Part shown: positions 1-64,000 of the stretch, piece after piece
How positions within the stretch are numbered: position 1 is the first letter of the stretch
How the letters are laid out: each line of letters begins with the position of its first letter
Origin: Neophaeotheca triangularis
Lineage: Eukaryota
Length of the DNA stretch: 64,000 nucleotides
Direction: 5' to 3'
Assembly (NCBI GenBank): GCA_054600435.1
Contig: BAAIJX010000008.1
Span: 186,001-250,000, forward strand
The notes under the pieces: model-generated
What the model was told of the DNA's origin: nothing
Databases searched by the model: none
What the model saw: only the letters and a program-made list of their open reading frames with translations
Made by a program: the position numbers and the translations under genes

Positions 1-2
1 TT

Positions 3-3000
3 AAAGGCCCGGAATTGCCGAGTGTGGTCGAGCAGGAGTTTGAGGAGTTGGATCGGAGGGATTATAAGAGGGTCAGGCGGAGATCTGGGGGCCGGGTCGG
101 AGATGGGGTAGAGAGGGGTGCATCTGCTTCACGAAAGGCTCCTGCAGCAGCACTGCACGCCACAAGACGACCCGGCGCAGCGAGCATTGCTAGAGAAGAG
201 CGAGTGAAAGATAACCATGACACGGAGGTACGACAGCGAACTTCCATCCGTAGCCATGGTAGTGAGGATGGGGCAGGCCAGTCTTTGGTCAGGGGCTATC
301 GGACTCGATCTTTTTGGCGCTCGGGAGCTTTGCATGGCGGCCATGACAAGCCCGGCATGGAAATACAGAATCCGAGCTCAGATGCGATCAATCAGGATGT
401 GAGTGTCTTCCTCCGGCAGAAGAAACATGAGAAGAGTGGGCACGTTGCTGCCAATCTCCTCGAACTCGCCCTCCATCACGGATCCGCCAATTGGTCGGAA
501 TCAATGCTAGCTTTCTACCTCATGAATGCGGAAAATGACGGTACCATTGCCGACAGGGATTTCCATGACGTTGTCCGCTATACCATGTCGACTGCCTTGG
601 CTCAAAGCGCGTCTAGAACCGAAGAAGAATTTAATCGACTGTTGGATATCATCTTCGCTTCACAGAAGTTTGCACGATTCTCTGAATTGCGTCGGGTCAA
701 ATTGCTGATCCAAGCCGGATCTGAGGCTGCCAGCCGTGCCGTGTCGTGCGAGGCTTTCCGTCGTGCCCTCAACGATGTGGACGTCGGAATGCTCGATGCT
801 TCCGTAGAGACAACTTGTCGTCGGCTGGTGCTGAACGGGAAAGTTGCCCGTGCTACCGATTTGGCAATCAACATTCACGAACGCACATTGTTGTCGGGGC
901 ACGTACTTGACGATGTGTTCACAGCAGCTTTGACGCAGCGCAACGCTTCTTGTGCTTGGCGAGTATTGTCGTGCAAGCAAAGACGGGGCCAGGCGAATAT
1001 GACTGAATGGGACGACATGCTCGAGCTGTGCCAAAAGACGGGGGCTCATGACATGCTGTCAAAGGATATTGAACGAAAATCTGCCACTGGCGCTGAGTGG
1101 GATACCATTATCGCATTCTGCAGTCGTATTGAGGCTCAAGACCTGCTGGTGAAGATCATTGCTCATGCTTACGACATCGGACCCGCGCACCGGCGCAAGA
1201 AGGCCGCACATGGTGTGTTTCCAGCGGGCGAGCTTCGACAGGAAAGCTATGTGGTCCTGGCACGAGCTTGTATTACTGCGGAACCTATGATCGACAAACG
1301 GATTTTCATCGATATCTTTCGCAGACTGCCGCACAGCATGCGCGATACTGTCATTGACTCTAGCAGCGCTGCGATTACTAGAGAGTTGAGCGCCGTCTGG
1401 ACCTCTACTCGCAACTTCACTACCGCTCTCAACCTAAGTCGTAACCGTATCAACCAATTGCGAGCACGTGGAAGCGAGGAGGCCGTAGTCAAAGTACGCG
1501 TTGCGTTGGTTGATCTATTACTGAGTGCTGGCAAGGTTGCTCCTGCTCAGCGATTGCTTTCGGTGCTACATGCCGGCAAGAGAGCGGATCGTCATGTCGG
1601 CGGTCTTGCGGCGGTCTCTTTTGCTAGAAAGAAAGACTGGGCATCGCTGGAAAGGCTCTTCGAAATCATGCAACGCGAGGGTCGACTGCTCTCAAGCCCA
1701 GATCTACGGCGGCACTTCAATCGAGTTCTATGTCTCTACGCGAGTGAACACTCGGCGGATGAGTTGCTTGTATTGTCGACAAGATTGACCACGAAGCTGG
1801 GTTTCAAAGCAGATATGGCGACCAACACCATCATGCTGCAAGCCTTTGCGAAAAGCCAACGTCTGGATCTCATAAACGCTTGGTCTGCCAACGTGCGGCA
1901 AACGTCCCCGGGGCTGCAATCTTCGTCGCGGACGGCGGCCGAAGTGCTCAAGGCATACTACCTCCAACACAGACCTTCGCACGTCCTAGTCATGTGGTAC
2001 TGTCGCAACCTGGCAAATGCGTCTCCGCTTCTTGCCGGAGACGGTTCGGAGTATGTTCAGCTTGTTAGGGAGGCCATTGCTTACGATATGCGAAAGGCGC
2101 GCGGTCGTGATGTAACGTGGAAACGGGAAAAAGCAAGGCAACGTCTGGATTTGTTGGGCGAGACCAAAGAGACTGGCATCATCCCCAACCCTGGATATCG
2201 TGTGGATAAACGGATCGTGTTTCCGCAGATGGACAATCACCGTGAAGAGATACTTTCGAAGGGTGTTGCTGTTGAACCCCGGCAGGGGCTGGATCAGCAC
2301 TCCGCCTCACACAGTGTTTTCGAAGAAAGTCGCCAAAATTTGAGCGCGGAAGATTTCATCGAACATCCTGTCGGCTCCGGTATAGACGAAAAGACCCCTC
2401 GGATGCCTGCTGAGAGGGAAGAGGCGCGGATCGACTCTCGGTCTTTCCAGGGAGTCGACGAAGGCTACAGTTCCGCTGATAGCACAAAGTCCGGCTTGGA
2501 GTATGGCGTGGGCATGCTTGACGATATTCGGAGAGACGGTTTCGACCCCACACAGCTTGGACTGGAGTCCGAAGACGGTATCGATTTTGACCTACCAACG
2601 TTCGCTGAATTCTCAGAGGTGCGCGATGCGAACGGATTGCAACCCAAGGGTCTGGACCGCGATGTGACCCATCGTGAACGGGACATGATTCTCGCGCTAT
2701 CTGCCTCTGACAATGCCGCTGCTTTGTCTGTGTATGAGCAGATGCTCGATGCGGTCGGTTTGCCAGCAACACCACTTGCACTCGAGGTCGCGGTTGAGGC
2801 ATCCCTACGGCTACACAAAGGCGATTCTTCCCACGCCGAAGAAATCATGCAAAGGGCACACGACGCCGGATTCAACGTCACTTGCGCCATGGCTCCACTT
2901 CTAATCCACAAGATGTACCACACGCGCGAGCTCACGCAGGAGGGATTGGGAAAGATGATCAACATGACTTCCGAGTACTACCGTGTCAACGAGGAGAATG

Positions 3001-3509
3001 GTTGGCCGACCAGGCACCATGTCGCGGTCACCGCCGCGAACATCCTCATCAACCGACACCGGCCGCTCGAAGGGCTCAAACTGCTGAGCAACATCTCCAG
3101 TTCGCAGTGGGTCAAGGACAAGGCCATGCCGATAGAAGCGCTAACGGTGTACATCAAAGGCTACACGGTCGTGGGCAAAATCGACGGCGTCAAATGGGCC
3201 GTCAGCACGGTGCTGGACTCGGACATGCGCATCGACACCATCTTCCTCACCACTTTGAAACTCTGCGTCAAGAGAATCTCCGCCGACAAGAGGATGCCGA
3301 CACCCGATAGCAAGCTGCTGTCTTTGTTGGACCACCTTTACGACAAATGCAGGGCGAAGTACCGAAAGCAGAGGATCGAAAGCAAAAAATTCGGAAGGCA
3401 GTTGGTCGGTTCTTTGGTGTATTGGGCGAAAAGGGACGACCGTTTATCCGAGCAATTGCCATCGTCTACCACTACCAACCAGGACTTGCTGGCCAAGCCG
3501 GTGAATTGA
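3..3509 (+). CDS. Large alpha-helical repeat (PPR-like) protein, probably mitochondrial; 5' end lies before the window
   Basis: 1164-aa ORF whose frame is open back to the window edge. PPR-like helical segments (e.g. ADMATNTIMLQAFAKSQRLD, ALTVYIKGYTVVGKIDGVKWAV). Family call is by resemblance only. Confidence 0.6.
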   Translation, partial: KGPELPSVVEQEFEELDRRDYKRVRRRSGGRVGDGVERGASASRKAPAAALHATRRPGAASIAREERVKDNHDTEVRQRTSIRSHGSEDGAGQSLVRGYRTRSFWRSGALHGGHDKPGMEIQNPSSDAINQDVSVFLRQKKHEKSGHVAANLLELALHHGSANWSESMLAFYLMNAENDGTIADRDFHDVVRYTMSTALAQSASRTEEEFNRLLDIIFASQKFARFSELRRVKLLIQAGSEAASRAVSCEAFRRALNDVDVGMLDASVETTCRRLVLNGKVARATDLAINIHERTLLSGHVLDDVFTAALTQRNASCAWRVLSCKQRRGQANMTEWDDMLELCQKTGAHDMLSKDIERKSATGAEWDTIIAFCSRIEAQDLLVKIIAHAYDIGPAHRRKKAAHGVFPAGELRQESYVVLARACITAEPMIDKRIFIDIFRRLPHSMRDTVIDSSSAAITRELSAVWTSTRNFTTALNLSRNRINQLRARGSEEAVVKVRVALVDLLLSAGKVAPAQRLLSVLHAGKRADRHVGGLAAVSFARKKDWASLERLFEIMQREGRLLSSPDLRRHFNRVLCLYASEHSADELLVLSTRLTTKLGFKADMATNTIMLQAFAKSQRLDLINAWSANVRQTSPGLQSSSRTAAEVLKAYYLQHRPSHVLVMWYCRNLANASPLLAGDGSEYVQLVREAIAYDMRKARGRDVTWKREKARQRLDLLGETKETGIIPNPGYRVDKRIVFPQMDNHREEILSKGVAVEPRQGLDQHSASHSVFEESRQNLSAEDFIEHPVGSGIDEKTPRMPAEREEARIDSRSFQGVDEGYSSADSTKSGLEYGVGMLDDIRRDGFDPTQLGLESEDGIDFDLPTFAEFSEVRDANGLQPKGLDRDVTHRERDMILALSASDNAAALSVYEQMLDAVGLPATPLALEVAVEASLRLHKGDSSHAEEIMQRAHDAGFNVTCAMAPLLIHKMYHTRELTQEGLGKMINMTSEYYRVNEENGWPTRHHVAVTAANILINRHRPLEGLKLLSNISSSQWVKDKAMPIEALTVYIKGYTVVGKIDGVKWAVSTVLDSDMRIDTIFLTTLKLCVKRISADKRMPTPDSKLLSLLDHLYDKCRAKYRKQRIESKKFGRQLVGSLVYWAKRDDRLSEQLPSSTTTNQDLLAKPVN

Positions 3510-5047
3510 TTGCTAGGAGATTGGCGAGTAATATGGCGTTGAACTCGGTGGTCCTGTTTGCACGCATGGGAGCAATTGCATTGCATAGCGTGGAGTTGGA
3601 GGGTTTCCCTGCTGGGTAATTGGTGAAATGTAGAGAATTACTAGTCTGTTGTTCCATGTATATTTGGCCATGTCCACGGTCCCGCAGCCTGACAACTATT
3701 CGGCAGCTGATGTCTCGTGCTAGGTAGGTAATCAGCCTAGGGTCGGCCAAGGCATGTCGGGTGCTACTTGTCGGTGAATTTAAAGAGGCTGCAAAGGTCA
3801 CGCGGGCTCACTACCTACCTACCTAGTGTGTGCTATGGGCGGCAAAGTCAACCCCCCCCCCCACGCTTCTCCTTACGGGTCTACTTCGGCCGCCAGAAGC
3901 TAGCTCATGGTAGGTCAGGTAGGTAGGTACAGTATTTGAAAGATGATTGCGCGTATCGGCGGCGAAAAGAGAGGCAGAGCCGCAGAGATGGCTCTTGGTA
4001 GTCAGTATGGTCTAGTCTGGAGTAGGGAACTGAAGGTAGGTAGGTACCTAGGAGGAGGTACTATGCAACGAGCTTGAGTAGATATGGAGGTAGGTGGAGG
4101 TGGTCGAGCTTGAGGGAGGGTCTGACGACGATGGAGAGGTGTCCGGTAACGGAGGGGGCCGTCGTCCAGGGTCTCTCTTCACAGCGATATGATTGATGCA
4201 TCATGCAGGGTTCGTGACAAGGTACCTAACGTTACTAGTATATATACTACCTTAGTAATGGCGCGCATACCTCGCTTTATCGTAAAACGAGTCAACAACG
4301 ACATGAGCACACCCAAGGAAGGTTATCTCTCCAGCTTCCTCCATACCACTAGCATCGCTAGCCTATCTTACCTTACGCTTTGTTACCTCCCACCTCCACC
4401 GACTCGTGCGTGCGTGGACCCGTGATAGCTACGCTCCGCCCTGATAGCCCGGTCCCACTCCGACTGCTGCCGATACTAGTATCTCCCCTCGCTCCCACCA
4501 TGATAACTGACAGTAGCCATACTACTAGTATATACGCATCCGTCCGGCTGAGGCTGGACGAGAAACATGTAACCCGACTTAATAACAACGTCAAGTTCAA
4601 GCGACGGCGAGGCAGTGCTGTTGCTCGTTCTTCTGTCCCATTACCCTACACTCCAGAGCATCTCCCTCCATCTCAGTCTGGGCATGGACTTGGTAAGCGC
4701 CCCATGGCTCTCTTTTACAATATAACAATATACACACACATTCCCGGCAGAGGCTTGGGTCATCATCAAAACAACCTTGACCCTTGGAATCTGTAACGAC
4801 ATCGGCTCTCCCGGCCGGCGGTGTGTGACAACAAAACCCGTGCAGAGTCATCCCCCAAAGCAACGCGTGACCGGCCTCATCACCGCCCCCTCCGTCTCAT
4901 CCTCTCAGATGATTCTCATCTTTGCTGACCCGGAGCCTACTCGTGACTCTCCACTGGACCGGCTTGATCTAGATAACTCTCAACCGGGGAATCAACGCTC
5001 TTGCTTACCATGTCCCACGCAGCTATTGAGGCACACATACATCCACC

Positions 5048-7918
5048 ATGCCCCGTTCCTTAGCCTCCCACTACAGTCTCACCCCGAGCCTCGAGTATAC
5101 CGACGAAGATGACGAAAGCAACGACCTCCACGATGCCGAATCCCTCGCCGCTCACAACGCCTATCGAAACCGATATCAAAGCAGAACCGTCCCGACATCC
5201 CCCGTAGAAACGAGACGAACGGCCTCCACCAGAGCCTCTGACCTCGACCTTCGAAGCCGCATGCCTTTACGCTTACCACTCGACGAAACAGACGGCTTGC
5301 TCGCCCATGCCGAAGGATTGACTGACTATCGAGCAGCATCGTCTACAGCACCGGGCACGCCTCGACACCGCTTCAGCAGGCAACACAGCTACGACGGCCG
5401 CAGCGTCAGACGCAACCATAGCCGGCATGGCTCGCTCGGTCTACGCTTGGCTAGAGCATTAGGCACCGATCCCAACGAGACCGACCCTGGTGGCCCTCCA
5501 CCGCCATCCGCAAGACCTTCAATATACTTCGATGATAGGGTGTGGTACGATCAGTTCACGAGCACTGACTGGGTTCATGATAGCATAGCAGATGCCTACC
5601 GTGTCAAAGAGCTGAGGAGTAGAAAAGACTTTAGGGGGAGATTGTCGGCCTTTTTCGACGGCGCTCAAGGATGGATCTTGGTCGCTATCATTGGTTGTGT
5701 GACGGCGGGCTTCGCATACATGATCGATATCAGTGAGTCGACCATCTTCGACTTCAAGACGGGGTACTGCAAAAAGAGTTGGTGGTACAACAAGAAGAGA
5801 TGCTGCGACGGCGCTAGTGTCTGTGACGACTGGGCTCGCTGGTCTGGCGTGGCTCATGTTGAGGGGAATCAAAGACTGTGGTCCGACTTTGTCGTTTACG
5901 TCGGTTGGGTGGTGTTGTTGGCCACGCTGGCTTGTCTCGTGACTCTGCAGACCAAGACTACCATCTCTTCTGCCATTTCCTTGTCAACTTTGGATGAAAA
6001 CCTAGGGGCGGAGCACCACCGGCGAACAGATTCTGCGCATCTCGAACGAAAATCCTCGCCATCTCGTCGGTATGAGGAAGCTTCAAAACGACCTCCTACC
6101 ACTTACTACCCGGCTGCTGCCTCTGGTGTTGCTGAGGTCAAAGTCATCTTGTCTGGATATATTATACATCAGTTCCTCGGCTTGCGGACTCTCGTGTGCA
6201 AAACCATCGGTCTCGTGCTGTCAGTCGCTTCGGGTCTGTCCATTGGCAAAGAAGGCCCGTATGTCCACATCGCGACGTGCATCGGCAATATCGCCTGCCG
6301 TCTTTTCAGCAAATACAACCACAACGACGGCAAGCGCAGAGAGGTCCTCGCAGCTTCCGCAGCTTCTGGCGTGGCTGTAGCATTTGGCGCTCCGATTGGT
6401 GGTGTGCTCTTCAGCCTGGAAGAAGTCAGCTATTACTTCCCACCCAAGACTTTGTTCAGGACCTTCTTCTGCTGCATTGTCTCTGCCCTCTCGCTGCGTT
6501 TTCTAAACCCCTATGGCACTGGCAAAATTGTACTCTTCGAGGTGCGCTATCTCGTCGACTGGAAATTGTTCGAGATTGTCGTGTTCGCCTTCCTCGGGGT
6601 ATTGGGTGGTGCTACTGGGGCTTTCTTCATCAAGGCGAGCGGATTGTGGGCTAGGACGTTTCGAAAAATGCCCGTTATCAAAAAGTATCCGATTGTTGAA
6701 GTGATGATAGTCGCATTAGTGACGGGGATCCTCAGCTTCTGGAATCGCTACACCCGGGCCCCTGTGGCTGAGCTCTTGTACGAACTCGCCGCTCCTTGTG
6801 ACGCTTTCACTGATGTCGGCGTCGGGCTTTGTCCCGCGGAAGAGAGGATACCCGAAGTCATCTGGTATCTGTGCGTCGCCTTCGTTATCAAGGCTTTCTT
6901 GACGACGGTCGCGTTTGGGATCAAGGTACCTGCTGGTATATACGTCCCTTCCATGGTCGTTGGTGGTCTGCTTGGTCGTATCGTTGGACACGCAGTACAA
7001 TACATCACTCTGCGTTATCCCGACTTTGGCCTGTTCGCCAGCTGTCCCGCAGATGGTAACCCCGAGTCGTGCGTCGTTCCAGGCGTCTACGCTCTGGTCG
7101 CCGCCGGAGCGACAATGTGCGGAGTAACTCGCCTCTCCGTCACCCTAGCAGTCATCCTCCTAGAACTAACCGGCAGCCTCGAGCACGTCCTCCCCTTTTC
7201 CCTGGGCGTGCTGATAGCCAAGTGGACCGCCGACGCCATCGAACCTTACAGCATCTACGACCTCCTCCTCGACATGAACTCCTACCCCTACCTCGACTCG
7301 AAAGAACGCCCCGTCTTCACCACCGACCTCGGCGACATCACCCCGAAACCCAACCACCACCGCACCATCGACATCTCCTCCTCGCCCCTCGTCCCCGCCC
7401 GCGAACTCCGCTCCAAACTCGAATACCTCCACATGGCCGGCGAACTCGACGGCGGACTCCCCATCCTCCGCGACGGCATCCTCGCCGGCCTCATCCCGGC
7501 CCCAGATCTCGAATACGCCCTCGACAACCTCGGCGCCGCGGAAGAAGGCGCGCTATGCCTCATGTCCCCGGGCTCGCAATGGCAAGGCCCTGGTACCGGC
7601 GTCGCGGGAGGAAACTCCCACGCCACGACCTCGCAACCGCCCGCCCTCGACGCCAGCATCGACGTCGACGGTGCCAACGAAGCTTCGTCTCCTCAGCAGC
7701 CCCTCGACAAGGACCCTACAGATTTCACCCCTTATATCGATCCCGCTCCTGTCGCTCTCGATATCTGCAGCCCCATGGATTTGGTTTTTGAGTGTTTTGT
7801 TAAACTCGGTTTGCGGTATATTTGTGTCTTGAGGGAGGGCAGGTTCGCGGGTATGGTGCATAAAAAGGCTTTTGTTAGGGTTGTAAAGGATGCTCATAAG
7901 GGCGGGGTCGGGCATTGA
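5048..7918 (+). CDS. CLC-family chloride channel / Cl-/H+ antiporter (Gef1/ClC-3-like) with C-terminal CBS region
   Basis: 956 aa with GKEGP, GAPIGGVLFSLEE, GIKVPAGIYVP and YDQFTSTDWVHD motifs and many TM helices. Confidence 0.95.
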   Translation: MPRSLASHYSLTPSLEYTDEDDESNDLHDAESLAAHNAYRNRYQSRTVPTSPVETRRTASTRASDLDLRSRMPLRLPLDETDGLLAHAEGLTDYRAASSTAPGTPRHRFSRQHSYDGRSVRRNHSRHGSLGLRLARALGTDPNETDPGGPPPPSARPSIYFDDRVWYDQFTSTDWVHDSIADAYRVKELRSRKDFRGRLSAFFDGAQGWILVAIIGCVTAGFAYMIDISESTIFDFKTGYCKKSWWYNKKRCCDGASVCDDWARWSGVAHVEGNQRLWSDFVVYVGWVVLLATLACLVTLQTKTTISSAISLSTLDENLGAEHHRRTDSAHLERKSSPSRRYEEASKRPPTTYYPAAASGVAEVKVILSGYIIHQFLGLRTLVCKTIGLVLSVASGLSIGKEGPYVHIATCIGNIACRLFSKYNHNDGKRREVLAASAASGVAVAFGAPIGGVLFSLEEVSYYFPPKTLFRTFFCCIVSALSLRFLNPYGTGKIVLFEVRYLVDWKLFEIVVFAFLGVLGGATGAFFIKASGLWARTFRKMPVIKKYPIVEVMIVALVTGILSFWNRYTRAPVAELLYELAAPCDAFTDVGVGLCPAEERIPEVIWYLCVAFVIKAFLTTVAFGIKVPAGIYVPSMVVGGLLGRIVGHAVQYITLRYPDFGLFASCPADGNPESCVVPGVYALVAAGATMCGVTRLSVTLAVILLELTGSLEHVLPFSLGVLIAKWTADAIEPYSIYDLLLDMNSYPYLDSKERPVFTTDLGDITPKPNHHRTIDISSSPLVPARELRSKLEYLHMAGELDGGLPILRDGILAGLIPAPDLEYALDNLGAAEEGALCLMSPGSQWQGPGTGVAGGNSHATTSQPPALDASIDVDGANEASSPQQPLDKDPTDFTPYIDPAPVALDICSPMDLVFECFVKLGLRYICVLREGRFAGMVHKKAFVRVVKDAHKGGVGH

Positions 7919-10231
7919 GGGGTTAGTTTTGTTTTCCCGCCTTCTCGTTCTTGGTGGGGGTTTTTGAGGGGCGATAGAGGAGGTGGAGTGGAAAGAGGGG
8001 GGTGAAACTGTGGTGGATGATGGGGTGGCAGTGTTTTCGAAGTTGCGAGATCGTGGGAGTGGGAGTGGGAGTCGTGATGATGGTGGTGGGGAGTGCAGCT
8101 GTGACTCACTGTAGCTGCCTCACGGTGGTTCGGTGGAGAAAGTCTTGGAAGAAACGGCAGCAAATGGTGGTTGAAGGAGGTTTCCCTTCCGCTTCCGGCC
8201 TTCTATGCTTGTTTCGTGGCGATACACCAGCATTGGCGTTGTGGATGAAGCGTTTTGGTAGAGAGACGACTTACTTTAAGAGAATGTGGGGCTCCTATGA
8301 CCTGAAGGCCGTTTTCAAGCATTTGGGGGATTTCTTCCTAAAATCGAGTGAGTGTTCTGGGAAGCAGTCTTTCGTTCAGGTATGTTTGTTGTTTGGCTGT
8401 TATTGAGATTTCTTCAAGCAAGCAAGTCACCTGAAAGCGCGGTTCTCGCGGCAAGGATTACAGTCTAGTAGGTATAACGAATCGGCATGCAAAACTGTAA
8501 GGCGCGCGCATTACAATCCAGTCTCCGCAACGATAGGTCTTCAACCCCAGTTTGTCCTCGACTTTTATATACACGCCATCTTGGTTCGGCAACGTGTCGA
8601 TTCCTATATTCGTTTCCGGACCGGTGCCTCCTCGCAGCATTATTGAAGGAGGAAAGATGTCCATTTTGAAATCTGAAACCGGGCCGTCCTCTTCCATACC
8701 TACGATCCGCGGCAATCGGATTCGTCCTGGTAGGGAGGGAAAGGGTCTGGCATTTTTGTTCGGCCTGGGGGAGGCTCGCGAGTGTTGGATGAAGGCCTCG
8801 TTGGATGCTGGGCTGGCTGTTGAGAGGTCTCTGGTCGAGTGGTGCTGCGGATGGATGGCGGGGAAAGGGTGTGTTCATTGTTCTGTTGCTACGGGATACT
8901 GGCTACGGTAGTTTCTGAGGATGGACGTCTGAGGAGCGTCGGAATACGACGGTATCCTGTTGGATATAGGGGGTAAGGTGGCTTATGATGAGGTGATGTT
9001 GGATGCCGTTGAGCAAAGAGGTAAGGTATGCCTTCTTGCTACGCTACGTCAACTTGACATCCATGCATCTTCCAGCATTCGATTCTTCTACTTACGGAAG
9101 TGAAGTTGAAGTGGGTCGCTACCTATTGCTACTCCAATACCTTAATCCAAGTGAAAGCACATTGGGTAAGGTAATAAGCAAAGTCCAAACCGTACCTTAC
9201 CATGCGCAAAGCAGTCATGGGTACCTAGAAGTTTCTTCTCCAGGACCTCGCGGTGAAGCGAGAGCATGATGAAAAAAAGAAAAGACTTGTTTCGCGTCCG
9301 CTAGAAGTAGTGCGATACCAGCGACACAATTGACCGTGAGTATGCGCAAGCACAGCGGCTCACGGTCGAGTGACAAAAATGGGAATAATCTTCAAAGGTC
9401 CCGTGGGACCGTTTCAGAGATTAAACTGAAAAGAACAGATACTACAATTTGATCAAAGCCAAAAGGCAAAGAGAGCTGGAGGAGAAGGAAGAGGAAAGGG
9501 AGAGGGAGGGGAGTGGAAGGGGAGCGTGGTTTTGTGTCTGCGAGCGAGGCCCGTGCGGGGGAGTTTTGGGTGACTCATCATCCTCCGGGAGAGCACTCAC
9601 GTGATGTGAGTCAGGAGCAGTCTGTAGGTTACCTTGGCTCGAGCTTGGGTTGATTCAGGGGTCAATTGATATTCAGAGCGAAACGACAATCATTGCTAAG
9701 TAATGGGAAATTGAATCCCTCCGGTCTCGACACAATCTTAGATATTGTGTAGTTACATATGTTTGTGGGATGGGCCGTGCTCTTTGCACACGTTACATGC
9801 GCGGACGTTCGACCACTCTTGGAAAAGCTCAATCAGCGCCGCTCTGCTTTCTGATGGATGGTCTGAGACTTGGAGAACGTACAGACTCAGCGCTCGGCTG
9901 GTCCGAGGGTCCAGCAACCTGGATTCATTGGCTTGATGGTCGGCAAAGGTGTGTAGTCCGCCCGAAGCAGCGTGTATCGGACGCCAGAGTGTGCTTGCTT
10001 TTTGGAAAGGGCTGAGAGCAGTGATGTGAATGCACGCGGCGTTGTTGCGGATATTGGGACAAGCCTCTTTCGCTAACGGTGTCGTTCAATGGTCGTATCT
10101 TGTTAGATCGGCAAGACTCCTGGTGCTTATCTTCTCCCTTTCAAAGTACCATAGCACGACCCATTCAACCTTCCAGTGGCTTGACAGCTATGCAAGCTTC
10201 TTTTGAAACTTGGCCTTGAACAATTGAACCC

Positions 10232-11011
10232 TCAGCGCACGTACTTGTCCATGAACTTGCGGTGAAAATCGCTTCGGAGCAAGTCGTTGACGAACCGCTT
10301 ATCCTTACCCTTCTCCTCCGTCCCACGCGCCTGATTCTTGAATACAACATCCTCGTCCCAGCGCCTCTTAACCCCATATTTCTTGGGGTTAAGCAGCGGA
10401 TTCCCCAACGCAATATCCTTTTCGCGCGCCTCCTCGTCCTTTTTCCTTTGCACCTCCGCTTCCTTCTCAGCGGCCTCTGCACGCTCAGCCTTGATGCGCA
10501 TCAATTCGCGCTGTAAAGCAGCAGACTCATCCTCATCATCCGAGTCCGAATCCGAGTCTGAGCTCTCCGAAGACGAACCATCACTGTCCTGATCCTCCTT
10601 GCGAAACTGCTCTTCTATCCTCCGCTTTTTCGTCTGATAATCCTCGTCGCCCTCAACCTCGCCCCCCGCATCTTTCCCTTCCTCATTCCCCACATCACTA
10701 GCCTTCCTCTTCACTCCCCCCTCACCTTCGATCAAAAGGGTCTCCTTGCCCGCTGCAGCCCCACCACTGACCCCATCCTCTTCGTCGTCGTCCTCGATCG
10801 CACGCCCTTCTTTGCTGGCGAAATGTCTGCGCTCGTTCCTCAAAAGCTCAGCTTTCAGATCACGCTTGGCCTGTTCCTGTGGAGTTCCTTGGTTCGCTTG
10901 ACGGTATTTGAGAGTCTTGTGAGCAGGCAGCAGACGTTGGTGGTAGGCTTCGCCGCGCGCGGCCTCTTTGCCGCGTGCTGGGTCGAATGTCGGCCTGTGG
11001 GCTGTGGTCAT
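10232..11011 (-). CDS. CWC15: Pre-mRNA splicing factor Cwc15/Cwf15
   Basis: N-terminal MTTAHRPTFDPARG; C-terminal VKRRWDEDVVFKNQARG...FVNDLLRSDFHRKFMDKYVR. Confidence 0.97.
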   Translation of the reverse strand: MTTAHRPTFDPARGKEAARGEAYHQRLLPAHKTLKYRQANQGTPQEQAKRDLKAELLRNERRHFASKEGRAIEDDDEEDGVSGGAAAGKETLLIEGEGGVKRKASDVGNEEGKDAGGEVEGDEDYQTKKRRIEEQFRKEDQDSDGSSSESSDSDSDSDDEDESAALQRELMRIKAERAEAAEKEAEVQRKKDEEAREKDIALGNPLLNPKKYGVKRRWDEDVVFKNQARGTEEKGKDKRFVNDLLRSDFHRKFMDKYVR

Positions 11012-11391
11012 GGTGGGCTAGAGAGGTAGTGGTTGTCTGTGATATCCGTGGAGTGTAGAGAGCAGTGCTTGTGTGCCTTTCGCGCTATCCCCTAGCGGAT
11101 TGAGCACTCATGCAGTAAAGTGGACGGTTAGATGGTGGAAGGAAGTTCAGTCGCGAATAGGCCAAACCCAAGCAAGCGGGTGACAGTAAAACAGGGCCAG
11201 TTCTTGGCGGATTCTACCACTTTGTATACTGTCCTTCGAGCTAAAGCTGGCCCCGTTTTACTGTCACCCGCTTGCCAAGTAGCTTCAGCCGAAAGTCTTG
11301 GCATAAATCTCAAATTTGACGTCAGCCTACCCATCGACTTCACCTTCAGACCATTCGATGAACGCGACGAAAGTATGAAGCCGTAGCAACA

Positions 11392-12343
11392 ATGCCTCGC
11401 GAGACTGATCCGAGTAACAACTCGCGCGCGTTTTTGCGCAGCGCCCTCGCCGAGAACTCTCGCCTCGACAACCGCGGACTGGATCAATACAGACAAATCT
11501 CCCTGGCATTTGGCGATGAATTCGGAACGGCAGATGTACGCATTGGCAAGACAAGAGTCCTAGCCCGGGTCAGCGCAGAGGTCGTAGCACCGTACACCGA
11601 TAGGAAATTCGACGGCATCTTCACCATCAGCTCCGAACTGAGCCCCATGGGTAGCCCGGCGTTTGAAGTGGGAAGGTAGGTTATTCCTTCGAAAAGCTCA
11701 GGCCATGCAGATAGAGTTCGAAAAGGGAGACATTGACTAAGCTTCCAGACAAGACCAGACTGAGGTACTCCTGTCGCGCATCTTGGAGAAATCTATCCGC
11801 CGCTCGGGCGCCCTCGACACCGAATCCCTTTGCATCATCGCCGGACAGAAATGCTTCCATATCCGTGCCGACATTCATGTCCTCGATCACGATGGGAACC
11901 TGGTGGATGCCTCTTGCCTTGCCCTCGAAGCCGCACTGATGCATTTCCGCCGTCCGGATGTCGAAGTTCGCGGCGAGGATGTTACGGTCTTCTCTGTTCG
12001 TGAGCGTGAACCCGTGAAGCTGGCTATGCAGCATCAGCCCTTCTGCGTCAGCTTCTCGTACTTTTCCGACTCTGAGGCCTTTGTGGTAGATTCGACGCTG
12101 CTAGAGGAGCAGTGCCGCGATGGAGAGGTCATTGTCACGATGAATCGATTCGGGGAAGTCTGTCAGATTGCAAAGTATGGAGGGGCGCCAGTTGAGGGCT
12201 TGAGCTTGTTGACGTGCAGCAATTTGGCTCTGGAGAAGGTCAAGATGATGGATAAACTGGTCAAAGCTGAGCTGGAGAAGGATGAGAAGAAGAGGGATCG
12301 CGGTGGACTCATGGCAGAGTTGAGCGCTGAGAACGCAAGATGA
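11392..12343 (+). CDS. RRP45: Exosome complex RNase PH-like subunit Rrp45; intron 11676-11748
   Basis: RLDNRGLDQYR, ALDTESLCIIAGQKC and DHDGNLVDASC motifs. A GTAGGT..CTAAG..CAG intron joins the two ORFs in frame (EVGR/QDQTEVLLSRILEK). Confidence 0.95.
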
Positions 12344-12952
12344 GGATGACCATATGGGGAACGATTTTGAGTATCAGGGTGTGCCTGCGGCGGCCAGGAG
12401 GATCTGCGTGAGTGCCCTGCGGCAGCCATCCGGGCGCACCAGCGCCGGGTTAGGAGCAACGACAGGACGAAGCCAAGATTGCCCGAGCAGGGCCATGCTG
12501 CCGCGCGCAGTAAACGCGTAGAGGCAATGAACATAAGTCCTGCGAGCACAGCGCAGCGATGCAACGAAAAAACTGAGAAGCAGATAATGTTACAATACCC
12601 AGTCTCAGGCAGAAGGCCATCTTTGTTCAGCCTTTGTACTTGTGTTCTACCGTTGCCAGCCATTAGACTTATCTTGCCACCATAAGCACGACTCGAGGCC
12701 ACAACGATTACGCTTTGCCTTGAATTCATCAGACCGATTCTCCACTTACGAGTGAATTAGCTTGAAAGATTGCTACATCAGCTCACTCTTGGTCAGGCTT
12801 CTCGGAAACTCAACTCACCGTCACAAGCTAGAACAGACAATCCGGGCCCTGGACTCGACTCACTACTACAAGCTAGAACGGACCGTTCTCTTCCATCCCT
12901 CCCGCCTTCGATCTCGTTCTCACATGCCGGAAGAAGCCTGACACATGCCAAC

Positions 12953-15769
12953 ATGTCTTCATTCAACAAACTACCTCCACGTGCCAGCCAGCCGAGTATA
13001 AGACAGCTTTCTCCAAGCCACGACGACGACCTACCTTACACGCACGTGCCACTAAAGAAAACATTGGCTCCTTTAAAGAAAACACTGGCTCCTTCGACAT
13101 TTCGCCCGAGCAGAATGGACCCCAAAGATATTCAACACAAGGGCGAGCCCATTTCACTCGCATCCCTCGCTCGCCGTAGCGCAGCACCCGAACTTGGCTC
13201 CAGCACGTCACACCCGACCCTTCAACAAGGCGGTTTGAAGAGGTCGTTTACATCGATGGACGCATCCAACCCCCATGCTCCTAGCAAAGCTGAGCGCGAC
13301 GCTGAGCGAGCCGCTACGATTCGAAGACTTTTGTCTAAAAAACATGCAATTAGCGATGGTCAGGCGACAGTCATGGCTTCACCATCACCCGCTCCCGGCC
13401 AAGTTCCTTTCCCCGACCCAAGCAAAAATACTATTCCACCTCGCGTGCCGAAGAAGGTAGCAAGAAGAACACCTTTCATAGACTCAGACGAGGATGATTC
13501 AGATGACGAGGATTCAGATGACGAAGAAGAAGAAGAAGAAGAAGACCCCTCGCCCCTTGTCTCGGCCAAAGATTCGTCTTTCTGGGATATTGCTAGGGCT
13601 CGGAATGCATCACAGAACAAGACTGCCAATCACGGTAGCCTTCCTCACGTTCAGGCACCACTTAGGCCCGGGGCTATGGCTTCCACCGCGAACAAACCGA
13701 CGAATAGCAAGTCGGTTAACACAAGCGCTGCCAACACCGCTGCAAGCAAGCTCGCGGCCCACCGCGACGTAGTCAACGGAGAAAGTCAGAAGCTACAGCG
13801 AGAGCTTCAGCGACAGGCGCAAAAGCAACACCAGCAGCGTGAGGAAGCGGCGAGAGCGGCAAAACACGCCGAGAAGCAGCGAGAGCAGGAACGGATCGAA
13901 AAGCGCAACAAACAAATCCAAGAGCAAAAGGCCCGGGAGCTTCGCGAGGAACAGTTCGCTCAGAGAATTCGTGACCGTGCCAAGCTTAGTCCGGAAGCAA
14001 GGGCCGAGGTCGAGAGGAAAGAGGAGGCGCGACAAGAACTGATTCGTAAGAAGGAGGAGAGGAACGTAAAGAACAGGGCTGCTATCCAGGCGAACGAGCG
14101 CGTTGAAAGCGAGGACAGCGGTAGTTCCTCTGACGAAGGCAGTGACGACGAGGATGAAGTGGCGAGATCACGCCAGGAAGATATTCGGAAGCGCGCTGTA
14201 GCGGCGAAAGAGCATAGAACGCAGATTGAGGACGGCTTGGTAGTGATAGAAGAGGAGGGACAGGTTCGCTCACCCTACTTCAATGGCCCTAGACCCACCT
14301 TTCACCATACCCATAGAAGTACTGGGCCGATTGGGCTAAACGATCTTGCTCAAAGACGCCAAGAGCAGCAGCTCGACTCTAGGAAAAGCGGTGCTCCTGA
14401 GCGGAGGAAAAAGAACGAGAGGGAGAGATTGAACGATGTCACCTACGCGGACGTTCGACTGTTGGCGCTTCGCGGGACAATGGATTTCGACGACGTCGCG
14501 GCAGAGTACAACAGAATCACGGGCAAATCATTAAAGGCGGTGACGATAAGGAAAAGAGCGAGATGTGTCGACAACGGGCTGAAAGATGCGGCTGTGCCAG
14601 CGGAGCTTATTGAACGCTTCCAAGCAAACGAAGAGGGTGCTTTCGAAGAGGTGAACCGCTTGGTCTATGGCAACGAGTGGGTTCCTTGTAAGACGCAGCC
14701 TCTGAAGCCCATAGTCAGGGGCCAGTACGCTCGACAACAGCGACTGGAAACGACAAGGCCAAGTGTGATGGCACCCCAGCCACAACTACAGATACAACCG
14801 CCGCCACAGCGAAGCGTCGCCCTCCCGAGTCGCAGTGTCGCACGCGAGCCGGAGCACGTACATAGTCGTGTCCAACCCATTGTGAATGGTCTAAGCATCC
14901 AACAGCAGCCTCAACCACGCCCAACTCAGGGAGGCAAGACCATCGGCCCAGAGTTGCTAAATCTGATCATGCGAGAGCAAACCGACATTTCCGAGGAGGA
15001 ATACGAAGAAGAGGCGGCGGATCTCCGTGAGCCATCTCCACCATCTCCCGAAGATTTCTGCCACTTCGCCTACCAACCCGAACGCCGCGAAGGCAGGTAC
15101 AACGACTACGACGGCATCGAAGACCCTGACGAGTTACGCGAAGCTCTTAAGGATGAGCAATGGATCTCAATCGGAGAGCCGTTCGAACTACTTAAGCAAG
15201 CTGATCATGCGGCCGCCCAAGGAATTGTTCGAACTCTACCAGGTCAAGAGCCAATGCTCGATTTCAGCGGGAAGTATACGATGTCCTGCGATGTCGACGA
15301 AGAAAGCGGTATGCCCATCCACGAACTGACATCTAACCGTGGTATCGTCCAAGTGAGGGTGTCCCGTTTCATGCGTACATTTGCCGAAGGCGTCGTTCCC
15401 GAGATGAAGCACGCCTGGATGCCGAAGACGGTCTACATGGTTAAATCGCTCGTTAGCCAGCAAAACGAGGTAGGCGTTGGCGAAATTGTCATCAAGTCCG
15501 AAGAAAAGACTGCTGGGGTGTTCACCGACATAGAGATTGCGAACCACAGTGCGATTGATAAGTGGATTGAGCTGACCGTCAAGCCGGAGACCACGAGTCT
15601 GACGATGCGTGAGACGGCCAAGACTGAGGCGAGAAAGAGTCTCAGGGAGAAGATGGTACACATTGGAAAGGAGCGCACTGCGTTTGACATGAATCAGGAA
15701 GATCAACACGGCCGCGGAGTGAGGGTTTGGGTGGCGGAGGAGAAACTTCAGGGGCCGAGAAACATTTGA
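12953..15769 (+). CDS. Hypothetical protein with acidic/coiled-coil regions and a possible Myb/HTH-like segment
   Basis: Long ORF, first ATG at 12953. The segment LLALRGTMDFDDVAAEYNRITGKSLKAVTIRKRAR resembles an HTH. Globular C-terminal domain. Confidence 0.75.
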   Translation: MSSFNKLPPRASQPSIRQLSPSHDDDLPYTHVPLKKTLAPLKKTLAPSTFRPSRMDPKDIQHKGEPISLASLARRSAAPELGSSTSHPTLQQGGLKRSFTSMDASNPHAPSKAERDAERAATIRRLLSKKHAISDGQATVMASPSPAPGQVPFPDPSKNTIPPRVPKKVARRTPFIDSDEDDSDDEDSDDEEEEEEEDPSPLVSAKDSSFWDIARARNASQNKTANHGSLPHVQAPLRPGAMASTANKPTNSKSVNTSAANTAASKLAAHRDVVNGESQKLQRELQRQAQKQHQQREEAARAAKHAEKQREQERIEKRNKQIQEQKARELREEQFAQRIRDRAKLSPEARAEVERKEEARQELIRKKEERNVKNRAAIQANERVESEDSGSSSDEGSDDEDEVARSRQEDIRKRAVAAKEHRTQIEDGLVVIEEEGQVRSPYFNGPRPTFHHTHRSTGPIGLNDLAQRRQEQQLDSRKSGAPERRKKNERERLNDVTYADVRLLALRGTMDFDDVAAEYNRITGKSLKAVTIRKRARCVDNGLKDAAVPAELIERFQANEEGAFEEVNRLVYGNEWVPCKTQPLKPIVRGQYARQQRLETTRPSVMAPQPQLQIQPPPQRSVALPSRSVAREPEHVHSRVQPIVNGLSIQQQPQPRPTQGGKTIGPELLNLIMREQTDISEEEYEEEAADLREPSPPSPEDFCHFAYQPERREGRYNDYDGIEDPDELREALKDEQWISIGEPFELLKQADHAAAQGIVRTLPGQEPMLDFSGKYTMSCDVDEESGMPIHELTSNRGIVQVRVSRFMRTFAEGVVPEMKHAWMPKTVYMVKSLVSQQNEVGVGEIVIKSEEKTAGVFTDIEIANHSAIDKWIELTVKPETTSLTMRETAKTEARKSLREKMVHIGKERTAFDMNQEDQHGRGVRVWVAEEKLQGPRNI

Positions 15770-15933
15770 GCAGACCGGTAGACAACAGCCCTGGACGTGA
15801 CTTGGACAGCCTTTAACCGGAGCTATCTCCAGGCAGCTGCATCCAAGACACCGCTGGTCTCACCAAATTAGCACAGTCGTTGTCGGCAGGGTATCTACGA
15901 TCTCTCTTGATTTCAGTGCTCTAACTTTCCTCG

Positions 15934-16041
15934 GCAGCTACGGTGGAATGGGCAAGGACTTGTTGCTGGTTCGCATTGGAAGGACCCAGCAACTCCGAAC
16001 GCGAATCCCAGCAACAAGTCCTTGCCCATTGCATCTCGCTG
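15934..16041 (+). ncRNA. Candidate pre-miRNA-like hairpin
   Basis: Perfect 23-bp inverted repeat: AATGGGCAAGGACTTGTTGCTGG (15947-15969) / CCAGCAACAAGTCCTTGCCCATT (16008-16030), with further pairing inside and outside. Intergenic. Strand inferred from the upstream intron-like signals. Confidence 0.55.
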
Positions 16042-16262
16042 GTCTCTCCATTGACATTGTTACGTCGAACATTATCCCCAACGATATCGCCAACGACAAT
16101 ACCGCAGAGGTTGCTCGCGCCAAGACATGTCCTCTGCACAGCTCCTACCCAATCCCAAAGCGGTAAGCGGCTTCTCAGCTTCACCTCGAACACCAAAACA
16201 ACCTCACACCCACCCACAACAGCGCCAACCATTCTCGCGCCCATCATTAGCAACACCAAACC

Positions 16263-17112
16263 ATGTCGTCGTCGTCCTCCCCACCCCCGCAACTAATCTC
16301 CACAACCACAGTCCTCTCCCTCCTCTCCACCGTAGCCATACTCCTAGCCGCGTACCTCGCCTCGCAGCGCCTGCTGCCCACCACCACCTCCCTGAAAACG
16401 CGCCTCCTCTTCATCTGGCACGCCTTCGACGCCCTGATCCACTTCCTCCTCGAAGGCAGCTACCTGTGGAACTGCTTCTTCAGCGCCACGCCCAGCACGA
16501 CGCAAGCGTCCGCGTACCTGCCGCCGCATGTCTACTTCCTAGGTCACGAGGGGTGGCTGTACGGCGCCGAGTATGGGACTTCGCCGTTTAGTGCGTTGTG
16601 GAGGGAGTATGCGAAAGCGGATAAGAGGTGGGGGGGCTCCGATCTTACAGTTGTTTCGTTGGAGTTGTTGACGGTTTTTGTGGCTGGGCCGATGGCGGTG
16701 TGGGTTTGTCAGTGTTTGAGGAAGCAGAGAGGGGAGGGGTGCTTTTGGATGGTCGTTTTGGCTACGGGGGAGCTGTATGGAGGTAGGTGAATACTTTGGT
16801 AGGTTTCAAGGGTGTGTTCGTGTTCTGATCGGGTTTTTTGTTTGCAGGTTTCATGACTTTTGCCCCTGAGTGGTTGAGTGGGTCGCCGAATCTCAATACT
16901 TCCAACTTCATGTATACGTAGGTTTCGCCTTTGCTAGTTGCTGGTTGAGCCTTTTTTCACTGACGCGGAATAGCTGGGTTTACCTGTTCTTTTTCAACAC
17001 GCTTTGGGTCTGGATTCCTCTCTGGGTTTTGTACGAGAGCTACGGCCAGATAGCCCGAGCGCTTTCGAGCAATCAGACAGGACAGCAGAGTTGCAAGCGC
17101 AAATACAGGTGA
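16263..17112 (+). CDS. Emopamil-binding protein (EBP/EXPERA) family membrane protein; introns 16783-16847 and 16918-16973
   Basis: WHAFDALIHFLLEGSY, LWREYAKADKRW and ELYGGFMTFAPEW...WVYLFFFNTLWVWIP after splicing. Confidence 0.92.
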
Positions 17113-17147
17113 TTATGTAAATCCATCTCCGTCGTTAAATGATCACG

Positions 17148-20061
17148 TTAGAAACCGAAACGCTGGTAACAATCATTCGCGCCACCTTCAATCTTGACGC
17201 CTCCAGCAATGGCGCATGTATCGCTCATCCCACTGTGCTTCCTGGAAAGGACGTTCGCGTACAATTCCCTTTTTGGGAGTTGCCTTCTGTGGGACTTCGA
17301 GGGCTTGACATGTTTGAAATCACCACCAACATCCGAGGCACCAGACACAGTGGCTGAGGAGCTTGATCTTCGAGATGCATCGTCGTGGACTTGTTGGACC
17401 TTGATATGGATATCATCGGGCTCGCAACCTTCAGCAGAGAAGCGTCGAGTCTTGGAATCGTATTGGAGGAAATCCGTGTGGAAAGCGAGCCAAAGACCGA
17501 GGTAGACGACGCGCTCCGCTCTCATCTGGCGCATGACGGGCGTCTCAATGGCGCGACTACCATCATCGTCTTCAAGCTCCTTGAACCAGTCCTGAGGGAA
17601 GTATCCGTAGCTCCAGACCAATCCGCGTATGGCAAAGTCATCTTGCAACAAAGTCGTGCACCCTTTCCGCTCCTGTTGTAAGAAAACTTTCTGGCGAGCG
17701 CAGACTTCCAAGCGGTCCGTGACTTGTTCAAAGCGAGTGAGGGCGTTGAGAAAACGGGATAGACTAACCCATGGAACGTTTCCCGTGAGCGAATCGCACA
17801 TATGAAGGATTTGACTGTCGTCAGTGTGTCGAGATCGAAGGGAAGACAATGAATGGAGCCAGACCAGGTTGACATGAACAAAAGGAAGGACGCCAGAGAG
17901 GGAATCGCGATCGTCGTAATGCTTCAAAGCCAGCGCAAGGGAGTCGATGGAGAACTGAATCGTCACTTCGTTAGGCGGCACTGGTTCAGTGGTAAGCACG
18001 GTCTCAAAGAAAGATGGTGGAGGCGGCAGGTTCGGGACGGATCCGTATGGGGTTTGGTCTTGGTCTTTCTTGACCATTTCTTGAACGTCACGAACGAAGA
18101 CCATGCGCGGCAAGTTGTTCTGCGCTCCAAGGTGGAAGATTGAGGCAATGTTGGTGATGGCGAGAGATGTGCCAAAGTCCTTCCACCTCGCGGCAGGCAG
18201 GCAGCCGAGCATCTTGATGGTTTGCGCTGCGGCATCCTTGGCCTCTGCAATCCGGTCAAACGAGAGCAAAGCGTGGTATGTAATAGCGCACGCCTCGGCT
18301 GACTGTCTGCGGCTCTCTGCAAGCTTGTCATCGTTTACGATGGGTCCGCAAAGGGTTGCTAGCGACTCCTTGGTATTGGCGAAGGGCACCACACTGGTCA
18401 AGGCTTTGGCGTAGAAGTAAAACTTGTGCATGCTTGGCCGCTCCAGGATGCCCAAGTGATGGCATAATCTTCCAATGGATGGGTGACGATCAGCAGCCAT
18501 AGTGTACCACCGCGCGGCAACGCCTCCCCATAGGGCATGAGTTTCCCGATCCTCTTCTATGGCCATGCGGTAGCGCGCCAAATCCCCGAGACACTCGACC
18601 CACGTATCAACAAACGCCGGCACGGTCTCATAGAGCAAAGCCATCATCGAATACGCGAGGTAGATGAACGACAGCATGTACTCCTGAGAGGCAGGCCTTC
18701 TGTGCCGCAGGACCTCTAAGAACGCATGGATGCCGTGCTTCCACATGCGCGCAGGCATACTATACTTGACGGCCAAGCGAGCGAGGGCATCGTTGGCCGA
18801 GGGATGCTGCGTCGCCATCAAGAAGTCGTGATGTTCATATAAGAGGGTCCTGTGGAGTGCTATGAGGGCTTCCCATTGCTCTGAGCTAAGTTTGACGGAC
18901 AGGTCCGCGGCCTGGGTTGCGTCGATGCTAATGCATTTCGCCTCAACCATGACGAGGCCAGCATAGATGCCTTTGATCTCTGCCGCTAGCTGGTCCTGAG
19001 AGATGGGAGAGGAGGCCGGTTGTAGGATCATGGCTGGGTATTGAGATTTCCTCGAGTGTTGCTCTCGTTGCTGGGGTTGAGGACGCTGCACAAGTTCATG
19101 TGGAGGTTCTGCAGTAGGCTTTCTGAGGGATGAAGGTAGCTTAGGCTTTGAACTGTGATCGTTCGCACAAGGCAATATCGTCTCATTAGGCCAGAAGCCT
19201 GAGTCATACTGTCTCGACGCTCCAGGCTGCAGGGCGTAGAGCGTGCTGTCTTTAGATGCGTAACCGGAGTCACGGGGCAAAGCTGCAAACGGGTGTTTTG
19301 GGGACTTTGCCTGGCAACCAAAAGCTGCTGCACCGGATCCAGTTGGCCGAGGCCTAATAGCCGGAGGGTGGGCTTTTGTGTTCTTTGCTTTGGTCAGCGT
19401 TAACACATAACATCCGGGGAATGACATGAACTGACCGCGCTGGGGTTAGGCTTTGTTTCCTTGGCTCCAGGTGAAAGGCGTGGACGGAACTCTGAACTGG
19501 CGGCACGTTTCAAACCTGAAGGGGATGTTTTGCACGAATTCCATGGCTCCTTAGGGTCGATTGGACTAGCGGGCCTGGCTGAAGACTGCTTGCTCAGATT
19601 CAGATGGCGTACCTGTCTTGTCGCGGAACGTGCGGGCGAGGAGGCTGGTGATGGCGTCTCTGGTGGCGTTTGATTCTTGACGTGGACATCCATGGAATCT
19701 TCAGAATTGCTGCGAGTGCAGAGTACTTCCCAGGGTGTTGGTGATTGACATAGTCCAGGACTGTAATCTCCCGAAGTCCTTGAAAACAGTCAGCCCATGG
19801 CGTCAGATGACAGAAGCCTGAAATGTGTGCTCCTCCGCGCTCGCTTACTTACCCTGCTGCCTGGACGAAGTTAGTACCTCTGGTGTCATCGTGTTCGCCC
19901 TTCACGTAAGCTTGTGGCAAACGCTCGTACTTATAGTGGCGAGACTCGTCGTGGTATCGAGCGGCGAAACCTGCGTCGCCAGGAAATTGAGCGTCAAAGT
20001 CACGTCGATGGACTTCGCCGGATCTTGGGAGGCCGGCGTCGGTAGAGCCAGGATTGCTCAT
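17148..20061 (-). CDS. Est1/SMG5-7-like (TPR, Est1 DNA/RNA-binding) protein; probable introns ~19389-19435 and ~19779-19852
   Basis: EIKGIYAGLVMVEAKC, ARMWKHGIHAFLEVLR and WVECLGDLARYRMAIE motifs. Upstream exons join in frame via GTCAGT and GTAAGT donors. The 5' end is less certain. Confidence 0.82.
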
Positions 20062-21810
20062 AGCACTATGTGGTTTGGCCGTTGCAACGGGATCAGTCTA
20101 TTCGCAGGGTCAAGATAGTCAAGAGTATTTTGCTCTGGATTGATTGCGGCAACAAGTTGGCTGTTGGTGGAATAGCTGCTTTCAATGTCAGCGTGGACCC
20201 ACGTTTGTAACCCGAGTTGCCATCGCCGTCCATCTCTGTGTCCGTCTTTGTGGGCTAAATGTACCTTGAACTTGATATCCAGCAGCAGAAACAAATCAAT
20301 ATGGAGAATATCATCAATATCCAGGACATTGACGAGACCTCGTGCGGTCTGACGGGTTGTGTCTATCGAAGGGCTTTCTTTGATGGAACGAGCTGACGAG
20401 TAAAGCGCACGCCTCTTCAAGCACGAAACCTGTCTGTATACTATAGTTCTGTGCAGATGATTGATGTGTGCGATCACTGGCGACTCTGCCGCTGAAAATA
20501 TTTTTATTCCTCGTCATGCGAACCGGTAGCCTTCATTTGAAAAGAGCACCTAGGAAAGATATCGAAAGGCACAACAAGAACAGGCGTACGAGTGGGGATT
20601 CGCGAAGGCATCCTGGAAGGCAACTGGTTCGCAACGCCACCGGTGGGCACCGCCAGAGCCTCTCTCCGTTGGGCCGTGTCTAGCTATGTATTATTCAACG
20701 CACATGCCCAGGTGATGGCTTGTCTTGCCTTGTTATACAAGTGGGACGAAGCTGCAAGGCAGAGCACATGTATTGGACGCATATTCGACCATACTATCCC
20801 ACGATGCGAAGGGCGCTCTCCATTCGCATTCAGTATGACAACACGAACACCGGTGAAGGGGCCGCCAATCATTATATAGGGCGGGGCTGTGCCGCCTTGA
20901 GGGCGGGTAAAACAAGTCGCACCCACACACATACCACACACTACTTATTAGGCGCGCAGCAGATCTGCCTTAGCCAGTCAAGCCGCGCAAACCGTTCGGG
21001 CACGAGGCTGGAGTAAGAGGGTAGAATGACCAGTGAAAGTTCCGGTTTGGATCATGAGTTGCAGGCCTTATCAGAGCAGTTCATGGCGCGGCACCATTAA
21101 CGAGATTGCAAAGCAGCAATATCGCAGGAGAGGCTGCATCCTTTCCACACTGGTAGGATGTCAATGGACGCCAATGGCGCCTTGTGTTTCGAAAGGATCA
21201 GGTTGAGGGCCGCCCGAGGCCGCCGAAAGTTGCCTTGATTTCGCTGTCAGGGTCAAGAGAGGCCGCCCTCCTGAGCAATGCGGGGTTTTGCATTATTGTT
21301 CGTCCACATCACATCTTTCACAGCCGTGCCCGCCCGTAAGTTGTTAAACGCATTTGACGACTTTGGTTTTGACGGCCCAGTACGATCAGGAAAAATCGCA
21401 ATGATGTTGCGGTAGGATTGCGAGGGGGAACATCGAGCGAGGCCAAAGAAGCCGCACCAGGAGGTTGTCGCACTCAGTTGCCTAGGGCACCATATCACGG
21501 GGTCATGGATTCCCACTGCGCAAGACAGGTCCTCGTCGCATTGAGACGGATTCCAAAAAAAACCCAGAGGCAAGGAGCCAGTGATGAGAGCTTTGCAGCG
21601 GTGTTTGTACGTATTATATATAGGAAGATTCAGGTATTTGAGGGACATTGTGGCACTGCCGAGTAGCGTCGCGTCTTCACCGGTCGACGCGAGTGATGGT
21701 AGAACCGTGCTTTCCAACGTCATCCCTTCACTCTAGCACACTCAACTACCTATACCTACCTCCTCGAATATATCCAACCCAGGCGGTCAAAAGATGCTCG
21801 CACAGCCGCC

Positions 21811-24487
21811 ATGGACTTCGTAAGCAATCGCACACGTATACGCCTCCTCCCTCCACCCTCACTGACGGCCTCAGTGGTCACGGCTGATTGGCGGCACCTA
21901 CGCTCCAAAGCGCACCCCCGTCGCACCCGCCAACGACCCCCAAGCCCGTCTCGCCCGATTCAAGCGCGTATACGGCAGCATTCAGCAAATATGTAACCGA
22001 CCGCGAAACCTCTCTACCGAGGGACCTCTGCTGGAGCAATTGTACGCCTACCTTGAACGCTTGGCGATACTCATCCGAGAGGAAGTAAGAGCTCCGATAC
22101 CGCATCTGTGCCTCCAATATGCCTCGAGCACGCAACTGTATGCTTTCGTTGCCAGAGCTGCCAAGGTCAGCCAGTATGAGCCGGTCGTGCAGGCTACAAT
22201 TTCCGTCTTTGCCGCCCTCGTCGACAGCGAAGAGGAAGACTTTCTGTCACAACCCATCTTTGGCAAAAGCCTCATGGATCTAGTCACGAGAGTGGTAGAC
22301 GGAGGAGCTGTGTTGCTCGGCATTGAGTCGGAAACTGCAATACTGGAGCTGCTCTTCACCATTGCGGCAAAGATACGGCTCCAACCAGAGATCCTCCCAG
22401 TATGGTTTACTTCCAAGGCCAAGCCTGAGCCGGAAGATGTTTTTGTCCAAGAGAAGCAGAAGTTCGTTGGCATCACGCAGAAAGAAGACTTCCCTCTATG
22501 CTATCTTCTCATTGATCGTGTTCACCACGAAGGGCGAATAGGGGATTTTGCCCGGACAGGTTTACTCTACATTTTCGAAGCGACTGGGCGCTCACCAAAC
22601 CTTGAAGAGTGGGTTGTAAGCTCTGATCTGCCTACTTTGATGGCGTCTGGTTTGGGAGCGCTCTATAGCCAGCTCAGTCGTGAGTTGAGCGTCTTGCACC
22701 CAGATGCCACGCTGCCGCCTGTTCTCGCTATGAGCGATTACAGCACGACACACGCTCGTGCCACGGCAGAGAGCGCATTTTCTGAGAGGCATCTGAGTCA
22801 TATGGTGACATTCTTATCATACTTGACATTTTGGCAAGATGTACTTGACCACTGCAAGTCTGTTGATGTCAAGCAGACTTTGCTCGACCATTTCCAAATC
22901 TTGTTCCTACAGCAACTACTCTACCCGTCTTTGCTACAGTCTAGCGATACCGACGGTGGAAGCTCTGTTGCAGTTCTCACGTACATCAGTACCGTCCTCG
23001 ATTCTTTAGATCACCAGGAGCTGCTCAAGATGATATTGTCTTACCTTCTCGCTATTCCTGACAAACCCGAAACTGCGATCTCTGAAGAGCCTTCCGGGGC
23101 CACACGCCCTTCCATGCCAGCAAGAAGCCCAACTGCGATGAAACGAAGGCAGAGCCTTATGCTGCTTGCCGCACACAAGGACCCTCAAGACATCATGGAG
23201 CCGACATTATTTAATCTGGTCGACCTCGTTCTGAACAGCGTCGGGTCGAGGAACAGCCAGACTGTATTTGTCGGGTTAAAACTCGTGTCTACCCTCTTGG
23301 CTCCGCAACAGAGGAAGCATGCTTTGGGAACGCTAGTGAAGACCGAGCATGTGCCGGACGAAAGACCGAATCGGACAGCCGGTGCGCTCGACATGGAGCT
23401 AGAACAATACGCCGATCTCGTTGCCGCTTTTGGCCGCCATCGTGGTGATGAGGATGCTTACGATGCGCTGTGTCAAGACATAAGGCAGAGCATCGAAGCG
23501 CAGATACCAGTCGAGCCTTCGAACACATTGAGGCATCCAATGCCCGGCCAATACCTGCTTCAGCCTCACGATAGCCTGACAGAATCCTTAAGAGCTACTC
23601 TGAGCACGTTTTGGTCCAATAGCATCGACGTCAACCTTGCCTTGACCCAAGCCATGATATCCATCGCCCTTTGTCTGGAACTACGCTTGGATAGCTGGCT
23701 TACTCTCGATCCGGCTAGCTATGCTTACGACGATGTCGACAATAATAGGCCTGAACGCTCGTGGCACGCGCATTTGGAAGACGAAGAAGCCACTGCATGG
23801 TCAGCTGCACAGGGAGCCTTGAAACGCCCCGTGTGGCCTGATATTGGCAGGCAGCCAGCAATTTTCACCACCCTTTCGAGCCTGGTAAAAGAGTACCACA
23901 CTGTACGGAACGCCGTGTCCAATTTCGACCACATGATCGCCGCCCGTAAAACGATGTTGCAAGCCGCTAGCATCGACGCACCATCTGACGACCTGGCTTC
24001 CGAAGAGAACAGCCCACAGGCTGATAGGCATCTGCAAAGTGCTCAAGGCAGCAAGTCCCGGGCTTCTGACAGTCGTAGCTTGAGTCAACAACACGTCACC
24101 AATCAGGTATCCAGTCCAGCGCCAGGCTCGCCCCACCCAAACGCCACCACGCAACACCAAGCATCCACCCGTTCCGATTCTACGATTGGTGCCACGTCAC
24201 GCAACCCTTCGACGAGCACAAAGGCAGCGGTACCACCTCTTTCGCAAATCTTCCAGCCGCCTCCGCCAGAAACGCCCAGTACTACTGACGTTTTGATGGA
24301 GCAGTTTGAGTTCGCAAGCGCGGCGTCACATGACGAGCAAAATGAAGCTGAGTCTGGAAAGCGCACCGCAAGCTTGAATCACGTTTTAACCAACGCCATC
24401 GTCTTGCAGGAGTTCATAATGGAGCTCATGGCGGTTTTGCAAGTTAGGGCCGCGGTGCTTGGAGAGAGGGAAGTGAGAGTTGCATAG
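21811..24487 (+). CDS. FHIP / RAI16-like (FAM160) protein; intron 21820-21874
   Basis: Spliced N-terminus MDF|WSRLIGG; HHEGRIGDFARTGLL and LMASGLGALYSQL motifs; C-terminal LTNAIVLQEFIMELMAVLQVRA. Confidence 0.9.
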
Positions 24488-24625
24488 TATAATGTAGTAT
24501 TAGAGTAGAATACAGGAAAACTAGAGAAGAGATACCCAGCGCCTCAGCACCAGAGGAAGAAGAGTCAAGCCTTTCCAGCCGCCATCTCCCCCCTTGCCTC
24601 CTCTCGAGCATTCTCCTCATTGTTA

Positions 24626-26303
24626 CTACGGCTCCCACTTCCCATCCTCCACCTCAATTTTCGCCGCCATCTCCTCCGCTTCCGCTTTGTAGTTCCGCTT
24701 CAGCTTGAATTCCCAGATTTTCTCGTCCATGGCTTCGCGCTCGGCGGTTTCGAGAGGGCTTTCGTAGAGGATCTTTTCTTCTTCCGGATCTGTCTTGTCT
24801 TGGGGAGTTGGGACAGTGATGGCGTCGAGGGATTTTGATTGCTCTCCTTTGGGGTTGAGGTCCTTGATCGGATCTTCGTAGATGAGGTTGTCCTCCGCTG
24901 TCTTGTTCTGAACTTCCTTGTAGATGGTTTCATCGGGTCTCCGTTTGCCCGCGGCCTCCTCAAGGACAGACTTTGCTTCTACTGCCGTTTGCTGGGCCGC
25001 TTTCTGCTCATTCTTTTTCCGCTGAGCCGCTTCCTCCTGAGCTGCCTTCTGCTGAGCGGCCTCGAAAGGAAACTTGTCAACAGTCTCCCCCTTCCCCTTC
25101 CCCGAACTCCGCACCGCCCGCTCAGCCTCCTTCTCCTCATCACTAAACATCAAGTCCTCTTCGCCTCCGCACCCATGATCCCACGACCCGCCACCCAGCC
25201 CCCAACTCTCAACCCTCCGCTCCTCCTCCTCCTCCTCTTCCTCCACCACCTCCTCCACGCCTTCCCACTCCTCCAGCATAGCGCCTTCCTCCCCTTCAAC
25301 CCCACCTAAAGAATACCCCCACCCGCTCCCCTCCCACCACCCCAACCAAAGCCGATCAACCTGCACCTTCGCGCTCGCGGCGTCGAAAACCGCGTCCACG
25401 GCGCTAATATGCTTGGTCAGACCCTCCAAACTCCTATCCTTCAATCTCGGGCAATCGAGTGAGAGACACAGCTTTCCGTCGTCACCAGGGTCTTTTTCTT
25501 TGTCCGAGGCGACGGAGGCTTCGTTGGAGCGCAGGGTTTCGTCGCCGTATTCGCAGATGTGTGTGCTGTGGGAGAGGGCGCGGAGGTGGGGGTCCTGGGT
25601 GCGGGTTTCTGAGGACAGGAGCCAGGAGGCTGCGTGGATGGGGATAGGAATTGTGGAGGGGAGGTCGAGAGTCACTGTGAGGGAGGGAGTTTTTGGGGGC
25701 GCGACTTGGGCGTTGGGGTTCGGGTTGGTGTTGGTGCTGGCGATTGAGGTACTGCGGGAGCGAGTTGAGGTCAGTAGGAGGGAAAGGACGTTTTATTGGT
25801 AGGGGTTTTTGGAATCTTCGCGTGTGATCGCAGGGGGAGGGACTGAAGGGCTGAGTTTGGAAGACACTGTACCTTTGTCTCATTCTTGGTTGTGCGGACA
25901 TGGTTCCCGTGGCGGATACTTTCGCTGTTGTGGACGTTTTCCCTGCGGTAGAAGGCGCAGTTTCGGTGAGGTTCTTGGTGGCTTTCGTGCTGACGCCTTT
26001 GCTTGTAGCCTTGCTAGTGTTCTTGCCGGAGGTTCTGCCGCTTTTCCCGCCAAATACTCTGCTGGTCGCGGTGCCTGCTTTTTTGCCGCTAGCCTTGCTA
26101 CTACTGGTCCCCATTTTCTTCTTACTAGGAGTGGCCGTCGCGTCGTCGAGGTTGTTGTCATTGGAGACAGCGTCCTTCCGCGGCCGCCCTCGAAGTCTTT
26201 TGGGTGGACCCTGCGCAGGTGAGGTCGGGTGAGATGCTGCAGCTTCAATAGCAGCGCGTTTGGCGGTGGGTTTGATCGCTTTCCTGTCGCGTAGGGAAGT
26301 CAT
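24626..26303 (-). CDS. Hypothetical protein with N-terminal AT-hook and basic region and acidic C-terminus; probable intron ~25752-25872
   Basis: MTSLRDRK...KRLRGRPRK exon joins the 349-aa ORF in frame via GTACAG..CTGAC..CAG. Confidence 0.6.
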
Positions 26304-27077
26304 GGTGGCGATGAGGCGTTGGTGACCGATTGAGTGAAGACGTCCAGGGTGAAAGGATGCGAAGGAGAAACTGAGCCTGCTAAAGGGTGATGAACAACAT
26401 TGGAAGATGCGGTACGCGGACTGGTGAAGTGGGTAAACTTCACCCTGCACGCGTCAGGGGGTGAATGAGGATTTCTAGCAGTGATTAAGGATAGCAGTTT
26501 TGAATGCCTGAGGTCGACGACCAGCAGCGGTCATTCACTGGCATTGCGCCGATTACTTACGAGTGGCTTCCCCGAAACTTAGATTGTAGAAGGTAGAATG
26601 CGAAGTTGAAGTCGGCTGAAGTACTTCCGCTGAACGTGAGGTAAATGTAAACAAGCCAAGGCGCCAGCGACGTGACATGGTTCGCACACAGCATGCCATG
26701 TATTCGCCGCTCGATACATAGGCCCAGCATATTTGCATCGAATCATTTTCTTTTTACACTAATATACATGTCTTTACAATTGCCAAGGTTCGGCCTAAGA
26801 GGAAGCGGCAAGCTCGCGAAGAAATTGGCGATTAATCAACGGGTCGCGCGGTTCGCAGAGGAGCGGACGAGAGGCCTGTAGGTCCGGTACTGTCAATCGA
26901 CGAATCAAGAAGCCTGAGGGCGCACTGCACAGTCGCCAGGTTCGTGGCACATAGCTGATCAATGGTACCTATACCACAATGAACGCGGATCGACCGTCGA
27001 CGGGATCTGTCGGACTGTCCACGGCTCTAGTCTGGCGCGTTGTGTGGCTATGGTAATGGCTGGCAATCGTTTTCGTC

Positions 27078-28064
27078 TTACGCTTGCGGTCCTTCGGGCG
27101 TTTTCAACTCATCCGCTGAGAACTCCTTGGCCATCAGTGGGCTCTTCTCTTCAACCAGTCTGCGTTCAGCACTTGGCTGAGGAGTACCAAACTTCACGCC
27201 ACCACCGGTCAAAACATTGTCATCCATAGCACCCAACTTGACCAGCTCGCGCCTCATGTAGCTCGTCACCATGGCAATGTCCGCAATGTCGACCGCAGGA
27301 TTCGCCTTGAAGATATTCCTCCACACCGCAGTAGCTAGCACAGAATCTCCCTTGATAAGACCCTCATCGTAGCTCAAAATCACACCCCGCCATTGACTGT
27401 AAAGCTCCTTCAAGTATCGATTCCGCGTCCCTCTTGAAGACATTCCATGCCATATGGCCATACGATCCTCGGCAGCGTAGAAGAAGTGATCCAACAAGTT
27501 CTGATGCCAGACCTGCACGTGTTCTTTGGGGAACATGCGAAACCTGACCGTAAGCACGTACATGTGCAAGAAGACAACCTGCGCCCAGCTGTTGAAAGTT
27601 GCGTCAAGCCCGAGACCATGCTCTTGCTTTGCTTGGAACCACCATCCTTCGCCTACGCCCAAGTCTTCGCCTGCTGCTGTTCGTGGAGGATCGGCTGGGT
27701 CCTTTTCCAGGGCGGTGGGGATGGTGTAGCTGCATTGGCGTGCACACTCTTTGAAGAGCTCTTCTGTGCCGCCGTAAGCGACATAGGGCTCTGTCGTGCC
27801 GCGAGCGTTCTTTCGTAGAGTCTGGGCGAGGGATGCCTGGAGGTTTGGAGCATTGTTGGAGCCTGGTTGCTTCGGACTGGGCTCGGGGCGCCAGAAGAGC
27901 TTGTCGTCCGATCTAGAGGGGGATCCGGAGAATGCGCGCCTTTGTTGGTTTGGAATGGATTGCAAACCCGTGAAAGCAATAGGGGAGCGAGCGCTGGCGC
28001 TGCTGCGAGCGAATTGCCGCTGCTGCTGGCGCAATGCGCGCATACACTGTCCGCAAGCTGACAT
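27078..28064 (-). CDS. CBP3: Ubiquinol-cytochrome c chaperone Cbp3
   Basis: TFNSWAQVVFLHMYVLTVRFR and SYDEGLIKGDSVLATAVWRNIF motifs; Arg/Ser-rich presequence. Confidence 0.93.
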   Translation of the reverse strand: MSACGQCMRALRQQQRQFARSSASARSPIAFTGLQSIPNQQRRAFSGSPSRSDDKLFWRPEPSPKQPGSNNAPNLQASLAQTLRKNARGTTEPYVAYGGTEELFKECARQCSYTIPTALEKDPADPPRTAAGEDLGVGEGWWFQAKQEHGLGLDATFNSWAQVVFLHMYVLTVRFRMFPKEHVQVWHQNLLDHFFYAAEDRMAIWHGMSSRGTRNRYLKELYSQWRGVILSYDEGLIKGDSVLATAVWRNIFKANPAVDIADIAMVTSYMRRELVKLGAMDDNVLTGGGVKFGTPQPSAERRLVEEKSPLMAKEFSADELKTPEGPQA

Positions 28065-28671
28065 GGCGACTGTATTGCAGGTTTGGAATGGTGTTGTGGT
28101 ATGTAGTCGTATGGACTTGAGATGTTCAAGGGAGCCCGTGTCGTCTGGAAAGCCCGGAGCTGCGAAGTGGAAGCCAAATCGGTGATGATCTCACCAAAAC
28201 TCGAGACCAAGAGATTCACAATAAGCCAATCACAGGCCAGTATACAGTAGTGGCAGCATTCGTTCATACATATGTATATATCATGAATATTCGTTTAGAT
28301 TCTAGTCAGCACTTCCATGGTAGCCAATCGGTTGCCTATTACGAAACCTCGAAAGCAACTCTCCCGTCAGGCAGTTGACTGCTTCACTCAAGTGAGGCAT
28401 GCAAGTATCCTCGCCTCATGCCCATAACGAGCCCAAAACCAACCCCTGAATCATCACCAAACGGACGACGTCGTCGTATGGCCAGAAAAGAAGTCTCATC
28501 ATTTGATGATCTGTTTTTTCTCTCAATGCTCGAAGCCTTTTCTCTCAAAACGTATCGCGATGATTCCAGCAGCGTTGTCCAGCAGTGACACGGATTGATC
28601 CACCATGGTTCCAACAATCACAAGTCCAATCTGCCTTGCGCAATTCCCCAACAACCTCATCGGTAATTCAA

Positions 28672-29745
28672 TTAGCCATTCCTTACCGGCAACTTGAATC
28701 CCGGTGGAATCGAGTACTGCCCAACACAACGCCCAGGGCTCGAGCACCCAGGCAGCCCACAACGCCCATAAAGCCTACAATAGCAAGCCTCAGCAGAGGG
28801 ACAAGCGTCGCGATTCAAAACCCCCAAATCCACACCCTCCCCTTGCGGCATAAACAGCACGTGCCAAAGATACGACACAATCCTGCCAGCGACCCTATCA
28901 TCGCTAGGCGCCGCCTCACGGCCCGAATCCAGCAACCACTGCCGCAGCGCCACGTACTCCTCTCGCGTATGCCGCCACACTTGCGTCCGGCTGACCACAA
29001 ACTGCGCGCAACACTGCGCCCTCACTGCATCGTTAGCGCCGGGCTTCACTCTCGCCCCGTCCCCTCCGAACAAAACCTCCAAAGCCCCAGGTAAGAGCGC
29101 ATCGCTCCTCGCCCGCGCGTCATAAGGCTGCAACCACCGACTCGCCTTCGTCTCCAAACTTCCCTGCGCCTTGGCCTCCCGCTCAGGACACATGCTAGCG
29201 CCCCAGTCACATTTCAGATTATGATAGCCGTGCGGCTCCAGAGCGGCGGGGATGTCCAGCGCAGTTAGCAAGTCTTGGTTATCGTAATTGGGAGAGTCGT
29301 TGTGCCAGGCGAAGCGCGAGCCGTGGATGAAGACCGCTCCGGCCGAGGGGAAATGGTCGTAGTTGTCGATGAGGAAGGTTAGGTAGGGCATTGCTTCGTG
29401 CCCTCGATTGGCGGGGACGCGGAGGAAGGGCGATGCATGCCTCTGCTCGGCGTCGTCGCTGTCGACGGTGTAGACGCAGAGGTGGTATTTGGTTGCCAGA
29501 GCGTCGAGCCAGGCAGGATCACCATCGGAGGTTGTTCTCGCCACTACGAGCGCGGGTTTGGAAGTCGTGTCCAGGCCCGGGCAGGTGCCGTGGGGTGACG
29601 GGAGGGTTTTGGCTGTGGTTTGGTACCGGATCGTGTTCCAAGCGAAGGTTTTGTTAGGGGTTTGGTGGTGATGGGAGAGGATGTAGAAGAGGATGCTGAG
29701 GAATATGGCGAGGTGGATGTAAGTTTGGGTTGATCTTCGCCTCAT
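28672..29745 (-). CDS. DUF3431-family type II membrane protein
   Basis: N-terminal TM; NRGHEAMPYLTFLIDNYD, FAWHND, AQCCAQFVVSR and YLWHVLF motifs. Confidence 0.9.
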   Translation of the reverse strand: MRRRSTQTYIHLAIFLSILFYILSHHHQTPNKTFAWNTIRYQTTAKTLPSPHGTCPGLDTTSKPALVVARTTSDGDPAWLDALATKYHLCVYTVDSDDAEQRHASPFLRVPANRGHEAMPYLTFLIDNYDHFPSAGAVFIHGSRFAWHNDSPNYDNQDLLTALDIPAALEPHGYHNLKCDWGASMCPEREAKAQGSLETKASRWLQPYDARARSDALLPGALEVLFGGDGARVKPGANDAVRAQCCAQFVVSRTQVWRHTREEYVALRQWLLDSGREAAPSDDRVAGRIVSYLWHVLFMPQGEGVDLGVLNRDACPSAEACYCRLYGRCGLPGCSSPGRCVGQYSIPPGFKLPVRNG

Positions 29746-30911
29746 ATTTGCTTACGGGGGTATTTATGCTGGGGACATGCGAAGGGTTTACTATAGGGTA
29801 TTGGTTTCGATGATTCAAGAGAAAGTTATATCCAGTGACAACTTCAAAGAGGCTGATGAACTCGACTTGAGCGTACTAAGACTTTGGACAGGCGGGGAGT
29901 GGTGGACTTTCTTACAATGCTTGCGATTCCTTTACAAATCGTTTTGCGGATAATGAAGGATAGTCGGCACACTCAAACCTTACTGTAAGCCCTAGGTTTA
30001 CCTCGACTATCGACAAGCTACAAGGACAATGATTGTATCCATGTACCTAGGCCATTTTATTGCCGTGGCCGCCATGCCAATGTGTACTTGTAACCTTGTC
30101 CGCATCCTTCTACGTTCACATTATTGACGACCAACCCTTAACAAGACTCTTGCGCCAATACAAGCATGATGCCAAGCGAAAATAAGCTCCTTGATGGCGT
30201 GCAGATCTATTTCTTAGTTTCCGGAGCTGTGACCGAGGGCTTTCCAGGTTAACTCCCGAACCTTTTAAAGTTGTAGCCTATAGGCTTGCAGATATAGTCC
30301 ACCAAGGCTGCATTCTTTCCTCTACCTTAATACCCCTTCTCAGTACATGCCTAAAATGTACGCGGGAAACCGGATGATGAGCAGCAAAGGCATACTTACT
30401 TGCCTCCCCAGGTACTGAACTATGAGCAAAAAGGAAAATCCGAAACAGCAAAAGATACAACAGGTGGGACAAATGGGACCACATGTTCTGGCTTTAGAAC
30501 ATGTGGCGGACTGCAAAAATCGCCTACGACGATTTTGGCGGGTTCGCTGTTTTCATTGAGCTATGGTCGTATCTGAGGGAGTCAGCTGTAAAATTCAATA
30601 TGACCTTTTTAATGTTGCTTGTTCTAGGCTTTCCGGGCAGCCATGAGGCAGAAGTGCACATAGCACAAAGCAATGCGGCGCTGTCTCCCCCGTATTGGCA
30701 CCGGGTCGTCAATGCCGGCGGCAACAAAGGTACAACCTGGTCTTGATGGCACCCGTATAAAGGCCCCGAGGCATCAAACAAATTAGCTTCCATCCCAACA
30801 ATGCATCCGAAGGAACAGGAATGATCATGCTTTGCCGGCTTCTCTTCACCACACCCACCCAAGCAACGTAGAAACCCACTTACATCCTACTCCAACCCAC
30901 GGCATACCCCT

Positions 30912-31408
30912 TCATACCCCCTCTACAGCCCTCTCGACAATCCCTCTAACCGCACGCTTAGCTCTAACCCCCTTTCGCCGAACACACGCGCAAAACCCAT
31001 CTAGCAGCGCCCGCGACTTACTGCTAGGTTGTCTGGGAGAGCTGAAATGAAAGTCAATAGATAGGGGAGAACTTGCACCTACTGTTGCGTCGCGCGAAGT
31101 TCTTTGAAGCTCCTCGTAACCAGCACTGAGAACAGGGATTGGGAGTTCGGCCGACGATAGAGACATCAAGGTCTCCCTGTAGCCGTGACTTCGTAGCGGT
31201 TGCGCGCAAGGTCTTGCATTGTTGGCTCTCCAAGATGCCGCTGAGGCAGCTGTTTCGTCAATGCAGAGGTCGGCCACTTTGGGAAAGGGGCCGAGGCAGG
31301 GGTGGTTGCGAGATAGAATGTCGCCTGCGTTAAGGATCGCGTTGGCTTTGGCTTCGTAGGTGCTGCGGGCGAGGTCAAGTTCTGACTCTGAGGTGAGGGA
31401 CATCGCCA
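30912..31408 (-). CDS. Possible small hypothetical protein
   Basis: 3' part of a 251-aa ORF from an ATG near 31408. No recognisable domain. Confidence 0.3.
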
Positions 31409-31806
31409 TTCTGTTGAGCGCGGACCGGCCGCTTTTGTGTTTGTGAGGGAGGAGAGGGAAGCGGGAACGGGGAGGAGACGGTTGGGGACTGGGAGGGAGA
31501 GGAGGCTGCCTATAAGAAGAGCGAGCTATGAGGATGGCAGCAGGTGTTTTTATAATAATTGGGAAGAAAGAAATGGTCGAGATGCTATGATGTGCTATTG
31601 TGTACAGGAGAAAGGCTTTGTGGTCATTGTACGGAGGAGCCAACTCGATTGTTGTCAGTGAAGCCAAAAGAGGGCCGTTGTCATTGTCCGGAGATAGGTG
31701 AAACTAGCGTTAGGGGGTCGCTCATACTACCTTTCGCACAGGAGAGTCCAAGTAAAGTCAGAAGCCGACGCTTGAATAGCAGCGATCTCGGGACATATAG
31801 GAAGAC

Positions 31807-34494
31807 TTAAGAATCTCGAGCTTGCATCACCAAAAGACTGGCCTGCAATCCCATCGATAGGAACTTCTTCGCCGCGACTCCAAGACATGTCTCAACACGA
31901 TCACTTTGGCCTGCTGTCTCGGCGTTTCTGCCAATTACAATCAAATCGCCGCCATTCTTTGGAGTCTGGCCAACCTCCAGCGCAGCACGGTGGAGAGCGG
32001 CGTCCAGTGGTACCGGCACGTTCAGTGTCTCGAATATCACCCGGGACTGCATGTGCTGTGGTAAGCTGCTCTGCATAGCATCAAAGAACGCCGCATCTTC
32101 TTCTGCTGTAGTCATGATTCCCTGTCGAAATCGATCTTGCTTTGCTGCTACTACTGCTTGGCTTGATTCGGAGACGCTTGCCGTGTCTTGGGCGGAGTCG
32201 AGCTTGAAATGCATAATCGTGACAGTAACATTTGTGTTCTGAGCCAATTGAAGGACGAAATTGAGGGCAAGCTTGTCGTCAGGGCCGCCAAAAAAGGGCG
32301 CAAAGACGTGATGACTTCGATTGAGATTCGGGGTAGCCGTCTTGCGTTTTCCTGCGCCGCGTGCGCTTAGACCAGTGACAGTCCGCTCGAGGGTAGGTCC
32401 ATGCCGCTTCATGGTACCACTGAAACCGATGTTCACGAAGACGCCGACGTTGCTCTTGCCTGTGTCCATTGCAGTAGTGACAAACGCCGTATAAGGGTCG
32501 TTGTTGATGACATGATTGGGGACGGGCACGGATACAGCTTGCGACTCGCCCATACCGCCGGTCTCGCTCCACGGTAGGAGTAGTAGATCTGCTGATTCGT
32601 CAACGGCTTTGCTTGTCAGAACGTCGGCGTAAGCAGTCTCAGGCGCTATTGCAATTTCGCCTGAGACCGTAAGGTTGTAAAGGTTCCCAAGGACTTTGAA
32701 AGCGTTCAGCACTGGATCGAGCGCAGAATACTCATCTACTTCCGTAACCTTCATGACGGTCGATGGTCGTTGAGTCAGCTCTAGCAATCTAATCCCGTGG
32801 ACATGCGCTGGCTGGCTTCTGGGAGCTTGCTCGGGTTCGGTCTCGTTCACTCGATCTGTGGACGGCAGCGTAGGATGACAGACGGCCTTCTCAGCCATAT
32901 CCTTCTTCCCTAGTAGTGAGATCAAGGCTAACAGTGTAGGCATGTTATCCAGTCGGAGGTAGACCATTAGATGGTCGAATCTGTTGCGTGAGATCTTCTG
33001 ATCAGCCCCGGCGAAGGCGCTGTTGTTTTCCATTGGTTCGCCTGTATCCCACTCAATTTCACCACGCTTCCATGCTGCGAGCTTTTTCTGATACCATTCG
33101 GGGTAGACTGCAGCAGTGAGCGGTGTGGTCGCAAATGTAGTCACTAGAGCCATGACCACGAAGATGGTGAAGGTCCTTGAGTTCAAGATCTCGGCCTGAA
33201 GACCGATATTGAGCACAATCAATTCCACTAGACCCTTGCACGACATCAGCGTGCCGATGGCGAACGATTCTCGCCATTCCATGCCATTGAGCTTGGCAGC
33301 CAGCGAGCCGCCCACGAACTTTGCGATGAAAGCAATTGCTATGACTCCGACGACGTACGCCCAGGTCATGCCAGTATTGAGCAGGCCGATGTCCGTGGAC
33401 AAGCCGGAAAGAGCAAAGTACAGTGGTAGGAACAGTGCGCTGACCAGGTCTTCGACCTTCTCTGTGACAGAGATGGCGAAACCACCTTCGTGCGGGCATA
33501 TGACTCCAGCAAGAAAGGCTCCAAAGATTGGATGTACTCCGATAATCGCTGTGAAGAATGCGGATGCAAGAGCGATGAGTAATGTCAGTGCAACAATAGC
33601 CTGGGATGGACCGTCCTCCAGTGCTCGATTACGTCGTAGAACCCACATGAAGGCGGGTCTCACCGCGTAGACAAGAAAAAGGACGAAAGCCACGCAGGTT
33701 AGCAGCACCCACAGAGCTGTCAACCCACTCCCTGCATTCACCAGTGCAACGCAGAGGGCAAGCAGGACCCAACCAACTACATCGTTGCCGACGCCAGCGG
33801 ATAGAACAATGATTCCAACAGGGGTCGAAAGTAGTTTGAGCTCGGTCAGGATGCGGCAGAGTACCGGGAAAGCCTTGAACTGTCAGCACCGAGCAAGAAG
33901 CTCTGAGCGAGCTATCTTACCGTGATCGCCATCGCCACGCCTATAAAAAGCGCATAGACGCCAAATGAGATGGGCTCAGTGTCAGACTCGGTACGGAATT
34001 CGTGAAATAGCCCCCACGCGATAGCAGCACCAAGGCCAAAAGGCAATATCATGCCAGCAGCACCGACACTGAGAGCAGGTTTCCAGTTGCTAGCCAGATA
34101 TCGCAAATCTACTTCCAGACCGACCAGGAACAGAAACAAGACGAGACCGAGGTTCGCTATCAATGCAAGATTGGACATGGAAGCAGCCGGGAAGATGGTG
34201 TCCGTGAAATTGGGTATCCGACCGAGTACTGAAGGCCCCAGCAATATGCCGCCGATAACCTCAGCGATAACTCGAGGCTGTCTGATGAGGGCCAGTGGAT
34301 AGTGGAGGGCACGGGTGAATATGATGATGATGCCAGCCTCGAGAGTCAGCTTCACAAGCACTCTCAATTGCGCTCGTCAAGCTTCTCACCTGAATGATGA
34401 ACGTGGTGATCGGATGCTCCGGGTCATAGTGGGTAGGATTTCCTCCTTCCAATATGCCACCCTGAGGAGGGGCTCTATCACCTTCGGACGCCAT
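31807..34494 (-). CDS. KHA1: K+/H+ antiporter (CPA2); introns ~34338-34389 and ~33875-33920
   Basis: QGGILEGGNP, RQPRVIAEVIGGILLGPS, AIT/AFPVLCRIL and LMSCKGLVELIVLNIG motifs. Confidence 0.93.
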
Positions 34495-35060
34495 GTTTTG
34501 TTGTGATCAGGTCAGTCCCAGTGGTGCTGTAGGCGGACGTGTTGGCGCTTTGCTGTCGTCGCTGTTGCCTACTAGTACTGTCTGTGAGAGTTGTACCTAC
34601 AAGGATCGATGTTGATAGTGCTGGTGGTTGGTATCTTTATCTTCATGGGCACTCCAGGTCTCATGATAGTCAGTCGGTCAGCAGGTTCGTTGACGCAGAA
34701 GACGGGCAGCCAAGCAAGAGGATGGCACAACGCGACGTGATCATCTTGGAGGAGACGTGCGTGGAGCATCAGCAAGGGAGGGAGGCGACCGTGGCGGTCT
34801 AGACATCTGATGTTCCATGTCTGTTATCGCTCACACTATCTTATCTTTTATCTTAGCGCAGTCCAGATCTTGGCATCATCACCGCCTAACGTCCACTACG
34901 GTACCTTACCTAACCTACCTACCTAGGTACCTACCCAACCTAGGTAATTGGGGAGCTTGAGCTTTCTCAAACAAAGGTCACCTTAGTCCACTATCTCTTC
35001 TGAAACACACACTCCCCGACTCCGATCAAGCCATTGTTGCTTATACCAAAAGGCATCAAG

Positions 35061-36302
35061 ATGGCGGGAAAGACTGGCAACCCTCTCGTCGCAACAGACA
35101 AGCCGGACACTTCACTTAGCGTGCAGCTACACCCGCTCGTCCTGCTGACCATATCCGACTACGTGACGCGCCACACTTTACGCGAACAAGAGGGATCGAT
35201 CTTTGGCGCCATCATCGGCTCGCAAAGCGGCCGCAACTTCACTCTCGAACATGCCTACGAGTGTACAACCAACGAGGCTGGCGACGAGATCAAGGTCGAT
35301 GCTGAGTTCTTCCACGATCGCCTGGAGCAGTACAAGGAGGTGCACAAAGCGGCAGCATTAGATCTGGTAGGAGTGTTCATGCTCGCTCCGGCCGACGGGC
35401 CATCTCAAAAGCACGTCGATGTGGTGAGACAGGTCCAGCAGATCTCAGGCAACGACAACATCCTCTTGCTGCTATTCCAACCGGAGCTTGTCGAAACCGT
35501 CACGGGTGGCAGATTGCCGATTGGGCTGTACGAGAGCTCCGTGGAGCAGGGACAGGATGCCGGAGAAGAAAGCATGCGGTTCAAGGAGCTCAGCTTTGAG
35601 GTCGAGACGGCAGAGGCGGAGATGATTGGAGTGGACTTTGTGGCGAAGGGTGGTGGCAATGCTACAGCTATACCGGGGACGCAGTCGAAGGCCGGAAAAG
35701 CAGAGGCGGGCAAGACCACGAAAACGCCAATGAAAGGAAAGGGCAAAGCCAAGGCTGAAGAGGAGCAAGATCTGGACACCGATGCGCTCAGTTCCGCGGA
35801 CGAGGAGCTAATCGCGAGTCTGACTGCCAAAGCGAACGCGGTCAAAATGCTCAAGAAGCGCATCGATGTCATCCGCAACTACCTCGAATCGCAACCGTCC
35901 AGCTATCTCACAGACGCATCATCCGACGAGCCTCCACGAAACGAAACCAATCACCAAATCCTCCGCAGCATCCTCGCTCTCCTGTCGCGCTTGCCGCTCC
36001 TCACCCCTCCCTCAAACGTTCTTGCCAAAGACTCCTCAGCACCAGCAGCCAACAGTTCCCTCGCCGAGGCTGGCTTGCAAGAGAAAGCCGACGTGCACCT
36101 CACGAGCCTCCTTGCTGCCCTCACTCGCGCCACTCACGAAGCTCAAGGCATGGGCAACAAATTCCACATGGTGCAAAAAGAGCGATCGAACAAATTCAGC
36201 GGTGGAGGAGGCAGCGGCGGCTTCCGTGGACCTGCAGGTGGAGCGGGTTTTCCTGGTGCAGAGCCGATGGGGAACACTCTGGGCTCGTCTGGTGGACCGT
36301 AG
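35061..36302 (+). CDS. CSN6: COP9 signalosome subunit 6 (inactive MPN domain)
   Basis: VQLHPLVLLTISDYVTR, VETAEAEMIGVDFVAKGGGNA and LTAKANAVKML motifs. Confidence 0.92.
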   Translation: MAGKTGNPLVATDKPDTSLSVQLHPLVLLTISDYVTRHTLREQEGSIFGAIIGSQSGRNFTLEHAYECTTNEAGDEIKVDAEFFHDRLEQYKEVHKAAALDLVGVFMLAPADGPSQKHVDVVRQVQQISGNDNILLLLFQPELVETVTGGRLPIGLYESSVEQGQDAGEESMRFKELSFEVETAEAEMIGVDFVAKGGGNATAIPGTQSKAGKAEAGKTTKTPMKGKGKAKAEEEQDLDTDALSSADEELIASLTAKANAVKMLKKRIDVIRNYLESQPSSYLTDASSDEPPRNETNHQILRSILALLSRLPLLTPPSNVLAKDSSAPAANSSLAEAGLQEKADVHLTSLLAALTRATHEAQGMGNKFHMVQKERSNKFSGGGGSGGFRGPAGGAGFPGAEPMGNTLGSSGGP

Positions 36303-36988
36303 AATGGTTCGTCGTCATCAGGGCTAGGTCTTTTCCTCTCTACGCTCCTTAACAAGGGATAGAGATGGGCTGAAAACGCTGGCGTGAATGTTTGCTTACC
36401 TGAAGGCATTTTAGCGATACGAGTCAATCTGGCGTTGGAAGTGCATGGCGTTTCTTGCGAGTGGCATATTTCGGAGTTGCTTGATCACAATCGAATTCAC
36501 AAGCGCGGAAGATGAAGCTGATGAAGATGATGGAGCATTGCCGATCGGACGTATAGCTAGCAAAGGCCCAAAGGCCAGCGCTGTAATGAACATACACTAC
36601 GACAATGATGCGTCTCAATCGTAGAGATGATGTTGAGCCTCAAGTACTAAGTGATGTTCACGCTACCTTGATATACAAGCATTCTACTCGTATTTACTAG
36701 TAGGTAACTAGGGCAGCTCCAACAGCTCCCGAGGTCCACTCTAAACTCCCGATCATCTGCATGGTGGCTGTTATGTTTGTCAGCACAACATCACTCGACC
36801 TACTATGTACTGTAGGTAGTTACTGGACCTTACCCTAGACTCCCACCTGGGCACTTCCAACAAGAAGCATCAGGTATATACATTACTTCAGGAAGCCATT
36901 CCAGTCACCATTTGTACCTCATCACGTTCGTCACCTGCCCGAACATCACCCAACTTCACTTCTCGAATCCTCAACACCAACGACCATT

Positions 36989-38254
36989 ATGACCAAGCTC
37001 TTCGTGTCAGTGAAACTCGAAATGCCATGATAAGACCATCTCAAAGCACTTCCAACTAATGCACATTCTAGTCTCGGAGCTACAGGCTACATCGGCGGCG
37101 ATGCTCTCTACGTGTAGGTTTCGAGCGAAAGCAGACAAACGCACCCTCAAGGACGTTGGAAAGCTGACGAACCCCCAGTATCGCGAACGCGCATCCGGAA
37201 TACGAAATCACATGCCTTGTCCGTAATTCTGACAAAGGCGCGGCCATCGCCACTCAGTACTCGAAGGTCAAACTGGTCTATGGCGATCTCGATAGTGCCG
37301 ACCTGATCGAAGAGGAGAGCAAAAAGGCTGATATTGTGCTGAGTATGTGATAGTCGTGCGCCTTCCCTCAGACACGAAATTGATCCACCACGAACAGACT
37401 TCGCACACGCCGACCACGAAGGCGCAGCCAGAACAATCGTCGACAGCCTTCAAAACAAGCCGACCTCAAGTTTCTACATCCACACCTCCGGAACCGGCAT
37501 TCTCCTCTTCACCGACATCCGCAACAAATCTTTCGGCTCCGCGAGCAACAAGGTCTACAATGACTGGACTCCCCAGGGTATACAAGAGCTCACCTCCCTG
37601 CCAGACGACGCTCCTCACCGCAACGTAGACAAAGTCGTCCTAGCCGCGGGTACCGAGCACGCCGACAAAGTCCACACGGCCATCGTCTCCCCATGTTGCA
37701 TCTACGGGCCCGGACGTGGTCCCAGCAACCAGCGGAGTATGCAAATCCCCGAGCTCTCGCGCGCGACGCTGGAGAGAGGCCACGGCATTGTCGTGGGCGA
37801 GGGTAAGACGCGATGGGGCAATGTGCACGTTCACGACTTGTCCGACTTGTACTTGAAATTAACCGAAGAGGCCGCCGCGGGTGGCAGCACGGCGGAGTGG
37901 CCTGGCAAGCCCAGCCTCTGGGGCAAGGAGGGCTACTACCTGGCGGTAGGGGCTGAGCACGCATGGTCCGACATCGCGCGGAGGATTGTGAAAACTGCGG
38001 AGGCTTTGGGTTTCGTGTGGGGCGAAGAGGTCAAAGCGGTCAGTGCCGAGGAGGCGGACCAGATCTCGCCTTGGGCTTCGGCGCTTTGGGGAGCGAATTC
38101 GAGGGCTGAGGCTGTGAGGGCGAAAGAGCTTTTGAGGTGGCAGCCGAAGTATCAGGCCATTGAGGATGAGGAGTTGAAGAGGAACGTTTTGTTTGAGGCG
38201 CAGAGGTTGGGTCTGAAGCCTGGACATGCCAAGGTTGCTGCTGGGGATGCTTGA
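36989..38254 (+). CDS. NAD(P)-binding Rossmann-fold epimerase/dehydratase-like protein with about 3 short 5' introns
   Basis: Spliced MTKLF-LGATGYIGGDAL; YIHTSGTG, CIYGPGRG and WGNVHVHDLSDLY motifs. Confidence 0.88.
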
Positions 38255-40107
38255 GAGGATCGTGACGGTTGTCCTCAAGCTGGAGGAGGGTTCGTGGTGC
38301 GCTGTCTTTGGGTTCCCACGTTGCCGCATGTGCGCAAGCGGATGCAGGTGCCGGTCATACAGACTCCATATTGCAAACAAGTGAAAGATGGTTTTTGTAG
38401 CGTCGTCTGGCACGTGACCAGCATGCCTCGAATGGGCTGGTCTGCGGTTGCGTGAAGCTTCACCCTCGCCTACAGTATATGCTTCTCCGACCACATGCCG
38501 CATCTCCTGTAGCTACGTCTCGGAATCTCTAGTGTTAGACTGCAAATACAGCTCCCTTTCAGGAAGGTCACGCCCAGATCTCGGCTGGACGCGAGGTTTC
38601 GTTGTGGGGAGTTCTGTACCGGACATAGCATTACCATTTTTTCTCACATCAATGTCGCAGACAGCACTTGCAAGCATTTGTAAACACCGTCAGATACGCG
38701 GACCCAGCAACGAGCAATGAAAGGGGACCCCTAGTCCCTTCCCAACGTTCGCGGCGAGGGTATCGATACCTTGTGGCACGAGTGCGCGCAGGGTCGAGCA
38801 TTGCTTGATAGACTGTGCGGTTCCGCATACCGTGGCCTTCCCAGCCGTGAAGCGAGTTGCAGCTTCATTGCTTCGCTTCACTCCCGGGAAGCCTTGTGGG
38901 TGGCTTCTTCAAGCCAATGTCTTCAATGCGTGCCAATGGCTGCGCATGCGCGACGAGGATGGAGCCCGGTCCGTGGATTGCGTTTGTTGTGGTTTCGGTG
39001 TTGGGGGAAGGGACACGTGTGAGCGGCGAAGCTATTGAGTTCGTCGTTGGTATCGAGAAGACGACTTGATGTGTCGATTTGGACGGTTTGGCTTTCCGTT
39101 CGCCTTGTTGCGCTCCTTTTACTTCAGCTCTCCTGAGCTTTCATGGCGAGAATGACAGAAATTACTTTTTTTCGAGGTGACTTTGTAGTCCTGATGATTC
39201 ACCCAGGATTGCCAGCAGAGATGAAATCGTATCAATATCTGCCTATAGGAATCTGCTGCAGAGATGACACAATTGTGCCTTCTGGCGCGTCGTGTAGCAT
39301 CCATGCAAGGTAAATTTCGTTCCGCAAGCGTTTACATACATGTCATGCCCATCAAGCACGCCGAACCGGTACAGTGATAAGTTACCTCGCATCGCCACGA
39401 GCCGTGCGGTCCAGCACATTGCAGTGCGGCAGAGATGGCGCAACGAATGTCAGAAGTAAATCTCGAGCCCTGTACAGTAAGCAGTGAGTGTACTCTACTT
39501 GCGGCGAAGCGATCTTCCTCAGCGCCATTATTGAGTGAAATGCCGAAAGCGCATCAGCTCGCGTCCAAACTCGCGTCCCACCGCAATGGAAAGCTCGATG
39601 AGCGAGACCTCGATCGCCGGCCTCATGCATGCAGCATGCGGCATGCCCACACAAAATGGCGCAAAGGGCGAGATGATACATAAGCATAAACCCAGCCACA
39701 GCCATGGCGGCCCTCAAATCCTATAAACCTTGCAAGACGACGTGAACGCAGCCACGAAAGACGCGAACGTGCGCCCGCTTCAACGCGTTCGTTCGCACAG
39801 AGAGTAGGTGGCAGTGAGGCAGTAGTAGTGATATCAAGCTAAGTTCAAAGACGCGTTGCGACCGCGCAGCTCCGACAGTCTGACAAGGTTGACAAAAGTC
39901 TCGGCGAGGGTTGAGAGGAAGAAAAGTAGTGAAAAAAGCGTTGCTGGCTTTGTTTCCAAAGGCGAGTTCGGGAGGGCTTGGGGCGATGAGAGTTTGGCAA
40001 AGCGTAAGGTTCCAGGTTAGGTTGGTGCATGCGGCTTTGGTGAATTCTTAGCTGCGGTCTGTCCCGGGTGTGGCTGGAGTTGGGAAGTGTAATGGAGACA
40101 GATGGTA

Positions 40108-40140
40108 GTAATAATGATAATGATAATAATAACAATAATG

Positions 40141-40190
<50 letters not shown>

Positions 40191-40220
40191 TACAATAACG
40201 ATATTAATAACGATATTAAT
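40108..40220. repeat. (AAT)n microsatellite
   Basis: Long, partly degenerate AAT run. Confidence 0.95.
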
Positions 40221-40311
40221 CTCAAGACGGTGTCTTGGCTCGGATACTTGAATGCAGCCAGTGCCCAGGTGAAGGGGAGGGAATCCCCTCGGGTACGGAC
40301 GTACTAGGTAA

Positions 40312-40315
<4 letters not shown>

Positions 40316-40347
<32 letters not shown>
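40316..40347. repeat. (TAG)n microsatellite
   Basis: About 10 TAG units. Confidence 0.9.
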
Positions 40348-40842
40348 TGATGGCTGATGAGAGCTGGCCGATTGGTTGAGCAGGCGACAGACAGGCCTGT
40401 CTCGGCGAAGCTGAACAAGCACAGGAACACTGGCCGGGAGTCAAAGGGACGGGAGAAACTTGTTAGAAAGGCTAATTAATGATGATAGTATTGACAATAA
40501 CGATAATAATAACAGTAATTTACCAGTCTACCGAGTTATCATCTCGCGTGGAAGTAGGTAGAGAAAGAAATCACCCAACCATCGCCGAGGCGAAGAGAGA
40601 ATTACCAGGTACTATACTCCATCATTATTATTGCCCAAGGAGTAACGTCTTCTCTACTCTCTAATCTCTGTTTCTCTAGTGTTTGCTTGCTTGCTTGCTT
40701 GCTGCCTACTACTACTAGGACCTAGGTTGCTTGTCTTGCCCGTCTTGGACGACCCTTACCCTTATCATCACCTTACTCGGGTACTACCTCTTCCAGCACC
40801 TGCCTCAACCTAACGTCTCACACTACCACCTACGACTCACGA

Positions 40843-40894
40843 CCTACCTACCTACCTACCTACCTACCTACCTACCTGCCTACCTACCTACCTA
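40843..40894. repeat. (CCTA)n microsatellite
   Basis: About 12 CCTA units, one variant. Confidence 0.9.
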
Positions 40895-41259
40895 AGGTCC
40901 CTACCTACAGTACCTACCATCCTTTGCTCCTGCTCTCGCCTACCGACTCTGCTTTGCTTTGCACCTGCACCCGATGCTACAGTCACCGCCGCAGCAGCAA
41001 CGACACGGCGTTGCGCGACCCGTCTCCCTGTCGAACATCTCCCGCCGCCCCCTCCCACACCGCCTTCATCACCACCACTCTCCGCGGGCCTGCACACGAG
41101 CGCGACTCTGAGGCCTTCGTCTTACACCCGCCTCCATCTGTGCAACCACCGACATTGCCCCTTTTGGTTCCGCCGTAGGGTCTGTTCATCACATGAAACA
41201 TACCTCCAGCGCATACCCACACACCCTTAGCATCTGGCATTCTTCGCCAACAAGACATA

Positions 41260-44052
41260 ATGGGCAAACGGAAGTTTTCCTTCGACATCCCCCGTCTAAA
41301 GATCAATGGCACCAGGGCCGACTTCCGGGCGATAAAAGAGCATCTGGGCGGAACTGACAAGTCGGCCTTGGACGATTCGCCGCCACCGACACCAAAGAGC
41401 GTGCGCCCGCCGCTCTCACCTCAGCAGGATGCAGAACTTAGGGCGGCGTGTACGATGGTCCTTCAGGGTGGAGAGGCTGCGCCAGGGAACAAGGGCAATC
41501 AACGTGATCCTGCCATTGCTACTTTGGGAGCCAAACCGCAGTTGGACTACGCAGCCATCAGAAACGCACCGCCCCAAGCACAACCCTCACGTACCCTGTC
41601 CCGAAAGCAGCCGAACCCTCGCCGGCACGATGCGTCTGGTGCGGAAAGGCGGGCTGAGAGCCCACCACAGTTGAGTCCCGAGGCATATAGGTACAAACCT
41701 GGGCTGAATTCGGAGGAATTGATGAAACAACTCGAGCGTGACGAGCAAGAGAAATCTCGTCTGGCTGCAGACTCTCGGGCGGAGCAGTTGATGGGAGGTA
41801 AAGCCCCAAAACCATCTCCCTCGGAAGAGGCGGCCAGGGATAGGTCAGAGGCGCACAAACGGTCGCAGTCGACCCCACAAACACTGTCCATGGGGAAACC
41901 GGATGCACTGTCTCACCGTCCGAAGAACACGATCCGAACAGAGTCGACTGAGAGTACTAGCACCCATTCCCATGCAGACACCACCGACGGTCCCCATTCT
42001 ACATCTACAGCTCTCACCTCCGCATACGTTACTCCAGCAAAGGGCTCACAGCGCGCATCTTCACAAGGACTGGACTTTAAAAGCAGCAATTTGCAAAAGG
42101 TGGACAACGCCGGCGGCGACTCGATGACGGAAGGATCGGAGAAGCACAAGCATGAAGGCGAGGAGAACAAGTATGGAGATAAACCCGAGTCCGAGGATAC
42201 CATCACATCCAGCGACATTCCGATCGCAGTCACCAAAGTGCCCGTTCGGAAGCCAGTCGCACCCGCACCCTCGAGGGCACCCAGCGCAGCGACTCGACCC
42301 AGCAACAGATTGGGGACATCGGGGCCTGCTCGATCAGCAAGCGTACAGAGCAGCGAGTCCGAGGTCAAGAGGAATGACAGCAAGCATTTCATCTACAGTG
42401 ACCTGCTGCGTTCTCGCAGTACGAAGGCGCCGACTTCGCCTCGATCTGACGGCAGGCAGTCCCGGGACAACCCGCAGAAGCGAGATTGGCGCGATATGCA
42501 TTCGTTGAGTAACCAAGAAGGAGGCTCGAAAGGAATGCGCCGTGCACGTAGTTTCACAAAGAAGGTTCAGGAATACGTACGACCAGCATCAGATCAGGGT
42601 GAGCAAAGGTCCGAGTCACGGACACGAAGCAGATCTAGGAGCGTGGCCAGGCATGTGCAGGAGTACTTCCGGCCGGGGTCTGCTACCGGGTCTCGAGCGG
42701 GGAGCATTGACGGTGCTCGGCCTTCGATGCAGAAGACCAAATCTCAGAATTCAGAAACAAATGGATCGTCGGGAGTCGAGGCGCTGCCGCGAACGGCTTC
42801 ACAGAAGTGGCGGGAGTGGCAACCACCGAGCGGCGATACTAATCAAAACGTGAGTAGTCAGCAGGTGGTTACTGAGCCACGCGAGACCAAGTCAAAAGAT
42901 CAAAGCAAACGCCGGCAAGAAAAGCCTCAAGGGAAGCGAAAGCCACATCAAAAATCCACGAAGCCACCAGTCGACCTCAACCGCGAGTTGCCTCCCTTGC
43001 CTGCTCTCGACAAGTGGGAGGACGACGGAAAGTCCGTTACAATCCACCCACCCGCAGTGAAGGTAGACAGCCCCGGCAGCACACCGAAGAGGTCGTCTCG
43101 ACAATCTCGACCCAAGATGCCACGGAAGCACGTCTCGGCGAAAGAAGTAGAGGACATTTTGATGGCGCGTATGGGCACACCGACTCAGCAAAGATCTAAC
43201 AACTCTTCTGTCGATGAGTCTAAAGAGTTCCATTCTCCTATCGTTGGTGCGAAGGGAGCCGTTTGCAGCGCGAACAACCCGTGGCAGGATATGCCTCCCC
43301 AGCCCTCCGCGCCGCCGCCTCCGCCTCCCATCGGAAATACTACTCGACCAGGCAATCAAGACGATCAAACGCTCTCACAAAGACCGAGCTATCAGTCCGC
43401 ATCCGTTGCCGATCAAATACACAGACATTCACGCCAACGAAGTAAAAGCCTGCATAACCCCATGGACCAGGCATTAGGGGAGCGACGATCCGTCGCCTCC
43501 CCTACCCCTGTCTCACCAATCACTCCCGACTTCAACGTTCACAAGTTTCAACCCAGCGCTACAGGCAGTGCGCAAATCGTCAACATGTCGCGGTTCAGCA
43601 CCAAAGGACCCACGCTACCCGCAAACCCCTCGCCCCATCACCATGGCCGCAAACCGAGCGCCAGCGTCAGTAGTATCAACCACCCTTACACTACCCCTCC
43701 CACCGGCCATTCCCGCAATCCGAGCCAGCAAACCGCCAACTCGACCACACTTCCCCCGCCTCGCAGCCCTCGTGACAATTCCAAACGCCACAGTCCCGAA
43801 CCCCTTTCTACAAATAGCGCCAACCAGAACAAAGAAAACAAACCCACCGCTCTCAACGTCAAAAAGTGGTTCCCACAAGTCCATCGCAACCGCCACAAAG
43901 ACCCCTCTCCCAAGTCCGAGTCCTGGATGGACCACGTCGTCAAAAGCGGAGCCAACAGCGGCGCCATTGTGCTCCCCGAAAACGAGGGCGAAACGAGCAA
44001 CAATACCGGTGCCATGAGCTCCAATCCCGCCAGCCCGAGCGTGAGGTATTAG
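41260..44052 (+). CDS. Hypothetical Ser/Pro/Arg-rich disordered protein
   Basis: 930-aa ORF containing a PVDLNRELPPLP motif; a further 3' exon is possible. Confidence 0.8.
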   Translation: MGKRKFSFDIPRLKINGTRADFRAIKEHLGGTDKSALDDSPPPTPKSVRPPLSPQQDAELRAACTMVLQGGEAAPGNKGNQRDPAIATLGAKPQLDYAAIRNAPPQAQPSRTLSRKQPNPRRHDASGAERRAESPPQLSPEAYRYKPGLNSEELMKQLERDEQEKSRLAADSRAEQLMGGKAPKPSPSEEAARDRSEAHKRSQSTPQTLSMGKPDALSHRPKNTIRTESTESTSTHSHADTTDGPHSTSTALTSAYVTPAKGSQRASSQGLDFKSSNLQKVDNAGGDSMTEGSEKHKHEGEENKYGDKPESEDTITSSDIPIAVTKVPVRKPVAPAPSRAPSAATRPSNRLGTSGPARSASVQSSESEVKRNDSKHFIYSDLLRSRSTKAPTSPRSDGRQSRDNPQKRDWRDMHSLSNQEGGSKGMRRARSFTKKVQEYVRPASDQGEQRSESRTRSRSRSVARHVQEYFRPGSATGSRAGSIDGARPSMQKTKSQNSETNGSSGVEALPRTASQKWREWQPPSGDTNQNVSSQQVVTEPRETKSKDQSKRRQEKPQGKRKPHQKSTKPPVDLNRELPPLPALDKWEDDGKSVTIHPPAVKVDSPGSTPKRSSRQSRPKMPRKHVSAKEVEDILMARMGTPTQQRSNNSSVDESKEFHSPIVGAKGAVCSANNPWQDMPPQPSAPPPPPPIGNTTRPGNQDDQTLSQRPSYQSASVADQIHRHSRQRSKSLHNPMDQALGERRSVASPTPVSPITPDFNVHKFQPSATGSAQIVNMSRFSTKGPTLPANPSPHHHGRKPSASVSSINHPYTTPPTGHSRNPSQQTANSTTLPPPRSPRDNSKRHSPEPLSTNSANQNKENKPTALNVKKWFPQVHRNRHKDPSPKSESWMDHVVKSGANSGAIVLPENEGETSNNTGAMSSNPASPSVRY

Positions 44053-45207
44053 TACACTTTACATTGGGCCAAAGGTACGCCGGTCACAAGCATGTACCAT
44101 GGGGTTTTGGAGAGCGTGGATCTGAGCCCGCAAAGCCCGGTTAGCGCCACTAGCGCGACGACGTCGATGAGTTCGGCACGGCAGGCGCCGGGGGTTTCTG
44201 GCCTGAGGAGTAGAGAGAGCGAGGGGAATTCTGAGGTGCAGACGCCGACGAGGATGGGCGTTGGGATGGAGAGATTGAGGGGAAGGAGTAGTCGGTGGGC
44301 TTTGAGGGGGGGTTAGAGAGGAATGGCAGTGCAGGTAGCGTGGGATTGCCGTATTGGTTCATTTGGGATTTTTTGCAGCAGGGTGTTTTTCCAGGCGCGC
44401 TAGGGCGTTTTGACGGTCTGGGGCCAAGCACGACGAGACGAAAAAGCTTTTCGCTGCACCAACGGGACGATTCCAGGCGCCGGTAACATTTGGCGTTCTT
44501 TCTTTCACTCACGTCTTTTATCTCGGAGACTGGATGAGCTTGGGTACGGGCGTGCAAGGTCTGGGGTTTTTGGAAAATCAAAATATGAACTCGCGAGAAC
44601 ATCGATCTCTCGACGGAGTAGGCGGTTGGGCGTTTTCATTTGCCTCTTTTCTAAAAAAGGGGCCGGAATATCTCTACTATCCTCATCGCCTTCTGCTTGA
44701 TTAGCAAGATACACCGACTCCTGTCGTCTTTTTCTGTTACTTTGCTCGCTTCCTCGGTCGCTTTACTACTTCCTTGGCGGGGTTCTGGCGGTGCTTTATT
44801 ACCACTCTGTCTGGTTTCGTTTTCTGCTGATACCACTGCACTCTTGAATAGATGATAGAATAGATAGAATAGAATCAAGCTGGAATGAGATATCTTATGC
44901 CTAGCGTGCTGAAGCTGGGGCTTGGCGTTGGGCTGCTTGTTTTGACTTCACTTCACTTCACTCCATATCTAACTCATCTCGACTTGACTATATTTTATAA
45001 TGTTTCCTGAACTTCACTCCTTCTCTATGGCTTCACTTTGCGCTACTACTTCTCGATTTGGGGCTTCACTTGTTTCCCTTCGTTCCCGTACTTGCCCTTT
45101 ATTCCCTCTTCCCTCCCTTCACTCCCTACCCTTCACTGCCCTCACATCCCCCAAAAATAGCCCAGAATGCACTCTCCCAGCCTCCTAAAACCCACAGTAC
45201 CATCACA

Positions 45208-45264
45208 ATAGCCCAACAACAGCCCTCGAACAATAGCCCTCGAACAATAGCCCCCCGAACAATA
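45208..45264. repeat. ~14-bp minisatellite (AATAGCCCTCGAAC)
   Basis: About 4 degenerate tandem copies. Confidence 0.7.
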
Positions 45265-46328
45265 GAAAAGTCCAACAATAGACCACCAAAATCTACAAGT
45301 ACCAGTCCCCTCTTCCGTCTCAACCTCTTCCTTCTTTCTCTTCCCGCTCCAGATCCAAAACTTTCCACCACTGCGCCGTCGCCGCCTTTCTTCTCGTCTT
45401 TCCCGCTTCCCACCAACCCATTCCGTCGAATCGAGATCCCTGCTGGCCAGTTTTCTCCCCCTCTCTCGGCCGCCAAGTCTTCGCTCCGTTCTCGAGTCCG
45501 AGTCTTTCTTTGCTTGCTTGCTTGCGAGGTGAGTTTCCTTTATTTTGTTTTATTTCCCCTTTGCAGTCTTGCGGCGTGCGTATCCGTGGATTCGGGGTAC
45601 TGGGTTCTGGGACTGGAGGGAGCTGCTGGACGATCGGCTGCCGGGTTTGCCCTGCCTGATAACGTTCACGGCGCTCAAGGGTCGTTGTCTGGTGCTTCGG
45701 CTGGTTGTCGCGTTTCCCAGGATAGTTGCGACGACGATTCGGCTGTTTCTCTTGCCCCGCCTGGATCTTGGAGTTTTCGTCTTTGCTGCGTTGAGACGCG
45801 TTCGGCGTCTTTCAACGAGGTTTTGACAATCACTGGACTTTTGCGTCTTTCAACAGCGAGGCTTCGTCGATCACTGGATTTGCTGGAACCGTTTGTTGAA
45901 TCGCGTCTTCTGGACCCAGGTGGATAACGACATGCTTCAAGGACCACAGCAGCCTTGCCGCCATGCCCTCTTCCCACGGATGCGCCTGCTGCCAATGTGT
46001 TGGTTGCGACCGGCAAGATCAACAGGCTAACTTCCTTCGATTTGAACAGATCCATTGCCCCTTACTTCTTCGAGCCCTTTACGCCTTCGACAACATTCAC
46101 ATAATCAACATCAACACCAACACCAACATCAACAGAACCTACTCGGTAAGCACTCCCCTCGCCTCCTTCCTGCCCAATCTGCTGCAACCACGCAGCCTCA
46201 TCACCACACCGTACACCTTACACGAGCGCTTGCGCCTATCACCACATCACCAAGCAAACCCCTTTCCTTCTTTATTTATTGCCACGCCAACTTGCATATC
46301 AGTATTGCTAACTTCCTCGCCAGCCAGA

Positions 46329-47954
46329 ATGTGCAAAGGCATCATCCTCGTCTTCTCCTGCGCCGACTATGGCTGTCCTACAGGGCAGCAGAAGCGCATC
46401 ATCGACCTCTGCAACGGAGCCATCACCCTCAAACCGGCTGCGGACGCCTTCAAAGGCGTCGCCTGCAGAAAGCCGTTCACATCGAGCACGCTAAAGGTCA
46501 ACTACGAGACCCCCTGCCCCGACTGCTGCCGTGACGAAATCGACGAACTGGAGCCAGAGGACCTTCCCGGCTTCCCAGTCGAGGTTGACGACGACGACAA
46601 CGACCACGAGACCGGCAGCGCTTCAGGCCAGTCCACCACGAGCACTACCTCATTCCACGACGAGAAGCTCCGCCGCATGAAGGCCCTGCCGAACCCAAGG
46701 AGCCCTACCATGAGGAAGCGTCGCGCTCGCCAGCCCTCGCCACGCGACTGGCAGAACATTGGCGGCCAGTACATCAAGCGCAACCGTCGCAAGCACAGCC
46801 TCCTCAAGCACAGCGTCAAGGCCAGCGACATCCCCGACCCCCCTAAATCTCTCTCTGATATGAGTGACGATGAGGCCGCCGCGACTGGTTGGGGTTTGAG
46901 CGCTGCTGCTTCGACCGCCTCGCCGTACTACCACTCGGACCGGACGCCAAGAGCCCCCGAGGGTGAGGCGCCGAGCGAGGAGTACGAGTGGGACGGTTTC
47001 GAGTGGGTGCACTGCTACAAGCCCTTATCCCCTGGCTACCATCCACTGGCCTTGCCTGGCACCACCGCTCGCGCTTCCAGGGATGGAACGCCCTCCTCCT
47101 CTTCCTCCTCCTCCTCCTCCTCCTCCTCTTCCTCGAGCAGCGCCTTCGTGCCTGCGGGTCCTGGCTTCGCTTCCCTCGCCACCAGTAGCAGTTACGACTC
47201 CTACACCGCCCCCGCTGCCGAGACCGGGGAGACCGAGCTCTCCGGCGACGTATGGGGTGAAGACCTGGAGGAAGCGGCCGAAGAAGAGCCCGCAGCCGAA
47301 GACGTCGAAGACCCCGACGTCTTCGAAGATAATTTTGGGGCGCGCTGGGATAACGCATATGACCCAGCGCTGGCCGACGAGGCAGCCATCGACCCAGAAC
47401 TCCTCGCCCTCGACTCGGCGCCCTCGGCCGAGCGAGCCACCACCCCGCCGCCCACCTCCACCACTCCTACTCCCGCCCCCGAGGACTTCGCCGCCGCCGA
47501 CCTCCTCAGCGCCAGCATCGAGGAAGCCCTCACCCAAGACCTCGACGACGAGGCCGAGGATTCGGACCCCTCGCTCCTGCCCGACGCTGAGTCGGACGAA
47601 GACTACTCGGACTCGGACGCCGAGGACGTGGAGATGGACGACGCGGAGCTGGCCGACGGCGTCGGCGTGACGACCCGGCGCCAGCCGGCGGGCTTCAACG
47701 CCCGCAACCCCATCCGCGACACCGTCGCCAAGCGCGGTGGCGAGAGCGGGCGGCAGGCGCAAGTGGCGGTGTTTCCTGGCTCCGGCGGGTTTCCCGCCAA
47801 CGCTGTCGTGGTTGGGGGGGCTGGGGAGGGGTTCGTCGTCATCACGAGCCCGACGGAGGAGACGTTTGGGGAGAGGTTGAGGAAGAGGGGAGGGGCCGGG
47901 GAGGTCGTGGCGGAGGAGGAGTACTGCATGATGGTCTGGAGCAGCGGGGCCTAG
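46329..47954 (+). CDS. Hypothetical protein with Cys-rich N-terminus and acidic low-complexity C-terminus
   Basis: ATG at 46329 (MCKGIILVFSCADYGC...C...PCPDCC); strong C-ending codon bias. Confidence 0.75.
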   Translation: MCKGIILVFSCADYGCPTGQQKRIIDLCNGAITLKPAADAFKGVACRKPFTSSTLKVNYETPCPDCCRDEIDELEPEDLPGFPVEVDDDDNDHETGSASGQSTTSTTSFHDEKLRRMKALPNPRSPTMRKRRARQPSPRDWQNIGGQYIKRNRRKHSLLKHSVKASDIPDPPKSLSDMSDDEAAATGWGLSAAASTASPYYHSDRTPRAPEGEAPSEEYEWDGFEWVHCYKPLSPGYHPLALPGTTARASRDGTPSSSSSSSSSSSSSSSSAFVPAGPGFASLATSSSYDSYTAPAAETGETELSGDVWGEDLEEAAEEEPAAEDVEDPDVFEDNFGARWDNAYDPALADEAAIDPELLALDSAPSAERATTPPPTSTTPTPAPEDFAAADLLSASIEEALTQDLDDEAEDSDPSLLPDAESDEDYSDSDAEDVEMDDAELADGVGVTTRRQPAGFNARNPIRDTVAKRGGESGRQAQVAVFPGSGGFPANAVVVGGAGEGFVVITSPTEETFGERLRKRGGAGEVVAEEEYCMMVWSSGA

Positions 47955-49753
47955 GGGGGCTGGCTGTGGAAGAAGAGTGTGCTGGTGCTGGTGTTGTGGG
48001 GTTTTGGGTGCGTGCTGGTGGTGTTCGCGGCGGTTTCGGAGTGCGTTTTGCTGTGGGTTTTGTTTGGTGGGTGTTTGGAACCTAGATAGCATTATTGCCA
48101 CGACTGTCACGACATTATGAGAAGTCCTCTCCTACTATTGACTTGCCGCCGTGTACATCTTGTGATTTTGCCATCAGCAGTTCATGTGATAATGTTGTTT
48201 TTGCAGAATGCTCTTGGAGCCATACCCCTGGCAAAATTCTTACGAGAAATGTGTTGCGCCACCCTCGTATGAAGCAGGCGGAGACCCCTCACAGTGCCGT
48301 AGCCACAACCTATATGCCTTTGAACTAGCAATCATCAGGCGCCAGGGCCAGCGACTTCCATCATCAAAGGGGGTGTCAAACACATTCCCATACTGCGAAA
48401 GGCCAAGAATAGAGACTCCAAAACGTCTGGCGGCGAGGCGTAGGTCCGGACGGTCGGCCAGAAGGTAGATCCAGCGCAACGCAAAGGCTCGTTTAGATAG
48501 CCATACGATCCTCGGAAGAGCTCCAAAGTTGAGTTTCGTTGAAGGCCGGGGTGAAATCATCAGCATCCAGAAAGCATGTTCCAGCTTTTGCAAGTTGTAT
48601 TCGAGACCGTGAATCCAGATCTTGCAATGCTCCGAGTGAGTCTTAGCTGCAGAGCGGCTTCCGGAACGCATGCTCGAAAGGATGGAAGATGCGGTGGCAA
48701 GACCGTAGTACTAACCTTTGTGCTTTGGATATATTGCAGATTGGATGCCGGGAGCAACGAGATTGGACAGTGTAGTCACTTTTCTGTTCGGAGAGGAAAT
48801 GTCAAACAGCTGAGAGTTGTGTGGTTGAATCACGTTCGGCGAGCTTGGACTGCTAAAACGATGGCCACGCTATTCCTTTGAGCTGAGGGGGTCTTGCTGC
48901 GAAGCCACAGTGCCAGCCACGAAGCTAAACTATCTATCTACTGTTGGAATGCCAGAGACAGAAGAAGTTACGTAGAAAAAGTCCTCTTAAGTGCTCTGAG
49001 CCGTCTGTGTTGCTCCAAAATCGGGTCTGGCACGCTCTCGGCGAGCCAGGCCGTGGAACTAAGCAGCCATGCTTTGCCCTCTAGCTAGTCAAGGGTCTCT
49101 TGGTAATTATCCTTACCAGTTGAAGAGGCCTGACATTCGCGGCACACATTGGCCTAGGAGAGCGCCAGAGGGGTGAAATACGACCAGATTGACCTGACAT
49201 AGTACGACATGGCAGTTTCCAAAGTCCTTCCAGGCATGAGCGGCGCCTTACAGGAGGTTTTCTGATGATGTACCCAACCAACCGAGGGCGCGATGCAGCA
49301 CGCAGTTGAAGCCTGGCTGCGTTGCCGCGGTCAAGATTGTCCCGTGTATTTGCTCAGGACCGGTTTTCTATGCTGATTATTCATTGTGCTGTCAAAGGCA
49401 GCGTAAAGGCGATCGTGTTCGAGTAGGCATGTCTGCAGGATCTATCTAACCGCTTCCTTTTGAACATTGAAGGTGCCGCTAGCGAAAAAGACTGCAGGTT
49501 CCATTCTAGGCACGTGTAAATGATCAATATGCTGTAGTGTAACAAAGCAACTGAAGATAAGGATTAGTGCCGTGGTAGAAGAAGAAGAGAAGAGGTTGTA
49601 ATCCAAAGAAAAGCTCGACGTTGTTTTAGTCCGGGCGGAAAGTCTTGGCTTTCCCGCGGCGAAATCTACTTTGGGATGCAGCTGGACTTCATCCCATCAT
49701 TCTCGGTGAAGCAGTCGGAGGCATCTTTTAGTTGCGATGCACATCGACCCAAT

Positions 49754-51025
49754 ATGAACGCCGGCAAGAAAAGTGCAGCTCGCGTAGCTGCCAGCACTAG
49801 TGAGTAGATGTACAAATCACCTATATTGAAGCGGACGAAGTACTAATATGTGCTGCAGCGAATGCGTCCAAGGAGACCGTATGTTCATCATGCCTCCATC
49901 GCCTCTCCTATCAATCCCGCCGTAATGCAGCGACCGCCGCAGCCGCCCCGGAACAAGCCCAATCACAGAACCAGGCCAATGTGGTACCGCCGGTGACTTC
50001 TACTGGTCCACGAAAAGCCTACCGCCTGATGTCCGCCCCCGTTGTGTCGCGCGCGCCCATGATCACGCGCGATCTCACCGACTTCGAAAAAGCATACTAC
50101 ATGTATCAGAAGCGCCTGAACGAGCGCTTGGCCATGCCCTTCACGCGATACTTCTACTACAAGAAAGGAACCCCGGCAGACATAGAGTGGAAGAGGAAAG
50201 CCAGGACTCGGATAACTCCCGCAAGAGACATTGGGGTGTACGATGCATACGGTGAGGAGGGCTGGAACGATGAATTGCTGGTTGGTGATCGGCAGTCAGA
50301 GCCCGAGGTGCAGGTGGAGTCTCTGATACGAGATGCTGAGGGCCGAGACGTGATATCTGGTCGCAAGGTCGGTGACGCAGAAGCAGATGGGGAGGCCATT
50401 TCGGGAGACATGCGGGAAGGTGAAGGGACGAAGAAGGATGTCGCTCAGGCGGTGGAAAGACCAGCGCCGAGGGAGACGGAAGCCGACCGCACGGGGGATG
50501 TCAAAAGCTTGAACAGAAAGATGGACAGGAGCCTGTATCTGCTGGTCAAGAACGCCTCGGGTGTGTGGAGGTTCCCAGAGGATCGAGTTCACGGGCTTGA
50601 AACAATGTCACAGGTAAAACCCTCGCTTCTTGCGTTTCTGGTTGCATTGCTCGTTACGAATCGTTACTGACATCCTTGCTCCACAGGCATCTGAGCGCAT
50701 TCTGGTGCAATCCTTCGGTATTAACATGAACACTTGGCTTGTTGGCAACCACCCGGTCGCCCATTATCACGCAAACTTTCCGAAGCCTGCTGTTGCCACC
50801 ATTACGCCTAACGCTAAGGTGACCAAAAACATTCGACCGTTTGAGCGCGAGGAGGTTGGCGAGAAGGCTTTCTTCATGAAAGCAAGAATCATGGCTGGCC
50901 AAGCCAATCTTGCCGGAAATGACTTCGGTCATCAGGATTTTGCGTGGTTGTTGAAGGAAGAGGTGAAGGAGCGCGTCATGCCCGCGTACTGGGCTGCTGT
51001 AAGGAATATGTTAGGCGAGCGATAA
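49754..51025 (+). CDS. MRPL17: Mitochondrial ribosomal protein mL46; introns ~49800-49858 and 50614-50686
   Basis: TRDLTDFEKAYYMYQKRLNERL, DVKSLNRKMDRSLYLLVK, MNTWLVGNHP and FFMKARIMAGQ motifs. Confidence 0.92.
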
Positions 51026-51081
51026 GGACAAGGTGTGTAGTTTCTTTGCTGGCTTACCGTCGCTCTTTGTATCATACTCTC

Positions 51082-52516
51082 TCATTCGCAACACCCCTTT
51101 CGCATCACTTTCGCAGCGTGGGACTCGTAGCGGGGTTCCCCAGCCACAAGATCATACCCAGGGGCTGTGCCGAGCCTCACCTTGGATTTCTCCGCCTCTT
51201 CCTTCCTCTTCTCCTCTGCTCGCTTCTCTTGCGCGAGCTTGAGCTTCGCTGCGATCAAGTCTCGCTCCTTCTTGCTGCGTCGGCCTGGGCCCTGTAAAGA
51301 TCGTCAGTACACCGTTGAACGTTTGAAACGAGCTGTTTCGCTTACCCTGGGCTTTGCGATGCCGCTTGGCAGTCTCTCCGCGGCACGAATAAACCGTGCA
51401 GGCTTCCTGGCCACCGGGGCGCGAGCGCTCTCGCCGTCGCTGGGCTCTGCAACGGCGGCGGGGGCGATGGGGGCGGGGGGTGTGGGAGCCGTGGCCTGAG
51501 GAGAAGTCTGGAGATTGCTAATGTCAGCTAAGCGCTCTAACATAGGCTCCCAAATCAACGTGATGACGGATATCCAAGCAGACTTACAGGTGGAGGCTCG
51601 TCGGCCTTAGCGCCTGCGGCGCTCTCCTCGCTCTTGAGAGCGGGAGAAGCGGGGGGAGAAAGCTTCGCGGGGAGGGGGTTGGCGAGACCACCCTCCGCCG
51701 TGGTAGGAGCGGAAGAAGGCGCGCTGGCCTCAGAGCCCTCGGCGCTATCTTGGCCTAGGGGGCTGGAGGGGGAGGGGGAGGTGACGGCGGCGGGATGGGG
51801 GCCAACGGTCCCTTCCTCAGGGCCCTCCAGCTGGCCCTGAGGGCTGGCCGCAGCCGACGGTGACGACTGGTAATCATTACTATTAGCAAATCTGCGCTGA
51901 CATCAAGTTTCTGTTGGCCGTTTAGAGGCTTCTGATCAGACTTACAGACGAGCGCGAGCTCGCTTCGGCGCTCAAGGCGCTATTCTGGCCCTGAGGGCAC
52001 AAGGAAGAGGGGGAAGAGGTGCCGTCGGCGGCCTCCGTGGTGAGATCCCCCTCGGGGGCGGAGACGACGGTCTTGGTGGCCTTAACGGCCGGAGAAGGGG
52101 GCTGAAATTTCACACGTTAGCTGAATGCTACGATACCGAGGTTTTTTGGGCGTTTGCAGGTGAAATGGGTAGCGGGGGGGGGGGGGTTACTTACGGCGGA
52201 GGTTGCCTCAGTCGCGCTGACCGAAGCGGCCTCGGCGGAGTCTTGCTCCTTGACCTCGCCGTCGGCGGCGGATGTTGCTGCCTGTGGCAGGCGTGCGGTG
52301 AGCTCACCCCTGGGGGTGGCGGAGGGTGGCTTGGTGGTGGTGGTGCCCGGGGGTGGAGTCTGGGGCACGGTTATCAATTATACGCTCGACCACCCAAAGT
52401 GTTGGCGATGTGGGAGGGCACATCGAGGCCCTACTTACAGATGGCGACGCCTCGATATCGTTCTCCTTGCTTCTCTCGGTGCGCTTCAAGTGGGCAAGGC
52501 TGCCAGGGGCTGGCAT
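51082..52516 (-). CDS. Multi-exon orphan gene encoding an Ala/Pro/Ser-rich protein with a basic C-terminus; 3' end uncertain
   Basis: Exons 52439-52516, 52195-52359, 51946-52101, 51588-51866, 51346-51507 and <=51291, bounded by GTAAG donors and branch/CAG acceptors, all in frame. Confidence 0.7.
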
Positions 52517-52923
52517 GCTGGGCGATGGCAATTCCAAGGTATGCGGTGGTGGGAGAAGAGCCCACTTAGAAGGATAAGAGTATACGAAACCAGGTATAAT
52601 GTCGCAGGTGAGATTTAGCCGAAGGTACACTTGGGAGAGTAGGGGGTCCAAGCGCAGGTGATGACGGCGGAAGTTCACGTGTCGAGGCCCAAGCTTTTTC
52701 TTGCTCAAGGTCTCCCACTTCCACACCCGTCTTCCTTCTTCCTCTTCCATCTCTGCAACAACACATCCACAACCACAACCACAAAACAACACGTCAAGGA
52801 AGACTTGTACTCATGCCATTGGCCCAGAGTACCATGGCACCGTTGGCCAAGAGCTTCCATCAGGTATTTCATCTTCACCTCACTTGCGTGCAAAATCGTT
52901 TTCCGCTAACAACATCTGCCAGA

Positions 52924-53299
52924 TTCACGTCGCAGCCACAGCAGAGAGCATACCATAGCAGAGGAGCATCCGATTGGCCGCATTGAGCAACAATACACAC
53001 CTTGGTCATGTCAAGGGTGCACGAGGCGAAGTTTCAAACTTGCTGCCAAGGCACAGTGGGCTAGCTCTTTGCGTTGCTGGTGCAGCGTATTATTTCCTTG
53101 CGAGGCTTACTGCTCTGCCAGCGGCAGTCCCGAGCGGTTCCCTCCGTGAAAGAAACGTTGTGTGGTTCAAATCCACCTTCTTACGGTTGCTTGGGCAGTA
53201 CTTGCTCGACCAGTGAGCTTCCCTTGGACTGTTCGAAGATTCGGCGCGGGTTGTCGAGCGTGCCTCTGCTTGGGGCTTTCAAAAGCTTCGACGCGTGAA
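52924..53299 (+). ncRNA. Structured repeat unit 1 (long closing stem plus T-loop hairpin)
   Basis: TTCACG/CGTGAA, GAGAGC/GCTTTC and AGCAGAGG(52957-64)/CCTCTGCT(53263-70); GTGG-TTCAAAT-CCAC at 53162-76. Confidence 0.6.
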
Positions 53300-53358
53300 A
53301 GGTATGTCTCAAACGACACTGTCAGGGGTCTTACAAGGCTATGTCTACCCCCGACAAA

Positions 53359-53642
53359 CTGCAAGCAGCTACGGCAGAGAGCGTATACAGCAGTTGTCTC
53401 GCAGGGCCGCGCCTGGCGAATAGCACCCTCAAATACACAGATAGGCCGAGGGCACGTGGCTAGTCAGGAGGCGTTGCTGGTGCGGTTAAACCCAACCACC
53501 GGGCCATCAGTCTGACTGATCGCAGCCTGGGGGTAGAAATGCCGCTGGGTTCAAACCCCAACACCCGTTCTACACTTCGGTCGAAGCGGGGACATCGGCG
53601 TCCTGCCAGCACTGCTGTTGCGCTTTCAGAGGCTGCTTGCAG
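53359..53642 (+). ncRNA. Structured repeat unit 2
   Basis: CTGCAAGCAGCT/GGCTGCTTGCAG, GAGAGCG/CGCTTTC, CAGCAGT/ACTGCTG and GCAGGG/TCCTGC; TGGG-TTCAAAC-CCCA at 53546-60. Confidence 0.7.
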
Positions 53643-53668
53643 CCCTTTCCTAAATCTAATCTTCAATA

Positions 53669-53934
53669 CAGGCAGCTACGGCAGAGAGCGCATCAGCATT
53701 GACTCCCAGGGCCACGCCTGGAGAATACCATCCCTCGTTTCATAGATGGCAATGGGATTCCAGGGCTATCCAGGTCGTGTTCCCGGCACGGTGGATGGAA
53801 TGACCAAAGGCTATGCCAAATCTCGATCAAACACCGTAGGGTTCGAATCCCTCGAACTCTTATACACTTCGGTCGAATGATGGAGACCGGCGTCCTGGTC
53901 GAGCTCTGCTTTTTGCGCTTTCATTGGCTGCTTG
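53669..53934 (+). ncRNA. Structured repeat unit 3
   Basis: CAGGCAGCT/GGCTGCTTG, GAGAGCGCA/TGCGCTTTC and CCAGGG/TCCTGG; AGGG-TTCGAAT-CCCT at 53838-52. Confidence 0.65.
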
Positions 53935-53968
53935 CAGGTCTTTTTCAAGATCGAGTATTCGATACAGA

Positions 53969-54268
53969 CTTGCAGCATAGTCACGACAGACGACACATCA
54001 CGGAGGTGCAGCTTCAGGGCCGCGCCTGGCGAATAGCACCCTCAAATACACAGATGGGCCGAGGGCACGTGGCTAGTCAGGAGGCGTTGCTGGTGCGGTA
54101 CGGACCTAACCACCGGGCCATCAGTCTCAGAGTCTGACTGATCGCAGCCTGGGGGTAGAAATGCCGCTGGGTTCAAACCCCAACACCCGTTCTACACTTC
54201 GGTCGAAGCGGGGAAATCGGCGTCCTGACCTGCCCTCCGCTGATGTGTTGTCCTTCCTTGCTTGCAAG
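53969..54268 (+). ncRNA. Structured repeat unit 4; interior nearly identical to unit 2
   Basis: GACGACACATCA(53989-54000)/TGATGTGTTGTC(54241-52), CGGAGG/CCTCCG and TCAGGG/TCCTGA; T-loop hairpin at 54168-82. Confidence 0.7.
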
Positions 54269-54556
54269 CCGTATCACCACCAGGGTGCCGCAGCCTGGTG
54301 GTTGGGATGTCTATGCTGGGGAAATGATTAGTTGGAATAGAACCTGCTGTCACTTGAGACCTTTGCAACTGTATAGTCAGGGGTCTCTTGCTGGCAGTGA
54401 GGGACACCATATGAATCCTCAAAAAGCATACGACATTCTCAACGGGTGGCGGAGGAGGGTCTTGGTCCAAGGTGGGACCAACTTCAGATGGTAAGTGACA
54501 CCCGCGCCTGGTGCATAGGACGATAATTTACATGAGCGTTCCGCAGGTACTACTCG

Positions 54557-55405
54557 CTACCGAACATCGATCTTAGTGCCCATCCAGCTCGCCCCCGCCG
54601 CCTCCTTCAACCAGTTCACCTCGACGGGCTCAACATGCGCTCGAACATACTCAAGCAGATCCTGGACGCCGTTGTCCTCCCAATCCTCCCCATCGCCGAC
54701 CAACAGCGCAAACAAGCTCACTCGCGACGATCCACCGAGCGCCCCCGCCACCCGCTCCTCTGCAGCAGGGTCAAGCAAGCACAGTCTAGTAGCGGGAAGA
54801 TCTGGATGAGCAACGGAGGCTGTGGAACACATGGCGGGAAGATGTGAATACAAGAGATCGTCAAGAGGTCGAAGCAGAAACACCACGGCTATGTGCTCTG
54901 AAGCAGGAGGTTTCGAGGGATTGGCAAAAGAGTCGGACAAGAAACTCTCGGGTCTGGAAGCTGAGGAGAGAGCTTCAAGATGGCGGGTTACGCTGTTGAA
55001 GCCAACGAGGAGGCGTTTCTGAATTGGGGGCGTTGGTGGCGTAGAGTTGGGAGATAGTGCCGTATTCGTTTGGTCATCGTGCAGACCAACAGCTCTCTTC
55101 CGTTTCGTGCCCTTCTTTCCCTTGGATGCAAAGGCTTGCTGCCGATGAGCGCCAACTGGTTCCAGCACACTTGGCGACATTAGCAAAGACTGTGCACGTT
55201 ATGTTTGTGGCCATAGTCTGTCATCCTACCCAACTAGCTTTTCTACGAGTATATCATGTTGAGGCTGACCGAGGACTTTGCTGTGCGGTATCAGCGCGCT
55301 GGAAAGTCTCATATGTATTGATGCCTAGGCGCACGAGTCGGTCTTTGAATAGGGCGTATCGGTTCTAACGACAGGCCTTGGCGTTTTCTTCTTTGCTGTG
55401 GCCAT
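54557..55405 (-). CDS. POP3: RNase P/MRP subunit Pop3 (L7Ae-like), two 5' introns
   Basis: Spliced N-terminus MATAKKKTPRPVVRTDTPY; VLEPVGAHR, LLVGFNSVTRHLE, LYSHLP and VRAHVEPVEVNWL motifs. Confidence 0.82.
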
Positions 55406-55550
55406 GTTGTATGAAAGTGGCTGTAGAGGGATATCTGATTCCCTTTTAAAGCCACATCGAAGATAGCGTCAAAGACGCGTCGGCTCTTGTAGACGTTGCA
55501 CACGGCAGGCAGAGTTTGAATTCTTTGCAGTACCTTGGTGAAGTGAAGCA

Positions 55551-55585
55551 TGAGGTGAGGTGAGGTGAGGTGAGGTGAGGTGAGG
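55551..55585. repeat. (TGAGG)n pentanucleotide repeat
   Basis: 7 tandem copies. Confidence 0.9.
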
Positions 55586-56254
55586 TTATGTGAGGTTGAC
55601 GATGCAGTGCCAAGGCTTCCTTATCGATTAGCAAAAGAACTGTACTTACGGTACTAGTAGTTAAGGTACGTTATTAGTATCCACTAGCTCGGCCAGCGAA
55701 CCTAAATCATCGACACGTCAAATTATATCACCGAAAGAAAGACGCGTTTAGCTAAGCCTTGTCCTCACGCGCAAAAGCACAAAGCAGCAGCACCTCATCT
55801 TTCTCGGGAGTCTGGCGTTTTCATCTGAAGTCCCGTCCGTCCGTCCCTCCCTGTTCGTCGCGTCGCGCTTACTCATCAGCGCTCGGCTGGTGCCTTGGAC
55901 AAGGATTGGAAGACCTGAGGCAACCAAGCAACCAACCCGGATGCTGCATGCACTTTCAGAGTTCCAACCTGCCCTGCCCTGCCTCAAGCTCCCGTCACAG
56001 GAAACAATCTTAACGCCATGACAGCAACACTACTACTACCTTGACCAAAGTCACCACCTGCGGTCAAACTTGCAAGACTCTTGCTACTTCTCATACCACC
56101 TCAGTAACTAACTCTTCACTCTCTGGAGCTCTTGCGCTTTCTTTCACCTTCCATACCACCTGCCAACGCACCCAGATCATGAAGCCTCGATCTTGATTGC
56201 CACTACTACTACTACTACTACCCTTACTACTACTACTGGTAACCGCAACGCAAA

Positions 56255-59200
56255 ATGGCGCCTGCTAGTCCGTTTGCGAAGCAGCTGGACCCCGGCCCTC
56301 GCTCCTTGCCAACACGCGATCATGCAGACCCCGACGCTGACACCTCTCCTGCGCGCAAGAAAATGCGCTTGAGTGAAGAGGCCGACGACAACACCGCCTC
56401 GGACAACACTGCACAAATCAATGACATGTCAAACGTTGCTACGTCAGTATCCCCTTCACCCTTCTTTGCGCTTGGCCTGCCAGAACCTTTTCTTACTGCC
56501 ACTTCACTTTACGACCCATGGCAGTGTTTAAAATCTTCAAACCCTCTCTCTAACTACGAGTTGGCAAACAGTGGCTCATCTCCGGAAAGCGCCATCACAA
56601 TCGCCATGGACAACCCATACAGCGGCTCATTCCGAGAAAGCGCCCTTCTTCCGCCTCTTGACGAATACCGTCAAGTATTTCTCGCCCGAGACCCCCTACA
56701 CCCCCAAATCTTCGACCTTTTCCTCGAATGGCTCGAAACTCACCTCAGCGAATCCAGCAGTGACAACTCGGTCCAACGACTTGCGCGATACAGCGCCGAC
56801 GTCCCTTTCTTCAACACACTCGGAGACACACTCAAAGCTTTGCTGAATCGCAATACGCTGTTTGACCTGCGCCCGGATCAGCAGCGGTCAGTACGGCTGA
56901 GGATGTTCGAAATTTACGAGCACGTGGCAAAGCTTTGCCTTCAACTTCTGCCGTTGCTACCTGGCAGCCTTGAAGGTGCTCTGTCCCGCCGCGATTCCGC
57001 ACAGCCGTCCCCCAAAGCTCCACAAGACGTTCCACTCTTCGGGTACATCGATCTCCTAGCGAACCTGTTCCGTCCCAGTCTGCGAACTACAAAATGCCTC
57101 TTGCGGGACTATGACCTGAACTTCGACGTCCTTGAATCCAAGATGAGAAAGGAAATGGTTCACAATCAAGATTTGTTCCAGACATTGACCAAAATCGTGG
57201 CCATCATCTCCGCGAAGCCATCGATAATAAAAGGTGCATGGACCGCCTTAACGTCTGGACTTACAATCCTCTTCCGATACCCATCATGGCTTGCTACGGA
57301 TGGGAACAACGAAATCGCCACGGACGAGGTCGAGGAGCTCATTCAACTTAGCCTCTCGCAAGTCCTCCCTGCCGTCTGCCGCGAGAAACCTAGCTCGTTT
57401 TCCAACGAACTGCTACTTCTCTGTGCGGATGGGCTTTCGGTATTTTTCGCCGATCATTGCGATGGGGTTGATTTGGACACAGCATTGGCGCTCTACTCCT
57501 GCTACGCGCGCGCTTCTGGAGACCACGTCCTGTTGGGAGAGAAGGCAGGCGAAGGCACCGAAAATGCACTTCGCGAGCTGTGCGGCGATGACGCCCAGGT
57601 GGTGCTCCACATGCTTCGAGTTGCTTGGACGATGCAAGCCTGCAAAAGCTATCTGCAAAGTGATTTCATGGTGACAAGGACTTTTGGCATGAAAAGAATG
57701 AGCGAAGAGCTGGTGGCTGTATTCCACGAGTGCGCAGGTAAGCCTGCCGGAACCGGATTACACCCAGTTCTCCATTACCTGGTCCAGTTTCTTCGTTGCA
57801 ACGACCTCATCGGCTACATCTTCAGCGCCAAGTCGCACGCCAACCTGGTCAGCCTTAGCGTCGACACAGTAGGATTCCTCGCCGCAACGTCGCACTATTC
57901 GAACCAAGATACCGACGCCATATGGCAAGCTTGCACTACTAGTGTCGAAGCGGAATTTGTCCAGGCCTCGATCAAAGTTCTTATGGCCACATCCCGCTAC
58001 CTCGATGTAGAGCAGGCCTTACACCTTGCGGCCAAATACATCGGCATACCCCTCCACAGTCTTGACAAAACTCTCGTGGCGTTATTGCCCAACCTCTACC
58101 AATCCATATGGAATGGCTCGGAGCGTTCGGGTGGCGCCATCGCCGAACGAAGTGTACTGGTTCCGACTGAGATTGCGAGAGCAGTTGGAGCGCGCAACAC
58201 GTTCGAAGAGAGCTCCAGTGCGAATGTGATTCTTGATTCTTCTCTGCAATACCTGTCACGATACACAGCTTCAAGGTACACCCAAGACGACCGCAAAGTC
58301 ATCTACGAGAGATGTGCTGCGGACATCATCGGCAAGACGAGAGAAGCGTCGAACAGCGTCCGAATCGTGGCGAAGCTATTCGCTCAGTGCCAGGATCCCG
58401 TTGTGTTGGACCTGCTCCCTCCCCGAAGCGTAGTAGAAGAATTCTGCCACTTTGTCGACGGGTTTCGAAGTCACGAAAGCGTTGTTGTGCAGAATGCATG
58501 TTTGCATCGGCTTCGTCTCATCCTCTACCTCATCAATACCGGCCCGAAAGACGAAGGCAAGGAAGAGAGTTGGTCATTGCTATGGGACTATGCGATTGGG
58601 CCTCAAGCACTCAATGGTGCCTGCCGGGACGCCGCTTGGATTATCCTGCTCGAGGCTTCCGCCAACGATGACCTACTGCGTGCGTGTCTGACGACTTACG
58701 TTCCGACTCTGTCAAGTCAATACGTCACTCCGAGGCTTCTGGATCTGCTTGAAAACAGTCTTAAGAAGCAAATTGTATCGGAATGCACCAACGACTTCGG
58801 CAACACCTTACGACTTCCACAATGGTCACAACTGAGCCGGATCGTCACAGAGGCCCCTATGCAGAACATCAGCGCCAGGGCCGCGCGCATCATGAACAAC
58901 GCAATGTACGAGTTTCCCCTGACTTTGGACAACTTCGAAGCGATCAAAGGTTCCGTGATGGAATGCCAAGTCGCTGCAGTTCGCACGGAAGTGGACAAGC
59001 TCACGGGACTCAAAAGCTTCCCAGAGTTTTTCCGCCACATGACAGCGCTCAAGGGAATGCTATCGTTGAGCATGAGTACACGAAACATGTACGATGAGCA
59101 ATCCGCTACGCCTCACAGTATCATCCTCAATGATTACGACAAGGATTCAGAAGATGCCTTCGAGGTTCAACTCGGCATGCAAGGGCGACGCGAAAACATG

Positions 59201-62200
59201 GTGGTTTTGGCGGGCAGCAGTTCCCGTCTCTGTGACCTCCACGAGGTACTCAGAGCTCGGTTCGGTATTGAATGCAAGGTCTTCGTGGGCGAACAAAACG
59301 TCGATCTTACCTCCGAGAGTCCGTTGGCAGACGCTGGGCTGAGGATGTCAGATGCTCTCACGATCCAACCTGTGCTGGCACTGGATGACGATCCCGATGG
59401 TCTATTCGCCTCAAAGACACCAGTTGAGCGAGAGCTATCCGACCAGTATGACAGACTACAGACGCACCTCGATTCCAGCGACGAAGAAATCGCTAGGGAG
59501 ACGCTTGACTTTCTCGGGAGATTACGACCTTCGCCATCCCCTAGGCATCAAATCCTGGCTACCGACAAGTCTCCTGAAAGCATGGTGCCACGGGATCGGA
59601 CCTACCGGACAGCACATACCTTCGTACTGATGGGCCGGCATCTGGAACTACTCGGCCAATCGGGGGCTTCGGACATGTGCTTCAAAGCCAAGGCGCTTCA
59701 ATTGATACTCTTGTTCCTTTCGGAGCCGGCAGGCTACAGCGAGACTTTGATTGTGCGAGCCATACTTGCGCTCCAAGGATGTCTAGATGCGGAGAGCAAT
59801 GAGCTGGCCATCCTATCGCACGTCGAACAGTCAACGTCCTTCGTACGTTGCCTGATATCCACCTTGCAGACAGCGCTTGATCGACCCGCAAGCAAAGCAA
59901 GGGGCAAGCTTCTATTCGAAGCGTACCATACTCTACTCCTTGCTTGCGAGCTACACGTGGAAGTCTGGAACGCCTTCATCCAACGTACAGATGGCGGTCT
60001 TGTTCAGACGAGGCTTCTGCTTGACCTCGACAAGAAGGCTGCTGAGCTTGCTGGCCTACGGTTAAACGCCTTCTATACGAACCAGGAATCTGACCCTAGC
60101 AATCACCGTAGTGCCGCAGTCTGGCAAATGCTCATTCATCATCTTCCAAAAGCTCTGCGGTGCAGCGATACTGCCGAAGATTACTACAAAATCCTCGGCG
60201 ACCTCGCGAGCAAACAAGAGTTCTTGACTTCCAACGAGGACGAGGTTCGAGATCTGATCGATTCGCTGCGGTCGAAGCTGTTCGGCATGACGCATAGCGA
60301 AACTCCGGAAGCGCCGTTTCCAGACAGCAGAATCCGCGGGCTTATGAATATCTTGCTTCAAGCCGTCGCCATCCTGGAGACATTCGGAACGCCAATAGCC
60401 TTGCAAGAACTCTCACAGGAGCTCTTTGTTCACTTGCTGTGGCCGAAGATCGATGATCAGGCGAATCGACCTTTGATGGCACCCGAATCGCGACAAATGG
60501 CTCTTGAGCTGGTCAAGAAGACCTGTCACGGGCATGAGGCTCACTTGAATTTGGTCGAAGTCTTCCAGTCAGCTATCGACGAGATCTCCAGCAGCGAGCA
60601 GCGACGTTGGCTGGGAAGGCAGGAGTGGATCCGGTCGCCATCCAGTAATTGCGGGCTGTCAAACCTGGGACAGACTTGCTACATGAACTCGCTGTTGCAG
60701 CAGCTCTTCGGCAATGTTGGATTGCGTGAGCTCATCCTGAATACGCAGGTGGACGACAACCCGCAGCATGCCGTTCTGCGGGCGACCCAGGAGCTCTTTG
60801 CCGAGATGCAGGATTCGATCGTTCCGTGGTCTAACACAGAACCCCTCGCAAGACTTCTGAGCATCCAGTGGGACACGCAAGAAGACGTCCACACTTTCCA
60901 CTCGCTATTCATGACGCAATTGGAAGACAGCATGCCGGATGCGGATACCAAGTCTAAGTTCAGGGGTTTCTTCAACGGCAAAGCTTTATCGCAAATCCGA
61001 GGAGCTTGCGGTCATGTCTCTGAAACCGCCGAAGCTTTCGGAGATCTCTCAGTCGTCGTCAAGAACAAGGCCAATCTCCACGACTCAGTGGACGAGTTCA
61101 TGCAGGGCGAGCCAATGGCTGGCGACAACCAGTACAAGTGCTACACATGCGATGAAGCCAATGGGACTTTCGTCGATGCAATGAAACGCAATTGCCTCGC
61201 CGAAATACCAGACAACCTCGCTGTCTGTCTCAAGCGTTTCCAGTTCGACGACTACGGCAATAATACCAAGCTCAACGATCGTTTCGAGTTCCCGGAGGAT
61301 ATCGACATGTCAATTTACAAAAAGTCTCACCTTATGAGCCCGGGACAGCCGCACCCCACAGACTTGTTCCGGCTAGTGGGTGTCATCGTTCATCTCGGGT
61401 CGCTCGACTATGGTCACTACTGGTCGTACGTTCGCCTTCGAGGCACCCCCTCGCACCTCGCAGACCGATGGGTTCGCCTCGAAGACCGTCTTGCGTCGCA
61501 TTCCTCCTTCCAGGAAGTGCAAGCGCAATGCTTTGGCGACGGCACTGGCACAGACAGCGCCTATGTGCTGTTTTACCAGCGCATTTCCTCCATCGAGGAT
61601 GACCGCGAGCTTACGGTTGAGCCATCCACGGGTGGTCTCGCACCTCCTCGTGTCCGAGTCTTGCCCGACATTGCCGAACGAATCGCTTCACACAATCGCT
61701 GGCGGCAACGCATCGCTCAATTCCATGAGCCTGCGACGGTGGAATTCCTACACTTCCTGCTGCAAAGCCTGGACAGCGAGCCAGTCTCGTCGGAAGAGAA
61801 CTCTGCTCTCCAGAGCCAGATTGCGCGTATCACGACGACCTACATCATGCATGTGCAATTTGGCAATTGTCTTTACGCTGACGCAAAGCCAATTTTCGAG
61901 GCGATCACGGCTCGGGCCACCTTGAACCCCCTGTTCGCGCACCACATTATCCAGTCTGTGAAACAAGGGGACATTGATATGTCCCGTATCCTAAACTTCG
62001 ACAACTACGCGGTTCGGGAGCTTGTCTACAGCTTGCTACTCACTTGTTTGGATGCGGTACGTCAGCACTCTCCCAATCTGTACGGTTTCGACAACGTTAG
62101 CGGCGTTTCCCGGCTTCTTGGCGACGGCGACTTCGGCTCCATTGTGAAAGCGCACATCTCGAGCTTCCACGTGCTTAAGCGAATGCCTTTCTGGAAATAC

Positions 62201-63502
62201 TACTTTGGGTTCGCCGGCCGCTTAGCAAAGCTCGGAGTGAATGAGACCGCCGTCCTCCTTGATCATGACCTGTTGAGGCAATGTTTCGATCTACTGTACA
62301 CGCCATATTCCTCCTCGCTGAAGGCCGAGTACAGCGAGCTTCACAGCTATATTCAAGACAAAAGAGACAACTTGGAAGCCGTCTACGACTTTCTGGCACT
62401 CATTCTAGGCTCCCACGTGAATCTTACCAATGTTAGCACCGGTGAAGTAACTCCGGACGATGAGTTGCACATCGTTGGCCCAGATGGTTGTCTTCTGCGT
62501 CTGGCTGAACTCAATCCCTTGATCGAAATCCACAGCTTCTCTAAACCCTTTCGCCAGGAGATCATTCTCATTTCCAGGGGTTTGACCGCGTGCAGAGAGA
62601 AGATGTATTGGCAAGATTACTCTCCCGGCAAACTGATTGGCGTCCTGACGCAACTTCACGTTGACCATGCCATACGTACTCTCATGATGCAGGGCATCGT
62701 AGAACGCTACAAGAACTGGACCAACAACCTGGCACCGCTTCTGCAGTACACTCTTCACTATTGCAAAGCCAATGGGGACGATCAGAGCACTCAGATGCTG
62801 CTTGTCGAGCTGTCGAAAGAGATTGTAGCCTGGCCCAGCTACGAACCAGAGATGCTCACTTTCGCCGAGAAAGCCGTCGTGCTCGCACCTTGCAGCACGT
62901 TGTCGGCTTTCCAAATACTTTTGCTTGATCTCTTAAACCCCGCGAAAAGCAGAATCCCTCTCCGTCGCAGAGCAGAGAATTGGTACAAGCAGCATGTCTT
63001 CGATCCACCGACAATTAACCTTCCACCGACGGCAGCCACTGGCCCTCGTGCGGACGACGACAGTGTCGCCAGCGCTCCTCCTGTAGTAGGAACCCCATTC
63101 GACGTCAGCAGGATCCGGATTACAAGGTACCTCGTCGACAAATGCGCCACGCTGCTCACCAGCGCGCATCGCCAACGTTACGCTTCCAGAGACAAGTGGG
63201 ACCAGATGATCAACGCCATGCAAGAAGCCAAGAGCTACCTGGACCGCCTGAGCGCCGACAGGAAAACCAAACTCGTCTCGGGCGTGCAGCCATGCATGGG
63301 CCTCGTCGCAGAATCCAACGAAGCGTCGGGGACTTTGGTCAATCTCAACCGCCTTCTGGCTTCCCTGCGCAACTGGCAGCCTAACGATGACGACGAGACG
63401 CTTGCGTACGGCCTCCCTGTTGATGCTGTGTTGGAGACGGTTGAGTCGGATGATGACTCTCTTGCTTCCGACGAGACGGAGTATACTGATGAGCCCCTTT
63501 GA
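56255..63502 (+). CDS. Large USP-family ubiquitin carboxyl-terminal hydrolase (USP34/USP9/24-like)
   Basis: 2415 aa; Cys box GLSNLGQTCYMNSLLQQL, His box GVIVHLGSLDYGHYWSY and AYVLFYQR. Confidence 0.93.
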   Translation: MAPASPFAKQLDPGPRSLPTRDHADPDADTSPARKKMRLSEEADDNTASDNTAQINDMSNVATSVSPSPFFALGLPEPFLTATSLYDPWQCLKSSNPLSNYELANSGSSPESAITIAMDNPYSGSFRESALLPPLDEYRQVFLARDPLHPQIFDLFLEWLETHLSESSSDNSVQRLARYSADVPFFNTLGDTLKALLNRNTLFDLRPDQQRSVRLRMFEIYEHVAKLCLQLLPLLPGSLEGALSRRDSAQPSPKAPQDVPLFGYIDLLANLFRPSLRTTKCLLRDYDLNFDVLESKMRKEMVHNQDLFQTLTKIVAIISAKPSIIKGAWTALTSGLTILFRYPSWLATDGNNEIATDEVEELIQLSLSQVLPAVCREKPSSFSNELLLLCADGLSVFFADHCDGVDLDTALALYSCYARASGDHVLLGEKAGEGTENALRELCGDDAQVVLHMLRVAWTMQACKSYLQSDFMVTRTFGMKRMSEELVAVFHECAGKPAGTGLHPVLHYLVQFLRCNDLIGYIFSAKSHANLVSLSVDTVGFLAATSHYSNQDTDAIWQACTTSVEAEFVQASIKVLMATSRYLDVEQALHLAAKYIGIPLHSLDKTLVALLPNLYQSIWNGSERSGGAIAERSVLVPTEIARAVGARNTFEESSSANVILDSSLQYLSRYTASRYTQDDRKVIYERCAADIIGKTREASNSVRIVAKLFAQCQDPVVLDLLPPRSVVEEFCHFVDGFRSHESVVVQNACLHRLRLILYLINTGPKDEGKEESWSLLWDYAIGPQALNGACRDAAWIILLEASANDDLLRACLTTYVPTLSSQYVTPRLLDLLENSLKKQIVSECTNDFGNTLRLPQWSQLSRIVTEAPMQNISARAARIMNNAMYEFPLTLDNFEAIKGSVMECQVAAVRTEVDKLTGLKSFPEFFRHMTALKGMLSLSMSTRNMYDEQSATPHSIILNDYDKDSEDAFEVQLGMQGRRENMVVLAGSSSRLCDLHEVLRARFGIECKVFVGEQNVDLTSESPLADAGLRMSDALTIQPVLALDDDPDGLFASKTPVERELSDQYDRLQTHLDSSDEEIARETLDFLGRLRPSPSPRHQILATDKSPESMVPRDRTYRTAHTFVLMGRHLELLGQSGASDMCFKAKALQLILLFLSEPAGYSETLIVRAILALQGCLDAESNELAILSHVEQSTSFVRCLISTLQTALDRPASKARGKLLFEAYHTLLLACELHVEVWNAFIQRTDGGLVQTRLLLDLDKKAAELAGLRLNAFYTNQESDPSNHRSAAVWQMLIHHLPKALRCSDTAEDYYKILGDLASKQEFLTSNEDEVRDLIDSLRSKLFGMTHSETPEAPFPDSRIRGLMNILLQAVAILETFGTPIALQELSQELFVHLLWPKIDDQANRPLMAPESRQMALELVKKTCHGHEAHLNLVEVFQSAIDEISSSEQRRWLGRQEWIRSPSSNCGLSNLGQTCYMNSLLQQLFGNVGLRELILNTQVDDNPQHAVLRATQELFAEMQDSIVPWSNTEPLARLLSIQWDTQEDVHTFHSLFMTQLEDSMPDADTKSKFRGFFNGKALSQIRGACGHVSETAEAFGDLSVVVKNKANLHDSVDEFMQGEPMAGDNQYKCYTCDEANGTFVDAMKRNCLAEIPDNLAVCLKRFQFDDYGNNTKLNDRFEFPEDIDMSIYKKSHLMSPGQPHPTDLFRLVGVIVHLGSLDYGHYWSYVRLRGTPSHLADRWVRLEDRLASHSSFQEVQAQCFGDGTGTDSAYVLFYQRISSIEDDRELTVEPSTGGLAPPRVRVLPDIAERIASHNRWRQRIAQFHEPATVEFLHFLLQSLDSEPVSSEENSALQSQIARITTTYIMHVQFGNCLYADAKPIFEAITARATLNPLFAHHIIQSVKQGDIDMSRILNFDNYAVRELVYSLLLTCLDAVRQHSPNLYGFDNVSGVSRLLGDGDFGSIVKAHISSFHVLKRMPFWKYYFGFAGRLAKLGVNETAVLLDHDLLRQCFDLLYTPYSSSLKAEYSELHSYIQDKRDNLEAVYDFLALILGSHVNLTNVSTGEVTPDDELHIVGPDGCLLRLAELNPLIEIHSFSKPFRQEIILISRGLTACREKMYWQDYSPGKLIGVLTQLHVDHAIRTLMMQGIVERYKNWTNNLAPLLQYTLHYCKANGDDQSTQMLLVELSKEIVAWPSYEPEMLTFAEKAVVLAPCSTLSAFQILLLDLLNPAKSRIPLRRRAENWYKQHVFDPPTINLPPTAATGPRADDDSVASAPPVVGTPFDVSRIRITRYLVDKCATLLTSAHRQRYASRDKWDQMINAMQEAKSYLDRLSADRKTKLVSGVQPCMGLVAESNEASGTLVNLNRLLASLRNWQPNDDDETLAYGLPVDAVLETVESDDDSLASDETEYTDEPL

Positions 63503-64000
63503 TTGAGGATGGGGAAGAGGTGGGTTTTGAAGAACGAGTCATGCGCGACGAGTAGGGATTGATACGAAGGAATGAGGCACGAATGGATGAGGCGTTGGTG
63601 TTTCCGAGGTGACGGCGAGTGCTTCGGTGCTGTACTATTAACGCCGTCGCTTCAGGTAGTATCTTAGCATACCGCCTGAGTGTATTACTTTTTCAAGATT
63701 ACTCGGAAAGTCTTTGAGCTCGTCGAGGTGATTGCGGTCTTCTGTGAAGCTTCGAGCTTATTTAGAGTGTCAGATGTCTCGTCTGAAAAGTTCGCTGGCT
63801 TACCGGGACAATCATGTGCTGCTTGCACATTTATATCTTTCCAAACTCGAAGTACAGAACTTCTCCGAATCTTCGTAATCTACCTGGCTGACTACGATAT
63901 CGGAAATCGTAACGGTTCTGTTTTTCCAGGTCAAACACCCTTATGAGTTATAAGGAAGATTGGGATTTCGATCTGGCGGTCCAGTCAGGATTCCCATAAT

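Follow-up and report, generated by a model that had tools for sequence, protein, structure and literature searches.

A tandem array of uncatalogued structured RNA units with a tRNA-like T arm at one locus of a fungal genome

In this study, we describe a tandem array of four related units, each built as a long stem around a core that carries a T arm. The locus contains repeats, stems, pairing-preserving changes between copies, a T arm and splice-site-like sequences, and we conclude that the array is a structured RNA repeat that is real, under selection and not yet catalogued, so far known from a single locus of a single genome. With respect to its function, we favour, at a probability of roughly 40%, a spliced Pol II polycistronic precursor in which RNase III-type cuts in the outer stems would free an RNA resembling the elbow of a tRNA.

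The array and its genomic setting

The window, by which we mean the whole 64-kb stretch of DNA that was analysed, is fungal nuclear DNA. Its CWC15 protein is 65-70% identical to proteins of Vermiconidia, Pseudocercospora, Meristemomyces and Zymoseptoria, the best named relatives, and on this basis we take the host to be a Capnodiales-type Dothideomycete. The four units are present at the coordinates where the sequence-only reading had placed them, together with further elements and neighbouring genes:

52924..53299, + strand: unit 1, diverged and expanded, core about 52970-53257 (sequence, folding, alignment)
53162..53176, + strand: T arm of unit 1, a 4-bp stem and 7-nt T loop (folding, comparison)
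53359..53642, + strand: unit 2, core 53401-53606, T arm 53546-53560, bulged-C hairpin 53564-53590 (folding, alignment)
53669..53937, + strand: unit 3, core 53706-53898, T arm 53838-53852, hairpin 53857-53885 (folding, alignment)
53969..54268, + strand: unit 4, core 54014-54228, T arm 54168-54182, outer stem unlike that of unit 2 (folding, alignment)
54276..54302, + strand: small 9-bp hairpin directly 3′ of unit 4 (folding)
54304..54441, + strand: fifth element, a plain long hairpin lacking a T loop (folding z-score)
51100-52516, − strand: low-complexity multi-exon gene, its exon-intron blocks repeated in tandem, head to head with the array
54557..55310, − strand, 5′ end approximate: candidate gene for a Pop3/Rpp38-like RNase P/MRP protein subunit, convergent to the array
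9285-9479, − strand: U2 snRNA gene (Rfam, 143 bits)

The interval had been described as devoid of a credible ORF, and this holds, as each unit has stops in all six frames. Differences between units 2 and 3 fall at the three codon positions in numbers of 23, 24 and 24, showing no codon periodicity, and a protein-coding reading of the array is rejected. The T-loop motif GGTTCRANNCC occurs four times in the 64 kb, always on the + strand and once in each unit. For unit 1, the most diverged copy, nhmmer returned the best match after the three training units (E 0.013), and its local alignment to unit 2 scored 68.5 against a background maximum of 54.5 in 658 windows. Its alignment to unit 4 also exceeded all 658 background windows, whereas that to unit 3 (46.5) fell inside the background, and a covariance model built from the cores of units 2-4 fails to recover unit 1 (E 0.66). 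From these alignments we judge that unit 1 is a diverged homologue of units 2-4. The fifth element folds well on the + strand (z −4.53) and not on the − strand (z −0.59). One 11-mer is present twice, once in the spacer between units 1 and 2 (53320-53330) and once in the 3′ arm of this fifth hairpin (54375-54385).

The array is flanked by the divergent low-complexity spliced gene (start near 52516, − strand), whose overlapping ORFs had no match in a Pfam scan, and by the convergent Pop3/Rpp38-like gene (end 54557). The latter is named from PF08228, which four of its eight protein matches carry, one match being called an RNase P and MRP subunit; the ORF itself fell below the Pfam cut-off (E 0.0055). 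Its end lies 290 nt from unit 4, and its 3′ UTR may overlap the putative array transcript in antisense. Pop3/Rpp38 has been proposed to bind a K-turn in P/MRP RNA, according to the available part of that source (PMC1636426). No K-turn was seen by inspection in the array units, and we treat this neighbour as a coincidence. A short tandem repeat with a 5-nt period (55551-55591) lies between the Pop3-like gene and a ubiquitin hydrolase gene.

Folding, core architecture and selection on pairing

Each unit was said to be closed by a long stem, and its arms do form duplexes of −41 to −56 kcal/mol. This outer stem consists of a lower helix, an asymmetric loop with the unpaired AC of the motif AGYYAC, and then an upper duplex, the strands of which are 21-26 nt long, and hence Dicer-sized, in all four units; the upper duplexes of units 1 and 3 are irregular. 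Compared with shuffled sequences, unit 2 (z −4.24; 0 of 200 shuffles as good), unit 3 (z −4.21; 0 of 200) and unit 4 (z −4.58; 0 of 100) fold exceptionally well, while unit 1 is unexceptional (z −1.09, matched or bettered by 20 of 100 shuffles). When 854 windows of 285 nt are ranked by composition-corrected energy, units 4, 2 and 3 come 4th, 8th and 11th. Taken alone, the cores of units 1-4 have z-scores of −0.7, −1.2, −3.2 and −1.0, so that only that of unit 3 stands out. A scan for long-range duplexes gave a signal dominated by GC-rich coding DNA. Folding does not mark the strand: for units 2 and 4 the minus strand folds at least as well as the plus strand, and in the outer stems G.U and A.C mismatches number 11 and 7 (p 0.48). 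The array is assigned to the + strand by its T loops, by the splice signals and by the fifth hairpin.

Inside the outer stem lies a core of 193-288 nt, closed by a short terminal helix. This helix contains the homologous pair that had been described as G-C, C-G and T-A in units 2, 3 and 4, and alignment columns 1-216 contain it in just this form. By hand comparison, the core runs from a 5′ arm with an internal hairpin through an arm of variable length and a single pyrimidine to the T arm and a bulged-C hairpin, which in units 2-4 bears a UUCG/GG loop; unit 1 has no GG-bearing loop at the homologous place. In all four units the T arm has a 4-bp stem and a TTCRANY loop closed by G-C. The internal hairpin, for which covariation had also been claimed, does pair in units 2-4, but this requires a shift of 1 nt against the MAFFT alignment, and its full 5-bp helix is absent among helices with pairing probability above 0.3. 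A pseudoknot is possible within the 5′ arm of the core, in an ambiguous register.

Two models of the core were compared. Model A, a five-way junction, has 2 of 40 cells broken in its two distinguishing helices and four columns changed on both sides; model B, a three-way T-arm domain, has 5 of 56 cells broken and one such column. Energetically, A is preferred in units 1 and 3 and B in units 2 and 4, and as modelled both folds appear compatible with all copies.

That selection acts on RNA structure, as had been proposed, is supported by the pairing-preserving changes between copies. For five core helices, we compared pairs of units and counted how often pairing was kept among changed pairs, using a transition-biased null. 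Between units 1 and 3, 11 of the 12 changed pairs could still pair (p about 0.001), as could 11 of 12 between units 1 and 4 (p about 0.001-0.002) and 10 of 11 between units 1 and 2; since the sequences tested were also those in which the helices had been chosen by eye, these p-values are optimistic. Between units 2 and 3 the count was 5 of 6, which is not significant (p 0.15). Two columns of the T stem have changed on both sides. In a machine alignment of units 2-4 the covariation score was reached by 13 of 500 shuffles, and the cores of units 2 and 3 differ at 11 of 56 modelled stem positions against 60 of 134 positions elsewhere.

The copies are not all independent. The cores of units 2 and 4 are identical at 198 of 206 positions (96%) under different outer stems, and because of this near-identity the array represents three independent lineages, so that the family of four units suggested before stands as to its copy number but not as four separate witnesses. 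The arms of unit 2, in turn, match those of unit 3 (35/40 and 31/36 identical) far better than those of unit 4 (only 22/42 and 23/36). In the unconverted pair of units 3 and 4, the core is the better conserved part, identical at 135 of 183 positions as against 25 of 40 and 25 of 39 in the arms. Unit 2 thus combines unit 3-like arms with a unit 4-like core, and stem and core behave as separable modules. From this pattern we infer that the unit 2 mosaic arose by gene conversion between invariant blocks that flank the core.

Known RNA families and searches for homologues

The units had not been matched to consensus motifs of 5S, SRP, U snRNA, snoRNA or RNase P/MRP RNA, and a scan of the array against Rfam 15 likewise gave nothing better than E 0.35. 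Neither the array nor single cores reached the gathering threshold of any Rfam 15 covariance model, and elsewhere in the window only the U2 snRNA did so. ARAGORN reported 0 tRNA genes, with only inconsistent sub-threshold calls in relaxed runs. Class II tRNAs, tRNA-Sec and permuted tRNA genes resemble the units in their canonical T loop and, under one of our models, in the five-way junction, and the T stem of eukaryotic tRNA-Sec is 4 bp long, as in the array. The units differ from all three in that their T arm is not followed by an acceptor stem and in having neither CCA nor a shared anticodon loop nor a bulge-helix-bulge. A tRNA gene is rejected since the T stem is followed by a hairpin instead of a 7-bp acceptor stem, and CCA is missing. 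tRNA-Sec is rejected because a UCA-type loop is found in unit 1 only and is not kept in units 2 and 4, and because Rfam gave no tRNA-Sec match. For a permuted tRNA, a single 3-nt bulge takes the place of the bulge-helix-bulge, and circular ARAGORN runs made no consistent call; for tmRNA, ARAGORN reported 0 in nine of nine sequences at a relaxed threshold. The earlier description of the units as tRNA-like is thus apt as regards the T arm and perhaps a D-loop-like partner, but does not extend to an acceptor stem, CCA or shared anticodon.

Several other classes were tried and set aside. RNase P/MRP RNA, which the Pop3-like neighbour might suggest, is rejected because the CR-I and CR-V motifs, which form P4, are absent from all four units and Rfam gave no match. 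No C/D boxes are placed as in snoRNAs, and Rfam returned no snoRNA match. Neither a template nor an Sm site of the kind expected in telomerase RNA was found in the units. The core motifs of HDV, hammerhead and group I ribozymes are not common to the units, and no ribozyme of Rfam matches. A self-cleaving or otherwise catalytic array of a new class would nonetheless fit the compact multi-helix core with its possible pseudoknot, and the conserved CGAA strand of the units is reminiscent of J4/2 of HDV. By inspection, however, the HDV helix order could not be built, and we regard a catalytic array as very improbable. Variant HDV ribozymes do occur in fungi, as reported in the accessible part of the screen by Li and Breaker (PMC5640933).

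Searches beyond the window gave no homologue. Pattern scans hit 20, 0, 6 and 0 loci in viral, 2 in metagenome and 6 in prokaryote collections. None of these 34 loci exceeded 12.3 bits under the covariance model, which gives units 2-4 scores of 195-245 bits; as this model misses unit 1 too, distant homologues would escape it. Because fungal DNA is scarce in these collections and the patterns allowed little variation, the scans are silent on other fungi. With blastn, phage sequences returned nothing and plasmid sequences two 34-nt matches at E 0.4, and the proteins of the array's neighbours revealed no comparable locus in viral contigs. Our literature search found no description of the array RNA. 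Two screens for fungal RNA structures report 15 motifs (Li and Breaker; PMC5640933) and 17 motifs (Gao et al.; PMC8216456), none of them like the array by name, size or context. As described in the available text of both papers, rather than by alignment, these motifs do not resemble the units, and on the same footing neither Rfam nor the two screens contain a multi-copy tRNA-mimic family of such build.

Transcription, processing and the putative product

Signals for a spliced transcript accompany the array, and the following parts can be predicted:

52740..52863, + strand: predicted first exon, start approximate, of a putative transcript; a pyrimidine tract precedes a C/A-rich leader
52864..52922, + strand: predicted intron 1 of 59 nt, with GTATTT donor, CTAAC branch at 52906 and CAG acceptor
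53302..53671, + strand: predicted intron 2, with GTATGT donor and either a strong branch and acceptor (53656-53671) or a weak acceptor (53368)
54491..54546, + strand: further, weak candidate intron with GTAAGT donor and no consensus branch site

The predicted first exon opens a 28-codon ORF whose stop would, in the predicted spliced form, fall inside unit 1. The stem of unit 1 (52924-53299) leaves just 1 nt at the start and 2 nt at the end of the predicted exon 52923-53301 unfilled; by a post hoc estimate based on the density of such sites across the window, the chance of this fit is about 2e-5. Unit 2 would be intronic if the strong acceptor of predicted intron 2 were used. Each of the four T loops matches the B-box consensus; an A box is found in unit 1 and is absent from units 2-4, and runs of T5 occur only after unit 3 and inside it. 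Pol III is unlikely because units 2-4 have no A box and one T5 run is internal to unit 3, and a Pol III type 2 gene or SINE is rejected since the A box is confined to unit 1 and no T-run terminator follows each unit. The splice signals, the internal T5 and the missing A boxes lead us to favour Pol II over Pol III as the putative polymerase.

The same T loops could be read as leftover B boxes of a mobile or tRNA-derived remnant (SINE-like, MITE-like or a tRNA pseudogene), amplified in tandem and functionless. The B-box consensus in each unit agrees with this, as do the 5-bp direct repeat around the hairpin 11173-11274 and the tandem repetition within a neighbouring gene, which implies that local duplication is common. 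Against it, both sides of the T stem and of other helices have changed, a pattern that requires selection at the RNA level, and units 2-4 have no A box. RIP decay is rejected, as the array bears no RIP signature; no convincing flanking duplication was found for any unit, and the covariance model found no further full copy in the 64-kb window. We consider such a remnant quite improbable.

Splicing itself might define the product, in that unit 1, and perhaps unit 3, could be a back-spliced circle or an exon released by first-step cleavage, or all units could stay joined in one modular lncRNA, each unit having once been an exon whose closing stem joins its acceptor and donor. Consistent with this, the unit 1 stem starts 1 nt past a branch and acceptor and stops 2 nt before the GTATGT donor, unit 3 starts at a branch and acceptor, unit 2 has lost the AG and GT at the homologous positions, and a predicted circular unit 1 exon folds with its ends paired. 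The 3′ ends of fungal telomerase RNAs are made by spliceosomal cleavage, and in the source as available (PMC4299874) these RNAs resemble unit 1 in being a structured RNA exon that ends at a 5′ splice site. Unlike them, however, the array is multi-copy and short, with no template found and no Sm-like site in any unit. Further, both strong sites occur at unit 1 only, as unit 3 ends at a weak, non-consensus donor-like site; the spacer between units 3 and 4 (30 nt) is short for an intron, and duplication of an exon plus intron could account for part of the fit. We hold a splicing-defined product to be rather improbable; if splicing does free the units, they would offer a clean natural example of stem-driven circularisation.

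In the reading we favour, the locus would be a polycistronic gene of Pol II type for a spliced non-coding RNA, and the outer stem a processing stem recognised and cut by an RNase III/Dicer-family nuclease. The functional product would be the enclosed core of about 190-290 nt, composed of the multi-way junction, the short terminal helix and the 4-bp T arm. The GG-bearing loop of the adjacent hairpin could dock on the T loop, giving the core a tRNA-elbow-like surface through which, as a tRNA mimic that is itself not aminoacylated, it might serve a tRNA-recognising protein as scaffold or decoy. Polycistronic snoRNA and rRNA precursors cut by the RNase III-family enzymes Rnt1 or Pac1 show a similar design, in that their flanks pair into a long stem around the mature RNA. 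The array differs from such snoRNA precursors in having no snoRNA-placed C/D boxes, and its enzyme and cut sites are only postulated. The kept pairing of the core helices, the separable behaviour of stem and core, and the size of the enclosed loop, unlike the gap of less than 20 nt in well-supported fungal milRNA hairpins, argue for the core as product. The Dicer-sized upper duplex in all four units, the missing GG-bearing loop of unit 1 and the unremarkable core folds except in unit 3 argue against it. If true, this reading would add an unrecognised structured RNP RNA to fungi.

As working analogies, YrlA Y RNA and pri-milR-4 appear nearest to the array units. In the part of the source available (PMC4201824), YrlA exists in several copies, has a long end-joining stem around a tRNA-like module, and shows, like the units, a variable arm and T arm followed by a closed stem-loop. 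Its motif GNCGAAN0-1G recurs in units 2-4 (at 53580, 53872 and 54202), but on an internal strand near the 3′ side instead of near the 5′ end, and it is absent there in unit 1; with 122 matches in the window, the motif is common by chance. A Y RNA proper is rejected on the position of this motif, and the units further differ from YrlA in having no separate D arm and a 4-bp T stem. None of the 23 window ORFs scanned belongs to the TROVE/Ro60 family, and our literature search found nothing on a fungal Ro60. A bolder proposal, which we think unlikely, is a new fungal tRNA-mimic class and counterpart of Y RNA, in which the closing stem of exon-sized units positions either the spliceosome, for back-splicing, or an AGYYAC-guided nuclease. 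Its members would be stable, possibly circular RNAs of 270-380 nt with a T-loop elbow, two alternative conserved folds, and exchangeable cores and stems.

The other analogy, pri-milR-4, leads to the reading of the array as a cluster of milRNA precursors. Here the 21-26-nt upper duplexes would be the products, and the tRNA-like loop would help in processing, RNase P/Z-type cuts excising it ahead of Dicer, as in Neurospora. The milR-4 sequence of N. crassa is flanked by two tRNA-Ala genes, the second of which is followed by the star strand, and milR-4 production needs RNase Z (PMC3547838, in the part available); that a tRNA sits in the loop of pri-milR-4 is our reading of this text. On that reading, pri-milR-4 is comparable to the array as a multicistronic hairpin of a fungus in which a tRNA element separates the duplex strands, but it contains true tRNA-Ala genes and depends on Pol III, whereas the array has a non-tRNA loop of 190-290 nt and spliced, Pol II-like signals. 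Beyond this precedent, the strand length in all four units and the plain hairpin that follows in the array in the same orientation are consistent with milRNA precursors, and so is a basal motif that recurs at two near-perfect hairpins (23-29 bp), listed here with a third, weaker repeat:

15934..16041, + strand: near-perfect hairpin with a 23-bp perfect duplex (inverted repeat 15944-16033), downstream of a 999-aa ORF
11160..11290, − strand: near-perfect 29-bp hairpin (inverted repeat 11172-11275), 160 nt upstream of CWC15
38837-38891: weaker inverted repeat with 19-nt arms, AGYYAC 14 nt from its base on the − strand

Fungal mi/milRNA hairpins of Tiers 1-2 have less than 20 nt between their strands in the available part of that survey (PMC9757828), in contrast to the 190-290 nt of the units. 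The core is also far bigger than a processing signal requires and has no 7-bp acceptor stem, and the irregular duplexes of units 1 and 3 fit poorly. Across the 17 window genes, the best mRNA-strand target penalty (5.0) was worse than that of the antisense control (3.0). One candidate target, 22760-22779 (+) in a RAI16-like gene, matches the 5′ arm of unit 3 at 18 of 20 positions but in sense orientation; it was rejected and is probably a chance match (nhmmer E 0.67). In fungal milRNA supplements, six arm-motif search terms gave one unrelated match and none that was relevant. All things considered, milRNA precursors appear somewhat unlikely, yet they are the strongest rival of the reading we favour. 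If the arms are nevertheless the product, the array shows how a hairpin gene for small RNAs can build up around a tRNA-like domain, and AGYYAC would be a candidate sequence signal for fungal hairpin processing.

The basal motif extends beyond the array. The base of the hairpin at 15934-16041 repeats the first 10 nt of the arm motif of units 2 and 3, and the hairpin is preceded by a branch and acceptor and a 48-nt intron-like stretch; by its sequence it is a candidate milRNA precursor. The hairpin at 11160-11290, with a basal AGCTAC and a 5-bp direct repeat on its flanks, is possibly a hairpin RNA or a MITE. In both of these, the best inverted repeats of the window, one strand carries AGCTAC immediately ahead of the stem. 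AGYYAC lies within 14 nt of 4 of the 25 longest inverted repeats, unit 4 included, against about 0.4 expected, of which only 11172-11275 (p about 0.017) and 38837-38891 are independent because the motif was defined with 15944-16033 in view. In some cases its AG may simply be a splice acceptor. On sequence grounds, the recurrence of AGYYAC fits a shared nuclease signal.

Follow-up and report, generated by a model that had tools for sequence, protein, structure and literature searches.

What kind of genetic element is formed by tandem repeat units that can have near-identical cores but enclose them in different, still self-complementary arms? The question is raised by a locus in the genome of Neophaeotheca triangularis, located in a stretch of 64 kb that was analysed as a whole and is termed the window throughout. 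An original prediction, which compared two of the units (units 2 and 4), proposed a constant scaffold from which each copy would release a different guide, and named gene conversion of the core as an alternative. Here, we compare all units of the array and weigh the readings of the locus that follow from their sequence and predicted fold. Our preferred explanation, to which we give about an even chance of being correct, is a tandem array of paralogous structured non-coding RNA genes, in which stems close or process the units and recombination has taken place between copies.

Organisation and genomic setting of the array

The array comprises three good units and a decayed one, each approximately 290-385 nt in length, arranged head to tail and separated by spacers of 10-20 nt (table 1). 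Searches of the 64-kb window with nhmmer recover units 2, 3 and 4 at E-values of 1e-80 to 1e-96, unit 1 being a marginal match, and reveal no further copy of the repeat in the window beyond the array. Each unit is built from a core and two flanking arms, the distance from arm to arm being 204 nt in unit 2, 191 nt in unit 3 and 213 nt in unit 4; a variable extension within the core is shorter in unit 3.

The GC content is approximately 54% throughout the window, which has the appearance of nuclear DNA from a filamentous ascomycete. The array fills a gap of 1.75 kb between the 5′ end of an intron-rich gene and the 3′ end of a Pop3-like gene, both of which are encoded on the minus strand. The intron-rich gene has several CTTAC sites on the plus strand, equivalent to GTAAG on the minus strand; its frame at 52304-52810, the single frame scanned, has no match in Pfam. 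Since the 5′ end of this gene lies some 150-200 nt from unit 1, it may have a divergent promoter region in common with the array. A peptide pattern from the Pop3-like neighbour occurs in 323 stretches of metagenome contigs, none of which is a relative.

The ubiquitin hydrolase encoded further downstream has its best non-self relatives in Dothideomycetes of the Mycosphaerellales/Capnodiales type. Identity to these relatives is 45-48% in the catalytic region, and the nearest named ones (Meristemomyces, Lecanosticta, Zymoseptoria, Pseudocercospora and Cladosporium) share 43-48% identity across residues 1400-1850; since they are no closer than this, the host appears from protein comparison to represent an isolated, poorly sampled lineage of Dothideomycetes among the collections searched.

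Table 1. Coordinates of the array units, their parts and neighbouring features in the window.
Feature	Position	Strand	Details
RAI16-like gene	21866-24487	+	
Mitochondrial ribosomal protein L46 gene	49804-51025	+	
Intron-rich low-complexity gene	51100-52760	-	Pro/Ser/Ala-rich protein, Lys/Glu-rich C-terminal exon
Unit 1, degenerate/diverged copy	52924-53308	+	nhmmer E 0.015 over 52932-53174
Unit 1 arms	5′ ~52924-52968, 3′ ~53258-53308	+	own pairing -38.4 kcal/mol
Unit 1 junction domain	53073-53215	+	T-loop-like hairpin 53162-53176
Unit 2 (nhmmer extent)	53355-53652	+	
Unit 2 5′ arm, closing stem	53359-53401	+	pairs with 53606-53645, -47.2 kcal/mol
Unit 2 core	53402-53605	+	P1 (CAGGGC/GCGUCCUG), domain A, four-helix junction domain B
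Unit 2 domain B	T-loop-like hairpin 53546-53560; invariant block 53571-53585	+	invariant block TACACTTCGGTCGAA
Unit 2 3′ arm	53606-53645	+	resembles unit 3 3′ arm, z 9.8
Unit 3 (nhmmer extent)	53662-53948	+	
Unit 3 5′ arm	53666-53706	+	pairs with 53898-53940, -37.1 kcal/mol
Unit 3 core	53707-53897	+	T-loop-like hairpin 53838-53852; invariant block 53863-53877
Unit 3 3′ arm	53898-53940	+	five-T run at 53909-53913
Unit 4 (nhmmer extent)	53966-54272	+	
Unit 4 5′ arm, diverged arm type	53969-54014	+	pairs with 54228-54268, -47.8 kcal/mol
Unit 4 core	54015-54227	+	T-loop-like hairpin 54168-54182; invariant block 54193-54207
Unit 4 3′ arm	54228-54268	+	
Weak Pop3-like frame	54557-55198	-	E 0.007, below Pfam cut-off
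Microsatellite	55551-55596		(TGAGG) x 9.2
Ubiquitin hydrolase frame (UCH + DUF3517)	56243-63502	+	2419 residues, intron-free

Comparison of cores and arms

The cores of units 2 and 4 are near-identical, as the original prediction had noted: 198 of 204 aligned bases agree in an alignment of the three good units, which places nine gap columns between them. Identity is 99% over 85 nt (53402-53486 versus 54015-54099), 96% in a short central segment (53490-53513 versus 54104-54127) and 99% over the last 97 nt (53509-53605 versus 54131-54227). The differences were said to lie mainly in hairpin loops, and two loops do account for most of them (ATCAGTC-T-GACTGAT versus ATCAGTC-TCAGAGTCT-GACTGAT, and GGTTAAACC versus GGTACGGACC), with three more substitutions outside both. 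The core of unit 3 is 63-65% identical to those of units 2 and 4. A signature of repeat-induced C-to-T mutation was rejected, the spectrum of substitutions between cores being mixed (37 transitions, 32 transversions).

The arms of units 2 and 4 had been described as unrelated, which holds for the 5′ arms (z 1.2; 156 of 1000 shuffles score as well) but not entirely for the 3′ arms, where a marginal likeness is seen (z 3.0; 7 of 1000 shuffles). What was overlooked is the likeness between the arms of units 2 and 3, which are close at both ends (5′ z 10.2, 3′ z 9.8; 0 of 1000 shuffles in either case), the outer arms being 78% and 92% identical. The affinity of unit 2 thus changes along its length. 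Among informative sites in the arms, 25 join unit 2 to unit 3 to the exclusion of unit 4 and 10 join it to unit 4 to the exclusion of unit 3, versus 0 and 64, respectively, in the core (Fisher's exact p ~1e-15 for the contrast). Since these counts fit no single tree, unit 2 is, judged from its sequence, a recombinant in which arms of the unit 3 type enclose a core of the unit 4 type.

The switch points fall at approximately 53400-53409 and 53595-53618. These positions lie in or adjoin two blocks conserved across units 2-4, CAGGGCC.CGCCTGG and CGGCGTCCTG, from which helix P1 is formed. Where diverged repeats recombine or convert one another, the tracts should stop at conserved blocks, and the position of the switch points at such blocks therefore supports gene conversion. 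The alignment indicates that units 2 and 4 owe the identity of their cores to unequal exchange or gene conversion, the breakpoints of which lie within the conserved P1 blocks. The alternative named in the original prediction is thereby favoured, and we hold this mosaic part of the explanation with considerable confidence, much more firmly than any role of the stems in processing. The proposal that the scaffold is constant and the guide duplex changes from copy to copy does not fit, given that unit 3 combines unit-2-type arms with a strongly diverged core. On the aligned sequences, the scaffold is not constant across the array and the arms are not unit-specific. A pattern of 'same core, different paired arms' is by itself no indicator of a guide-RNA cassette; unit 3 reveals recombination instead.

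All four pairs of arms can form a stem, as had been predicted for units 2 and 4, and when the 3′ arm is shuffled 500 times, none of the shuffles reaches the energy of the native duplex (table 1) in units 2, 3 and 4, and one does in unit 1. The arms of unit 1 do constitute a third sequence, as was also proposed, yet this unit is a degenerate copy. The 5′ arm of unit 4 pairs with the 3′ arms of other units at background level only (-22.5 to -24.8 kcal/mol), and neither unit 4 nor unit 1 arms cross-pair with those of other units, which leaves three arm types that do not cross-pair (unit 1, units 2 and 3, and unit 4). The arms of units 2 and 3 also pair between units because their sequence is common to both: the 5′ arm of unit 2 forms a duplex of -47.2 kcal/mol with the 3′ arm of unit 3, and the 5′ arm of unit 3 one of -38.6 kcal/mol with the 3′ arm of unit 2. 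Such pairing is predicted to compete with the stems formed within units. The 3′ arm of unit 2, the spacer and the 5′ arm of unit 3 (53615-53698) can form an inter-unit hairpin, for which Rfam returns a chance-level match to a miRNA precursor (E 1.7).

Targets of the guides originally envisaged were sought with arm 20-mers in the 64-kb window, and matches were at chance level, like those of shuffled arms, save for one 16-nt identity. None of the arms has an antisense target in the window, which is weak evidence given that the window spans only 64 kb. The 16-nt exact identity (ACGGCAGAGAGCGCAT) lies between the 5′ arm of unit 3 (53678-53693) and the RAI16-like gene (22763-22778); the arm of unit 2 differs from it by one mismatch, and nhmmer scores the match at E 0.6. 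Approximately 0.01 exact 16-mers would be expected, by a rough estimate based on some 250 arm positions and 128 kb. The match is in the coding (sense) strand and therefore offers no obvious target site; it could be due to chance or be a trace of the origin of the arm.

Predicted fold and relation to known RNA classes

When folded as plus-strand RNA and compared with dinucleotide shuffles, units 2, 3 and 4 give z-scores of -3.9, -3.95 and -4.25, respectively; the fold of unit 1 as a whole is no better than its shuffles (z 0.15). The consensus fold of units 2-4 contains 86 pairs in 12 helices, among them two arm helices (13 and 16 pairs) and P1 (7 pairs), the remainder making up domains A and B. 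The 5′ and 3′ arms form a long, imperfect closing stem of approximately 36-45 bp around the core of 191-213 nt. Domain A is a hairpin domain with a conserved symmetric 5x5 internal loop (GAAUA/GGCUA). Domain B is a four-helix junction composed of S1, S2 with its extension of variable length, a UUCRAAY hairpin and a UACACUUCGGUCGAA hairpin. The UUCRAAY hairpin, which consists of 4 bp and a 7-nt loop, is T-loop-like and occurs in every unit, and the UACACUUCGGUCGAA block, which forms the UUCG hairpin, is identical across the three good units. In unit 1, S1, S2 and the T hairpin still form, with changed pairs.

Standard pairs occupy 92.4% of the paired cells in units 2-4. Double changes are present in 17 pairs, compared with 6.1 +/- 1.9 in column shuffles (0 of 500 as high) and 0-4 in controls where the partners were slid by 1-3 columns. 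They are located in arm helix 2, where they affect 6 of 16 pairs, as well as in core helices 4, 5, 6, 8, 11 and 12; helix 11, the stem of the T hairpin, is kept through a UA-to-AU double change. The set that covaries comprises three to four paralogues of a single locus, which are tied together by gene conversion and do not represent independent lineages, and because of this the changes provide good evidence for a pairing constraint on the modelled helices, short of statistical proof. In these models, the array looks like a real structured RNA.

This RNA is likely to be read from the plus strand, since three predicted features point that way: the consensus (alifold) energy is -83.8 kcal/mol on the plus strand versus -71.9 kcal/mol on the minus strand, and both the UUCRAAY T-loop and the cUUCGg tetraloop motif are found on the plus strand only. 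The minus-strand fold of unit 4 is slightly better (z -5.3 versus -4.25).

Rfam searches of 8 kb gave no match at E up to 1, and those of the 951-nt array gave six at E 1.6-6.6, all far under the gathering scores. A two-block pattern built from the T-loop and UUCG hairpins had no match in metagenome contigs, prokaryote genomes or viral contigs, and a similar pattern built from the P1 blocks had none in viral contigs. Five matches of the latter in GC-rich actinobacteria were rejected as chance (nhmmer E 0.19 or worse), since the ends of the pattern match and nothing between them does. An open frame that covers unit 3 and extends into unit 4, when translated, yielded 34 candidates from a protein collection, none at E 0.01 or better. 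Full-text searches of the published literature yielded no description of such an array. Of two fungal structured-RNA surveys, the main text of PMC5640933 makes no mention of tandem, tRNA-like, T-loop or UUCG, and that of PMC8216456 describes 17 fungal structures of 48-343 nt, mostly single-copy, and nowhere uses the word 'tandem'. By the searches made and Rfam alone, the array appears to be lineage-restricted and is a candidate new family without known relatives.

The established classes of small structured RNA were considered in turn. Like the T arm (B box) of tRNA, the 4-bp UUCRAAY hairpin fits the motif GGTTCRAAYCC and is located in a four-helix junction, and exact copies of this motif occur once in each of the four units and nowhere else in the 64-kb window. 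Unlike tRNA, the units have no cloverleaf and a different order of helices. ARAGORN at its default setting predicts no tRNA or tmRNA gene in 64 kb, its calls at thresholds of 70-80% are scattered, inconsistent and of low score, and the Rfam tRNA model has no match at E up to 10; tRNA and tmRNA were therefore rejected. Box C/D snoRNA was rejected as well, with the C box (RTGATGA) found in none of the four units on either strand; a match to Rfam snoZ39 is at chance level (E 5; 17 bits versus a gathering score of 39). A box H/ACA snoRNA, also rejected, has open ends and two hairpins linked by an H box, with ACA 3 nt from its 3′ end, whereas the 5′ and 3′ ends of the units pair in a long stem; no Rfam match supports this class, and the candidate ACA of unit 2 (GGGGACAUCGG) is replaced by AAA in unit 4 and by GAC in unit 3. 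Hammerhead ribozymes were rejected on the absence of CUGANGA from both strands of all four units, and no self-cleaving ribozyme family in Rfam matches at E up to 10. A T-run terminator is present in none of the units except unit 3.

Explanations for the array

Under the preferred explanation, a tandem family of structured RNA genes, the units would probably be co-transcribed from the region beside the divergent minus-strand gene, because spacers of 10-20 nt are too short for separate promoters. The conserved core, with its invariant unpaired blocks and T-loop module, would be the functional part, either as the active RNA or as a protein-binding platform. The role of the arms would be to close the unit or to allow its processing: their stem might block exonucleases at the ends of the unit or be cut by a double-strand-specific nuclease that frees each unit. 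Selection would then act on pairing alone and not on sequence, so that the arms could drift fast yet still pair. A processing role for the arms is a tentative suggestion from comparison with known systems, possible but not probable.

Among these systems are the bacterial 16S and 23S rRNAs, whose processing stems are substrates of RNase III, and the polycistronic snoRNA precursors of yeast, which are cut by Rnt1, an enzyme that in budding yeast uses AGNN tetraloops. In the array, as in these RNAs, a long duplex of the two flanks encloses a conserved structured RNA, with compensatory changes; short spacers separate several units in head-to-tail order, and it is the pairing of the stem that is conserved and not its sequence. 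Unlike Rnt1 substrates, the stems of the array are closed by the core and not by AGNN tetraloops, and unlike the processing-stem examples, the core matches no rRNA, snoRNA or other Rfam family. Tandem units of approximately 300 nt, each of which folds back on itself, are also found in retrozyme and satellite-type precursors of circular RNA. Unlike those repeats, the array has no hammerhead core or Rfam ribozyme family, and its units are far too diverged to have been copied from a single replicating RNA.

If the stems rather than the cores were the product, a Dicer-type enzyme would cut the 36-45 bp stem to give a unit-specific duplex of 20-25 nt, with the core as a recognition scaffold. The imperfect stems of the array could be cut by such an enzyme, as in fungal mi/milRNA precursors; their length accommodates one Dicer-sized duplex, and they pair far above chance and come in the three arm types described above, and a long double-stranded stem in a fungus competent for RNA interference would likely yield some small RNAs. 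Units 2 and 3, however, have nearly the same arms around different cores and therefore do not provide one guide per scaffold, and the core, with covarying helices of its own and invariant unpaired blocks, exceeds the needs of a loop. The lack of an antisense target in the window counts weakly against this reading. The geometry is also unfavourable to a guide cassette: 191-213 nt of conserved, branched RNA lie between the arms, whereas the duplex strands of well-supported fungal mi/milRNA hairpins lie less than 20 nt apart (PMC9757828). The array thus lacks the small loop of a fungal mi/milRNA hairpin precursor, and we consider a dedicated small-RNA precursor quite unlikely.

The repeats might instead act at the level of DNA and have no function as RNA, either as a tandem non-autonomous transposon with terminal inverted repeats (TIRs) or as a cluster of B-box-like sites bound by TFIIIC that forms a chromatin boundary. 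Clusters of B boxes act as boundaries in yeasts, and the GGTTCRAAYCC matches of the array are spaced approximately 300-380 bp apart. Every unit ends in inverted repeats, and correlated change of two inverted ends is possible in DNA too, as in transposons, whose terminal inverted repeats co-vary because the same protein binds both. Covariation is nevertheless seen in internal core helices (4, 5, 6, 8, 11 and 12) that are not inverted ends, and old copies, at 53-65% identity, still fold. The head-to-tail order with spacers of 10-20 nt also speaks against a DNA-level repeat. For a TIR transposon in particular, direct repeats (target-site duplications) are absent from the borders of the units, the 64-kb window holds no copy outside the array, and unit 4 does not have the same ends as units 2 and 3. 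A DNA-level repeat is, on balance, unlikely. Even less can be said for intron zipping, in which the stem would bring together the ends of an intron holding the unit and only complementarity would matter. Unit 2 is bracketed by AAG/GTATGT (slash marking the junction; 53302), a branch-like CTAAT (53656) and a CAG ending (53671), and unit 1 is preceded by an intron-like stretch of 60 nt (52863-52922; GTATTT, CTAAC at 52906 and CAG at 52922). These plus-strand signals are likely due to chance, because units 3 and 4 have no equivalent: neither has a comparable 5′ splice-site motif, only four such motifs are present in 52700-54600, and hexamers of this kind are expected by chance at about the observed density. 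Zipping would also leave the conserved, covarying core unexplained, and we regard it as extremely improbable.

A reading that unites two of the above is a dual-output precursor, an undescribed family of eukaryotic RNA in which cutting of the long, fast-evolving stems would give both a core particle and a small-RNA duplex. The particle would consist of the core of approximately 200 nt with its T-loop module and invariant UUCG hairpin, and the sequence of the duplex would vary by arm type. Such a precursor would have no described counterpart in fungi, and we judge it highly unlikely. The tandem array of structured RNA genes that we prefer would, if expressed, add a new family of structured RNAs from a part of the Dothideomycetes that is poorly sampled, and compensatory changes among its old paralogues already back the fold. 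It would equally offer a small-scale example of a mosaic tandem RNA gene family, in which stems drift under a constraint on pairing only and conversion homogenizes the cores.

Further elements are present downstream of unit 4. Eight nucleotides past its 3′ arm, positions 54276-54302 form a perfect 9-bp hairpin (ACCACCAGG, loop GTGCCGCAG, CCTGGTGGT), which may be an end-of-array element. The 3′ half of this hairpin and the bases that follow (54293-54306) are 93% complementary to 53491-53504 in the core of unit 2. Two stretches, 54502-54532 and 54289-54309, are similar to blocks of the core: CCGCGCCTGGTGCATAGG... is 74% similar to the 5′ block of the core (nhmmer E 3.6) and CGCAGCCTGGTGGTTGGGATG is 81% similar to 53521-53541. 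These core-like stretches could be what is left of a fifth unit, or could have arisen by chance.
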